Source: Fistulifera solaris
Taxonomy: Eukaryota
Length of the DNA: 64,000 bases
Assembly: GCA_030295235.1 (NCBI GenBank)
Contig: AP026123.1
Span: forward strand, 1,922,001-1,986,000
Direction of reading: 5' to 3'
In this document: piece after piece, positions 1-64,000 of the stretch
How positions within the stretch are numbered: the first letter of the stretch is position 1
Layout of the letters: the number at the start of each line of letters is the position of its first letter
The notes under the pieces: generated by a model
Databases searched by the model: none
What the model was told of the DNA's origin: nothing
The model's input: the letters and a program-made list of their open reading frames with translations, nothing else
Translations under genes and position numbers: made by a program

Positions 1-743
1 GGTCCATCGTGTGCTGAGTAATACTTAGGATGTGTACTACGGAGTAATGGTTATAGCTGTATCGTGAAGTGGAGAGAAGGGAAACAAGCCAACACAGTTA
101 GTTGTTTCTCATAATCTTTCCTCAAAGAGCAAGAAGTAAGATGAACAATTGGATTATAAGCTGTAAATTACCTTGTACCCGAGATACAGCAGCATGCAGC
201 ACGCGTTGTGTTTTGCGTGATAATTATTGATGATGTTGCTTGTTGGTGGAATACGGAAAAAAGTTTATGGTTTATGGCCATTTTCGCGTTTTTTGAACTG
301 ACACTCGTACATTCGTTGTGTAGGCAGATCGCCCAATCATAATCACTGATTTCAATTATGGATATACTCTGTACATAATTGTATCCGATAAGTGTTCTGT
401 TTTTGACGAATCCGTAGTAATGACGCAAACATGAAGTCAGAAATTTAACTATGGACATTATAGTATCATACTTCCTACTTATTACTATTTGCTAAAGACT
501 CCTCGTTCCTCGTCACTCGCAACTCGGGACTGTGTCAAGAGTCAAGAGTCGTCGTCAAGTTTGATTGATCGAGTGATAAATATTTTCATTGCATTACAAT
601 GCGATGCTCGATGCGATGCGATTGATCGATGATTATTGATTACTCCGGACAAGCACAGCTTCGTACTTCCTATAAATTATAGCTGCTCTTTTGTTTCAAA
701 TAGAAATTTCAAGATACCGGTACCAGGTATCAATCAACTGATC

Positions 744-1448
744 ATGTTTATTCGACAATCTTTCTCTCTGTTGTACCTCGTGTTGCCCACCCTCGCCCTC
801 ACGAATCTTCACTTTAAAATAAAGCGTTCCTGTTCACTTGCCGCTACTCTTATTTCGACGCGGAACGAGCTGGTTTGTGATATTGACAAAGCATTGTTTC
901 GCAACCAGAACCCTGATTCTCTCTTGCAGCGTCTTGAAAATCTAAATAAACTGGACGCCCCGAATCGATCCCCCCAACACGCTGGGTTATGGTATGTGTG
1001 GTACACCGATTGCCCGCCACCGTCGAACGGAAAGCTCGGTCCTTTCTCCGGATCCTCCCAACAATTTATTTCCTCAGAAGGAAATGGCTACCAGAACTTA
1101 CTAGATGTCAATGGCTGGTTGACAGCCACATTAGACGGAAAATGGGAAGAATGGGACGGGCGGCTACTTGAAGAAAGTCCAATGGATGCAGAAAGTGACA
1201 CAAAAGAATCTCGGGACTGGGGTGCCAATCACTGGAAAGTGACATTCATCAGGCTGCAAATCGCTTTGTTTGGCTTGCCAATATTTACACAAACGTTTCC
1301 ACCGAAAACTTCTCGGATCTGGCGAACTACGTTTCTCGACGACGACATCCGGATTGTTCGAGCCGGAAGAACAGGCCGTCGCGAAGATGAATCCGTCTTT
1401 TATACCAAACGCACACCACCACCCGGCGGAAAGGTAGCATCGCCGTAA
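744..1448 (+). CDS. PAP/fibrillin-domain (plastid lipid-associated) protein
   Basis: ORF with first ATG at 744; N-terminal hydrophobic signal; fibrillin-like beta-barrel ending WRTTFLDDDIRIVRAG. Confidence 0.7.
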   Translation: MFIRQSFSLLYLVLPTLALTNLHFKIKRSCSLAATLISTRNELVCDIDKALFRNQNPDSLLQRLENLNKLDAPNRSPQHAGLWYVWYTDCPPPSNGKLGPFSGSSQQFISSEGNGYQNLLDVNGWLTATLDGKWEEWDGRLLEESPMDAESDTKESRDWGANHWKVTFIRLQIALFGLPIFTQTFPPKTSRIWRTTFLDDDIRIVRAGRTGRREDESVFYTKRTPPPGGKVASP

Positions 1449-1506
1449 ATAAATAGCATTCGAATGTTATATCTATTTTTAGCTTGCAAAAACTTCCCCT
1501 CACGTG

Positions 1507-2259
1507 TCATGTGGCGCGAAGATCAATAGGTCTTGAAGGATTGATTAGGTCATTTCGCACCTGAACGACAATCAGGCCTCGTCGTTCCCAATCTCCTGCC
1601 GTGCTTTCTGTATCCTGGGGACTCACAAATATGCGGAGATCGGAATCACCGTACAGTACGCGTAGCACCGATGATCCCTGAATGGGTAATTTCAAAGCGA
1701 ACGACCCCAGATGCAGCGACACTTGTGTCACCGTTACGATGTAATCGTCAGGGCACTCTTTTCGTAGCGACGATGGCTGTCCAAAACTCAACCAAGGAAA
1801 AGGCCCTCTGTTTTTCTTTTGCGCGACTGTTGCCTGAAAGGTTCCTTCCGCACGTAAATGTACGCTGGGTCCAAGCAGTTCACTGTAATTGACAACTCGC
1901 AGTGCTTCTCCGTCCTCAAAATACTGCTGACCCGCAACGGTTTGTTCCGGAACGAACGAAAGACGTTTCCAAAGCGGTGGTGATTGATTCGGGAGTACAA
2001 TGCTGCAGAAAAATGGACCCAACAAAGATTCGTTTGGGTCGTACTTGTGTCGCTGGGACGAAAATAAGTCCTCTACTAAAAAACTCAAATCATCCTTCCG
2101 ATTCTCCAATATTGCATCTAGTAGCCTGTCACGAGTAGAGAGTGCGACCGAGGATAAACCTCGGGAGAGTTCTGATTGCTGCTTGAATTGGAAAGCAGAG
2201 CTCATTGCAACGCACAATGAGCTGAAAAGGACCGTGCTAGATAATCTCAAAGGTCTCAT
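1507..2259 (-). CDS. PAP/fibrillin-like protein with bipartite plastid signal
   Basis: Signal peptide plus SSAFQ (ASAFAP-like); GQQY..VVNYSEL..G and LRVLYGDSDLRIF motifs. Confidence 0.65.
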   Translation of the reverse strand: MRPLRLSSTVLFSSLCVAMSSAFQFKQQSELSRGLSSVALSTRDRLLDAILENRKDDLSFLVEDLFSSQRHKYDPNESLLGPFFCSIVLPNQSPPLWKRLSFVPEQTVAGQQYFEDGEALRVVNYSELLGPSVHLRAEGTFQATVAQKKNRGPFPWLSFGQPSSLRKECPDDYIVTVTQVSLHLGSFALKLPIQGSSVLRVLYGDSDLRIFVSPQDTESTAGDWERRGLIVVQVRNDLINPSRPIDLRAT

Positions 2260-2669
2260 TTTTTCAATCACTGAAAGAACCCCGATTTTTTGGTCTTGTC
2301 AACAAGTGCTTCGTCAAACTGTGATAAAAGCACAATGTGATTTCGGTGATTACAAGGAATGGTTTTTAGATGATAGGCAGCGACGATAGAGTTGTCTGAG
2401 ATGCTTTATCCGATATCTTCATTGTTGCCGTTTTTGTTTGCGTCGAAAATCGAAGGTCGAAAAAATGATGGTTCAAAAGAATATTTTATCGTACCGGTTA
2501 TGGATACTACTGGATCCGGGACCCACTCACGTTTTGCAAGCAACGATTGTTTTTCGCGACGCGATCATCGACGTCGAGGGCGTTATTGCCATTGCGAAGA
2601 GGATGCAACAAATCATCAGTTCGAATTAGCTATTAGCTAACTACCTCTACAATACATAATAGCCGTATC

Positions 2670-3900
2670 ATGACTAAGTTCTACTTACTAACTGGAGATA
2701 TCGGGGGAACCAATTCCCGCATTTCCTTGTACGATCCGGCGATCAAAGAGCCGCTTTTTCGTCCATTTTTTCCGGAATGCGGAGCACTTGCCGGAAAAAA
2801 GTCTCAGCGATCCAAATGCATTCGCTCAAAACATTCTAACGCCCTTTTTAAGAGATCATTGCGGATCAATTTTCGAGACGGGTGAATCTATTGCCATTAA
2901 TGCTTGCTTGGCATCCGCTGGTCTGGTTCAAGGCAATGCCGTTCGACTCACCAATTTGGGTAATTTACTCATTGACGGCAACGCCATAGCATCATCGACG
3001 ACGAACCGTTATCTCGAAAGTATTGTATCGTGTCGAATCGTGAATGACTTTGTGGCACAAGGATACGGCTGCTTGACGCTGACGCAGGATGAAGTCATTT
3101 ACCTTTCGGGGCCCTATGAAAATCTTCAACATCTACCCGAGGGTCCCAAAGTGTGCGTCGGAGCAGGTACCGGCCTCGGAGAGTGCTACTTGACACCCTC
3201 TCCGTCTGGGTATGTATGTCACCCGAGTGAGGGAGGGCACGTCGAATACGCTCCTCGATCGGAATTGCAGCAAAAGCTATGGTCCTTCTTGTGCAAGAAA
3301 TTTCAGATCTCGCGAGTGTCCGTGGAGAGGGTCGTCAGTGGTACAGGACTCGTCAATGTATACGAATTCCTTACGAACACATTTTACGATAAAATCGATA
3401 TGACGCTTCACAAGGAGTTTGAGAAGACCGATCCCGACCAACGCGCCCGTGTCGTGGCCACGGGTGCTCACAACGATTCCCAACTCGCCAAACAGGCTAT
3501 GCAAATTCTCATGCAAGCGTACGGTGCCGAAGTCGGATCCTCGGCAATCAAATGGATACCGCATGGTGGCTTGTTTGTGACCGGAGGGTTGACGCCGAAG
3601 AATCTTTCGTTTGTGAAAGGACCCGATTTTATGGATGCTTATCGTGACAAAGGTCGAGTGTCACCTTTATTGGAGAAAATTCCATTGTTTGCTGTTTTAG
3701 GAGAGGATCTAGGTATTCGTGGGGTCCACAAAGTCGCTTTGCAAGAGTATGAGCAGAGCAAAGGAAGAATGCCTGCAAAACCTGAGACTGCGTCTCGTGT
3801 TCCTTGGATGTCCTATACCTTGATCGGGCTTCTTGGAGCTGCCTCTGGAATCTTCCTTTCAAGAACCCAGTTTTCAAAGAAAATTTTATCTTTCAAGTAA
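2670..3900 (+). CDS. glk: Bacterial-type glucokinase with C-terminal hydrophobic tail (one +1 homopolymer frameshift near 2755)
   Basis: GDIGGTNSR, NDFVAQGYG, GAGTGLG, SEGGH and ERVVSG motifs; removing one T joins ORFs 2670 and 2788. Confidence 0.9.
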
Positions 3901-3957
3901 AGTAACTATTTTTCAATTTATTGAAACTAGTGCATCTTGTGCTCATCATCGACATCA

Positions 3958-4409
3958 CTACCATTCCAACGTTTGCGGGACGTTCTTCTGATCGCGAGCG
4001 AGAGTCGCCTCTTTCATCACTTTTTCCAAGGACAACATAGGCAAGCCAAATTGCGTCGCAACTACTTTGAACCGTGCCCGCACACGCTGCATCTGTTCTC
4101 GAACGGTTTTTGTTTCTTCGGAAGCGCTGTTTTGAAACACTACGTCAGGGTCGGGAAAGTCTGCCAGGGCCTGTTGTAACGAATCCGGTTCTTCTTTTCA
4201 TTTTCGCTGCAGCTGTTTTCACTTAAAATCTGTGCGCAGCCCTGAATGAACCCCAGTTCCATACCATAATCGATAGCGGTAGTTCGCCCCAATTGGTAGC
4301 CTTCCTGGAAACCATGCAAGAGGCCATCTTTCGTGCCTTCGTCTCGTCCTTCTTGCTGATAAGCCGTTACAAAACGATCCGTATCCAACCAGTCGTCATT
4401 ATCCGTCAT
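3958..4409 (-). CDS. LTO1: LTO1/ORAOV1-like (Yae1_N GX3 repeat) protein, frameshifted near 4190
   Basis: EGRDEG..DGLLHGFQEGYQLG...GMELGFIQG repeat; C-terminal MQRVRARFK in the second frame. Confidence 0.7.
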
Positions 4410-5046
4410 CGAATGCGGCTTGCTAACGTTGTGTTAAGTTCTCTTCGATGATGTAGCAATATCGGCAAATGTGTTGCTTGGTATTGCTCTTGTCGTTGCG
4501 ATTGTTGCGAACGAATGAGGAATGAAGAATGAAAGACGAAATGCGACTGTCTTTTTTACTTTACGTAGTACCTGATCGTGTCCGAGCAGTGATAAATACC
4601 CTAGTAAAAATATTGACCATTTTGAATTGAATCCGTGTCTGGTGTCTGGATCCTGGATCCAAAGCTAAGGTTATGATTTCCCCTCGCGTGACACTCGAAT
4701 GTGTCTAGACTGAAGGAATTTTCCAGGGACTAACTTGTCGTTATCTCCAGCATTTTGTTGCCTGTTCATACAAAGTATGCATGTAACCCCTTGAGCGGGA
4801 GTTCAGGATCGATTTACGTAGACGTTGCTTGAACCAAGAAGAGTTTATAATTCCAACGGCTCATCGCGCCCAAAAATGCTGTAAAGTTTAGTAAATGACA
4901 AGGGCATTGCTTTAATTATAGGTATCACTACTTATGAACAAGTTCCTCAGCATATTATGATATGACCCCATTCAAGAAAGCAATTTATAGATCATCCAAT
5001 CATCATGGATACTCGAGAAGCAAGGTCTCATCGAATGATTATTTGA

Positions 5047-5712
5047 TCACCGTTTTAAATTGTTTAATCGAGCTTCCAAATCGGAAAGTGCTGGATCGTC
5101 CGACGCACCCGCAGCAACTGCTACTTTACCAGATTCACTCTCTGCGTGACTTATCATACCCGCAGCTGCCTCCGGTAATTCTTCTCCAAATGATATTCCT
5201 ATTTCATCCAGAACTTGATTCACGACACGATCTTCCTCCTCTTCAGCTGTTTCGTCTGCCATTGCATCATCGATAGCATCCCCCATGACGTCCTGCATCA
5301 TTTCAGTTCGGGCGTTCTCTCGTTCGAAGTCAGCTAACATCTTTGTTATAGTCTGCACATTGACGGCTTTGTTCATTTTCGCCATAACTTTCGCTGTACT
5401 TTGCATTGCTGACGCCATGGCTTCATGCGACTTAAGAGTTTGCAGCTTGAGCGCGACTCCCTGCAGATGACTCCGCATTTCAACAAACTTTGCGACATGT
5501 TGACGTGTCCGGACCAGATCTTTGGCTAAAATCTTCACAGTTGTCATCTGATTCTCCCGAGCAGCTTTCTTAATTTCCATCGTTAAGCGTTTCTCTTCCT
5601 TTTCCAGTTGGGCTTTCTCGCGGTCAAGCTCGCGGACGGCACGAGTGATCATACGCTTGTTCTCGCGCAGCACTTCTTTGAGCGGCTTATCCCTACCCAG
5701 TAAATTTCCCAT
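5047..5712 (-). CDS. VPS2: ESCRT-III subunit VPS2/CHMP2A
   Basis: Snf7 family; AKDLVRTR, LKLQTLKS and C-terminal MIM1 DLEARLNNLKR. Confidence 0.95.
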   Translation of the reverse strand: MGNLLGRDKPLKEVLRENKRMITRAVRELDREKAQLEKEEKRLTMEIKKAARENQMTTVKILAKDLVRTRQHVAKFVEMRSHLQGVALKLQTLKSHEAMASAMQSTAKVMAKMNKAVNVQTITKMLADFERENARTEMMQDVMGDAIDDAMADETAEEEEDRVVNQVLDEIGISFGEELPEAAAGMISHAESESGKVAVAAGASDDPALSDLEARLNNLKR

Positions 5713-6243
5713 ATTTTGTGACAGAGAGGAGAGAAACGTGTTTATTGCAGTTGATTTGGAAGATAGTCGCCTTGCATGCGGATTATCATTGTTATTGAGC
5801 CGCTTTGCAGCGGCATCGCGTAAAACCCAACGGAATTTTTTGTCTTGCTTTCTGGGTCGTGCAGCAGTTACACTACGGTTAAGCGTTAAGCCAAATGGTG
5901 ACTCCGAATAGTAGCCTTAACCTTAAACGATGCTATACATGAATCCAAGAACACTCTCAGTACAAAAGCAATGTAGAGTTAACGTAGGATAGACAGCGAA
6001 ATGCAACCTTATGCCTGGCATTTTTGAAGTTTTCGTTCTTCTTGTTCGCGGCATTCGATGTCAGAATTTCAATAGCCTTTTCCAGAGTCTGGCGATCTAC
6101 CGTCAATTTTACCTTCACCCCATTCAATCTCCGTTCTTTGTTGATCGGAAAGAAACTGTGAAGAACACACAGCGGCGTTGATCGTTGCAATCATTCTTCT
6201 CCACCTTGTTGTAAATACAGACTTTGTCGATTACTTTGACATC

Positions 6244-7769
6244 ATGGATACATTCGATGTTGACCTGTTTGCGAAGTATCTTTTAAATGATAATATCGGA
6301 GAAACGAACGGGGGCGCCCCGTTCGACTTCAGGTAAGTTGAAGTCTTCCTTCCGAAGCCAAAACATGACCACTCGCGATACGCAACTGCCCATGATGTAA
6401 ACACTACATCATGACCTGTAATCTAATTTTGTCTCACTTTACGAAGCAATTACGGTGATGACAGCGACGACCTGCTATCTGAGGATAATGCGGACGATGA
6501 TTTTTTAGCCCCGAATTACTCCAAAACTTCTCTGCTTTCCGATGACACTTTTCCGCAACCCATTGTCAGCACGTCAGTAATTCAGCCAACTATCTCGATG
6601 ACAGCGTACAATCGAATTAATCCTCCAGCTGCGACAGGAGTTGCCACCAGTGTAGCTGCCTTCCAGAAAACTGCCTACAATCCTGCTGGCACCACCAGCG
6701 TTCCATTGTTGCACTCATCGGGGCTCGGCGACGCTAGTCTTGGCGCGTTCAACTATATTGTCACTCTACCGTCAGTTACACCAACTACTGTAGCTACGAA
6801 TGCACCAGCAACAGAGATTTTTTTCTTTGTTGTCGTCTCAAGCGCCAACTCTCGGCATGCCAAAGATCCCAGCGCCAACCAACATGACAACACTACCAAA
6901 AGCTACCCAGCCGAAACCTAGCAAAAAGCGATCAGCACCCGTCGACGCTTTTGAATTTTTAATGCAACAGCAGGAACAGGAGGATGACGATAACGAGGAG
7001 GATGTTTCGGAAGAAGAGCCGGAAGAGAGGACACCGACCGGTCGACCTAAGAAAAAGAAATCAATCGTGCAGAAGGAGCGCCGGCGTGAACGAAATCGAC
7101 TTCTTGCTAAAAAAGACACGCGAGAAAAAGAGAGGCTATTTGGAAACATTGCAGATGGAGGTTCTTGCATTGCAGCGAGAGAACTACAAACTTCGAGACT
7201 TGGTCAAGTCGGAGGTCGTGAATTCGGAAGAGATATTACAGGGCTGTAACGCTTTAGAAAGTGTGCCTCAGTCTGTACTGGATGCGTGTAAGCAAATGGA
7301 GCAAGCAGACCCCGAACATCTATTCGACATGGCGAGCCGAATAAAGACTTCGCAGCACGCTTTCATCATTACTGATCCCAGTTTGCCGGACAACCCCATT
7401 GTTTTCGCATCGGGGGATTTCTTGAAACTTACCGGATACGATCGCTCGCAAGTTCTTGGTCGCAATTGTCGCTTTCTACAAGGTCCGAACACGAACAGTG
7501 CCAAAATTGAGACAATAAGAACCGCGTTAGCGACCGGCGAAGACATGAGTGTTACTTTACTCAATTACCGCGCCGACGCGACTCCATTCTGGAACCAACT
7601 ATTCATTGCCGCGTTGCGGAATGCTAATAGTGAAATTGTTAATTACATGGGCGTCATCGTGGAGGTGACTGGCCCGGCACCAGGCGACCCTGAGCACGGT
7701 AAAGCATTGCCGAGAACGGTAGTCGGCGCTAACGCGACGCCGGACATAGACACAGCAGCCGTCGGTTAA
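6244..7769 (+). CDS. AUREO2: Aureochrome (bZIP-LOV), class 2-like; intron 6333-6446; +1 homopolymer shifts at about 6820 and 7110
   Basis: bZIP basic region ERRRERNRLLAKKTREKKR; LOV core GRNCRFLQG; C-terminal GVIV...PGDPEH resembles the AUREO2 clade. Confidence 0.88.
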
Positions 7770-8858
7770 TCTGCTCCCAGTTCACATTGATCTCGTTTCG
7801 TACCTTCTATCTCGTGAAGTACGATGTCTGAATGAATCGGAGCCTCGTAATGCATTGAACCAAATGTGATTATAATAAATAGAAACAGTCAAAAGGGCGT
7901 TTTGTTGAACTCTATCAGCCTCTAGCATCTGATGAGGGCTGTCAATTTATCGACTTATCAGACTAGAATCTCGCTGCTAGACCTAGTTAGCTGCGATGCT
8001 TGCGGCCTCTCCCAATAAACCGATTTCGACGAGCAACTCCGCGCGACGCCTAAACCTTTAAGTGGAACGTAAATTTTTTTATTTTCACTTCCAGTTTCCT
8101 CCTTCTAGAGCATCGGGTACGGGTAAACTATGGTGAACTTAGTGTTTGACGCGTGGTGTAGGTTTCATAGGCAAGCAGGGGCAAGGCAGATGCGATGCGG
8201 TGATGAGGTTAGAACTCAAGCTAGCTACTAGAGTTGATTATTATTGTTAGGTGTTTTGTGATAGAAAAGGGCTGTAGAACTGTAGAACACGCAATACGAA
8301 AGGTGAAAGACGAAGGAAGAACGTATTTGTCCGAAACAGGTGATTTCTACGTGCGCGCTACGTGTTCGTACGCACTTTGAGTTCAGAAAGTAAGGCTTAT
8401 GGCGCATGCCTTCTTTTGTTCTTTCGGCCAATCAAGGAGAGACATTTCCAGTTTCCAGTCGTCGCACTGCAAAGTTGAACTTGATCAGAAAATGAGGATA
8501 TTTGATTGTACTCATTGCTCTACTTATTATTGAATCTTCAACCGAGTTCTGCTGTCACTATGGACTGAGAAGTGATTGTTCAGTCGGGTCATTTTTACAT
8601 CATCGGAGTGAGAGCGTGACCTAGGAAACTCCTTACAAAGTCGTCATAGTAGGTCGTTGATTTTGTACACGTCGCCTGTTTTTCCGTTGTGCTTGGCTTG
8701 TGCCTGGGGCTATAGAAGCCAAATGTATTTGTACGGTTCATTTTCGTGCAGGAATGCAGGAATTGAAAAGACACCGAAGGAAAACGGCGGTTCCTTCGTC
8801 TTTCTCATTAACCGTTCGCCTTGCTCAATCATCAAAATCATCGTCGACTGCATCCACC

Positions 8859-9783
8859 ATGGCTCATGTCTTTGAAAGCATTGCCGAACAACCAGTTGCA
8901 TGGGGAGAGAGCGACATCGATGAAATGCTAGCTGAGTATCTCTTGGATGATGTTGCCGAGGAAGCAGGAGCAACGCTGCCCTACAACGAGTAAGTCTCGA
9001 GGCGCGGAAGATTGGCCGTCGTAAGCATTACGGGCATCTCACTCCTTAACTTTCTCAAATAACAGTCACGACGAAGTGAGAAAGCGATCCCGAGTTTCGC
9101 CTGAGCATATCGAAGACGGCAACACGCCGCCTAATCTTATTGTTCCCCAAAATTCTCTTTCAAGCGGACCCACTCCGGATGCATGTGTCCCTGACCCGCT
9201 TTCTCGTAGCCTGCCCCAGGGTTTCCGAATCATACAGACACCTTTAGTCGCAATCGAACCGAAGAACGCTAGTCTATCCAGCTCGGAGTTCTTGATTGAC
9301 GAGAAAGAGCTCGCTGAAGCCGTCTCCAAAGCTATGGAAGTACCGGTGTTCGCACCTGTTCCGATTTCTCCGGTTGAAAAGAAGACTACAAAGCGTCGTC
9401 GGACAGATGCCGCATCCAAATCCGCAATACAGCCTGCTGCAAGCCAAATACTTCCCAACGGTGAAGGGAAAATGGCACTTTCTGTGGAACCCGTCAAAAG
9501 CACTCGTCGCAAGGATTGCCCGGAAGAGCATGAACGACGCCGAGAGCGCAACCGTGTCCTTGCTCGCAAAAGTCGCCAAAAGAAAAAGAGTTTGTTCGAA
9601 ACTCTTCAGAAGGAAGTGGCTCGATTGAACCATCACAATCAAATCATGAGAGAAATCATTACCACAAAGATGGGCATCACTGATTTAGACACTATTTTGA
9701 ATCAGTATGCTCCGCAGGCGGATGATGATTCGGTGGATCACGGAATGGAAGCCGCTAGCGTTTCCGGATCCGATTCTGACTAA
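8859..9783 (+). CDS. bZIP transcription factor, aureochrome-like bZIP without LOV; intron 8990-9065
   Basis: GT-AG intron joins ORFs 8700 and 9076 in frame; ERRRERNRVLARKSRQKKK plus leucine zipper. Confidence 0.85.
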
Positions 9784-10102
9784 TGGGAAAGCCGTGTCCC
9801 GCTGAATGCAATGCTTTTCTATACTGTATGCTTCGCATTTCCCCAATTGAATGACAACCAACATGAATATTATGCCTCGCCAAGTCTACCTCACCAAAAA
9901 TATTATATTATGCTAAAAAGATCGCGCCATTTGTAAGCTCATTATGTAAAAAATTAATCATGTGAAAGTCTATTTTGTTTTTATTTCCAGGAAGGAATTA
10001 TTACAGCTGTGAAGACGACGGCGGCGAACGCGTTGCATTGTAAAAAGGATGAGTACAGTCATGGATGTTCAGAGACGTGTTTCAAGATCAATGCTATTTC
10101 GT

Positions 10103-10636
10103 CTATTGATCGCTGGACATGATGCGACAAAAGCTTTCAAAGTTGATCTTTGCATCAGGGGAGAAATAGGAAGCTATTAATCGAGCCTGTGCCTCGGTCA
10201 TGTCCTCTCCCAAAATTTCACCGGAATGCCGCATAAAATCTTCCGAACTAATGTACCCCTTTCCAGATGTATCGAGGAGACGGAAAGCTTCTTTCAGAAC
10301 GGTAAGCCGATTTCGTTTAAACTGTTATATAAAAAAATCAGGACCTTTAGTGTCAGATGCCATGTTGCGTAGCAGAAATGACATGAGAGCTTGAATTCCC
10401 TAATTCACCTTTGATAGTATTTTGAGAACGTCATCGACAGAGAGCAAGCTTCCCAAATCTAGCTCCAGCATTTGCTCGAAATCGTTCAGTTGAATCCTTT
10501 CGGGTTGAAAGCCAAGTCCCAAGTACAAACTATAGAATTCTGCGGTCGATAAGCAGCCGTCATGATCCGAGTCGAGTATTTCAAATGAATCTCGGATATC
10601 GTGCTCGTCCCTGGGGTCCATTTCAATCCTTGTCAT
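10103..10636 (-). CDS. Centrin/calmodulin-like EF-hand protein; intron about 10322-10408
   Basis: EF hands FEILDSDHDGCLSTAEF and (exon 2) EAFRLLDTSGKGYISSEDF. Confidence 0.8.
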
Positions 10637-10880
10637 TGTCTTATGAATCAGCGAAGGCAGGTTTCGATTGTGACGCATTCCACATTTTAAAATAGCAACA
10701 AACACCCAAGCATGAATAATGAAAAGCAACATTGCGGGTGCGAACGAACCCAGAGCGGGTTTAGGGTTAAGTTGAAATAAATTACTCCGTACTCCGGAGT
10801 GAGTAGTCTATAAAACTAAGGACGAGAGTCATCTTAGTCTCTCTATTGTTTAGCTCTTGTCTAGAAACTTATTTCTGATT

Positions 10881-12431
10881 CTAAAAGTGGTAAACGCCAC
10901 CCATGGATGCAATACCATTGAAGACGTACGTGTTCTTGATGGGAATGTATTGCCCGGTAATCAGCTTGACAGCTTCCTGACTTGCAACTCCGCCAACAAC
11001 GCTGGCAATATTGTGTACTTCCGCATTTCCAAACCGCGCCATTTCCTTACAAATTCGAGTATCCTCTAAGGAAAGGCCATAAGCCGTCTTCATATATTCC
11101 CAACATTCGAGCAGGCGAGGTACATCTTTCTCAAAATCATCGTTCACACCAGGATATCGCTGTTCACGTTCCCAGAACATCTGACATGCCGCGAACCCTA
11201 AATACCACCACAAAGCTGTCTGTTCTGGCCTTTCCTCATCTTGCTCCGAAGCTCCAAGATCATCGACTACGTCTTCCGTCGGATGATACCCCATGAACGT
11301 TGGTAGAGGTCCAGTTTGAAGCCAGTCCAAATGTACTGCATTTTGACAAAGCAAGGTAATTTCATCATTCGTAACAGAAGTATCCCCGGTGCAATTCGCG
11401 CGAACGTAATCGAAGTCTTTCTTCGCTTGTTGCTGGTAGAGTTCTTGCAAATTCACGTACTCCGCCGTCGATGCCGCCATATCCGGTATCTTTCCCACCA
11501 CCGGAGGTACACCGCCGTGCTGCTGCAAAAACGATTGCAAGGCTCGTAGAAGCACCAAGTCGCGTTCCGAATTGCAATCCGACAATAAATAGTCAATATC
11601 GACTGTTTTTGGGGGAGTGTAGGCTAGATAGGCATTCTCTACAGCTTGCTGGAAGTTCAGTTCATTGTCGTAGTTGCGCGCCATCTTTTTGATTTCTGCT
11701 TGAAATTCTTGTTTCTCGGCAAAACTCGTAGGTAACCCTCCAGCATGACTCTCTTTCCATTTCTTTTGTACAAACAAGAGGATGAATGGATAAGGTACCT
11801 GTCCGAACTCTTGGCTAGACAAGCCTGCCCAAACTGCATCGTCCGCATAATTCTCTTCAAATGCTTGCTGCAGCGCAGGAAACGGGCACGTCAAACGCAA
11901 ATCGGGAACACTGTCTCGCATTTTCGGGTCGAGCAATAAAAGCGGTGCCGTTTGAATTTGCACAACACCCACCAGGCCGTACGAGTGCACGGCGATCATA
12001 GGTACGTTTTGATCCCAGCACGTTTGAGCAATGGCTTGACGCAGCGGTGGTTCGCAATCGGCCGCAATCACTAGCACTTTCTTTTTATCGGGAAATAATT
12101 GCAATAGGTCGAATTTCTCCGCCACCAAGCCACCGGAAATGTCTTTCCAGTCGCCGGTCACGTCCGGATTCAATTCCATCAGATATTCAGTCGCCATTTG
12201 CGCACGCGATTTGTGGGTGCTCGAATCCAGAAAGAAATTGCTGGTACAATCCGAGACGCCGGAGCTATCATCTATTACGAGAAAATTACCGACACCCGGT
12301 AATACCAGGTTCTTGAGCGTCTCGGTCCCCGCTGCGGTGGCTCGAACCAAGACTACGCACGTGTTCCCCAACGCGGCTTGCCCAGCGGCGCCCCAAAGAC
12401 GCAGCTGACGGTCGTATTTGTTATCAGTCAT
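10881..12431 (-). CDS. NAE1: NEDD8-activating enzyme E1 regulatory subunit
   Basis: KYDRQLRLWG, ETLKNLVLPG, GGVASQEAVKLIT.QY.P. Confidence 0.95.
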   Translation of the reverse strand: MTDNKYDRQLRLWGAAGQAALGNTCVVLVRATAAGTETLKNLVLPGVGNFLVIDDSSGVSDCTSNFFLDSSTHKSRAQMATEYLMELNPDVTGDWKDISGGLVAEKFDLLQLFPDKKKVLVIAADCEPPLRQAIAQTCWDQNVPMIAVHSYGLVGVVQIQTAPLLLLDPKMRDSVPDLRLTCPFPALQQAFEENYADDAVWAGLSSQEFGQVPYPFILLFVQKKWKESHAGGLPTSFAEKQEFQAEIKKMARNYDNELNFQQAVENAYLAYTPPKTVDIDYLLSDCNSERDLVLLRALQSFLQQHGGVPPVVGKIPDMAASTAEYVNLQELYQQQAKKDFDYVRANCTGDTSVTNDEITLLCQNAVHLDWLQTGPLPTFMGYHPTEDVVDDLGASEQDEERPEQTALWWYLGFAACQMFWEREQRYPGVNDDFEKDVPRLLECWEYMKTAYGLSLEDTRICKEMARFGNAEVHNIASVVGGVASQEAVKLITGQYIPIKNTYVFNGIASMGGVYHF

Positions 12432-12891
12432 TTCTGGGATTATCAATGGATTCCTTTTATAGCAACAGAAGGGGTGATTGAGATAAAGGTAGCAAAAACT
12501 TCACAATAGTTCACTGTAACACAATGATCTTCCGTCCTCGGCGTCGCATGCGGTGCGGTGCGATAATAAGTTTCCGCCATCTCCCACCGCCGTCCGTCCT
12601 CCACCCTCAAGGTAAGTAGTTAATTTTTATTTAGTATGACTTCGTCGTACCAGGAACAAAATGTGTCGCATAGACGCAGGGACCAATATCATGATCCATG
12701 TTATGCAAAAGAGCTCGTCGCTTGCGGCGTCACAACAACAGCAACTAACTTTGTAAAAGCAGCAAGCGCTTTCAGTTTACTTCTCTTGCTGTTATTATCT
12801 CTCTCAAGCACTAGCTAGCAAACCGCTTATTCGGTGTCTTTAAACTGCAACTAGTAGTAGGAGCGTAACGATCAATAAATTTTCTGCAATC

Positions 12892-13659
12892 ATGTTGACA
12901 GCCTACACATCTCGAATTGTCCGCCGCGCGTCGGTCGCTCGCCTGCAAGCCGCGAACCTCGCTGTGCCGGTGCCGAAGAAGGAAGGAGAAGAAGAGCAGG
13001 CACTATCTCCGGCTGCCGCAACTCGTGAGAAAATGAGCAATTATGATCGCCATATGGTATGGGGTCACGTGGGTGAAGAAGGCTTTCCGGTGCCGGTCTT
13101 GCCTGAAAAACCGGCCGAAATTGCCCTTCTCGACCCCGCCGATCACGGTCACCGGGTGCGCCAAGACGGAACGGCTCGCACTGTGGTGATTCGCCAGCAG
13201 AAGAAAAGCGCTCGTCAGGCCCCACTCAACCCGGAAGCTAGCTGGAAGATTTATTTTTACGAAGACGGTACCTATTCGGAGAAGTGGACGAACTCTCTCA
13301 TGGGTTGGACGTCGAATGCTGATCCGTACCAGTGCGCCCCGCCCTTAACCTTTGAGAACGCCGCAGACGCTGTGTATTTCGCGAAAAAGCGGGGCTGGAA
13401 CTATGTCGTGAAACAGCCCATCATGCGTTACATGCGAAACGATGATGCTCAATACCAAGACAACTTTCTTCCTCAGGCGATCGCAGCGAAAGTTCAGAAA
13501 GAAGGAACTAGCTGTTACCACTGGAAGCGTTCTTCTGCAGGAACATCTCATTACTTTCGTCCTTTGAACTACCATGGAACTGCACCGGTCGTTCAGCACG
13601 GACCGAACGGTACAGCGCCCATTGCCAAAGCTCCAGAAGGCTACTACAAGCAGCGATAA
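12892..13659 (+). CDS. NDUFS4: Complex I subunit NDUFS4 (18 kDa family)
   Basis: W.NSLMGWTSNADP, F...DAVYFAKKRGWNY.V, Y.DNF; mitochondrial-type presequence. Confidence 0.9.
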   Translation: MLTAYTSRIVRRASVARLQAANLAVPVPKKEGEEEQALSPAAATREKMSNYDRHMVWGHVGEEGFPVPVLPEKPAEIALLDPADHGHRVRQDGTARTVVIRQQKKSARQAPLNPEASWKIYFYEDGTYSEKWTNSLMGWTSNADPYQCAPPLTFENAADAVYFAKKRGWNYVVKQPIMRYMRNDDAQYQDNFLPQAIAAKVQKEGTSCYHWKRSSAGTSHYFRPLNYHGTAPVVQHGPNGTAPIAKAPEGYYKQR

Positions 13660-14355
13660 GTTCCTTCTTCTTTTATTATTGATTATAAGTTCAAAGTAGG
13701 AGAGATTGAGTAGTGTACTCCTGAGGTGCAGCTAGCAAGTTCGAGTAGTTAGTTGGTGTTCTTCTGTTCAACTAGTCATCTTGGTCCAATTATTGCGCAC
13801 ACCCTTACGAGACTTAAGTCACAAAGTTCGAGACTTGCCTTCTTCCGACCGACCAACAAGGTGCAAAGCTAGAAAACGGTCTTGCAGACTTCTCCTCTGA
13901 CCGTGAATGAATCACAATCCGTGATTGGATGTGATGTCAGCGGTCAGCGACGAATAATAATTGCACGGATCTCGGATCTCGGATCTCGACCAGACGGCTA
14001 CATTTTTATCTACATTCAAAATCTTGGGTACTCTTTTGCGATAGTAGTTGAAGAATTTGCGAACGAAGAATTTGGTGGAGTATACGAAAAAGTGTATTGC
14101 TCCTCTTTGCGACTAAGGTTTAACGGATCGAAAGAGACATTCGTTGCGACAGTTGTTGTGGTGAAGAGCGTGGAGTTGGAGCTGGCCGGCGACGGCGACG
14201 AAACAGCGCATGACAATCTACGATAGAGTACAAATAAAACTTTTCACTTCCACGACACACGGCATTTGTAGATCGCTGCTGAAGCTAAAAGAGAGCCTGT
14301 TTTACTTGATAATCACTTTCGCAACAGCTGCTTCTAAACTTTTAATTCGTTGATC

Positions 14356-15473
14356 ATGAACCCCGAATAGTAAGTTAATGGCGTGGTGCGTGTTTTGTTT
14401 GCTAGCAAGCGAATGTCATGATTCCGTGTTTCAAGAGGAAATGCCCGCTGCAGCGACAATCGAGAGTCCCTTTTAGTACTACAGTTCGACCTCTTCGATC
14501 GTGTTCGAAAACAAGATTAGACAAAAACTTAGCAATTAAGAAAGATGTGGTGTTACAACGCACCTCTCGTTGCAGTGTCCCCCTTTTTTCATTCAGGATG
14601 AGGACTATGACCTTAGTGGGTGACACGCTCGTTTGCAATGTTGCGCGGCTCAGGGCTCTATGAATGACCAACTCATAAGAGTGGGCAAAAATGTGATTCC
14701 TCCTTTTGCATGATCGGCACGTGGATGACTTAGTCCAATGAGAATGATATGATCTGCTCTTCTGGTTTACTTGTGTACTAACAATTCTCGTTTTGATTTG
14801 CAGCGATTATCTCTTTAAGCTCCTCCTCATTGGAGACTCTGGAGTTGGCAAATCTTGCTTGTTGCTTCGATTCGCCGATGACACCTACACGGAGTCATAC
14901 ATTTCTACCATCGGTGTCGATTTCGTAAGTCTTTTACAGCTGGCTAGTACCTATATCCTATATAATTCCAGGAAACTGACTTGCGTTTTCCTGAATTTGT
15001 TCTAGAAAATCCGCACCATCGACTTGGACGGAAAGACAATCAAGCTTCAGATTTGGGATACCGCAGGACAGGAGCGTTTCCGAACCATTACTTCTTCTTA
15101 CTACCGTGGTGCGCACGGAATTATTGTCGTGTACGACGTGACGGACGCTGAATCGTTCTCGAACGTTAAGCAGTGGTTGCACGAAATTGACCGATACGCA
15201 GCCGAAAACGTCAACAAGCTTTTGGTCGGCAACAAGTCCGATTTGACAGCTAAACGAGTGGTTAGCACCGAGCAGGGTAAGGAGTTTGCGGACTCGCTCG
15301 GCATCGAATTTTTGGAAACGTCTGCCAAGACGAGCACCAATGTCGAACAGGCCTTTCTCACGATGGCGAGCCAAATCAAGGCTCGAATGAAAACTCAGCC
15401 TACTGCTGCTAGTAATAAGAGCAGTGTCAATCTCAACACCAAGCAAGTCAAGCAAAACCAAGGCTGCTGCTAA
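14356..15473 (+). CDS. RAB1: Rab1/YPT1 GTPase; introns 14370-14803 and 14925-15005
   Basis: [35 protein letters not shown] and C-terminal GCC. Confidence 0.97.
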
Positions 15474-16019
15474 ATGGTGTAACTTGGTTGTTCATTCTTC
15501 CGCATTGTGTTTAGAATATCTGGATTGGTCCTCACACATGTAGAGGCTGTTGATTTCATTGTACTCTTGGTCGAAATGGGAGCAAGCAGCGATGTTTGTG
15601 ATAGGGTACAGTGCAACTATTAACGAGATTTATTGATATTGACGTTTTACAACAGCTTTGTAACCGATTACTAGGATTAGGCGACGTCGAGGCAGTTCAG
15701 CCTTCGTCTCGTTGACGTGGAGAGGAGAACGTTCAGAACGTTGTGGTATTTTCAGCGTCGCATGTTGCATGGGACTAGGCGTTTCATTCAAGGAACTTCG
15801 TGCATTGTAAGTTATGCAAAAGCACTTTGAATTTTGTTGATATTCATTGTTCATTATAGCTTTCGAGGCGGTTGAACAGGCCCACATCAAGGGGAACATA
15901 TAAGCTACAGTAGGATTAAAGGAAAGCACAACAAAGTGGACTTAAATTTGAGACTTGAACTAAAATTTTGCATTATAAACCCAAGTTTCTAGTTTGTCCG
16001 TACAAGGGACAGACGGTCT

Positions 16020-16712
16020 CAACGAAAGTTCGTCAAGTGCCTCACAGCTTGCTGCGACAAAAACTCGCACTCCAAACTAGACATGTGGCTTTTTCACTGT
16101 AACTTGCAACTTCACTTGAGCACCTGAAGTTTACTTTACTTTCACTTTACTTGAGACTTCGGTGAGTTCACTTGAAGTACCCAACCTACGTAAATGTACG
16201 TAGGACTGCGTAGATTAGGGATGAGAGGGATAGGCTAACTTTCATAAGCTCAGTGCGACATAGTTTCTTACACAAAACACCATAGTAATTCATTACCGCT
16301 TAGTTCACTGTTCACTGCTAACTTCACTTGAAGGCCACTAACTTTACTTTCACTTGACTTTCACGGAAATTTTGAAAAGTCACATGTCTACTCCAAACGG
16401 CTCCAAAAATGGAGTTGGGTACACTAAAGCAGATACTAAAAAATTAGCCTACAATAAATACGTATACTAATAATTGTTTTTGGCGATCGTCGAGAAATTT
16501 TGAAGTGAAGGAAGTTCATGGTTTATGATATCATTTAACGCTACAATTTGCATCATAGATCGTCTTTACAGCGGTTACAGGCGTTAACTTACTATAGCAT
16601 ATACTGTAACCCACTCCAGAAATGGAGTCCGTTGGCAGGAATACTTATATGTCGCACGACACTCCATTTTTGGAGTGCAAAGCCGTGAGGCACAAGCGTC
16701 AAGTCCGTTGTA
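16020..16712. mobile_element. Older degenerate foldback/MITE-like element hosting the hAT MITE
   Basis: Imperfect inverted arms: GTGCCTCACAGCTT..TGCGACA..CTCCAAAAATGGAGTTGGGTACA versus the reverse complement of 16605-16693. Confidence 0.55.
16078..16390. mobile_element. Non-autonomous hAT-type MITE (313 bp)
   Basis: TIRs TAGACATGTGGCTTTTTCA / TGAAAAGTCACATGTCTA; exact 8-bp TSD CTCCAAAC at 16070-16077 and 16391-16398; many internal TTCACTT subterminal repeats. Confidence 0.88.
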
Positions 16713-17088
16713 GATCACTTCTTCCCCTTTTTTTACATTTCCTTGGATAATATCAGTCAACGACTACCTACTTGGCCATTCACTGTACTAAATAACAATA
16801 TTTAGCACTTAATCAGCGAGCTAGTCCTTCTGATACTATGGACATTAAACACCAGGCTCGCGTGGCAACGTTTACAAGAAGGTGAAACATTTAGCAGTTT
16901 AGCCCGGGCGGCACAACAACGCTTTTTCTCACTCCACCCATTTACTGCCAAGAGCGCAACCCGCTTTGCAAGTCATGCAAACAATAAAATCAGCATCATC
17001 CTTTTTCCATTTATATTACTACCAAAAGACATTTATGGTTGGTCCTCTCTGAATTACCGCTACTTGTGCAATTGTTTCATCGAAGACA

Positions 17089-18127
17089 ATGAACGCGACA
17101 AAGAGACGCAGAAGATCAAACAATAGCCTTGCTGCTCTTTCGTCGTTTTTGCCATTCCTGCTCCTTAAAACCGCTAACGGTGATGATGCCGCGTCCCAAA
17201 ATAACGCAAGAAATTCGTACAGTTCCAACAGCAACGGCTATAGCAACAGAAGCAGCAATAAAAATTCCAACAGTAGCAGTAAGAAAGGATTTCAAAAGGC
17301 ATCTCCATTTTGCAATCAGCACGTGATTGACGTCAACGGGGTTTGGATTACCTGTGATACACCAGGGTCTTACTACTACGGAGGATCTGCCTATCGAAAC
17401 TCCGAAGTCTGCAAGACTGGAGACAAAGCGAAACTATCATTCGATTGTAAGTAATGTTTTCTGAAGCATGGCCTCACTCACCGTATTATTTATCTCATTT
17501 CAAACCGCTTCAGTTTACATCCCATCTTATTTCGTAAATCAGACGTTGGCACTAAAGATTGAATCAGGTGTGTATGATAGCTTTCAAACGGTCGGGTCGT
17601 ATGCAGATATCTGCCAGAGCGAGAATGTAACGGTGACTTCTACAGATGGCTCAGGTACAGGATGTCCAAATCCAGGATCGTATCAAATATACACCACGTA
17701 TCAAATGCCATCAATTCACGACTCATCATTACATTACACGCCCGATATCAAACTATCATTTACGAATTCGGAAGGCGAAACAGTGGGCTGCGCAACGACA
17801 GGAACCGTTGCCGAACATCACTACCAAGACAAGCGAGCGACGACCGGTTTGATTGCTCTCGGCCTGGGATTACTCGTTTTTCTTATGGTTTTCGCTTCGC
17901 TGCTGCACTTGTCCCATAGGAGAAAGAAAAGGCTCGAGACTGTTCTGGAAAATCGTAAACAAAGCTATCATTATTTTAGAGCGCTCCCTAATGGGCAGGT
18001 AATCCCGATGCACGGTGCGCAAGCTGTGACAGCGAGAAGACCAATCGCGGTTCTTTCTGATGATGCGATCAACATCTCGAACCCTGCTTACAACGAGACT
18101 CACTTACCTACCCGCCCCATGCTATAA
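17089..18127 (+). CDS. Type I membrane protein with Cys-containing luminal domains; intron 17447-17513
   Basis: Signal peptide, N/S-rich linker, C..PG.Y motifs, TM LIALGLGLLVFLMVFASLL followed by HRRKKR, NPAY motif in the tail. Confidence 0.75.
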
Positions 18128-18275
18128 ACGTCGCTAAGGATACAGTCCTACCAATTCTGATTGCTAATGCAACAAACGCCTGTATCAATACTCTCATAAC
18201 GCAATAGAGCACTCCTTTATTAAAATAGAAAAGAAATGTATCTTTGCCGGAGGCGGTAATCTATTCTTCGGGTTG

Positions 18276-18860
18276 TTACGATTTGGCAGTCAATTGCTTT
18301 AGTCTTCGGTCTATGTCGATTTTCAGATTCGCCGCTTTCACATACGCTTCTAAACTTTTCCGTGCATTTTCTTGAGCGATTTTGAGTTCTCGCGGATTCA
18401 AGCTGCCGCCAAATAGGTCCAACGGGTCTATCCGACTGAGGCGTGCCTCTTCGTCGTAGTATTCGTGTTGCTCGACCGTCCACACAGTTGATTTAGTTTC
18501 GTTATTGTTCTTTCTCTGACGAAGTCCTTCGTCGACTGCGTTTCGTGACTGTGGGTTGCTTTGATTCTCTTTCATGCTTTCGATGAGATGAATAGGATCC
18601 GTTGTAGTGAAAGAGCAACAAGAGTCCTTCTCGGAAGCAGCATTTAAAACGACACGAGGACGAACTTCCTCACGAACATCATCCGCCACCAAAATAGAAT
18701 CGACTGACATGAAACTTTTCTTTGAATGACGAGCTTTTGTGAGATTCCACAGAGCCTTTTTGAAGTGACCCGATGCTTCTTCATGTTCGTTCTGATACAA
18801 ATCCAGCAGAGATAAAACCTCTACCAAGCCGTCTGTTGACGACTCTTCCGACATTTTCAT
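18276..18860 (-). CDS. CCDC115: V-ATPase assembly factor CCDC115/Vma22-like
   Basis: LSLLDLY...WNLTKAR and DPLDLFGG.L.P.ELK.AQ motifs. Confidence 0.75.
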   Translation of the reverse strand: MKMSEESSTDGLVEVLSLLDLYQNEHEEASGHFKKALWNLTKARHSKKSFMSVDSILVADDVREEVRPRVVLNAASEKDSCCSFTTTDPIHLIESMKENQSNPQSRNAVDEGLRQRKNNNETKSTVWTVEQHEYYDEEARLSRIDPLDLFGGSLNPRELKIAQENARKSLEAYVKAANLKIDIDRRLKQLTAKS

Positions 18861-20145
18861 TCCCTTTTCGCAATTCGAACTTTCGTCAACACTTTGCTTT
18901 GTTGATGACACACCAAATAATATATCTTTCGTAAGAAAGACAATTGGTGTACTTATAAAACCTTTTACTGGTACTTGTTTGATGACTACGATCATGGTCA
19001 AACGGTCGGAGCGGTCGCGATCATTGCGCGGTGCACAATAAAGTGTAAAACGCGTAAAAAGTAAAACGTGTTCAGAGTCACAGCAATAATTAGACCATAC
19101 TGCAAAACGTTGTTTATCCGTTCTCCCACGCACGACCGACCGCCCAGCCTCATTTTTTTTTGACGATGCGATTGTTGTGAATAACAGAAGCAAGCAGATC
19201 GCTTCTTCATCGATTAAGTGAATTATTCATTGCCGGCTTGTCGAAAACATACCTCTGAAAGTGTCCTCGTGGTGTCGTTTATCCTCACTTTGAGAACGAA
19301 AAAGACTTCATTGATGAATGAACAATAACGAGATGAACGATCGTCGAGAAAGTGTCCGTTAGAGATTGCAGGATGGCCAAGTGAAAAGAGCATTGCGAGC
19401 ATCAAGAAACTTCAAACAAGCTTTGTCATTGCTTGGGTACAATTTGAAAATGTGGGTGTTTCGACGACTCAGAAAACATTGGGCTTTTACAGCGTCGAAA
19501 GTTTTGGTGGAGCCATTTCATGGGTGATTTGACCCCAACAAAGCACACACTCTTCACCTCCTATTAGCCTTGTGAGCACGAAGTTCCAAAGGCTTTCGAA
19601 TACATTCTTTTGACCTACAAATACTTTTGCACGCTGCGAGGTACGCAATGCTAGCACCCTTTGGTTTAGGGCCCTCGCCTGGCACCGGCGATTGACCTTT
19701 TAGCAAGACGCGCGCTTAGTGTATTGGACTTCCTTGCGTCTTTCAGTGTCAACCACTATCCTAGAGAGCGAATTTGTGAGTGGTAGAATCTGTTGCGTAT
19801 TTGCAGAGAAGCTACTGCTTTGATGAATGCATGTTCCGATTGCGATGGTTGACTGTCCTCTTCTGCAAGGCTGCCATGAATGACTTCTTGCGCAAGTGAG
19901 CATTCTTCGAAAACATTTGAAGGAGGACAAGAGTTGTTGCGATCATATAGATTTAGGAGTACCTGCAACATGTCATCGCGTAACAACTACGACTCAGTCC
20001 GGAACGAAAGACATGTATTCCATGCCGACCAGTTTAATGACATAAGTGATGCCGTGCGGTCGAGGTTCTATCTATGATTATATTGTTGCCAAGCACAAGT
20101 GAATAGAAATGTACTATAGATGTAGACGTATACTGTGGCTCATGT

Positions 20146-21861
20146 TTACTTTCGAGACTTCTTGCGAGCTCGCGACGAGTCCTCCGTCTTTCGTTTCGAA
20201 CGAAGAAGTCGATTCGATCTTCGAGGTGCTCCGTCTTCTTGATCCACACCTTGCACCAGCTCACAAAGCACGTCTGTATGCTGCGACAACAACAATGCCG
20301 TGTACTGGAAGTTGTTCGACGCTCTTTCTGTGAAAGCCTTTGTCACCAGCAATGGACGCAAATCTGTAGCTTCTTTGACAAGGTTTGCCGATCCATTGTA
20401 CACATCATTCAGCGCATAAAGCTGGTCTATGGTCGAGCCGTCCGAGCACCTTTCGCCAAATTCATTCAATACCACTATCTTCCGGTTGCGAGAGAGCAGC
20501 CGCTTCAGCCAAGAACGGTCAAAGTAGTATCGCCTAGAAAACACTCTGTTTTCGTCCTCCGCTCCGTCGCTACCGTCCCTCAGCTTGAAGCTCTGCACAC
20601 GGATTTCACGAAGACTAGGGTGCTCTTCCGCACATTCAAAAATTCCTCGCAAATGGGGACCCCAAAGCAAACACGTACGAGTTTGGTGTAGCTCTAAGCA
20701 TGATAGTCGCTGATTGGCACGAAGGGCAGCAGTCAATGCATCTGCAACCGATGCGACCTCATCAAATAGAAAACGTTCTCGGTTCTGAGATCCGTAGTCA
20801 ACTCCTATACACAATCGCTCAAAATGGCCGAGGACAGCGACGCGATTCAAGAACGAGATGATACGTGTATGCCAAGCAAAGCTCCACTCAAATACAAAGA
20901 TTGGAGTAATATCGATAGCCGGAATATTCAGAGAATCAAAACTTTCTGGATGAACGTCGTTTGCCTGATGTACCCTGTAGTACAGTGTCTTCACCTTGGC
21001 GTTGAATGGAAGCAAGGCACATACCGTATTTCGGATGCTAAGATCGAGAGTCTGAAACACGTATTCAAGTTTCAAAAGCCGTTCCAGATTTGAAATGCTC
21101 AACATGCCCCCATTTGAAGTTTCGGATACGATCAGTTTCCCAAAGGGAGATTTTCTGAGTTCTAGCGCTTCAACAAACGCCGTCCCGCCGTCCAGAAATG
21201 TATGTTCGCCTTTCATCAACAGCAAGTCCAAGGGATAGGGTCTTGTCGCCAGAATCTCCGATTGTTTTGCGCTGAAATCTGCTTCAAGATCGATGCATCT
21301 TGTTGGATTAGAGTCCAGCATTTGAGCCAATTGCTCTGGTAGAAGAGACGAAAGGTCAAGAGAAAGACTGCAATGGTTGCAGCGATGAAATCGAAGTACC
21401 GTCTGCGGAGATGCTTCATGCTTGAGAGACCCGAAAAATGTGATGGTTTCTGCGATAGCGGCCTCTCTTTCACCGTAAACCATGTAGTGCAAATTATAGC
21501 CCTGGACGTTTTCGAGTATGACGAAGACTCTTCGTTTGGCATACGCCTTGTCATAGTCCTTGTAAATGAAGATGAAAGTTCCGTTTTCCCGCCAGATCAC
21601 AATTTCGTCATGAATCCCCCAATCAAACTCGCCGAGAGCGGTTGGTTCATCCAGAAATTTGTAAACTGGCCATGATTCGGAAAAATTGAGCGGTAACAGA
21701 GCCTTTTGTCTCTGTGAGAGCCGATGCCAGGGAATGCGCTGTAGGGTCGGGACTTCGTGCTTCGTGTTCTTTCGTACGTAAACACATGCGGAGAGCACGG
21801 AGACGAATAGAAGATAGCAGCTCAGTTCCGAAGGACTCGTAAGAGCCGAAGAGAGGAGCAT
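20146..21861 (-). CDS. RNI/LRR-like hypothetical protein of a family expanded in Fistulifera
   Basis: 571-aa intronless ORF; C-terminal LLSRNRKI.V....G.RCS.G..ID.LY.LN..Y.GS..LVKE...LRPLLV...F...AS.NFQYTALLLS.HTDVL recalled as that family's signature. Confidence 0.65.
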   Translation of the reverse strand: MLLSSALTSPSELSCYLLFVSVLSACVYVRKNTKHEVPTLQRIPWHRLSQRQKALLPLNFSESWPVYKFLDEPTALGEFDWGIHDEIVIWRENGTFIFIYKDYDKAYAKRRVFVILENVQGYNLHYMVYGEREAAIAETITFFGSLKHEASPQTVLRFHRCNHCSLSLDLSSLLPEQLAQMLDSNPTRCIDLEADFSAKQSEILATRPYPLDLLLMKGEHTFLDGGTAFVEALELRKSPFGKLIVSETSNGGMLSISNLERLLKLEYVFQTLDLSIRNTVCALLPFNAKVKTLYYRVHQANDVHPESFDSLNIPAIDITPIFVFEWSFAWHTRIISFLNRVAVLGHFERLCIGVDYGSQNRERFLFDEVASVADALTAALRANQRLSCLELHQTRTCLLWGPHLRGIFECAEEHPSLREIRVQSFKLRDGSDGAEDENRVFSRRYYFDRSWLKRLLSRNRKIVVLNEFGERCSDGSTIDQLYALNDVYNGSANLVKEATDLRPLLVTKAFTERASNNFQYTALLLSQHTDVLCELVQGVDQEDGAPRRSNRLLRSKRKTEDSSRARKKSRK

Positions 21862-22441
21862 GATAAGCTTTTAGTATGCGGACAAGAGCGTCGTCACGGT
21901 GCGGATCTGTAATGCGTTGCTACGAAAAATAATGAGAGCAGGACGACGACCCGCAGCAAGCCCTTTCGTATTCACGGCATCGCCGCGAGTACTAGATAGG
22001 CGACGTGGACCAACTACAAACGTGAATCAGAAGACATCGCAATGCTACCAGAAAGCATTTGCTCTGCGTTGATGGGCGCGAGCGATTGATCACAGTTCGA
22101 GGACTTCAACATCAGTTTGTTGTTCTGTCGAGGGCGAAAACGTCCGCTGTGATGTTGTTTCGTAAATAAATTCTCCTATAACCGCTCGGAGGTTTTGACT
22201 TTCTAGGTGAGGTGTTAGTAGTAGGTGCTCGGAATAAAGACTTTAACTTGCAAGGAGGACGACTCTCTAGAGTCACTCAAGTGTCTCGTCTCTCTACTGT
22301 ACCTAATATCTAATGGCTCTCATTTTATGTGTTAAAAAGAAAACCCAAAAGAGCAGTCTTAGCATCATCACGCTGTCTACAGCACATCTAATAAAAGAAT
22401 AAGAGCGATTAGATCATCATGCCTATCACATTTGTATCAAT

Positions 22442-24059
22442 TTAATACTCTTCGCCACCAGCATCGTCACCGGTATCCGCACCGACTTCCTCGTAGTCCT
22501 TCTCCAACGCCGCCAAATCCTCACGGGCTTCAGAGAACTCACCCTCCTCCATACCTTCCCCGACATACCAGTGGACAAAGGCACGCTTGGCGTACATGAG
22601 ATCGAACTTGTGATCGATGCGGCTCAAGGCTTCGGCGATTGCCGTGGTGTTGGCCACCATGCACACGGCACGCTTCAAGGCAGCCAAGTCACCTCCCGGA
22701 ACTTCCATCGGCGGCTGGTAGTTGATACCGCACTTGAATCCGGTGGGGCACCAGTCGACGAACTGAATGGTACGCTTGGTCTTGATGGTAGCAACGGCCG
22801 CGTTGACGTCCTTGGGGACAACGTCTCCACGGTACATGAGGCAGCAGGCCATGTACTTTCCGTGACGAGGATCGCACTTGGTCATCATGCTCGAGGGCTC
22901 AAAGACAGAGTTGGTGATTTCGGCAACCGAAAGAGACTCGTGGAAAGCCTTCTCGGCCGAAATGACGGGAGCGTAAGAGGTCAACATGAAGTGGATACGA
23001 GGGTAAGGAACCAAGTTGGTCTGGAACTCGGTAACATCGACGTTGAGGGCTCCATCGAAACGAAGGGAAGCAGTCAAGGAAGAGATAACCTGAGCAATCA
23101 ATCGGTTCAAGTTGGTGTAGGTGGGAGTCTCGATATCCAAGTTGCGACGGCAGACATCATAGAGCGCTTCGTTGTCGAGGCAGAAGGTGCAGTCCGTGTG
23201 CTCCAAAAGGGCGTGCGTCGACAAGACGGAGTTGTAGGGCTCAACGACCGCAGTAGAGACTTGCGGAGAGGGAGAGACGGCGAACGAAAGCTTGCTCTTG
23301 CGACCATAGTCAACCGAGAGGCGCTCCAAGAGGAGACTGCCAAGACCCGAGCCAGTACCACCACCAGTAGCATGGAAGACCAAGAAACCCTGCAGACCGG
23401 TGCAGTTGTCGGCAAGCTTGCGGATGCGATCGAGGACGAGGTCGACAATTTCCTTGCCCGTGGTGTAGTGACCACGAGCGTAGTTGTTGGCAGCATCCTC
23501 CTTTCCGTTAATGATCTGCTCCGGGTGGTACAACTGGCGGTAAGCTCCCGAGCGCACTTCGTCACAGACCGTGGGCTCGAGATCGACGTAAACGGCACGG
23601 GGGACGTGCTTTCCCGAAGATGTCTCGCTAAAAAGGTGTTGAAACTGTCATCCGAGCTACCGATGCTCTTGTCGTTGGGCTGTAGTAGTAATTGAGAGAA
23701 GCGTGAGGTATCTGGATCCTAAGGACTTGATAGACGAGCTACTATTTCACAGCAACGTACCATATCACCATCCGGCGTGATGCCGTGCTCAAGGCAGTAA
23801 AGTTCCCAGCACTGGTTTCCAGTCTGGATACCAGCCTGACCCAAGTGGAGCGAAATGCATTCTGAAAAGGAAATACAATGTAAGAATAGTATGTGAGTGC
23901 TTTTGATTTCAAATGACAAAATAGTCATCCTGCCGATCTGCGCTGTAGACTCTCGTAGAAAATGTACCAAGGACGGCGGTCCGTCATTTTTAGTGCTCGT
24001 CGCCGTTGTAACGAGTTTAGCAGCCAAACACGCAAGTGAATGTACCACTTACCACGCAT
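22442..24059 (-). CDS. TUA: Alpha-tubulin; introns about 23862-24052 and 23680-23760; homopolymer shift about 23630
   Basis: [22 protein letters not shown] and C-terminal EEY. Confidence 0.98.
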
Positions 24060-24465
24060 GATGTTCAAGTAAAGCTACAAAGAAAAAAGCAACGAAAGTA
24101 AAAAGACAATGGAAGCAAACTCTCACGACAAGAATTGCACCAAAGATTTGTGTTGTGTGCCTTTGCGTTGCTGCTGCTGCGGCCTCTCGTCGGAGCCGCT
24201 TCACGCAAATAACGCAGGGAAATTTTTTCGACTTTGCTGTGTCGCAGTTCCTTCCGACTATGGACTACGTAGTATCTCATAGAGTGTACTTGGCGGTGTC
24301 GTGTAGATGCCGTCATGTTCAGGAACCAAATTCACACTCGTGACTCATTGAGAAATCCGCGTGCTTCGGTCTGCTTCGTGCATTTCATTGCAGGTCAAGG
24401 CGCAGTATTTGAACCATTATCAACAAACTATCCATACAAACAAATATAATTTAGCCGGTCGAAGA

Positions 24466-25200
24466 ATGAATTCTATCGGACAACAGCTCGAAAGCTACTT
24501 AGCCAGCGGCAATCAAGAAGAAGCCAAGACGCTGCTCAATCAGGTCAAACTCGCTCTCCTCACGCAGCCTCTCGATGTGAATGAACGAGCGCAAGCAGTG
24601 GCGGCGCTCGAAATCGGTGTATTATTAGCCATTCAAGCGGAAGATCTCGACTTGTTTGGCAGAACGGTGGCTTTGATTCAACCCTACTACTCAAAAGACG
24701 GCCCGACAACGCCGCGACGATTGCTTGTCATCGGATTGCATCTTATGCATCTGCTCGTCGAAAATCGTCTTAGTGAGTTCCATTCACAGCTGGAGCTTTT
24801 GACGGAAGAAGAGGCGGCTACACCGTTTATTAGCTTTCCCGTGGGTCTCGAACGGCAGTTGATGGTGGGAATTTACGATGAAATTTTGGCCGTGACGGCA
24901 CCAGACGCTTCGTATCAAATCTTTCTCGATTTGACGGTACAGACGGTGCGAGATGCCATCGCCGACTGCATGGAAGTCTCGTACGAGTCACTTACGACGA
25001 AACAAGCTGCGGAAATTATGAAATTCGACTCGACACAAGAACTCGTTGATTACGTTCAAGAATCGAGGGACGACTGGATCTTGCAAGGCGACGTCCTGAC
25101 ATTCCAACCCGTAGCGTCTTCCGGAGCACAAGATATTCCTTCTATGGAGTGGATCGAGCAATCGCTCACGTACGCTACAGAAATGGAACGCATTGTTTAA
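24466..25200 (+). CDS. RPN12: 26S proteasome lid subunit RPN12/PSMD8
   Basis: GLHLMHLLVENRLSEFHSQLELL, LERQLMVG.Y, YATEMERIV. Confidence 0.93.
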   Translation: MNSIGQQLESYLASGNQEEAKTLLNQVKLALLTQPLDVNERAQAVAALEIGVLLAIQAEDLDLFGRTVALIQPYYSKDGPTTPRRLLVIGLHLMHLLVENRLSEFHSQLELLTEEEAATPFISFPVGLERQLMVGIYDEILAVTAPDASYQIFLDLTVQTVRDAIADCMEVSYESLTTKQAAEIMKFDSTQELVDYVQESRDDWILQGDVLTFQPVASSGAQDIPSMEWIEQSLTYATEMERIV

Positions 25201-25289
25201 AAAGTAATTTCTATAGTAACTCATCTTTCTTGGCGTTTTAAGCAAATTGACGCCTGCTGTTCATGAATGCAACAAATGTACATGTGGTT

Positions 25290-26085
25290 TTACTTGTCTG
25301 ATCGGCCACAAAATACTTCGGTTGTAAAAATCACTGGTGATGAAACGGTCACACTCAGCGGGATGCCGTTTGGTTCGTTTATTTCCTGCGCGATGCGATT
25401 CGAGGTCGAGACCATACCGTTGAATGAAGATGGATAGTCGGTCAGATTCCACTCGAAACCAGTTAGCGTCATAGACTCACATGGTGCTCCGAGTGGAATG
25501 ATGCCGCACGTTTGCCCCTCACCAACATGAATTGTAGTGTCTCCTGACAAGGGTGGTAACGCTAACTCGATATGATTTTCAACATGAGCTGGAAGTAGAA
25601 ACGCCATAGTATAATCGTCGTACAGCCAAAGAGATTGCAGCTTCGGTTCCTCTGCCCACTGATACAATCGGCTCATCGAAGCCATGACTTGATCGAACCG
25701 TCCACCAAATGCCCCGAAAACACAGCACTGACTACATTCATAATCATTCACCGCTGCTAAAAGGGCCTTTTCTAAATCATTCTTGTCCTGATCATAAAAT
25801 TTTCGAATGGTCACACCCATCTTCTCGTAATGCTCTCGCGTTTCAGATGTCAAGGAATCCAAATCCCCGACAACCAAATCGGGTGTCCACTGGGGCTGTG
25901 CAGCACGCAAGCGATTGGCTCCTCCATCGGCACAGATGCGTACTTGAGCTGAATTCCATAACTGTGTGAACAAAGGACTCGGCTCGTCGCCGAGGGGGGC
26001 TGTTTAGGATGATGAGGGCTCGTTTGTGCGCCGAAGCAAGTAAAGGACTTTTGTGATAAACAATCGGGCGTTCATTCGTCGACAT
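25290..26085 (-). CDS. TPK1: Thiamine pyrophosphokinase (frameshift in the C-run near 25995)
   Basis: ALIILN, CADGGAN, GDLDS, DQD.NDLEKAL, GGRFDQ, CG.IP.G, STSN all intact. Confidence 0.93.
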
Positions 26086-27595
26086 GATAGTAGCTGTATC
26101 CTTTCTCGAACGAGTGAACGGTTGGGAAGTCAAAGACGAGAACTCGACGTGAGCGGATTCGGATTCTTCTCGAACCCTTTCAAAGCAATGGGTATGAGAG
26201 AACCCACCTGCTATAAGTTTCGAATATCTTCTTGGGATTTTTGCAAGGAAGTAATAACTCTGTTTCTCGATCGAAACAAATGTTTGTCGGCTTTCTTGCG
26301 CAATTGCCCTTTTAATTTTTTGCAAGAAAAAGTTAAACTAATTATTTAATTCCTAATTTTCCTAAAATGCGGATGCATTTTGACACTCAAGTGAATTTTC
26401 CACTGGTTTTTCTCTTTTGTCACATTTCTTTCAGAAAATTCGATTTCTGAATCACTGTACCACAGTATTGCCCTTTTAATTGGTTTGAGATACTATAAGG
26501 CCAAGGCTGCTAGAGAAGTGTCTGCTTTCAACCGTTCTCGATATTCCTGTATGCGCAGTTGCTGTACAAATCTAAGCAGTGCGACATAGATGGACAAAAC
26601 AACTTTCGACAAGGACCATTCACCGTGTAATTATCGCGTTAAATTGGTTGCCCTTTGTTCGTCATGATTGTCATGAAAGCATGTTCTTCTTCCTATTGAG
26701 CACCGGAAGTCTCTTTTATTGTCTTTTGTGAAGCTTAAGTGGTAAGGGGTAAGGAGTCATTTCTTAACAAATAGTAGTCAAGCGAAGATGGGCACTGAAA
26801 CGAAGCCGTCCTTGAAAAGCAACTTAGGCGTGTGGTGACTTTCAAATTAAATTTGATCATTACTCTTACACACGTCGTTTTACAGAAGCTATGACATATT
26901 GAATTGAATGTAAACTTTTTGTCGATTTACAACTGGGTAGAAGCCGAGGCCATGGACTAGCAGGAGGGCATTTTGAGAAAGCCTCGAGACGATGCTTAGA
27001 TATTGCCGTGGGTCCTTATTGGCCAACGATGTTGCTTTAGACGTTTGCACGTCTAGGATTTTGGAAAGAAATCCGAATCGGGGCGCATAATGAGTCGGTA
27101 AGTATTCGACCAGCTCGACGAAACTGAACCGTCGTTCGGGTGGATGCTTCTTTCTCATGGGCATCTTTTTCTCGGTAGATCTTGAGAGCATTGTGTCTAA
27201 TTTGTATTCACTTGTCTTTCTGCTCCTACACTGTAGCATCGCCACCGGAACGTACATGGCTGTGAAATTTATTGCATCTGGTAAACGGAAACACAGAACT
27301 TTGCGAGCAATGAACAAAACCATATTCAAGCTCCTTCCTTAACTATTAGGCACTGTAAAGCGCCGCACACCTTCTCATTCTGAATTCGAGAAAGCTGCAC
27401 TGCTAAAGTAGCGTGTAACAGCTGTCTTCGCCATATTTTCATCGGCAAAGCCGTTTATCGTTTTTATATTTGAGATCAAATGGACGTGAAACTAGATCAT
27501 CGGTGTTACTACTGGACTTATATAAATTTATATAGACAGATGAACGACGCAAAAGTCTATTTAGACAGAGGTACATGATCCTCCGCATCGCGACC

Positions 27596-29204
27596 TTATA
27601 CAGACGAATCGTCATTCTTGCTGCCGCTGTCCATTTGGTTCGGCGTGACAATTCGCTTCGGTCGCTTTGGCGGGAAATCACATTTCTCGGTATTCGCTGT
27701 TGCACGCGCGAAAGTTCGGTTTATCGTTGCTTTGCCTGCGGCGCGGTCCAAAGCAAGCTTCTTCTTCGAACGACGCCACCTTCGGATTCTTCGCTTTTGC
27801 AGTGCGATTGCTTTCTCTCTTCGAACGCTCCTTTCTATCGATCGCGTTGACGGTTCCATATCTTCGTTTTCTGATCTTGCCCTCTTTTTGCCTTCCATGT
27901 CAACGACAAATGTCTCCAAGTTTACTTCTGGCGTGTCATCCTTTTCACCGTCGTCGCAATGCCCCCAGAAACGACAAAAGTCAATGCCATCCAGTTGTTC
28001 TAGAGATGCGAATCCCTCACCAGAGTGATCAACCTTGCGTTCTTTTACCTCCACTGACGTTACGGTGCTAGCACCAGCATCGAAATTTAAGATGCCCTCA
28101 AAAGTCTCGCTCTCTTGTGCCCAAGAAACTGCTGATTCCGTCTCCGCGCTTCCTTTTGATGCTACACCTTTGAATAAACCTTTTCTGGATGGTGAACATA
28201 CTTCCGTACGAGCTCGAAGTGGATTTAGCAACCGCACGGATTTGTCTTCCGCAAGTTGACGTTGGTCCATGAGAGACGGCTGGTCAACAAACCGCTGGCT
28301 ATTAGTCTTTCCTCTCCGGGGTGTGCCCGTTTGGTCAAAACTGCCTTTACCCTCCGAAATTAATTCGTTGTTCGTGTTGCGCTCCTTTTCAGCGATTGTG
28401 GAGCTTCGTGTTTTCATTTTGCAAGCTGATTCGGACGATGATAGAGAATTCGTAGCATGGCGTTTTTGCGCGCAGCAGACTGTGTAGACCATACAAAACC
28501 TATTTCATTCAGTTGCTCCTCTCTGTCGGCTCTCATCTTGTTCTGTCTCTTCACTTGTCGTTGTCGCCTCATCCAATCGTACAGGTCTTTGTCTTTCGAT
28601 TGTTTGACATCCATGTGCCCATTTTCCAATTTGTAGGTAACAAGTCGCTGGTAATATTCATCCCAATCGTCGCGAACATCCCAGACAAATCCTATCTGAT
28701 CCATCAGCTCCTTCCTGTTGCTCAACAATTTTCCATTTCTCTTCTTATATCGTTGTTTGGTGATCCATTCGCACAACTCGTTATCGTCGTTAGCCGTGAC
28801 CATCGTGTGCCCCTGAGCCTTTCTGAAAACAAGGAGCCGCTGGTACATGTGGTTCCAAGCCTTATCGTATTTGCTTTCTTTTTGGTAATATTACGAGTAT
28901 TGGCGATTGGTGAACACCAGTCGAAGGATAAATCATTCAAAAGAGCTTCGCGATCTCGGCGCAGGTTGCCGGCACGTTGAGAGGATTGTTGCGTGGTAAC
29001 CCAAGTGTGCAATGACTCGTGGACGTCAACATTGGGGACATTACAATGCCCGTTCGCCTTGTGAAACACAGTAAGCTTTTTGTACATCTTCATCCAAATT
29101 TTGTCGTCACGAGACGTCGTTTCGTGCCGAACTTCAAGCACATCACCATTGTTCTCAGGTGCTGCAAACGACGATTCATCCGAAGTATAGTCTAGTAAAT
29201 CCAT
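27596..29204 (-). CDS. HA-domain protein copy 1 (3 HA repeats, degenerate Tudor-like segment, basic tail); frameshifts about 28866 and 28468
   Basis: Repeats of W...Y..L..F....GH..V......L..W...QR......L...R...L..IGF.W across ORFs 28722, 28414 and 27596. Confidence 0.8.
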
Positions 29205-30049
29205 TTTGAAGCTGATAAACAAGAAAGAATTGATTGTGCAAGGCGTTGTAACGCATGTTGCGGAAGAACGCCGCTGCAGCGGGCGGCTTGCCGCTTGTTC
29301 CCGCTCATCGCATGGACATCGACTGATTTTCTCTCGCACTACTTTCAACGTGAGAGTACAAGTACCGGATGCACATTTTCTCGGTCATCGCATTAGAACG
29401 CTTCGCCGACGTCATCAATCTAAGGTCGCAATAAGTCGCGAATATCATATTACCACATCACGGCATCCCAATGGGGAAAAATCAAACTCTCAGAATCCGT
29501 TAGGAAGGAGATGAACCCAATTGTACTTGCAGCAGCTTCGTATAGCAAGTTCTCAAATTTCCGTCCTACTGTCTCGGATAACGCGTGGCATGACTTTACA
29601 ATCTTCTTAAGCGCGCTCTCGTGAAGTAGACCTAGCGGATAATAAAAGGAGAACAAGAAACTCTCGTTTGCTCACATGATTCATTTCGTTGTCGTTCTTT
29701 ATCCGTAGATGCGTCTGTCTTTCCTCCCTGATTTGGTTATTCTGAAGACAAGTTTGCTTTAAACGCTTGCGAGGTTCGCATTATGACAAGTAGAACTGCT
29801 CGAATGCGATTGGCTTATGAAATCATCGGCGACTTTTCTTTGCCGAGGTTTGGAACTGAAATTTAGTTGAGTGCTCGACGTCGTTCATTACAGACCCTTC
29901 AACTTATCAGAAACAAATACTCCGGAGTATCAGGTTAACCGATCGACTCATCACACGGATCTTGCACTGATGAATGCGCCACAGTAGATTAAGTGGTTAT
30001 CAGATTTTATTCAATACCTTCAGTGTCATAGGTATCTTAGGGCGCTCCA

Positions 30050-30430
30050 AATATTGTGATTCTGCACGTTTGCCCCTCTGTCATACGCTTTGTAGAGGTA
30101 GACAATTCGCTTCAATTTCGCGACATGAGATGGAAGTGGAAAAGACTTGACCCATCGTCGTACAGCCATGCGATTCGTAGAGGTACTGCTAATTCGCTTC
30201 GATTTTGCGACATGAGCTGGAAGTGGAAAAGCCTTGGCCCATCGTCGTACAGCCATAAAAACTGCAACTTCGGTTCCTCCGCCCAATGTTACGACCGGCT
30301 CGTCCATGCCATAACTTGATCTAGCCGTCCTCCGCATGCTCAGAAAATCTGCACTCAATAAACATTCTTGTTCTGATCGTATAATCGTCAAATAATGGTC
30401 ACACCATCGTCTCATAATGCTCGAGTACCA
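30050..30430 (-). pseudogene. Degenerate TPK fragment with an internal ~87-bp duplication
   Basis: Nucleotide matches to TPK1 (ACATGAGCTGGAAGT, CTTCGGTTCCTC, GCCAT.ACTTGAT, CCATCGTCTC.TAATGCTCG). Confidence 0.75.
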
Positions 30431-30589
30431 TCAGCACTTTGTATAGCATCTTATTTCCGCCCCACTCGGAGAAAGCTTCAAACAATTCTAAGTCTTCTAG
30501 ACAGGATCTTTTGAATTGGCGAAATTGCATTTGAAAACAGGACAATTTGCGGGTGCAACTCGTTTTCTCCTCCTTTAAAGCTTACGCGA

Positions 30590-31260
30590 TTCCTCCTTGG
30601 TTGATTGCCAGAAAGTAGAAAATGTTCGTAACGCTGCCAGCAATCGCGCACTCGATACAGCTACCGCATTGATACCTGGCAGATTGACGAACGTCTCTAA
30701 CCATCAAATTAGATTTTACAACCGAATGAGAAACAGTTGTCGTTTCATTGTTTACCCTCAAATAGAAGCATCACCCTTCTTGCTTCTCCCACCAAACCAG
30801 CTCTCGGCTCTCGTATTGACGAACTGACCGCAGCAGGGTATAGCATAAAAAAATAAGCAGCACCAAGGGTTCCATTTCAACAGCAAGTCTTGAACCGGAC
30901 ACTCAAATCTGGTGAGACAAAGTGAACCATATAGCAACAATCTAGTAAACCAGAAACCCTCTTTTGGTTCCGATAAATGAACGACAGCGCTCTCAATAAA
31001 ACTTGAACGCCGATCTTAAACTATGAACCGGATGCCGTGTGCTTACCAGCTAGATCGAACGAAGTGTCGGTCATGATCGCCGACTGATCCAACATCACCG
31101 ATGATGCAACACCGTGCGATCTTCCATAGAGCTATAACGAACACACTTGGGCAAGGTTCAATAATGCTGGTGTTTACGAACGCATCTCCAAAAGTGTGAT
31201 CGATAACAAACGCTAACAACCTCATCAAATTAATCTGCGTTCGCCATCGGTCCACCATCT
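30590..31260 (-). pseudogene. Decayed remnant of an unknown, probably membrane-protein gene (array unit 1)
   Basis: Homologous to 35410-36180 and 39400-40193 (CCGQFVNTRA.SWF.GRS, FVNLPGI); broken frames. Confidence 0.5.
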
Positions 31261-31799
31261 CTTTTTTCGTTTATTGGAACGTTGTCGCGCTCGCCGAGGA
31301 TCCGGCTTTTCGGGGGGATTGAATCATGACCATTAGGGACCGACATATAGTAGCTTCATTACTGTACTCAGCCTTGGGCAGTGCGACGTTCTTCAACGAA
31401 AACAAGGTTTCGACAAAAACACTTTCGCGACAAAATGGTCGCTTTTTGCTCGTTAACATTGTTATACATAGTATGTCTTCTTTTTACCGAGCACGGCAAG
31501 GCTCTTTGATTGTCTATTGTGAAGCTTATATGGTGATGGCGAAGGGGAAAAGCACATCTTTGTAATTTGATTTACAAACCAAGATCGGCACTATAACGAA
31601 GACGAATGTGAAAGCAACAGACGGTTTTTATATTGACTGAAACTCGATTAAATCCGCTTTCATTTGTCTATCCGATGATTAGACACAAATGGATGGATCG
31701 TGTTTAACTGTCAGTCTCAAAATTATTTTTGACCAGAAGGTGATTTGAGACCTTCCATCAATTTGATAGGAAATGTACACTGGTCACCCCCATGACATG

Positions 31800-32185
31800 A
31801 TCGCGTGTACTATGAGCCAACCAGCGAAGATCTTGACTTCCGTCTGCAAGAACAATGAATTTTACAAAATGTGATATTCAAAGACGTCCCATAACGCTGC
31901 CGCGATTTCTCGTCATCGATTGCATCTGATGCATGTGCTCGCCAATTATTTTTGTAGTCACAACGAGTCATTTACGCGAAACCGGCTGCGAGAACTATAA
32001 AGCTGATTCAATACAAGAACTGACTAAAGGAGATTACAGGTACTGGCCGAGGAATGACTGGATCTTGCAGGGCGACGTCCTGACATGTAAACCATGGCGC
32101 CTCCTAGGAGACACGGCATTCCTTCTATGGAGCGGACCGACCGTTTTGCTCACATCTTGCTACAGCAATAGAGCATATTGTGTCA
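31800..32185 (+). pseudogene. Deleted RPN12 duplicate
   Basis: Collinear blocks match RPN12, e.g. GATTGCATCT.ATGCAT.TGCTCG and GACTGGATCTTGCA.GGCGACGTCCTGACAT (DWILQGDVLT). Confidence 0.85.
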
Positions 32186-32287
32186 ATGTAAGAAAACTAA
32201 AATATATACGGGGTAAATTATCTTTCTTGGCGATTCAAGCCTCTAGACATGCCCTTCTCGTAAATGCAACACGTATACACATGCTGG

Positions 32288-34526
32288 CTACTCTTCTGAT
32301 TTGCCACAAAAGACTTCCGCTTTGAAAATCACAGGTGAAGAAACGGTCACACTGAGTGGGATCCCGTTCGGAACGTTTACTTCTTGTGCGATTCGATTCG
32401 AAAATGGAACGATATGATGAAGCGAAAAAGAAGAGTAGGTCGGGTTCCGTTCAAAACCAGTTAGTGTCATGGATTCACACGGTGCTCCGAGTGGTATGAT
32501 GCCGCACGTTTGCCCCTCACCAACATGTTTCGAAGAGTCTCCTGACAATGGCGGTAACGCTAATTCAATACGATTCTCAACATGAGCTGGAACTAGAAAT
32601 GCCATGGTGGAGTTGTCGTATAGCCAAAGCGATTGCAGTTTCGGTTCCTCTGCCCAATGATACAACCGGCTCATCGAAGCCATGACTTGATCAAACCCGC
32701 CACTTAATGCCCCGAATACACAGCACTGACTGCAGTCATAATCATACACCGCTGCCAGAAGGGCCATTTCTACATCATCCTTGCTGCTCCGAACAACAAC
32801 CTCTTGAATAGCCACACCCAATGTCTTGTAATGTTCTCGTGTTTTGGATGTCAACGAACGCAAATCACTGACAATCACGTCGGGCTTCCAAAGCGGATGA
32901 GCAACACGCATCCGATTGGCTCCACCACCGACACAGATGCGAACCCGAGCCGAGTTCCACAAACGTTCGAACAAAGGGCTCGATTCGTCACCGAGGCCGA
33001 GGGGACTGTCATGGATGACGAGAGCTCGTTTGTTGTCTGAGTCAAGAAGGGGACTTCTATGAACAACAAATGGGCGTTCGTCCTGTGCCACCATTTTCAG
33101 ACGATCATGACGAAGGAACATTTGACGCTTGATGGGAAGCAACAAACCCGATTTCCTTTCCTGGTCCAGGAAAGATGACTGATCCTTCCCCATTGCTTGA
33201 CTATCTTCTTCCGTGTGCTTGACTTGGTTGGTGTGCTCGACTTGGTCCGGTGAAACATTTCGCGTGGACTGCTTTGGCGGTGTATTACTCTCTTCGGTCA
33301 TCGCTTTTGCACGCGAAGAAGATCGATTTGCTTGAGTCTCCACGCGATCGTTGGACACATTCTTCTGCGATTTTGCAGTCGACTCTACAACCGGTACCAC
33401 GTTCGATTTCTGCTCTTGTGCAGTTGGATTCGCTTCACTGCTGTCAAGCGCTTGTTTCTTCACTCGATTGGTCGACAACGAATCTTCTTTCGTTGCACGC
33501 TTTCGCTTGTTTGAAGTCTCGCTCTCTTGTTTCTCGATAATTGGCGACTCCGCCTCAAGGCTTCCTGTTGACTCTTCGTCTGACGCTGATCGCTTAGTGG
33601 ACCGCGCATGGGCTGTTGCATCCATTTCGATTAGATCAGGCAACGGCTTGGATTTGTCCTTCGGGCGCTCACGACGTTCAATGACGTTTTGGACCTCCAA
33701 AGGCTCGCTATCGTGCTTGTCAGAGATTACCGACTCGGTCTCGGCGCTTCCTGTTGATTCTTCTTCTGAGACCGAACCCTTCCCGGATCGCGAAACATCT
33801 GAAGTATCCTCTGCAGGTGCATCTTTAAATCGCGCCACTTTGTCTTGCGCGAGTTCACGGCGTTCCGAAAGAGAGCTCTGTTCGACTTTGCTCTTGGCAC
33901 TTCGTGTTTTGGTCTTGCGAGCTGGTTCAGATGATGAAAGAGACTCCGTATCTTTGGACTTTGAGGGCTCCACAGACTTGACAACCCACACAAACCCTAT
34001 TGCTTTCAATCGCTCCTCTCTTTTGGCTTTCAATGTCTTTTTCTTTCTTCTGTTGTCGTTGCTTTTTGATCCAATTGTAGAGCTTCTTGTATTCTTCGAC
34101 GTTAGCCGGAACCATCATGTGCTTATTTTCCTTGATGAAGGCAACGAGTTCATTATACATTATCTTCCAACGCTTGTCGTTATGGGTTTCTTCTTCGCCA
34201 CCACTAGGCTCGTCATTGGGCTTCGCGCTTGGCTTGGTGCTAGGTTTACTCCAATTCGAATCCAGCTCATTCAATAGGGTTTCACGATTGCGGGGTAGCT
34301 TGCCCGCAATTTGCAACGCTTGTTGTTGACTGGTCATCCACCAGAAAAGCAGTTCGTGTTCATCAACGTTGGGGATATGACCGTGCGCTTTGTGAAAAGC
34401 TTGGAGTTCTTGAAACTTCTCCATCCAAAGTTCGTCGTCGTGGGTCATTTCCTTTCGATTTTCCAACACATCTCCTTCGCTCTCAAGAGACACAGACGAT
34501 GCTTTTTTGTTTGATTTGCCACTCAT
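32288..34526 (-). CDS. Chimeric ORF: 2 HA domains, S/E/K-rich linker and divergent thiamine pyrophosphokinase domain (one frameshift about 34035)
   Basis: ORF 32288-34033 runs from an HA C-terminus (REERLKAIGFVW) without a stop into a full TPK paralogue. Confidence 0.75.
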
Positions 34527-34979
34527 TCTGTATTATCGATACCAGGTAATCGAAAATGAATTCAGTTTCGTTTGTGAGATGATTGTGCGTTGTGAGCCAT
34601 GCTGCGGAAGGATGGCGCTGCAGCGGCGGCTTGTTGCTTATTCCCGCTCCGGTCATGCATGCAATTGCAACGGTCATCCCCGATTGCGTTCGTGGCACCG
34701 TACTTCGAAGAATAGAGTGTGGGTACCGGATAAAGATTCTTTCAGTCGTGTCACGCTTTGTATTTCTCACCATCATTAATCTAAGGTTCCAAAACATCCA
34801 GTTATAACGACGCGGCATCCCCATTGAAAGAAACATGCTCCCGTTTGTTATCAGCAATCAAGTCAGAGAGAATTTGAACTAATTCGTACTTTCAACAAGT
34901 CTGCGTAGCAATATTATCCGTCTTTTCGTTTTACCACGTGCTGCGCTTCGTAGAGTCTCCCAAAATTGAAGGTTTTGCT

Positions 34980-35240
34980 AACTCGTTTCAAAATTGCGAC
35001 ATGAGCTGGAAGTGGAAAAGCCATGGTAAATCGTCGTTCAGCAAAACGAAATGCAGCTTCGGTTCCTCCGCCCATAATACGAACTGCTCGTCGATGCCAT
35101 AACTTGATTGTGCCGTTCACCGAATGCTCAATAAATACATTATTGATTGACGCCACTACCAGCAGGGTCATTTCTAAACCATTGATCGTAAAACAATCAG
35201 TTGTCACACCCATCGTCTCGTAATGCTCGAGTACCCGCAA
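34980..35240 (-). pseudogene. Degenerate TPK fragment (array unit 2)
   Basis: EHYETMGVT and TMAFPLPAHV match TPK1 EHYEKMGVT and TMAFLLPAHV. Confidence 0.75.
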
Positions 35241-35409
35241 CAAATTCGTATAGCAGTATTATTTCTTCTTTCCGGTACACTCGGAGAACGCGTAATGCGA
35301 TTCTCTAAATATCTTTGGCACGATATTGTAAATTGACGAAATGTTCAATGAGAACACGACAATTAAATTTGCGGGTGCAACTCATTCCCCCTCAGTTCAT
35401 GTTTATGCC

Positions 35410-36180
35410 ATTCCTCCTCGGTTGATTGTTAGAGAGTACGTTCGCACCAATCGCACAAGTCGGTACAGCTTTGATACCTGGTAGGTTGACGAATGCTTGT
35501 TGCCCTTCAGTAAGATATGACAACCAAGTGAGGAATATTTGTCGTTCCATTATTTACCCTCGAGTACAACCAACAGCCTTTTCACTTCTCCCATCAAACC
35601 AGCTCTTGGCTCTTGTATTGACGAATTGACCACAGCAGGGTGTAGCATACCAGGTAAAAATGAGCAGCGCCAAGTTGTTCCATTTAACAGAGTTCTTGAA
35701 ACTTGAACCGGACAATCGAATCTGATGCGACGAAGTGGACCATATCGCAAAGTATTGAATCAAAAGCCCTATTCTGGATCCGATAAATGAAGAGACAATG
35801 CTCTCAGAAAGTATTCGACCATGAATATCGAACGTGAAATATGCGTTAGCTGCGATATCGGGCATAAGGATTCCGTGTGATTGCATTTGCATGAAAGGAG
35901 TTACCACGATCGCCGATTGCCCCAACACCACCGATGCTGCAACAATGTACGATTTTCCCCTATAGTGTTTTTAATATTGTGGCGAGGATCTGCGAACGTA
36001 TCTGCACAATATGCCAATGATGGACGATCACAACATTATCCAAACCAAATAACTGCGTTCGCGGCCATCTCCCCATCGTCATCGTATTCTTTATTCTTTG
36101 TCGGCTTTTTCGGCATGGATGCAGTTCTACCATGATCTGTGGTTAGAGCATTACTGGCTTACCGGTATCCGAAGTAGTTG
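35410..36180 (-). pseudogene. Decayed unknown membrane-protein gene remnant (array unit 2)
   Basis: VLGQSAIVV.PFMQMQSHG..IAANAYF.F.IHG.IL.ESIVSS shared with unit 3. Confidence 0.5.
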
Positions 36181-36948
36181 TGAGCATAAATTTTTGAGAA
36201 CCGAAAAGATATTCCCCGCTTCTGGAACGGATGACGTGTTGTTGCTTTATTTTGCTTTGCGCATCAAGGCCTTGATCCTTGAGCAGTGCGACATCCATCA
36301 ACGAAACGAGATGTTTCGACAAAAAGCATTCACCGTGTAATTATCGCCACAAAATGGTCGTCTTTTGCTAGTCAACATTGTAATTAACAGTATAACTTCT
36401 TTCAATTCAGCATGGCAAGGCTCTTTTCTAGTATATCGTGAAGCTTATAAGGTGAAGGCTGAAGAGGGGTCATATCTTATATTTTGAAATAGACAAGGGA
36501 AGCTTGGCACTTTGGCGAACGGTGGTGGGGCTTGGTTCGATACGGTGACGGTCGATCTTGGTGGCGATCCGCGCCGTAGATGGGAATCTTGTGAGCGTGG
36601 TTCCAGGTCAGCCATTCGGATGTCTCGGGGGCAGCCAGTCTGAATCGGATTCTAGTGGCTTATATCGCGAGAGTACGACCTTACAACGTGGATAGGACTT
36701 ATAATAAAATTTAAAAGTTTTTTATCTACAACCTTTCCAAAAAAACAATTTTTCGTTGTTGATTCTGATATTTTATCATATGTGGTGAGTCAAAGAAGAG
36801 CGATTGGCAACTTATGGTTTGCTGTAATTGCCAAATGACGGTCCACAATCTTGCGTGAAAAAACTTGCTCTACTTCCACCATACTGAGAGGAGTCGATGC
36901 TGATTTCATCAGGCAAGGGATCGAATCTCGGAATCGGTAAGTGCACGC

Positions 36949-38899
36949 CTACCCCTTGAATCTGAGCTGGAACGCCCGTGATAGATTTGTACACATGATC
37001 AAATGTTGAGTTTCTTTTTTGCTGCATCCACAAATTTCAAATGCAGGAGCCTCATCTGGACGGTTTTGTGGGCCTTCCCAGCAAGAAATGAGCGAACCAA
37101 TAGGACAACTTTTATGCGGAAAACTTGCCGCCCAATGGCGACCTGTCGACTGTGCCGCGGACGTGATTGTTGACTCAAAATCGACCATGCGCTCACCCTC
37201 CTGGTCTTCCTCACCGCAACTCTTTTCCTGTGGCTCGACTTCAGTTCCACCTTTGCGGAGAAAGGGCTTACGCGTTACGTTTTCCCATAATTCTGGGTCA
37301 TTTTCCTTGTCTTCGTGAGACTTAGTATCGATCCGCGCCACGTAACCTACTTCAATCATGTGCTCAACTTGACTATCATTCTCGGACTTGCCCGGTGTGA
37401 CTTTTTGCATTGATCGTTTCGGCACTTTACTATCTTCTTTGGTCTTTGCTTTTGCACGCGTAAAAAACCGCGTTTTCATTGCTTTACTTTCGACGCAGTC
37501 GGTAACGACTCTCTTCTTTGATTGAACACTCGACACTACTACCGAGTCCACTGTAGCAGCCTTTGTTTCTGTATCTGTGCTCTTACACTTCGTTTTTTTC
37601 GATAGTTTTGTCGGCGTTGAGTCATCTCTCGTCGGTTTCGCCCTTTTTTTGCGTTCCGCTTTGACCAAGAATCTCGTCACGTCTGCTTCAACCAAATGCT
37701 CTTTATCGCCGTCGTCGTATTGAATTAGATATCCCCAGAAACGACGACCATCATCATCCTCAAATTGCTCATATGATTCGATTGCTCCGCCAAAAAGCTG
37801 AAATTTGCCTTTTTCTACCTCGAATGGCTTTTCGATCCGAGTACCAACAGCTAAGTTTTGTACTTCCAAAGTCTCGCTTTCTTGTGGCCAAGTAATCACT
37901 GATTCCCTTTCGGTGCTTCCTGTTGGTAAAGATGACTCTTGAGACCAGACGAATCCAATTTCATACAATTTCTCCTCTCTGTCGCTCGACAACTTTCCCT
38001 TTTTCTGCAAAGATCGCTGTTTGCTAATCCACGTGTACCACTTTTTGTCATCGCTAGCGTTGACATTCAAATGTCCATTCTTTTCTTTAAAGGCAACAAG
38101 TCGTTGATATTTTTCATCCCAAGCTTCATCGGGTGTGAGCTTAACAGCCCAGGCAAATCCTATCTCATTCAATCGCTCCTCTCTGTCGCTTGACAATTTC
38201 CCCTTTTTCTGCAAAGATCGCTGTTTGCTAATCCACTTGTACCACTTTTTGTCATCGCTAGCTTTGACATTCAAATGTCCATTCTTTTCTTTAAAGGCAA
38301 CAAGTCGTTGATATTTTTCATCCCAAACTTCATCGGGTGTGAGCTTAACAGCCCAAGTAAATCCTATCTCATTCAATCGCTCCTCTCTGTCGCTTGACAA
38401 CTTTCTCTTTTTCTGCGATAATCGTTGTTCGCCAATCCACTTGTACAGTTCTTTGTCATCGTCAGCCGTAACATTCATGTCTCCGCGCGTAATTTTGAAG
38501 GCCACGAGTCGCTTGAACACTACATCCCAAGCATCAACGTCTGTACTTTGCACTTCGGTGCTGGGTCTGTCGACAGCCTTGACATCTGGTTTGGCGCTAG
38601 GCGTACTCCATTTAAACCCCAATTCGGTCAAAAGTTCTTCGTGATCCTGGCGCAGGTTGCCCGCGCGATGGATGGATCGTTGAGTAGCAACCCACGAGAG
38701 TAACGGTTTGTGATGTTCGTCGTTCGGGACTTTGCAATCGCCTTGCACATCGTGAACTGCTTTGAGTTGTCGGTACTTCTCCATCCAGATTCTATCCTCC
38801 GGTGTTGTTGTTTGATTACGACTTTCGAGCACATCCCCTTCGTTCTCAGGTGCTGCGAACGACGATTCGTCTGAAGTGTAATCTTCTAGTAAATCCATT
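36949..38899 (-). CDS. HA-domain protein copy 3 (4 HA repeats plus Tudor-like domain)
   Basis: Uninterrupted ORF from MDLLEDYTS; four HA motifs; VGTRIEKPF...FGG.I.SY....Y.I.YDDGDKE. Confidence 0.85.
37972..38405. repeat. 204-bp (68-codon) near-identical tandem duplication of one HA module
   Basis: TATCTCATTCAATCGCTCC occurs at 38161 and 38365 (offset 204); the protein repeats differ at only a few residues. Confidence 0.92.
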
Positions 38900-39399
38900 T
38901 TGTGAATTTGATAATCGAGAACGAAGTTGGTTTCCTTTGTAGAACTGATTGTGCAATTGCATTGCAATGCGATTTGCGGAAAAATGGCGCAGCAGCCCTG
39001 CAGCCGGCGGCTTGCTGTTTGTTCCCGCTCACGACATTGAACCACGACTGACTGTGTCGCGCCGTATTATAAATGCGATAGTACAAGTACCGGATGCACA
39101 CGTTGCGGTACGCTTCGTCGCCGTCATCAATCTAAGGTTTCGAATTATCAACATGTTCTCACCTCATGGCGTCCCGATGGACCAAACCACGGTCTCCTTT
39201 TTCAAAATCCAATCAAGTCAGGAAGAAGATGGCCCATATCTACTTTCAGCAATTTCGTATAGCAATAATATTTCTTCTTTCCGACCTAGTCGACTCGGAG
39301 AACGGGAAGGTTGCGTTACCATCTTTTTGAGCGAGTCTCTTAAATAGTGGATGCTCGTGCCGCGATTCTAGTTTCTTTCTCCCCTCCGTCAATGGCTAT

Positions 39400-40193
39400 G
39401 TAACTTCTCCTTGGTTGATTGCTGGTTGAAACTTCGATTTCTTAACGTTGGCGGCAATCGCGTATGTCAACTAAATTTGGTTGAATGCAATACAAGCATA
39501 CCACGCCCATACCTCCTAGATCAACGAATGCATGTTTCCCACGTATACGATTTCACAACCGAATGAGAAACAGATGTCGTTTTATCACATACCAGGTACC
39601 CTTCGAAATGAGAACTCTTTTCGCTTTCCCAATTAAATTGGCTTTTGGATCCCGTTTTGATGAATCAAAGACAGAAGAACACAGTAATTCGATAAAGCAG
39701 CGCCAAGTTGTTCCATTTCAACAGCAATTCTTGAACCGGACAATGGAAACTGGCGTGACAAAGTAGTGGATCAGAAGTCTGGATCCGATAATGAGGAGAC
39801 AATGCTCTCAAAAAGAATTTGACCATGAATCCCAAACTTAAAATATGCGTTAGCTGCGATATAGCGCAAACGGATGCCGTGTGCTTGCATTTGCACGAAA
39901 GAAATTACGATAATTGCCGATTGCCCCAATATCACCGATGCTGCAACAACGTACGATCTTCCATAGTGCTACAACGAACCAGTTGTGGCGAGGATCAGTG
40001 ATGCTAGTGATTACGAACGTATCTGTACAATATACCGATGTTGATCGATCACAACATCATCAAATGCAAATACTTTAACTGCGTTATCACCCATCCGCCC
40101 ATCTCGCTGTGTATCGTCGGCCTTCGCTTCGGTGCGTTGTGCAATTCTATTGTGTTCTGTGGTTAAAAGTTTTACTGGCTTACCGGTACCCAT
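39400..40193 (-). pseudogene. Decayed unknown membrane-protein gene remnant (array unit 3)
   Basis: Homologous to the unit 1 and 2 remnants; stops and indels. Confidence 0.5.
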
Positions 40194-40416
40194 AGTAGTT
40201 TTGAATAGAAGATTTGAACACCGAAAAGATATCCCCTTCTTCTTGAACGGATGACGTGTTGACGTTATTGTTGTTGCTTTTGCGTTTTCCTTTTATTACC
40301 AGAGACAAGAGTTGACGGCGGCATCGCATCTTCATAGTTATTGCGTCGAAACGTATAAAGTAATTGCAGTTTGCAGCCGTCCAGAACGATCTTTGTTTAC
40401 GGTCTATATTGCAATA

Positions 40417-41014
40417 ATGAAGAGCACTATCGTCTTATGCTCCGTTCTTGCTTGTCTCGGGTGGAATTCCGCATTTTCCTTCGCTCCAACGTGTCGCCCG
40501 ACGTTGTTATCGAGGTCAGAATTTCATGACAATTTTAAAAGAGATGCATTTCGTCAGAAGCATGAAAGAACCGATACAACACTACTATTTATGGCCGAGA
40601 CAAACACAGAAAGCCGGAAGCTACCGTTCTGGTTGGATCCTGGAACCAAAGGAGGAGCCGTCTTCTTGTCGTTTGTTCTCTTCCTCGTTCCTCTCTTGGC
40701 CTACAATGTGGCGACGAATGTATTCGGTGCCGATGAAATTGAAACCGGCATTACAATTGGGGTCGGTTTCACGGTCTTTGCGACGGTAGCATGGGTGTCG
40801 ACTTATATTTTCCGAGTGGCGACGAAGGATATGACCTACGTAAGTACGGTGCCTACATCATAATTGTTTGACGTTCTCTGACAAAGTATTGGAACCTGGA
40901 TAGGCCAAGCAATTGAAAGATTATGAGGATGCTGTTATCGCAAAGCGTTTAGAAGAACTAGACGAAGATGAAGTGAAAGCGCTACAAGAAGAGATTGAGC
41001 GTGACGATTTTTAG
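40417..41014 (+). CDS. DUF3007 family plastid membrane protein; intron 40840-40903
   Basis: Bipartite signal (SAFSFAP); two TM segments; WVSTYIFRVATKDMTY|AKQLKDYEDAVIAKRLEEL. Confidence 0.85.
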
Positions 41015-41130
41015 AAGTTCCCTCGGTGTTAAGTATCCATTGAGAAGCAAATCTCGATAGCTCAACGAACTACACTAAGAAGTCGGAAAAGTATAGTACA
41101 TAGCTATGTGTTGCCTATGATTATATTTTC

Positions 41131-42979
41131 CTAGTCGCTTTCTTCGCCTTCACTGGCGTCCCGCTTCGACTTTGATTTTCCTGTCTTTTTCGTTTGTGAC
41201 CTGGATCGACGAATACCCGTTCCAGCACTTCCACTTCTTGTTCGCGGAACGCCTCGACGGATCGTGGTACTAACGCCACTTTCTTCAACATGTTCTTCCT
41301 CGGCGTCTACGAGAGGAGGATCACTTCGTTCGGTCTGTTTGCCCTCGCTGTCCCTACGGCGCGGACGCCGTGCTGCAGAATTCGAACGAGTTCTTCCCGA
41401 ACCGCGACGGCCGTCCTCTCCCACATCAACATTGAAGCTGGCAAAGGCTTCGGCTACTGCAGAGTCATCTGCGTCCCATTCTCCTCCTGAAGCATCGAAG
41501 GAACCAGGAGCGCCGTCAAACGCGGCAAAATCGCCGGCGAATGCATTGTTCTCGCTTCCAGCATTAAAGTCCTCAAAGAGCTCCGTGTCGTTGGTACTAG
41601 TGGCGGCGGCTCTTCGTCGTCGAGCAGCAGCGGAATTGGGATCCAAAGCCTTCCCCTCTTTGGTCTTTCTGCCATCCGTCTGAACGCCTTGACCATCCGT
41701 TCGGTAGCTTCCCACGCGATCACTTTTCTTTTGACGCGATACAGGACTTCTAGAGGTGTCTTTTTCCGTCTTCTTAGGTTCCTTTTCTTTTTTGGGAGCT
41801 TTGGGTTCTTTGCGAGGAGGTAGGGGTCTCCCCGAATACACTGCTGAAAGGCAAAGAATGACTTCGGTCATATCGGCGCGAGCCTTAACATCCACGGTCA
41901 ACATACGATCAATGAGTTCAGTAAGCCCGTCACCGTAGGGATTGTTTTCTGGAATCTTAAAATTACGAGAAAGAATGGCGAGATTGGAACCTTCTTCGAA
42001 ACAATCTTGGAGGAACGCCATGGAGTACAAACAGCACCCCAGCGCCCAAACATCAGTAGCCTGGGTCAGCTTTTTTGCCATGAACAAATCAACCATTTCG
42101 GGTGCGCGGAACATCTGTGTTGTTGTTTTCTGTATTACTTCTTCTGCTTCGGACCTAGCCTGAGGTGTGTCCAGTTTCACGTGTCCGAATACAGCCGATC
42201 CAAAATCACATAGCTTGTATGCTCCACCTTTTACCAAAAAAATTGGCGGGCTTCAAGTCTCGGTGCACGATCGGAGGACGCTGTGCGTGAAGATACGACA
42301 CCGCGTTACAGATCTGACCAAATGCAATGATAAGCGTGCTGAGATCAAATCTCATACCGGAAGCCATTAGATTGTTGCAGACGTTCAAAGCATGACCGCC
42401 CTCACAATACTCCATAAGAATCAGGTGTTGTGGGCGCTCTTTCTTGCCATCATCCTTGCTTCGAAATCCTCCTGACTTTTCGGTGGGAGGAGTTCTGTAA
42501 CAGGCATCCACCATTTTGATGATGGAAGGGTGCGAGAGCCTAGAGAGCAATTTCGCTTCCTTCTCTGCGATATCTCTTTGTTGCCTCGATATTATGGAAG
42601 TCACTTTTAAAACCAAATCGTCCTTCTTTCCTCCCGATGTTTCACTTGCGCGAGGAATAGCGTCGTCTTTACTGTGTTTTGATTTGCGACCATCATGACC
42701 GGTGTTATTTATAGTGTTCCCTCCCCCTACACCATCCGACAGTTCCCGTACTTGATACACGTAAGAAAATCCACCTGTATCGCGTAGCAATTGTTTTAGA
42801 TAGTGTGGCATGGAAATGAGGTCTACGCATAGAAGACTGGAATGAAGCATCATTCCTCCATACTGACAAAGTCTGAACTCACCTTCACCGAGCAGCTTCA
42901 TCACAGCAACTTGTCGCGAATTTATGGTAATTTTTTCACCGACAAGGCCGGCACCAAGACCTCCTTCACTTCCCGGCAT
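41131..42979 (-). CDS. NAK-family (AAK1/Ark1/Prk1-like) Ser/Thr kinase; intron 42775-42882; homopolymer shift about 42238
   Basis: LGEGGFSYVY, PPIVHRDLK, KLCDFGSA, TT.MFRAPEMVDL, DVWALGC. Confidence 0.88.
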
Positions 42980-43521
42980 TTCCAATTCAATAGTCAACCC
43001 GACTGAGTGAAATAACTGCTATTTAGCAAGAGGAAGAGTGTTTATGCCGAGGCGACCTTGAGAACGAGCAATTAGGCAGCTGCACCTCCAGGGCTAATAC
43101 TTTTCTGCGGTACCCGCCAAGCAAATATTATAACACAAAAGCACGACCGTCGAAAGAACGAAGTTATCAAATGTCTTCTGTTTTCTTCGACTTTGATAAG
43201 AGTATAGAGAGAGACGACGAGAGACCAATACATTATTTGCGTGATGGTCTTGTGCCTTCGCGTCTTGCCTGTGCCTTGTTGTGTGCGACATCGTGTGGCA
43301 TTGGGTTTAAAGCCGTACTGGTACCTAGTACTTTTCATCTCACACGATAATCCGACCTGTTGGACGCAAAGACGGTTTGCTTTTGCAACAGCACCCAACT
43401 ACATATTCTGGACTAATTAAGTTCGCTAATTGATTGGAAATTGTTGGTTTATTATTGTTTCATTCATCCTCATGGTTTGAAAAGACTGCTAACAACTCCA
43501 GGTCTCGCAAATCAACTTGGT

Positions 43522-44641
43522 TCAATCAAAATAGTGTTTGATGAGCTTCCACATTTTAGGCTTCATCAGAGCCTTCGTCATCTTTCTAGCCGCTTTGATA
43601 TGCTTCTCTGTAAAAATATCACGGTACGTCTTTCCCGGCAAAAGGGCAAGGCGTCGTTCCGTCGGGATTCTTGTAAAAACTCCAAAACACCGTCCACGGC
43701 GGCCTCGTGTTGAGTGGAATAGTGATCGTAGTACAAATAATGCACCGGCAGTTCGAGTTTATTTTGAGCTTTGTAGGCCATATTGTGCCATTGAATGTAT
43801 TTGTACCATTCTCCATGACACGGCACGTGCTTGTATTCCTGTAGAATAGGATAGCTCTTTTCCGATTCGGTGTACTTGTCGTCCAAAAATTTGCACCAGG
43901 ACTGCAACCCCTCGATGGAAGTATCATAATGACTGTGACTATCGTGACGATCGTTGTGTTTGTTGTAAAGATGCATGCGTCCCACTAAGTTATCGAACGG
44001 ATTGCGAATCAAATGAACCGCTCGCTTGGGTATGGAGGAATCGTACGTAACAATTTCCGAACCACCGTCCACGTGCTTCTTTCCCGTCAAACAACCCTGC
44101 AAGAAATCCTCCTCCGACGCATAATAGTACGCACCCGGTCCACAATCCATGCAGTAGCCTCCACAATGCGTCTTGGTCAAAATGTACTTTTCGGGTGCAG
44201 GCGTGTTTGGACTCCTTAGGAATGGACCGTCCAGCCAATCGTCATAAACGGGAATACAGGGATCATAGTCTTCTCCGTAGTTCGAGGCTGTGGTGCGTCC
44301 TGTGACTGTTTCGATGTTGGTGATGGTGTAAGACGTTCCCTGTGTATCGATAGAACTGTGAGAGCCTCTGCAGCGAAATTTCCGTCGGTATATTAATAAA
44401 GATCACGCACCGCTCCCCCAAACGACATGAGCCAGGCCACTTCAAGTTTATGATTCTTTTTCTTTTCCGGTTTGCTTGCAGGATCAATGTCATGTTGTTG
44501 CTGAATGCTATCCGTTTCGGCAGTCGACAATAGATAGGAATCACCGATCCCCCACACGAAAAGAAATGCGAGTACGATCCCAATAAGAATAATCACCGGC
44601 GTATATCGATGTCGTGACTTGGCCTTCGTCATGATGGGCAT
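43522..44641 (-). CDS. Type II membrane sulfotransferase-like protein (WSCD-like); intron 44340-44410; shift about 43640
   Basis: N-terminal TM; WLMSFGGA|GTS (PSB loop), LTKTHCGG, HLIRNPFDN (3'-PB). Confidence 0.75.
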
Positions 44642-45082
44642 ATTGTTATCGAAAGCTGAGAATGATAGAAAAGGCCAGCTTATTCCTGGCTATGGAGAAG
44701 TAGTTGCAAAATGGAGCGTTGGTTTTTTCTCTGCGAATGTGGTTATTTGTCGTGGAGGACGAAAAATTCAAGCCGGTGTGAACGTTGGAGTTCGATGCTC
44801 CTATTCATGAAACGTGCTATGAATAATTATTTCGACAGGACCGTCCTTTCATGATTACCAGTACGATTTTTTGATTCAAATTTTAGACGAAGACGAACGA
44901 AACGGCCCGCGAAAGCGTCCGTCGCAAAACTGCAACAGCATCAAGCAACAACATCACCTAAACATCCCAACAACAGCACCGCGAAATCAAAGTTTTTGAA
45001 AGCAAACATCAAGAAGACCAGGATTACGAAAGCAGCTACCAGCGAGAGCTGCACGACAATATGCTAATACACAGTACATCTT

Positions 45083-45750
45083 ATGATTGAAACACAGGAC
45101 GACGCCTACATCCCCGATAAGGATGTCACGGTCAGGGCTGCTACGAGTTACTCTTTCACCGGAATTGGTGACTCGCTGATGGTAGACCCTCCAGGGTATA
45201 TTGCTCCAGACCAACAGGATCTGATGTTGATTGACATAACGAGCACCATTTTGCATTCCAAAGAATGTACAGCTTCCATTGGACGGGGCAATCAATACTT
45301 GAGTAGAGCAAAGTCGTTTCCGCTGGAGTGGCCGGCAACGGGGGTTGTCTATGGCTATAACAAACGCCCTAATGATCAGTTTACCTTGTCGCCGTCGAGG
45401 ACCAAACAACAAAGTTTTGAATATTTTTCTTTTTGGTGGACACCGGTTCGCCAATGTCCTATTTGTGCCGCGAGGCCATGACGGCTCTTATCGGTGATCC
45501 CACTCGTAACGTGCCGGCGCTAACTATTTGTGGCTGTGCAGAACGAATCATTCTACATGCCGTTTTTTATGTCGCCATTAGGGACCAAAGAAGTGCCTGG
45601 GCATTTCCGCGATGCAAATGTGCTCGGCATGGACTTTTTACAGCGTGCCGGCTTGTGTATGACAGTGCACACACCAATCGATCTCTTCGGCTTTTCAAGA
45701 GCGATGACCGGAGTATGTTTCAAGATTATTCAGCCGAAGATTTGGATTAG
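45083..45750 (+). pseudogene. Stand-alone retropepsin-like aspartic protease gene, multiply frameshifted
   Basis: FFLVDTGSPMSYL and NVLGMDFL in different frames. Confidence 0.55.
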
Positions 45751-46146
45751 GTGGAAGCTAGCGCTCGTTTATGGATGTATCCAAATGTACGTTCTCAAAG
45801 TTTGGTCTATCTAGAGCTTTTGAAACCGCAGCTTCAGACGCTTGGCATTGTCTGCATCGCGTTTGAGCTGAGCTGTCTTGCCAGCAAGGCGAAGTGCCGC
45901 GTAAACAACTAGGTTTGTTTTTTGTCGTCTATTCACTCGTTCTTTCTCTCGGCGATGTAGCGGCTCTTCAATTTATCGGGCTAGACACAATTGTTCTCTT
46001 ATTAAATACATACATGGATCCTTGAATCCTGCAGGACGACACGATTCAAGTAAGTACTAGCGGAAGAATCGTTAGACGAGCCACCTTTCGAGCTTGAACT
46101 TGTGAACCTAAATTTGGGAATCTCGAATCTCGACAGTACCTTAACA

Positions 46147-46475
46147 TGAATCAATCCAGATGTGTTAGGGACAGGGATGGATCGGTAGTGCCACGTCACC
46201 GTGCATTTATGCCTTAAGGTTACATCGGTTCCACCTTGACATTATCCCTTCTATTCGGTCACGGATGCATAAGCTATGCATAACACTTGGAAGTGAGTGA
46301 CCTAATGGGTGATCTAGCGGTTAAGCTAGATCATGAAAGCGTGAACAGAGACGTCGAGCAGGAATTGGAGATGCAGGAGCATTCCATCATTTCGACTAGT
46401 TTAGAGCTCACAGTTTTGAGCCCGGTAAAATAGATGCTCATTACGGCTTGTAATCAGTACTTCTAGACTTATTCA
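46147..46475 (+). repeat. 5' LTR (329 bp)
   Basis: TGAATCAATCC...GACTTATTCA. Confidence 0.95.
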
Positions 46476-49400
46476 GTTTATCAACGACCCAGCTTTAACC
46501 AAGATGGATTCCTTTGGGAGATTGATGGAACGAGCGATTGAACGGATTGCAGCAGGGCATCCTCCACCTCGGATTGCGATTGGTCAGCCAAATCCCGAGA
46601 CAGGTGCGATTCGCCCTCATATTCCAACCCAGTATCGCATTCCAGGCGGATTTCCAAATCCACCACCCGAGGCCCCGCTCAATGGAACCGCTAGGGCTTG
46701 AGATTGGTCTTAGCACAGTGTGGGTTAACTGATGCACAGACGACGTCTCTCATGGGAAATAACATCACGTGTCTTGAAGATTTCGGCGAACTTGGCGAAG
46801 AAGAAGTCGAAGAGCACCTAAAGATACTTGCTCGTACTTCCGAAGAAAGAGGAGGTATGGTGCTTGGACTTGGAGTGGTGCCGAAAGTCAAGGCACTTTC
46901 TACACTTTTGCATGAACTTGCAAGATCGGGAGATGGCGTTCTCGATGCATACAAGGTGACAATTCCGTATCTTTGGGAATGGCAAAGCAAATCGAAAGTG
47001 GTTGTCAAAGGCAATGACAAACTCGAAGTTTCGATGCCCGAAGTTTGATTATAAGGATTGGGTTTCGTTCAAGGATGGAATCGAGAACTACTTCCGTCAG
47101 ACGAAAGGAACTCGGATGATCCCGTTATACTACATAATTCGCGAGTGAAACACCTCCGACTGGCATCATGAGTTTCGCAGAGGCTCGTTTGTGGAACGCT
47201 GTCATGATGGTCCCGAAATGCGAAGATGATAATGCACGCGTCTACCAGCAGTTGGTACAAGTCTTTCGTTGTACCGATGGATGGGCTTATGTGGCAATGG
47301 CAAAGCCCCAAGATGGACGTGCAGCATGGAAACGCTTGTGTCATCATTATGACGGTCCTCACGCTGTGGAGAAGCGTATTGCTTGGGCAAAGTCGGAGAT
47401 AACCAACACGGTCTACGCATCCGAAGCACGTTTTCCGCTTGAACGCTCACGTCACAAAGCTAACGGATTGTTTCCGTATCTTGGAACAAAACGGTGCTGC
47501 GAAGAGTGAACGCGAAAGTCGATGCTTTCTACGCCGGCCTGAAAAGTACAAATGAAGATTTCAAGTCACTTGTTACTTTGATTTTCAACAACATTGAAGT
47601 GCGGAATAATTACCAAGCAACTGCCGATGCTCTATTGGAATCAAGTTATCGCATGGCGTCGATCACTCAGAGAGAATCTACTAGTGCTCGAAAAGTGGCG
47701 AAGGCGAATGCCAAGCGCGACGGAAAATCTGGTAATGGCAATTCCAACAAGAAAAAGGCCAAAAGTAATGATGGTCAGAGCGGACCACCGACGGGAACTT
47801 ATGTTCTTGATGAGAAGAACGGAAGAAGCTTTGTAATGGGATTGACGTTACGAATCCAAAGCGAAACTTTACCAACGAAGAATGGGGAAAGATGGGCGAT
47901 TACGTTTCTATCCTGAAGGCGAACGTAAGATTGCGGCAGCCAACACGAACAATTCTTCCGGGAATGGCAGTCGTTTTGGAACTGGCGGTCAAGGCAGCTG
48001 AAAACGTGGGCGGTAGGACTAGTGGTCAAGATAGGAAAGTATCTGTGCTTCGAGTAACACAGATGCGTAAGCTGGCCAAGCTTATTACATCTACACCACA
48101 TCCTACGACGCCAGATCATAGAGCAAACTGCGAACTCGACTCGCATGCCGATACAACATGTTTCGGTTCCAATTTCGCACCATTTGGATTCACCGACATG
48201 ACATGATCCTGCAACAATTGGAGCACCAAAGTTGTCGCAGGAAGAGGAGGCACGGAAGCGATTAATTGGTCAAGTTAAGATTGAATCAAATATTGTGGAC
48301 AGGGAGTCCGCGCTACTCCGTCAAGGGGAGCCCGAATTTGATGTTTTATTGAATGATTGCAGTTCAGTGTTTTCAGAGAAAGTGTTTACACAGAAACTCA
48401 TTGCAGCGGTCAAGATTGCGAGTCCTTATGATCCACCATCGATAGAGGAGTTTCGTTCAGAGGAGCAATCGGATGCATCGATCAACGCAATTGGGAGTGG
48501 CACTCGACATTCAAGAGCAACACCAGAAGAAATTTCGAAGAAATTTGGTTGTGGGTTGGAAACAGCGGCAAAGACGCTGAAAGCTACAACGAATTATGGT
48601 GTAAGAACTGCAACAGGTCCATTAATTCGAAGGTATCGAACCGACATTATGCAATCGACACATCGGCTAATTCGTGCAACCGTTTTTAACGACACCATGT
48701 TTGCGAAGACGAAAAGTCTGCGAGGTAATAAGAGTGCAGAAGTTTTCACGGATGGACATTTTGTGACAGTCAAGCCAACTACCAACAAAACTGGTGAAAC
48801 GGTAGCGAATGCATTGCGCCGAATTGATCCAAGAGGTGGGGATACCTCAGAAGATCGTTACCGATGATGCTAAGGAGAAGCTCGGTCCGAATCACGAAGT
48901 GGATGGAACACATTCGACATTATAAAATGGATTGGGGCAACACGGAACCTTATTCGCATTGGCAGAATAGAGCCGAAGATGCGATTCGTGAAGTAAGACG
49001 AAGGTGGAAGCTTTTACAACATCGACGAGCGATTCCGAACAGACTTTGGGACTACGGGTTGACGCATATAGCCGAGATAATGTCCAGAACAGTCAGAGTC
49101 GGATCAGATCGTACACCATACGAGATACTAACTGGTGATACGCCCGACATTTCTGAGTACATCGACTTCGATTTCTACGATTGGGTATGGTTCTATAACA
49201 ATCCGAACGATAAAGAAGCTCCACCCGAAATCGGAAGATGGCTTGGGGTCTCGCATCGCGTTGGCGCTTCTATGTGCTACTTCGTTTTGACTCAGAAAGG
49301 GGTCGTTTTGTCGAGATCGTCAGTACAACCAATTAATCTACAGGAGGAACTGTCCGATGAGGTACGATCACGGATGGAGAAGTTCGATGTAGAAATTAAT

Positions 49401-52017
49401 GGGAGGTTGGCCGATGACAAGTTCATCAGTGACGATATTACGACAGGAATCATCTACCTTGAAGACGACGATCCAGTCGCTGAAGGAGAGGAAAAGAGTC
49501 CAATCCTGGAAGCCGATGACGTTTGGGATGTCAATGCATACGATCATTATCTCAATGCGGAAATATTACTCCCAGTTGGTGACGGCAGGATCGCCGGAAC
49601 CGTCATTGAAAGGAAAACGAGACTCGGATGGCAAGCCGATTGGTGTGAGACATCAAGTGCCAATGATGGATACAAGGTTGTACAGAGTCAAACTTGCTGA
49701 CGGAACGGTTAGGGAACTTTTCGCGAATAACATCGCCGAATGTATGTTCTCTGAAGTTGACAGTGAGGGACGCTCATATCAGACCATCGAAAGGATAAAA
49801 CGGCCGATCAATAAAGCGGATGGCATATTCGTTTTCAACAAACGAGAATACAAGAAGAAGACGAGCGTGGTTGGTACCTTCTAGTCGAATGGATGGAAGG
49901 GTATTCCGACTGGGTTCCGTTGAAAGATTTGAAAGAAGTGTATCCAGTGCAAGTAGCAGAATATGCGAAAGCAAACAACATCCATGACGAACCGGCATTT
50001 GCATGGTGGGTAGGAGATGTTCTTCAGAAACGAAACACTATCCTAGCAAAAGTTAAGTCGAGATACTGGAAAACGACGCACAAGTTTGGCATTCAATTCC
50101 GAAAACTGTGCAGGAAGCTCTTCAAATTGACAAGGATACCGGAACTGATTTTTGGCGTCGGGCAATTGAAAAGGTAATGGGAAAAATCAGCGCTATGGGC
50201 ACATTCGAAAGGTGGAATGGCGGCTCGGCAGAAGATATTCGGAGCGGCAAAGTCAAACTACCGGGATTTCGAGAAATAAAGTGTCACATGATATTTGACA
50301 TCAAAATGGATGGCAAGTTTACACGAAAGGCAAGATTCGTGGCTGATGGTAACATGACTGGCTTAATTGCCAGCTTACATGACATACTCGACAGTCGTGT
50401 CGAGAGAAAGTGTCCGCATTGCATTTCTGTACGCAGCTCAATGATTTGGATATCTTGGGTTGCGACGTAACAAATGCGTATCTCAACGCACCATGTCAGG
50501 GAGAAGATATGGGTTGCAGCAGGTCTCGAATTTGGAGATGATTTGAGAGGAGCTTGTATGATAATTCGAAAAGCGTTGTATGGTCTCAAGACTTCAGGAT
50601 CGAGTTGAAGCAAAACACTTTCCGAGACCTTAAATGACATGAAGTACGTTTCGACGATGGCGGACCCCGATGTCTACCGACCGAAGTATCAAGAAGAAAG
50701 GTGATCACTACTACAAATTCGTTTTGACTTATGTCGACGATATTTTATGCGTGAGTGAAAACCCGAAAGCTACGATGGATATACTCAGTAAGGTTTATGC
50801 ACTGAGAGACGGCCGAGGATCCCGACAGGTATCTTGGCTTCAATGTAGCGAAAGCACAATTGAATGATGGACGCACCGCATGGTCTTTATCAAGTGATGA
50901 TTATGTCAAGGGTGCGATCGATATTGTGAAAGGCATGCTCGCTAAGGACAAAAGTTACTTAAAGACAAGAGGTAACGAGCGGCCAATGCCAGAGAACTAC
51001 CGTCCAGAGGAGGATACAACACGCTTAATTGACGCCAGAACTAGCGACAAGATATCAACAACTTATCGGAATGTTGCGATGGGCGTGTGAACTTGGAAGA
51101 GTGGACATTTTGCTTGAAGTGTCGTTACTTTCACATCATCTATGTTTGCCAAGAGAGGGACATCTCGAAGCAGTTTACAAGATCTTCGCTTATTTGGACA
51201 ACCACAACAAATCCAACATGGTCTTTGATCCCAAAGTAATACATCTTGATGAGAGTGCATTTCCAAAGACAGATTGGAAAGACTCGATCTACGGTGAGGT
51301 GACAGAGGAGCTACCCCCGAATGCACCCGAACCACTCGGTAAGCCTGTGTACATGACATGTTTTGTTGATGCTAATCATGCAGGGCGAAACTACAACACG
51401 ACGTTCGCAAACAGGGTATTTAATTTATTTGAATAATGCTCCCATCGACTGGTTCTCCAAGAAGCAGAACACCGTGGAATCATCAACGTTTGGATCTGAG
51501 TTTGTGGCCATGCGAATTGCAGTCGAGAAGATTCGAGCACTGCGATACAAGTTACGCATGTTTGGGATTCCAATTGAAGGTCCGACATCCGTCTTGGGCG
51601 ACAATGAAAGCGTTGTTAATAGCGTTTCCAAAATGGAAGCTCGGCTTAACAAGAAGCACAATGCTATCTGCTTTCATGCAGTTCGGGAAGCATGCGCTGC
51701 CGGTTGGATTCGAGTTGGAAAGGAGCCAACAGCAACGAATGTCGCTGACCTTTTCATAAAAATGTTGCCAACGGCGAAGCGGCGCGAACATCTTGTCAAG
51801 ATATTCATCAAGAAGGTCAAGATGATCTTCAGGAAGAATCAACAGAGCTAATGAAGCTCTACCCCGCTCGCAGGTATTGAGAGATTCCTCCTGGACATCC
51901 AAAATGGATGGGCGCAATACAAGTCCAGGTACAAGCAGGTCGTATTTGAGCCACAGAAGGATTGAGGAATAACTTGCGTATCAACGAAACTGAGGCACTT
52001 TGTTGACACGAGAGGAG

Positions 52018-52348
52018 TGAATCAATCCAGATGTGTTAGGGACAGGGATGGATCGGTAGTGCCACGTCACCGTGCATTTATGCCTTAAGGTTACATCGGT
52101 TCCACCTTGACATTATCCCTTCTATTCGGTCACGGATGCATAAGCTATGCATAACACTTGGAAGTGAGTGACCTAATGGGTGATCTAGCGGTTAAGCTAG
52201 ATCATGAAAGCGTGAACAGAGACGTCGAGCAGGAATTGGAGATGCAGGAGCATTCCATCATTTCGACTAGTTTAGAGCTCACAGTTTTGAGCGCCCGGTA
52301 AAATAGATGCTCATTACGGCTTGTAATCAGTACTTCTAGACTTATTCA
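52018..52348 (+). repeat. 3' LTR (331 bp), preceded by PPT GAGAGGAG
   Basis: Matches the 5' LTR except for a 2-bp indel (GCGCCCGG versus GCCCGG). Confidence 0.95.
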
Positions 52349-52486
52349 AACAAACGGTCCGCGCGATGGGTCGTCAGTCGTCCGCATTAGTCTTTAGTGC
52401 GCATCATCGCGCCTTTTTTGAGAGAAAGATCACTTGATTTCGTTTCGACATCGAGAAAGGTCGCACAAAACGAAAACGAACGAATC

Positions 52487-53742
52487 ATGCGGATTCAGCG
52501 AACGCTTCTCACTTGTATTATTACTTCATCCTCAGTTGCTCAAGCCTTTCAGAAACCGTTTGTTAATCCAGCGTTGAGAAAGTTTGCATTCGTTCCATCA
52601 TTACAAATGTCGTCCGAGTCATCCTTTTCGACATCCTCCAATCCGGATGTAATCCCCGGTCGACCCACCTGGCATCAGACCATGTTGCGCATCAAAGATC
52701 CCCAAAAGAGTTTGGAGTTCTATACCAAGCACTTGGGTTTCACTCACATCGATACATTTGATTTCCCACAGTGGAAGTTTTCGCTATACTTTCTGACCAC
52801 CATGCCAACAGGTGCGCCGTACAACCTGCAAGCGGGGACCCAGGATGCCCACGATTGTTTGTGGAACATGGCCGGTACCACCTTGGAGCTTACACACAAT
52901 TATGGTACCGAAACTGATGAGAGTCAAAAGTATCATGTTGGTAATGAAGAAAGAGACGGTACGTTCTAGGGAGCTAGGCACGGGCAATTGGCGCGTTTTC
53001 TGACCGAAAAGCATTTCTTCTTGCTGGGCACAGGTTTTGGGCACATTGCCGTGAATGTCGATGATGTATACCAGTTCTGTGAAAAGTTGGAACGCGCTGG
53101 TTGTCAATTTAAGAAGAAACCGGATGAAGGGCGCATGAAAGGACTAGCCTTTGTGTATGATCCAGATGGGTATTGGGTGGAAATTGTGAAGCGCGGAGAT
53201 GATCATGAAATCGAAGAAGAAACGAATTTCTCGCAAACCATGTTACGCGTCAAAGATCCAAAGAAGAGTCTGGACTTTTACCAAAAGCTGGGAATGAAGT
53301 TATTGGAGGTCAAGCACTTTGATGACTTTTCCTTGTACTTCTTGGGATCATCCGTGGTGGATACCAACATTGGCTACAAGAATCAATTTCAGCCCGTTCT
53401 AGAGCTAACGCACAATCATGGTACCGAAAATGACGAATCGTTCAAGTATTACAATGGAAATGAAGAAGGACGGCAAGGATTTGGGCACATCGGTAAGTTC
53501 GATTCACGACTGCTTTCGTAAATACGTTGCGAACGAAACCTTACGAGCAAATTTGTGCAGGTTTCCTGGTCGACGATGTTTATCAAGCGTGCGATGCCAT
53601 CCGACCGTGGGGCTACGGATTTCGTAAGGATGTCGATGATGGAAACATGAAAGGATTAGCATTCGCGTACGATCCGGACGGTTATTCGGTGGAAATCATT
53701 AAGCGTGGTGGAATCGATTTTGGTGATCAGCGCAAAGAGTAA
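52487..53742 (+). CDS. GLO1: Two-domain glyoxalase I with plastid-type signal; introns 52959-53033 and 53493-53560
   Basis: QTMLR.KDP..SL.FY, LELTHN.GTE, GFGHI and DPDGY.VEI, each present twice; AQAFQ. Confidence 0.93.
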
Positions 53743-53824
53743 TACTCTGTATACGTTTCGGTACATAAAGAAGTTTTATCATTATAGCTGTTAGCCTAAG
53801 CTCCCTAGAACTCTTCTACGCCCG

Positions 53825-55057
53825 TCACAGACGACTTTGCGCGATTTGGACAAGTCCCATGGAGTGAAGAGTACTAGTCAGCAATTTCACCAGCCACCGA
53901 ACCTGCTCGTTGGAATTGTGGGCGTGGATGATTATTCGAATGCGCTCGGTCCCGGCAGGTACAGTAGGGGACTTGATTGGAAACAAACAAATACGCTTCT
54001 TCGAAGCAATCGATAAACGCTCGCAAAACTCTGTGCAAACTCGATTGCCGGGTATCACGAGGGCTTGAATCGGCGAACTGCTGTCCGTGAGGTAAATGGC
54101 CTTGTTTTTGGGCAAGGCTGCGTCCATCAGGTTTCGAAAAAGCTTCACTCGTCGAAACAGCATCTCGCGCAGGTATTTTCCCTTTTCTCCCGTCATCGTA
54201 TTGTAAGCACAGCGTATGGTAGCTAACGAATGCAACGGCAGTGCCGTGGAGTAAATGAATGGATAGCCAAAGTTGATCAAGTAGTCTTTGTGCAAGTTGG
54301 ATGGAAAGCACGCGACTGCTCCATGACAACCGGCTGCTTTTCCAAAGGTGTATATGGATGCTAACAAAGCAGGATGTTGCTGCAGTTGTAGTTCACCCAC
54401 TACGCCCGACCCCTTTCCGTAGATTCCGAGTCCGTGCGCTTCATCGACCACGACTTTGGCGTCGTGAGTACCCGCCAACTGCAGCAATTCCCGGAGCGGC
54501 GCCATGTCGCCGTCCATACTGTAAATGGACTCAACTACAATCACGACTCGCAGTTTCGGGTCAAGTCGACGGAGTATTTGCTCCAAATGATGAACGTCGT
54601 TGTGATGGAAGGGAAGCGACAGTCGATCGGAGTGGACGCTTTGCCACAAACGTATCCCCATATGTAAACTATTATGCGCATACTCATCGTATACGATGCA
54701 GTCACAAGGAAGACAAGACACGACGGATAGGTTGGCATCGTAACCCGAGTTGAATAAAAGAGCAGCTTCTCTCTGATGGATCTTGGCTAAATCGGCTTCG
54801 ATCTGGTGAAAGTAAACGTGGTCGCCTGATAGGAGCCGTGAACCAGTGGCCCCAAGTTTCGCATTTTGCTGAACTCGTTCGTATTCTTGCAAAACCAAAG
54901 CCTGTTGATCTGGATCCTGCGCCAGACCGAGATAATCGTTGCTGGAAAAGTCGATGTCGGACGACACCGCGGTAATGTTAGTGAATTGCAGCTTGCGAAT
55001 GGTTCCCTTTTTTCGCCTTTTTTCAAGGGCTTTTTGCATGCGCTGTTCCGCCCACAT
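53825..55057 (-). CDS. bioF: 8-amino-7-oxononanoate synthase
   Basis: DFSSNDYLGLA, GSRLLSG, SGYDAN, ESIYSMDGD, VDEAH, TFGKA (PLP lysine), PTVP.G. Confidence 0.92.
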   Translation of the reverse strand: MWAEQRMQKALEKRRKKGTIRKLQFTNITAVSSDIDFSSNDYLGLAQDPDQQALVLQEYERVQQNAKLGATGSRLLSGDHVYFHQIEADLAKIHQREAALLFNSGYDANLSVVSCLPCDCIVYDEYAHNSLHMGIRLWQSVHSDRLSLPFHHNDVHHLEQILRRLDPKLRVVIVVESIYSMDGDMAPLRELLQLAGTHDAKVVVDEAHGLGIYGKGSGVVGELQLQQHPALLASIYTFGKAAGCHGAVACFPSNLHKDYLINFGYPFIYSTALPLHSLATIRCAYNTMTGEKGKYLREMLFRRVKLFRNLMDAALPKNKAIYLTDSSSPIQALVIPGNRVCTEFCERLSIASKKRICLFPIKSPTVPAGTERIRIIIHAHNSNEQVRWLVKLLTSTLHSMGLVQIAQSRL

Positions 55058-55508
55058 GGCTTGCTTTCGATAATTGCTGCTTCTTCTTTAGGCAATATAT
55101 TGTTGTGGCTTCTGCGGTGCATAAACGCAACACAATGCGTTTGTTGTCATCCTCGTTTCGGGCTTACGCCTTCTGCGTGATTGACGCATTGACGGGCTGG
55201 CGACTGAATTTCCATGCTCGTAAAAACTGTGACCTTCCTCTACTGTTTTGGAGAGTGTGCTTTTGTCCTTCTGTCTCTCGTACACTGGAAGTCATACTCT
55301 ATTTTTGAATGTTGCATAAACAGGTGACACAACGCATGTCGTTCCCTTTCCGTTTTTCGCAACGCACCTTCGTGGTAAACCGACGAGAAACAGTCCTCAT
55401 CGGCATTAATGGAATAGTGGAATGACCGAGCCCCTATTATGCTGAAAAGGGGAACCATTGTTTGTCTATTTCGACATTGCATGATTGAGCGAGCGACTAG
55501 ATTCTAGA

Positions 55509-57653
55509 ATGGAGGAGTTGCAGGACGCCATCGAAGATGCGCAGTACGTAAACGAAATTGCGCAGCAAGACGATGGACCCCGGCCGGTTTTGCCATGGAA
55601 GAAACCGACCGAGGAAGAGCTGGAAATTTGGAAGCAATCCAAGAAGAAAGAATCCAAAGATGCCTTTTCTATGGAGTGGACCATGCAGGAAGAAATAGGA
55701 TTATTTTTGTTCAGTTCGTACTTGAAAGAAACGCATGATGACTATGCGCGTATAAATTTTTGTGAAGAAGTATATCGCTTTCGAAAGTATGGAGTGCAGG
55801 GAAGGAGCGGGTTGAAGCGAGCGAAAAGTATTATTAAACAATTTTTGGTGGCCCTGGAGAAAGATCCTGTTACCGGCGAAGTTGTGTTGCCGCGAAGATC
55901 GTTAGTATTTGAGCACGATTTGAAGAGACCGAATAGCATCGGAATTCCCAAAGATCAGATGCAAAAGCTTTATACAGAGAACATGGATTTTCCTGCTTGT
56001 AGCGAATGTGCAGTTGGACTGAAAGGGGCCGTTCGGAGAGAAATTGTAGAAAAAGTGCAGAATATAGGGAACCTGTATCGGTCGTCAAAAAACAAATCGT
56101 CCTTGCAAGAATCCGCTGCCGCTATCAGTCCCATTCATGTTTCAAGTAGACTTTTGAATTCCAATATTACATCGACGAGAAATATAGCCATTGATGATGG
56201 TGCTGATATAACGGAAACGAGCACGGGAAATGGTTTACATCGTGATTTGTTTGACAACGGCGAGAGCTTGGTCATGGAAAGTTTGAAGCGTGATTACTGG
56301 CGTTCCTTTCTTGAATCTGCAAAGTATAAAAGACTACTTGATTTCTTGTGGTTTAGAGATCGTCGCGTTGAACCTGATGACTTCTTTGAAATGCGAAGGT
56401 TGGGTAGAGGCGGTTTCGGTTTGGTAACAGGTAAGGGAGGTCGTTCAAATTCGCGACAGATTTGCTTTTGTTTCGACATGCCCCTGACATTGAGTCTTGC
56501 AGCTTGCAAGAAGGGAACCTCTGGAAAATTATATGCTATGAAAGTAATGAACAAAAGGAGAATAAAAATGAAAAAGTCAGAACAACTCGCAATCAATGAA
56601 AGACACGCTTTAGCTTCGGTTGAGAGCAAGTTTGTAGTCAATTTGAAGTATTCGTTCCACTCGAAGGATGATATATTTTTGATACTGGATCTTATGACCG
56701 GTGGTGACCTCGGATTTCATCTCCATCAGAAAGGAAGGTTCCCGAAAAGAGAAGTTTTGTATTACTCAGCAAGAATAATGCTAGCGTTGCAGGCCTTGCA
56801 TGATAAGCAATACGTATACCGAGACCTGAAACCAGGTAAGATTGAGATGCGTACTGTATCTGAGCAGGTGCTTACCCGTCATTTTCTCATCGTATTATTT
56901 TATCATTCTCTCTTGCTTTCTATCACAGAAAATTGTCTTCTCGCAGAAGATGGACGGGTGAAAATTACGGATCTTGGTCTTGCGACTAAAATAACTCCCA
57001 AATTGCATGGTGCCGCTGGTACGCGCGGCTATTGGGCCCCGGAGATGTTGCGCCGCGATTCTCGAGGGAAAAGGATGACGTACACTCACACGGTTGATTG
57101 GTTTAGTTTCGGATGCTGTCTTGCTGAATTTATTTCGGGGTCGAATCCCTTTCGATCCGAGGTTGCTCTCAACTACGGACTGGAAAAGGGGCAACAGACT
57201 AAAGAGAAAGCGATCGATTTCGCCATCATGGAAATGGAGCCAGAGTTTCCACCGGAAAAGTTTGAGCCTGATGCGGCCGATCTCTGTCAGCAGCTTCTGA
57301 GGAAGGACGAAAAGAAGAGATTGGGCTACAATGGATGCAGTGAAATCATGTCGCATCCTTACTTCAAAAATATTAACTGGGAAGCCATTATATCGGATAA
57401 AGAGATCCCGCCTTTTATTCCTGCAAAAGACGTGAATGCTGCGACACAGTCAGAGATTGGTAACTTTGTCGAGGATAAAAAGTACCAAGAAACAATCCTT
57501 ACAGAGGAGGATGAAGAACACTACAAGGATTGGGATTGGACAAATCCGCGTGCATTTGCTGCAGAAGTCATCGAATTTCTGATTTACGAAAGAACAACTG
57601 GTGAGCCGCTTCTACCTCCAAAACACGAGGCCTGTTGCTGTGCAATTATGTGA
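55509..57653 (+). CDS. GRK: G protein-coupled receptor kinase (RGS + AGC kinase); introns 56431-56502 and 56836-56928
   Basis: GRK-type N-terminus MEELQDAIEDAQYV; LGRGGFG, YAMK, LMTGGDL.FH, YRDLKP|ENCLL, GT.GY.APE; ends CCCAIM. Confidence 0.9.
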   Translation: MEELQDAIEDAQYVNEIAQQDDGPRPVLPWKKPTEEELEIWKQSKKKESKDAFSMEWTMQEEIGLFLFSSYLKETHDDYARINFCEEVYRFRKYGVQGRSGLKRAKSIIKQFLVALEKDPVTGEVVLPRRSLVFEHDLKRPNSIGIPKDQMQKLYTENMDFPACSECAVGLKGAVRREIVEKVQNIGNLYRSSKNKSSLQESAAAISPIHVSSRLLNSNITSTRNIAIDDGADITETSTGNGLHRDLFDNGESLVMESLKRDYWRSFLESAKYKRLLDFLWFRDRRVEPDDFFEMRRLGRGGFGLVTGKGGRSNSRQICFCFDMPLTLSLAACKKGTSGKLYAMKVMNKRRIKMKKSEQLAINERHALASVESKFVVNLKYSFHSKDDIFLILDLMTGGDLGFHLHQKGRFPKREVLYYSARIMLALQALHDKQYVYRDLKPGKIEMRTVSEQVLTRHFLIVLFYHSLLLSITENCLLAEDGRVKITDLGLATKITPKLHGAAGTRGYWAPEMLRRDSRGKRMTYTHTVDWFSFGCCLAEFISGSNPFRSEVALNYGLEKGQQTKEKAIDFAIMEMEPEFPPEKFEPDAADLCQQLLRKDEKKRLGYNGCSEIMSHPYFKNINWEAIISDKEIPPFIPAKDVNAATQSEIGNFVEDKKYQETILTEEDEEHYKDWDWTNPRAFAAEVIEFLIYERTTGEPLLPPKHEACCCAIM

Positions 57654-57701
57654 AGCGCGCTACTTTAGCTAGTCTCTCTAAGTTCGTACTGTCACCTTAC
57701 T

Positions 57702-60022
57702 CTATGGCAATAAGCTAGAGTCTTTGTTTGTTAGTTTCACCATCGCATTTGTTACATCGCTGATGCTCAAAAATGTACACGTACTGCCAAGAGGATTGTA
57801 ACATCGTGGAGCTGCTACAATGCTCCATGCATGCATCAAAAGTTTATCAGCGTGTAGCTTGGCCGCCATACTTGCGAGTGGTCCTGATCCAGGTCCTTCT
57901 TTGCAAACATCAGCGAACAAAACGTGTTCATATTGTGGGAGTATAGATGCGAGTCCATTTGGGGCAGAGCTCAGGTAGGGACAATCGATTATATCAAGAT
58001 CTTGCTCGCGAGAAATGATTCCTTTGTCAACCAGTTCTCTACGACTTTGTAGAGCAGTTACTACCCCGTTGCCGTATGTAACAATGGAGCTTATTCCGTC
58101 TTCACCATGACGACGAATTTGATCGAAGGTCATTATAGGATCAGAATCGCCAGAACCGGGGTAATGACATTCCCACTCCTGATCTTTTCCATGAAGATGG
58201 CGTAAGTTCAAGAGATGCGTGCTATCAACAAAAACGACAACTCTGCCTGCTCGGGCCTGTAAAACTGCATTTCGAAAACCTTTTACGTAATCGATTCCAT
58301 TACTGAAACAGACCATGTCAACACCAGGAGGAGAATGGGGTAGCATATTAGTGGTGTGAAAATTTCCCCGAAGACCCCGCGATCAAAACCCTGAAGACGT
58401 ATTATCATTCCATTTGGACAATTGCCGTTCGTCAACCAATTCGATATTGCGATTTCGTAGAACATATCTGCCCCACAATCCAAGTACTTAGCGTAGGGAA
58501 TTTCGACAATTGGTGTCAGCCCCACTTGCGCGAATCCCATCGCTGCGCCTAAGAGTGATGTCTCATCTGGGGGAAAGTCAAGAACGCGCGTCGGAAAGGA
58601 TTCTTTTAGTCCATCGGTGACCAGGTAGTAGCCACCATGGCGAACGTCTTCCCCGAGATAGACAATAGTGTCATCATTTGACATGACCTCCGCTATAACA
58701 CGTGTTATATGCTTGCGCATGACATCTTTCTTTTCTCTTCTCTGTGTCGCTGGTGTTGTGTGTTTGTTGTATACATAATGAACGGGTTTAACCTCATGCG
58801 CACTGTTTCTTTGTAGCATCTCCTCCCTGGTCACCTTTTCTTCCTTTGAAGCAGTTTCGAAGCATTCCAACGTGCGACTTTGTATCCATTGGAGCCTGTC
58901 GGCCACCTCATTGTATGACATCACAGAAAATACTTCAACGACTTGCTGTATTGTGCTTTCTAAAATTGGGTTGTCTGACATTACGTTTATGTCGTTGGCA
59001 TCCAGATAAGCGGACTGGCGGTCTGTTGCAGCATGACCGAATCGCCGAATGAGATTTGTGTAAAGAAGCACAACTGGACATGCTTTTGACCTCGAATGAG
59101 ACATAGCGTCCTTCGTTTGACTATATACATCCATCATGTCGTTACCGTTCGCACAATACCGCGGAATTAGGCTATCATTTGCAAACAGTGTATCGACATA
59201 TCCCGCTGTTTTGTAGGAAATGGACAATCCATTGTCCGAGATGCCAAAGACAACCGGTCACTTGATTCGTTTATGTCTTGCATGGCGACTTAAATGAAAA
59301 GCGGACCAAAAGTGATGATTATGAATCGATCCATCTCCTAATGTCACAAACGAAACTTCCCTTCTCTTATTTCCGTCTGATGATTCTGTCTTTCGAAGAG
59401 AATATCCCAAGGCTCGCCCGACCGCTGAAGGGCACTGCGATGCTAAAGTAGATGTCACAACAAAATCCCCGGACCCTTGACGCGAGGCTTTTGAGCCAAT
59501 TGAACAGTGAACTCCTCCTGTAACAGGATCATTTTTACTAACAGTGTAACCTCGAGCTCGGTCGAGCAATATTTGTTCCAACGACACGCCTTGACAAAGT
59601 TGACGGGTAATGTTGATTGCTAGATGTCGGTAATGCAGTGCTACAGAGTCTTGATCCTCGATGACACATCCAGCCGAAGCTAGAGCTTCTTCCCCGCAGG
59701 GTCCTATCGTATAAAAGCCATGACCGATCATGGACGCGATCCTTGATTCCGTGTGTAGACAGAAAGTCGCTAAGGCAGCGTCCAAAGAAATTCGAATCAT
59801 CTTGTCGGGCATGATGTGGGAATACCCACCGACAGGCGGAAGAGGTACATTTACTTTGAAGTCTGTTTGCTGAGTTTTTGCACGAAGGAAGTTTTGTAGG
59901 CGCTGCGACGCCCGATGCTCGGCGAGACCTTCAATGTCATTCCGAAACGACCCCCTCTTAATTATGTAGTCAGATGTCGAGAATACACGCCGAATTTCCG
60001 TAAAATGCCGTCGATACTTCAT
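57702..60022 (-). CDS. Fused E1 alpha/beta 2-oxoacid (branched-chain type) dehydrogenase; in-frame TGA at 59258-59260; homopolymer shift about 58367
   Basis: FYTIGPCGEE, LHYR, TPP motif GDGS...DN, RRFGHAATD, GEDV.HGGYY, PPDE, EIPYAKYLD. Confidence 0.85.
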
Positions 60023-60392
60023 CTTCACCAGCTGATACAACTAGCGAATTAGCGTTTCAATGAAACATTATTAACTATTGTTGTTCTTGACATGGTAATA
60101 ACCGAAAAAATAGAAATGAGCTGAAGCAGAATTATTTTTCGTGACAACCTGAAGTCAAAAAAAAGCAACCTACAATTTCTGTGACAGTCACCAACAGACT
60201 TAAGATGATGGTACCGCTCCGATTTTAATTCTCATACTATGATCCGTCGTCTGCAACTCGCGTATACAGTTATGAAGACTGAATAGTTCTGCAACAGATT
60301 GTAGATTATCGCCAAAACCATCACTTTTTCCATTTCTTCATTTTTTTAGAGATTGAGGTGCGTGCGACGCTTGAAATGATCTGCAACTAGCC

Positions 60393-61991
60393 ATGAGCAG
60401 CGTTTATCCTTGTACACCGCCTCGTCCTAGACGATCGCATTTGACACCATCGAAAACTCCTTATGTGACGCCGGCAAAATCAGCCTCGACCAAGCTGCGC
60501 TCGGCCTCGCGTTCGTTCTCTGCTCGGAGAGATCATGCATCGCCTTTCTACTTTACTCCATCAAAAGCAAGCGCCATAGAAGACATTGGAGATCGCTTCA
60601 TCCCTTCGCGACGTCATTTGAATATGGATCTATGTCGCCATGCGCTACGGTCTGCGAAGCGTGAACGAGAGAATGATACCTCAAATTCGTCATCGTCGCC
60701 TGCCGATCCGAAGTTTCCCTCGCTAGAAACGCCGATGCAAAAGGAATTCAAACGACAAATGGCCAGTTCGATGTATAATATTCCTATTGAAAGATTCAAC
60801 GAGAATGCTGAACCAGTTGGTCTTTTTTCATTTCGACCAGCCGAAAAAATTACTTCAAATGGTCCTGACCCTTTCTCCTTGGATGTTCTGCGCACGATGA
60901 AGCTAGGAGGATGTTCCTCTATTGATCGACCGCCTACAACAGTTGCTTCATTACGAAAAGTGCCTACTGCTCCAACGCGCATCCTAGATGCTCCAGATAT
61001 TGTGGATGACTATTACCTGAATTTAATCAGCTGGAGTAAAGATAATATATTGGCGGTGGCACTTGCTCGAAGCGTGTATCTATGGAATGCGACCACAGGA
61101 GAGATTCATCACTTGGTAACAGTCGAGGATGGCAATAATTATGTTACTTCCGTGTGTTGGTGTACTGTTCAGCCGCAATATATCTCGGTGGGTTTGAACA
61201 CAGGGTCGGTGCAATTGTACGACGGACGAAGCTTGCAGCTTGTGAGAACATTGCAAGGCCATGCGAGTCGCGTTTCGGCGCTAGCGTGGACGCAGCAGCA
61301 GTTGAGCTCTGGTGGACGAGACTCGAAAATATTGCAAAGCGATGTTCGTGCCGCTCGTCCAATCGTCGCCACTTATCGGGCACATACCCAGGAAGTTTGC
61401 GGTCTGAGTTGGAACGACGACGGGTCATGCCTCGCAAGTGGAGGTAATGAGAATTATCTGTGTTTGTGGGATGCAGCAGCCACGAATAGGAGTACAGCAA
61501 GAATTGAAGGCAATAGCTCGGACTACCGACCACGATTGTTGCTCAAACAGCACAAGGCTGCTGTGAAAGCGCTCGCTTGGTGTCCGTTCCATCGTGGTTT
61601 GTTAGCAAGTGGCGGAGGTACGGCGGATAGAACAATCAAATTCTGGAATACCAATTCGGGGGCAATATTGAATAGCATTGACACAGGTAGTCAAGTGTGT
61701 TCCATTATTTGGAGCAAACACCAGCGAGAGCTATGTTCGTCGCACGGCTACTCTGAAAATCAACTAGTGTTGTGGAAGTACCCAAGTATGACCAAAATTA
61801 AGGAACTAACTGGCCATACGGCTCGTGTTTTGAATATGGAAATGAGTCCTGATGGAACGTCGGTTGTATCTGCTGGGGCAGATGAGACTCTGCGCTTTTG
61901 GAATGTCTTTGAAGAGACCGGTCCATCCTCTTCGAGTCGGTCTAAGAATCTAGCGTGCTTGGATCGTTTAGGAGGGCGAACAATTCGGTAA
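60393..61991 (+). CDS. CDC20: APC/C activator CDC20
   Basis: C-box DRFIPSR, RILDAP, WD40 repeats, WKYP.M.K..EL.GH..RVL, IR tail. Confidence 0.93.
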   Translation: MSSVYPCTPPRPRRSHLTPSKTPYVTPAKSASTKLRSASRSFSARRDHASPFYFTPSKASAIEDIGDRFIPSRRHLNMDLCRHALRSAKRERENDTSNSSSSPADPKFPSLETPMQKEFKRQMASSMYNIPIERFNENAEPVGLFSFRPAEKITSNGPDPFSLDVLRTMKLGGCSSIDRPPTTVASLRKVPTAPTRILDAPDIVDDYYLNLISWSKDNILAVALARSVYLWNATTGEIHHLVTVEDGNNYVTSVCWCTVQPQYISVGLNTGSVQLYDGRSLQLVRTLQGHASRVSALAWTQQQLSSGGRDSKILQSDVRAARPIVATYRAHTQEVCGLSWNDDGSCLASGGNENYLCLWDAAATNRSTARIEGNSSDYRPRLLLKQHKAAVKALAWCPFHRGLLASGGGTADRTIKFWNTNSGAILNSIDTGSQVCSIIWSKHQRELCSSHGYSENQLVLWKYPSMTKIKELTGHTARVLNMEMSPDGTSVVSAGADETLRFWNVFEETGPSSSSRSKNLACLDRLGGRTIR

Positions 61992-62160
61992 TGCGAAGGC
62001 AATTTATGAGAAGGCCAATCGATACAACAATCAAAGACTAAGCATCGGTTGTCCTGATACAGTAATGATAACGTTATCAAAGAAAGGTTTAAAAAAGCAG
62101 TTTTTTATTCAAAGAATGCAAGTAGGTCTTGTATGCTAGATTGGTTCTAATTTACAGTTC

Positions 62161-63273
62161 TCACTGTTTGTATTCTCCTCTCCATCCGGGTGAAATCCAA
62201 TCGATGACGCCACCTTCTCCGATAACTAGATCCAACCAGTCAGAGGCAGAGGTGCCCGTTCCAGCTTGCGCATCGTTAAGAGGATTACCGACGGGACAAG
62301 TATTGTCAATGCGTGTAAATTGACCAAAGTCCAATCCGGCTTTGGCAGCCGCCTCCCGCACAGCCGGAACGGCAGCAGCCGGTAATATAGGTTCTTTGGC
62401 GTAGACAAAAGCACCTTCGTAATTTCCTTGTAATGTATGACCTTTGTAAGCGACTAACTTGAAAGGCGGGACATCTTTGCTTCCATCCGACTCTCCCAGA
62501 ATATACCAGTTTTCACTAAAGGAAAGACCGTACATTTTCCCTTCCGTGTGCATGGTAGGTGCGTCTTTCGACTTGGTGTCCTCCAAAACCATATGCTCGG
62601 TCAACGAGTTTTCCCAAAACCCTCCTTCCGGCCGTCGGACGCGGAAGAAAATTCCCATACCTAGTTCTTTGTCATTGACTCTCTCAAACGTGTTGGTTTG
62701 ACAGTCAAACAAATCGTAATTCGGATTCAACCCATCCGTTTTGTACCACGATCCCACCAGTGACCTCGGATCAAATGTTTCCACTTTGTATGGAAATCCC
62801 ACTGTTTCAGCCGAATTGTCGACATTTTTCGGCACTTTGACACATTCGTTTTCTTCGATCGTACACGACAGCCAGTCGTTCAGTGCCTCGGAACCAAATT
62901 CGGCAAAACATTGTGTTGCACAAGCCTGTTCGCCTTTACAGCGTCCCAGGCACGTGACACCTTTGATTCCTCGAGGATTCTGAAAGAGAGCCTTCGTTTG
63001 ATCGCCACATTTTTGGACGAAACAAGACACATCGGATTTTTCCATTTGATTTTCTTTGGCGTACTCGGCAAAGCCGTCGTATGCAACAGACGGTGATGAT
63101 GTGACGAGAGCAAAGGCCAGTGCGATGGAAGCAGCCGTTGGTTGCCAACTATTTCTTTGTGCTTCGAGCTGTGTGCCGATGTGTCGCGTAGGTTTTGGGT
63201 GGTTCCGAGGAGCGAACGACTCCACAGAGTAGTGATGCAGTGCGAGTATCCCAAAAACAAGTAGCGATTTCAT
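62161..63273 (-). CDS. VDL1: Violaxanthin de-epoxidase-like protein (VDL1 type)
   Basis: Signal ESFAP plus lumenal transit; Cys-rich domain C....C..CLGRC.GEQAC...CFAEFG; lipocalin G.WY...GLNP.YD.FDCQ. Confidence 0.88.
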   Translation of the reverse strand: MKSLLVFGILALHHYSVESFAPRNHPKPTRHIGTQLEAQRNSWQPTAASIALAFALVTSSPSVAYDGFAEYAKENQMEKSDVSCFVQKCGDQTKALFQNPRGIKGVTCLGRCKGEQACATQCFAEFGSEALNDWLSCTIEENECVKVPKNVDNSAETVGFPYKVETFDPRSLVGSWYKTDGLNPNYDLFDCQTNTFERVNDKELGMGIFFRVRRPEGGFWENSLTEHMVLEDTKSKDAPTMHTEGKMYGLSFSENWYILGESDGSKDVPPFKLVAYKGHTLQGNYEGAFVYAKEPILPAAAVPAVREAAAKAGLDFGQFTRIDNTCPVGNPLNDAQAGTGTSASDWLDLVIGEGGVIDWISPGWRGEYKQ

Positions 63274-64000
63274 TTTAATGAGTCCAATAAAGACTGAATG
63301 CTGGTGTCTTTGTAAAGGTATGTTCCAGGATAAGTTGTTATTGATATTTCACTTTGACGCTTTGACGGGGCTCCTTGAAGATCGGTGCAATAGGTTTCTT
63401 CGTCGTCCCTTTTCGTTTCATTTTTTTTCAGTCGCGATGAATTCGTGACCCAATCTCTCGCAACGGCACATAGTACACTGCAATAAGGTGTAGAGTTTGA
63501 ATGCAACGTTTTGTGGCGTTGGTACGTCGTACGGTCGTGCGTCATTCAAGTTGACGAAGGTCGGACGCCCAAACGTCACCGTGAAACGACGTAGCACAAA
63601 AATTGGACATCAACGACATCGGCGCGAAAGATCCACAACGACACTTGCATCCATAACAATTCTTTTCACTATTCTGAATCCTTGCGACTCAATTATCAGT
63701 TTCTTGGTTGCTAGAGTCCGATGAGAGTCTCGTCCGCACTTCTCGTGGCACTGGCAGGGTGTCCGTTGGGGCTGCCTTTGCGCCCCCTCTCATCTCCACA
63801 TCATCGTCTCGTTCCACATCGTCTCACTGCATGAGTCTGCGTCCCGTTTACGATGAACTATGTCAGAAAGTAGGATCCCAATTTGATCTCAAATACACTG
63901 ATTTCACGAATGTCATTGGAGGACAGTCTTGGCAATGCCCGACAGCTTCCGGAACAGCGGAATGGCTGGATGAATCGAGTCCTCGATTTTTGACGGGCGT

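Follow-up and report, generated by a model that had tools for sequence, protein, structure and literature searches.

A catalytically altered thiamine pyrophosphokinase copy in frame with an HA-domain gene of the diatom Fistulifera solaris

On the minus strand of a 64,000-nucleotide stretch of the Fistulifera solaris genome (assembly GCA_030295235.1, contig AP026123.1, positions 1,922,001 to 1,986,000; hereafter the window), a gene for a protein with HA domains (HA2) likely reads through a long linker into a full-length copy of thiamine pyrophosphokinase (TPK2) in which residues for catalysis and for thiamine contact are replaced. The lineage-specific HA2-linker-TPK2 fusion ORF spans 32288..34526 (-) and comprises 745 codons plus a stop if an A5 run within it is read as A4. 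Our best explanation is that TPK2 is a pseudoenzyme module which an HA-domain protein kept for a long time and can now do without. We give this reading, according to which the fusion would be translated as one protein and its TPK part would dimerise, a probability of about 0.55.

The proposed course of events starts with an old tandem duplication of a unit consisting of the RPN12 3′ end, a TPK and an HA gene in a Fistulifera-type raphid diatom. The second unit would then have lost the stop of its HA gene together with the TPK promoter and the DNA between the two genes, such that the HA frame would now continue along the gene's disordered tail, across about 140 nt that once flanked the TPK on its 5′ side, and on into the TPK copy. 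The TPK part presumably lost its catalytic and thiamine-holding residues, and so became a pseudoenzyme, before two fusion copies diverged. Its fold, above all the central core, would have stayed under purifying selection, and TPK2 would have been retained at the C-terminal end of an HA-domain protein as a domain without catalytic function. The likeliest role is that of a dimerising module, forming either homodimers or heterodimers with other TPK-fold proteins.

As assembled, a single frame is open from 34114 to 32288 (-), i.e. 608 codons plus a stop, and has no stops, whereas the two alternative frames contain 22 and 29. It begins within the second HA domain (...REERLKAIGFVW) and continues through the linker into TPK2, while the first 163 codons of HA2 (from 34526) lie one frame off, the stop of that frame being at 33927. 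The preliminary description had the HA gene reading into the TPK without a stop and the TPK2 frame still open; both hold for 34114-32288, but not for the 163 N-terminal codons. The ORF at 33927-34526 (-) matches the Pfam HA profile above cut-off (70.9 bits) in two stretches, so that HA2 has two HA domains and not three. HA domain 1 lies at 34242..34439 (-), approximately residues 30-95, with edges that are approximate and were drawn by eye from the repeat alignment. HA domain 2, at 33992..34178 (-), is split by the window's frameshift and covers profile positions 2-53 of 64 in the frame-0 ORF of the window. At the other end, a 445-aa ORF at 32288-33625 (-) contains TPK_catalytic (63.4 bits; Pfam cut-off 30.7) and TPK_B1_binding (26.5 bits; cut-off 22). 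TPK2 itself occupies 32291..33094 (-), followed by the stop codon at 32288-32290; Pfam and a structural model support a full-length TPK fold, and the motif comparison given below shows the replaced residues.

The frame break lies at the A5 homopolymer at 34038..34042 (-). P0161, an uninterrupted, intron-free ORF of a second public assembly that lies on the same contig as P0002 and P0160, reads ...KKEKTLKAKREERL... across this run and contains HA domain 2 over profile positions 2-64 of 64 (residues 117-178; HA score 78.8 bits). Removal of one base at about 34042-34037 from the window reproduces 317 of the 319 residues of P0161. In addition, a genomic contig of the same strain, X1 rec4 (32716-34648), differs from the window in no other letter and is exactly one letter shorter. 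Since this gap is known by count and not by position, A4 in the window's strain is a matter of inference, with which the contig is compatible. Because P0161 reads through the A-run and X1 rec4 is one letter shorter, the A5 run is likely an assembly error, and this strain likely carries the 745-codon ORF. An intron across the A-run was ruled out, the two halves of HA domain 2 abutting with the same spacing as in the repeats of HA3. A search of the protein collection with the 608-aa ORF as query returned no ORF of 745 aa.

The neighbouring genes supply the unfused counterparts. TPK1, the canonical, parent-type copy at 25290..26085 (-), has one C too many in a C6 run at 25999-25994; removal of one C gives 263 of the 264 residues of the intact ORF P0159, and TPK1 is also intact in the sister ORF P0002, which starts at TTG. 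TPK1, the reference chosen in the preliminary description, is itself frameshifted in the window. HA1, an unfused HA2 paralogue at 27596..29204 (-) with two frame breaks, has its own stop, followed by 1.5 kb and then TPK1; contig X1 rec3 (26395-32352) is 2 letters longer than the window. The third HA gene seen in the 64-kb window, HA3 at 36949..38898 (-), is intact and encodes a long-tailed paralogue of 649 aa. Two further TPK copies in the array, at 30001-30405 and 34949-35148, are relics (38-54% amino-acid identity). The RPN12 (PSMD8-type) copy is a 3′ fragment at 31984..32094 (+), identified by tblastn as residues 181-215 (57% identity). It had been described as collapsed, and indeed only these residues remain; however, it may never have been complete, because the DNA homology between the units starts only at 25064, inside RPN12. 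Literature searches for helicase-associated domains in diatoms and for PF03457 returned no relevant paper.

The six motif changes from which an altered TPK had been proposed are present as written, namely: CADGGAN to CVGGGAN; GDLDS to SDLRS; DQDKNDLEK to SSKDDVEM; GGRFDQ to SGGFDQ; GFEW to GFER; and STSN to PFSN. Together with the domains and the frame, they uphold the description of a TPK paralogue with altered catalytic residues in an HA chimera. We compared these positions with 154 other TPKs. The Asp of the CAD motif is Gly in TPK2 (151 Asp and 3 gaps in the others), the Gly of GDLDS is lost (153 Gly, 1 gap), and the second Asp of the same motif is Arg (Asp in 154/154). In DQDxxDxxK, the catalytic Lys is replaced by Met (Lys in 154/154) and the gate Gln by Ser (Gln in 146/154), while the Arg of GGRFDQ is Gly (Arg in 152/154). 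The thiamine-stacking Trp is Arg (151 Trp and 3 Tyr among the 154). In STSN, the first Ser, present in 154/154, is Pro, and the Thr is Phe. TPK2 retains the first Asp of GDLDS, the Asp of ...ND..., and the second Ser and the Asn of STSN. None of the 154 other TPKs compared has lost the residues that are replaced in TPK2. According to PMC2515308, Mg2+ is bound by four Asp, thiamine stacks against an aromatic residue, catalysis depends on the Lys, and the active site spans both monomers; of the Mg2+-binding Asp (D78, D113, D115 and D142 in C. albicans), the first and third are replaced in TPK2. Because the motif changes fall on residues that are invariant in 151-154 of 154 TPKs, TPK2 is almost certainly catalytically dead, as judged from its sequence.

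The gene had been called young, a view that does not survive comparison with its relatives. TPK2 and TPK1, which lies 7 kb away, share 72% amino-acid identity at a dS of 0.68, and nucleotide identity is 77% over 1040 columns. Furthermore, a diverged F. solaris protein, GAX09274.1, has the same junction: it is 52% identical over 564 columns that include the linker-TPK junction, and 71% identical in the TPK part. Six inactivating changes are common to TPK2 and GAX09274.1, namely D>G, G>S, Q>S, D>S, N>D and K>M, and the tree (TPK1, TPK1h, (TPK2, P0001)) has support of 100/99. After the shared inactivation, both fusion copies gained about 0.2 changes per site each, estimated from protein branch lengths. 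Four indels separate the two copies in or next to the TPK part; all are in frame, and both frames are open. On these alignments the fusion is old, with the junction and the inactivating changes predating the split of the two surviving copies. DNA of the second copy was also sought by a profile scan of metagenome contigs with alignment A1, in which 235 stretches matched and none was confirmed. We rejected fso:g67 (‘thiamine pyrophosphokinase’) and fso:g7918 as a homoeologue pair, since the header of Table S5 of PMC5935921 presents two independent lists.

The linker consists of 295 Ser/Glu/Lys-rich residues (S+T 23%, K+R 18%, D+E 18%, FWY 1%). Most of it, at 33236..33979 (-), derives from the C-terminal tail of the HA gene itself: the 298-aa tail of HA1 aligns colinearly, over its residues 46-288, with residues 53-293 of the frame-1 ORF (27% identity, E 7e-18). 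The part at 33095..33235 (-) is former TPK 5′ flank that is now coding, as seen by tblastn and in alignment A1; ORF residues 131-208 match 26196-25996, upstream of the TPK1 ATG (tblastn, 36% identity). The 295 codons are free of in-frame stops, whereas the other frames hold 6 and 15, and none of 20000 shuffled versions remains open; the linker is also open and alignable in GAX09274.1. These features weigh against the idea that the locus gives two products, with the HA2 tail merely running on and the TPK2 pseudoenzyme made separately, from a promoter of its own inside the gene and with 33121 or 33094 as its ATG. In-frame ATGs do occur at 33625, 33121 and 33094, the last being the TPK part's own ATG given in the preliminary description, and they would permit a separate TPK2 product. 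The Met of ...RQMFLRH... is kept in GAX09274.1, whereas the ancestral TPK start Met is not (M>T), and the shortened HA2 of a second genotype (see below) is still an ORF with both HA domains. However, the loss of the ancestral start codon in GAX09274.1 tells against a separate product as well, and the two-product account is strained because it offers little reason for an open linker, including a formerly non-coding flank, if the sequence before an internal ATG is untranslated. We consider two products possible but rather unlikely.

Transcript-like contigs were also compared with the window. X4 contig rec25 covers 25193-25941 and has a 24-T run as a loose end before 25193, and X3 shows a GT..AG joint at 27096>27236; both features are RNA-like. 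The depth of X3 is low in the bins 31755-33305 and 33823-34339. Neither X3 nor X4 covers 33306-33822, and X4 has no cover over 31755-36407, a lack of cover that is uninformative.

Omega for TPK2 was obtained from outgroup-polarised counts under a clock assumption, and the branches of the second copy were estimated from protein branch lengths. Pairwise dN/dS between TPK2 and TPK1 is 0.22; for the TPK2 lineage, omega comes to about 0.36 (Fisher p 7e-4). It falls to 0.09 (p 3e-5) in the central 80 codons, where dS is 0.55 and only 3 replacements on this lineage compare with 21.5 synonymous differences. The near-identical central stretch noted in the preliminary description does differ mostly at synonymous positions (Sd 21.5, Nd 8.5), and the pairwise and central ratios agree with its expectation that substitutions are not placed at random. 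Identity at the three codon positions is 83/88/66%. By comparison, omega is about 0.56 in the catalytic domain and 0.43 in the Trp-STSN region, neither being significantly below 1. Gene conversion was rejected as the cause of the conserved centre, dS there being 0.55 as against 0.65-0.74 in the flanks. The constraint on TPK2 is a mosaic. Purifying selection after the loss of catalysis would fit the lineage and central omega values and the two open copies, but against it stand the broken ORF of the second genotype and the lack of protection of invariant and interface sites. The columns changed in the TPK2-type lineages number 13/29 among invariant, 17/47 among highly conserved, 14/61 among moderately conserved and 26/66 among poorly conserved positions, such that family-invariant columns are changed at least as often as variable ones.

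The second, near-identical genotype carries two frameshifts and 3 amino-acid changes relative to the window. An 11-nt deletion at 33560..33574 (-) ends the HA2 ORF at ...SDEGP followed by a stop (P0161; P0160/P0008), and a 7-nt tandem duplication at 32949..32957 (-), just before CVGGGAN, shifts the frame again. When the two edits were introduced into the window, 317/319 and 248/250 residues were reproduced, with a stop at 251; towards its C-terminal end, P0160/P0008 is read in the other frame of the window. In this genotype, the HA protein therefore ends mid-linker and TPK2 is out of frame. Because the 11-nt deletion and the 7-nt duplication lie in the ORF, there is no strong present-day constraint on the fusion, and the module is dispensable today.

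These lesions fit the view that TPK2 is a decaying relic, i.e. a functionless passenger at the 3′ end of HA2 whose low dN/dS stems mostly from an earlier period as an enzyme. The other TPK copies of the array are already relics, the invariant and interface sites of TPK2 are unprotected, and GAX09274.1 lacks 5 residues of a core helix. The profile scores of TPK2 are also halved: 63 bits compared with 84-124 in 50 longer canonical TPKs, with 26.5 compared with 40-80 bits for TPK_B1_binding in the same set, and a PDB E-value of 6.9e-16 compared with 1.9e-30. Passive decay nevertheless sits poorly with inactivating changes that are common to two copies, both of which stayed open through the divergence described above with all four indels in frame, and with the scarcity of replacements in the central 80 codons. 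Moreover, simulated neutral decay closes the ORF fast: under random substitution it stays open in 33/2000 runs at 5% per site and in 0/2000 at 10%. We therefore regard a mere relic as doubtful, and a module that was long kept and has only now become dispensable as the better account of the same data.

For the TPK2 domain, the AF2 model predicts a TPK fold (pLDDT 91.3, pTM 0.90). In a Foldseek search with this model, ranks 1-10 are all TPK structures, the best being mouse TPK (1ig3_A, E 2.5e-21, TM 0.77/0.81). A predicted heterodimer of TPK2 with the TPK1-type protein P0158 has an ipSAE of 0.78, compared with 0.00 for the best of 3 controls, and thus passes a mark that is reached by 51/78 solved complexes and 2/108 mismatched pairs; at least 88% of contacts recur between runs, and the partner's pLDDT is at least 84. 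This pass may stem from the likeness of the model to solved TPK homodimers. Preferential conservation of the interface was not found in TPK2, where 10/33 predicted interface residues are changed as against 55/200 elsewhere; in P0001, the changed interface residues number 13/33, including a 5-residue deletion in an interface helix. Since TPK active sites are built across the dimer, neither site would be functional in a TPK2-TPK1 pair. In a bolder form of the dimerisation idea, the dead TPK domain would have been selected as a poison or tether subunit, which would disable TPK1 in this way and carry it to nucleic acid bound by the HA domains. We regard this as improbable. If true, the fusion would be a genetically encoded and titratable means of restraining or localising the synthesis of thiamine diphosphate, kept in two diverged copies for longer than the divergence of TPK1 and TPK1h and now lost in some strains.

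That TPK2 is still an enzyme, or a sensor that binds thiamine or its diphosphate, is very improbable. The whole TPK fold is predicted with confidence, and the retained Asp, Ser and Asn residues listed above could be taken in its favour, but two of the four Mg2+-binding Asp as well as the Lys, Gln, Arg, Trp and first Ser are replaced, each of which is invariant or almost so in the 154 TPKs. The sensor role put forward in the preliminary description in particular found no specific support, since TPK2 has lost the Trp that stacks on thiamine as well as the first Ser of STSN. Finally, a misjoin or other assembly artefact behind the HA-TPK2 adjacency or the open frame might be suspected from the homopolymer indels at this locus (the TPK1 C6, the HA2 A5 and two in HA1) and from an X1 contig that joins 33234 to 34615, but it is extremely unlikely given the mismatch-free span of X1 rec4, the second-assembly ORFs P0161 (HA2 into linker) and P0160 (linker into TPK2), which are identical to the window apart from indels, and the same linker-TPK junction in GAX09274.1.

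Compared with TPK1/THI80 enzymes (PF04263 and PF04265; 1IG3, 2F17, 1IG0, 2HH9 and 9HJC), TPK2 has the same two domains and predicted fold but is fused behind an HA-domain protein and has lost active-site residues. An HA domain was found in 0 of the 51 TPK representatives of at least 340 aa that were scanned. HA domains (helicase-associated, PF03457) are described in databases as nucleic-acid binding. Like other HA repeat proteins, HA2 has more than one such domain and is paralogous to two long-tailed neighbours; the tails of HA1 and HA3 carry a short ...RFWG...DDG... motif that, by eye, HA2 lacks, and only HA2 continues into a TPK fold. The vitamin-B6 pseudoenzyme PDX1.2 is an example of a pseudoenzyme paralogue that partners its active relatives. 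TPK2 resembles it as a duplicate of a vitamin-cofactor enzyme in which catalytic residues are lost and the fold and oligomer scaffold are kept, with an active copy nearby; unlike PDX1.2, it is attached to an unrelated domain and disrupted in a second genotype, and its partnering is a prediction. The locus also resembles chimeric genes that arise when read-through or a deletion joins tandem neighbours: the two parents can be recognised and still lie side by side in the sister unit HA1...TPK1, the junction falls where the stop of the HA tail is expected, and former 5′ flank is now coding. In contrast to young chimeras of this kind, HA2-TPK2 is old, occurs in two diverged copies, and has a dead enzyme as its downstream parent.

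Provided that it is translated, the fusion would represent a pseudo-TPK; a literature search combining TPK and pseudoenzyme found no title on a TPK pseudoenzyme. The locus would also document how a tandem duplicate can escape decay through capture into the frame of a neighbour, with the unfused parents and decayed sisters still present within the same 15 kb. Such a gene is easily misread, since prokaryote-style ORF calls on the second assembly split it into ORFs of 319 aa and 246/250 aa. Thiamine metabolism matters in diatom ecology. GAX09274.1 bears the name ‘thiamine pyrophosphokinase’ though its catalytic residues are missing, and a tally of TPK enzymes that included it would put the TPK gene dosage of Fistulifera too high.

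The window is eukaryotic DNA, and related units are arrayed between its 24.4 and 39 kb marks. Unit 1 comprises a PSMD8-type RPN12 gene on the plus strand (24466-25200), followed on the minus strand by the canonical TPK1 (26085-25290) and the HA gene HA1 (29204-27596). Unit 2 has a plus-strand RPN12 3′ fragment (31984-32094) and a minus-strand HA gene, HA2, running into a second TPK copy, TPK2 (from 34526 to 32288). A further minus-strand paralogue, HA3 (38898-36949), is an intact ORF of 649 aa. Two minus-strand TPK relics (30405-30001 and 35148-34949; 38-54% amino-acid identity) complete the order, which in the 5′-to-3′ direction of the minus strand is HA3 then relic 35148-34949, and TPK2, relic 30405-30001, then HA1. 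The stretches flanking the relics (30181-30995 and 34970-35806) share 73% identity, which makes the array a higher-order repeat.

Smaller repeats also occur here. A 129-aa ORF at 30026-30415 contains an internal repeat (...AFPLPAHVAKSKRI... / ...SFPLPSHVAKLKRI...), segments 26575-26766, 31425-31528 and 36282-36479 are 74-76% alike, and the intergenic DNA holds a short repeated element at 26335-26424. In the bin 26068-26584, contig depth jumps to 79 in the genomic set X1 and to 140 in X2, and loose ends are abundant. At the RPN12 end, a contig of X4, which like X3 behaves as RNA, ends in a loose run of 24 T at 25193. It places polyadenylation of the minus-strand TPK1 mRNA ~97 nt past the TPK1 stop, within the final codons of the convergent RPN12. 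The first 41-43 letters of the RPN12 contigs of X3 and X4 have no match in the window upstream of 24463, and an X1 contig jumps from 24378 to 24463 near the RPN12 start; for both, a 5′ intron in RPN12 and a diverged second copy are candidate explanations.

The preliminary description had HA2 reading into TPK2 without a stop. This is so only downstream of an A5 run at 34042-34038, where the frame switches; upstream of it, the first 163 codons of HA2 (ATG at 34526) lie one frame off, and the assembled frame stops at 33927. From 34114 to 32288, 608 codons are open, while the alternative frames carry 22 and 29 stops. The start of this open frame lies in HA domain 2 (...TLKAKREERLKAIGFVW), and it proceeds through a 295-aa linker (S+T 23%, K+R 18%, D+E 18%, aromatic residues 1%), open in 0 of 20000 shuffles, into a full-length TPK copy. 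Pfam profiles recognize two HA stretches in HA2 (70.9 bits), and TPK_catalytic (63.4 bits) and TPK_B1_binding (26.5 bits) in the 445-aa ORF at 32288-33625.

The extra A at 34042-34038 appears to be an error of the window's assembly, as three observations suggest. P0161, a 319-aa ORF from the assembly of a second, near-identical genotype, reads ...KKEKTLKAKREERLKAIGFVW... uninterrupted across the A-run, and taking one base out of the window at 34042-34037 reproduces 317 of its 319 residues; it is to be read as an intron-free, prokaryote-style ORF call, because P0002, the TPK1 ORF of the same contig, begins at TTG. HA domain 2 spans profile positions 2-64 of 64 in P0161 versus 2-53 in the window's own ORF. 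Finally, the genomic contig X1 rec4 (32716-34648) shows 0 substituted letters and lacks exactly one letter of the window somewhere in that span. Other frames are broken as well. TPK1 is frameshifted in a C6 run (25999-25994), probably another homopolymer error of the assembly: removing one C yields 263 of the 264 residues of P0159, its intact counterpart in another assembly, and three contigs spanning the run are each one letter shorter than the window. HA1 is spread over three frames, with breaks after ...NITKKK... and ...IGFVWSTQ... that need two added bases; over 26395-32352, the same-strain genomic contig X1 rec3 exceeds the window by 2 letters, as a further pair of homopolymer errors in HA1 would explain.

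The origin of the fusion can be traced against unit 1. The HA1 tail, 298 aa long, aligns colinearly through its residues 46-288 with residues 53-293 of the open frame (27% identity, E 7e-18), and HA1 continues for ten residues beyond this homology before its stop. From ~33235, the frame is homologous to the 110 nt upstream of the TPK1 ATG (26196-26086) and then to TPK1 itself. The 1.5 kb between the HA1 stop and TPK1, which houses a spliced plus-strand transcript, is missing in unit 2; thus, unit 2 lost the stop of the HA gene as well as the intergenic DNA and the promoter of TPK, and the former 5′ flank turned coding. The transcript is represented by an X3 contig with a GT..AG joint at 27096-27236 (139 nt skipped), and its gene is without a counterpart between TPK2 and HA2. 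Separately, one genomic X1 contig joins 33234 to 34615, omitting 1380 nt. What is left out corresponds precisely to HA2, beginning 90 nt before its ATG and ending where the HA-tail homology ends. On its shorter side the joint has just 34 letters; a deletion variant, a paralogous locus and a graph artefact are all candidate explanations.

All six motif changes previously listed for TPK2 relative to TPK1 are present. We compared the affected positions with 154 other TPKs, namely five close diatom orthologues and 149 cluster representatives. In TPK2, the D of CADGGAN is Gly (D in 151, gap in 3), the G and second D of GDLDS are Ser (G in 153, gap in 1) and Arg (D in 154), the Gln of DQD is Ser (Q in 146/154), the Lys of LEK is Met (K in 154), the Arg of GGRFDQ is Gly (R in 152/154), the Trp of GFEW is Arg (W in 151, Y in 3) and the first Ser of STSN is Pro (S in 154). 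Loss of these invariant residues was found in 0 of the 154 compared TPKs, whose representatives derive from the best 150 of 4068 search matches. According to PMC2515308, four Asp of TPK coordinate Mg2+, an aromatic residue stacks thiamine, a Lys is important in catalysis and a Gln serves as gate, and the active site combines loops from one monomer with strands from the other. Judged by its residues, TPK2 is almost certainly dead as an enzyme. Its best sequence match to solved TPKs weakens from E 1.9e-30 for TPK1 to 6.9e-16. The TPK fold is confidently predicted to be held (pLDDT 91.3, pTM 0.90), and the ten best Foldseek matches of the model are all TPK structures (top 1ig3_A, E 2.5e-21, TM 0.77/0.81).

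The fusion had been taken for a young gene; it is old. TPK1 and TPK2 share 77% DNA identity (1040 columns) and 72% protein identity, with dS 0.68 and dN 0.15. Identities at the three codon positions are 83, 88 and 66%, the last similar to that of the intergenic segment of the two units (63%). The only named relative found, P0001 (GAX09274.1; F. solaris, 620 aa, annotated ‘thiamine pyrophosphokinase’), is 52% identical to the open frame over 564 columns that include the linker-TPK junction. With TPK2 it shares the changes D>G, G>S, Q>S, D>S, N>D and K>M; D>A, W>S, S>L and N>K are additional losses specific to P0001. When 30 TPKs are placed in a tree, the four of Fistulifera type group as one clade (100/99), in which TPK2 is sister to P0001 (100/99). 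The branches of the two canonical copies measure 0.05 and 0.03; the stem of the TPK2 type measures 0.18, and its tips 0.20 and 0.24. The canonical pair, TPK1 and P0158, is 92.4% identical and the dead pair 71.3%. Since F. solaris is described as allodiploid (PMC5935921), these may be two homoeologue pairs, P0158 probably being the product of the second genome copy. X1, X3 and X4 each have second contigs 3-9% off the window over RPN12 and TPK1 (24463-26074; e.g. 24/282 and 25/313 letters differ), which fits a second, diverged genome copy expressed in the same organism. The P0001 gene model opens with a second linker-segment copy (residues 1-123, 47% identical to frame residues 213-332) followed by ~90 unrelated residues, and lacks an HA domain; this N-terminal repeat stems from an internal duplication or else from an intron modelled wrongly.

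Constraint on TPK2 appears to be a mosaic, as estimated from its codons. Replacements were polarised by six canonical outgroup proteins, and synonymous change was taken to be equal in the two lineages; this gives TPK2 an omega of ~0.36 (p 7e-4 vs 1, Fisher) and TPK1 one of 0.07. The central 80 codons of TPK2 have omega 0.09 (3 replacements, dS 0.55, p 3e-5); for the catalytic domain (0.56) and the surroundings of Trp-STSN (0.43), the value is not significantly below 1. Under simulated random substitution, the ORF soon closed: it stayed open in 33/2000 trials at 5% per site and 0/2000 at 10%, and the four TPK2-P0001 indels in or beside the TPK part are all in frame. Across columns of falling conservation, the TPK2-type lineages have changed 13/29 (invariant), 17/47, 14/61 and 26/66; family-invariant columns have thus not been spared, a first point against claiming a strong function.

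When TPK2 was modelled in complex with P0158, the score was 0.78 (best of 3 controls 0.00), above a mark that 51/78 solved complexes and 2/108 mismatched pairs attained; the runs have 88% or more of their contacts in common, and the partner's pLDDT is 84 or higher. Because solved TPK homodimers exist, this pass may be mere likeness. As a second point against, predicted interface residues are no better kept than others (10/33 changed vs 55/200 elsewhere), and P0001 is missing five residues of the interface helix.

In the second genotype, P0161 ends at ...SDEGP* and the next ORF (P0160/P0008) begins in another frame, ending 30 residues past ...ERLWNS. Editing the window with an 11-nt deletion (~33574) and a 7-nt tandem duplication (~32950) reproduces 317/319 and 248/250 residues with the stops in place. 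This genotype is otherwise almost identical to the window, and its TPK1 (P0002) is intact. Contig X2 rec13 (32663-36563) is 3 letters and 23 gap letters off the window, room enough for both indels. With the locus broken there, at least one close genotype can dispense with the TPK2 module, which again weighs against a strong function.

The HA-linker-pseudoTPK fusion ORF is largely real and lineage-specific, and presumably translated as a fusion; an HA domain was found by domain scan in 0 of the 51 TPK representatives of at least 340 aa among the matches listed. Its TPK part is almost certainly catalytically dead, apparently long constrained in its core and now broken in a close genotype. At slightly better than even odds, we read the locus as an old fusion of this kind, whose presumably dead TPK with its constrained core would most likely act as a non-catalytic, probably dimerising, C-terminal domain.
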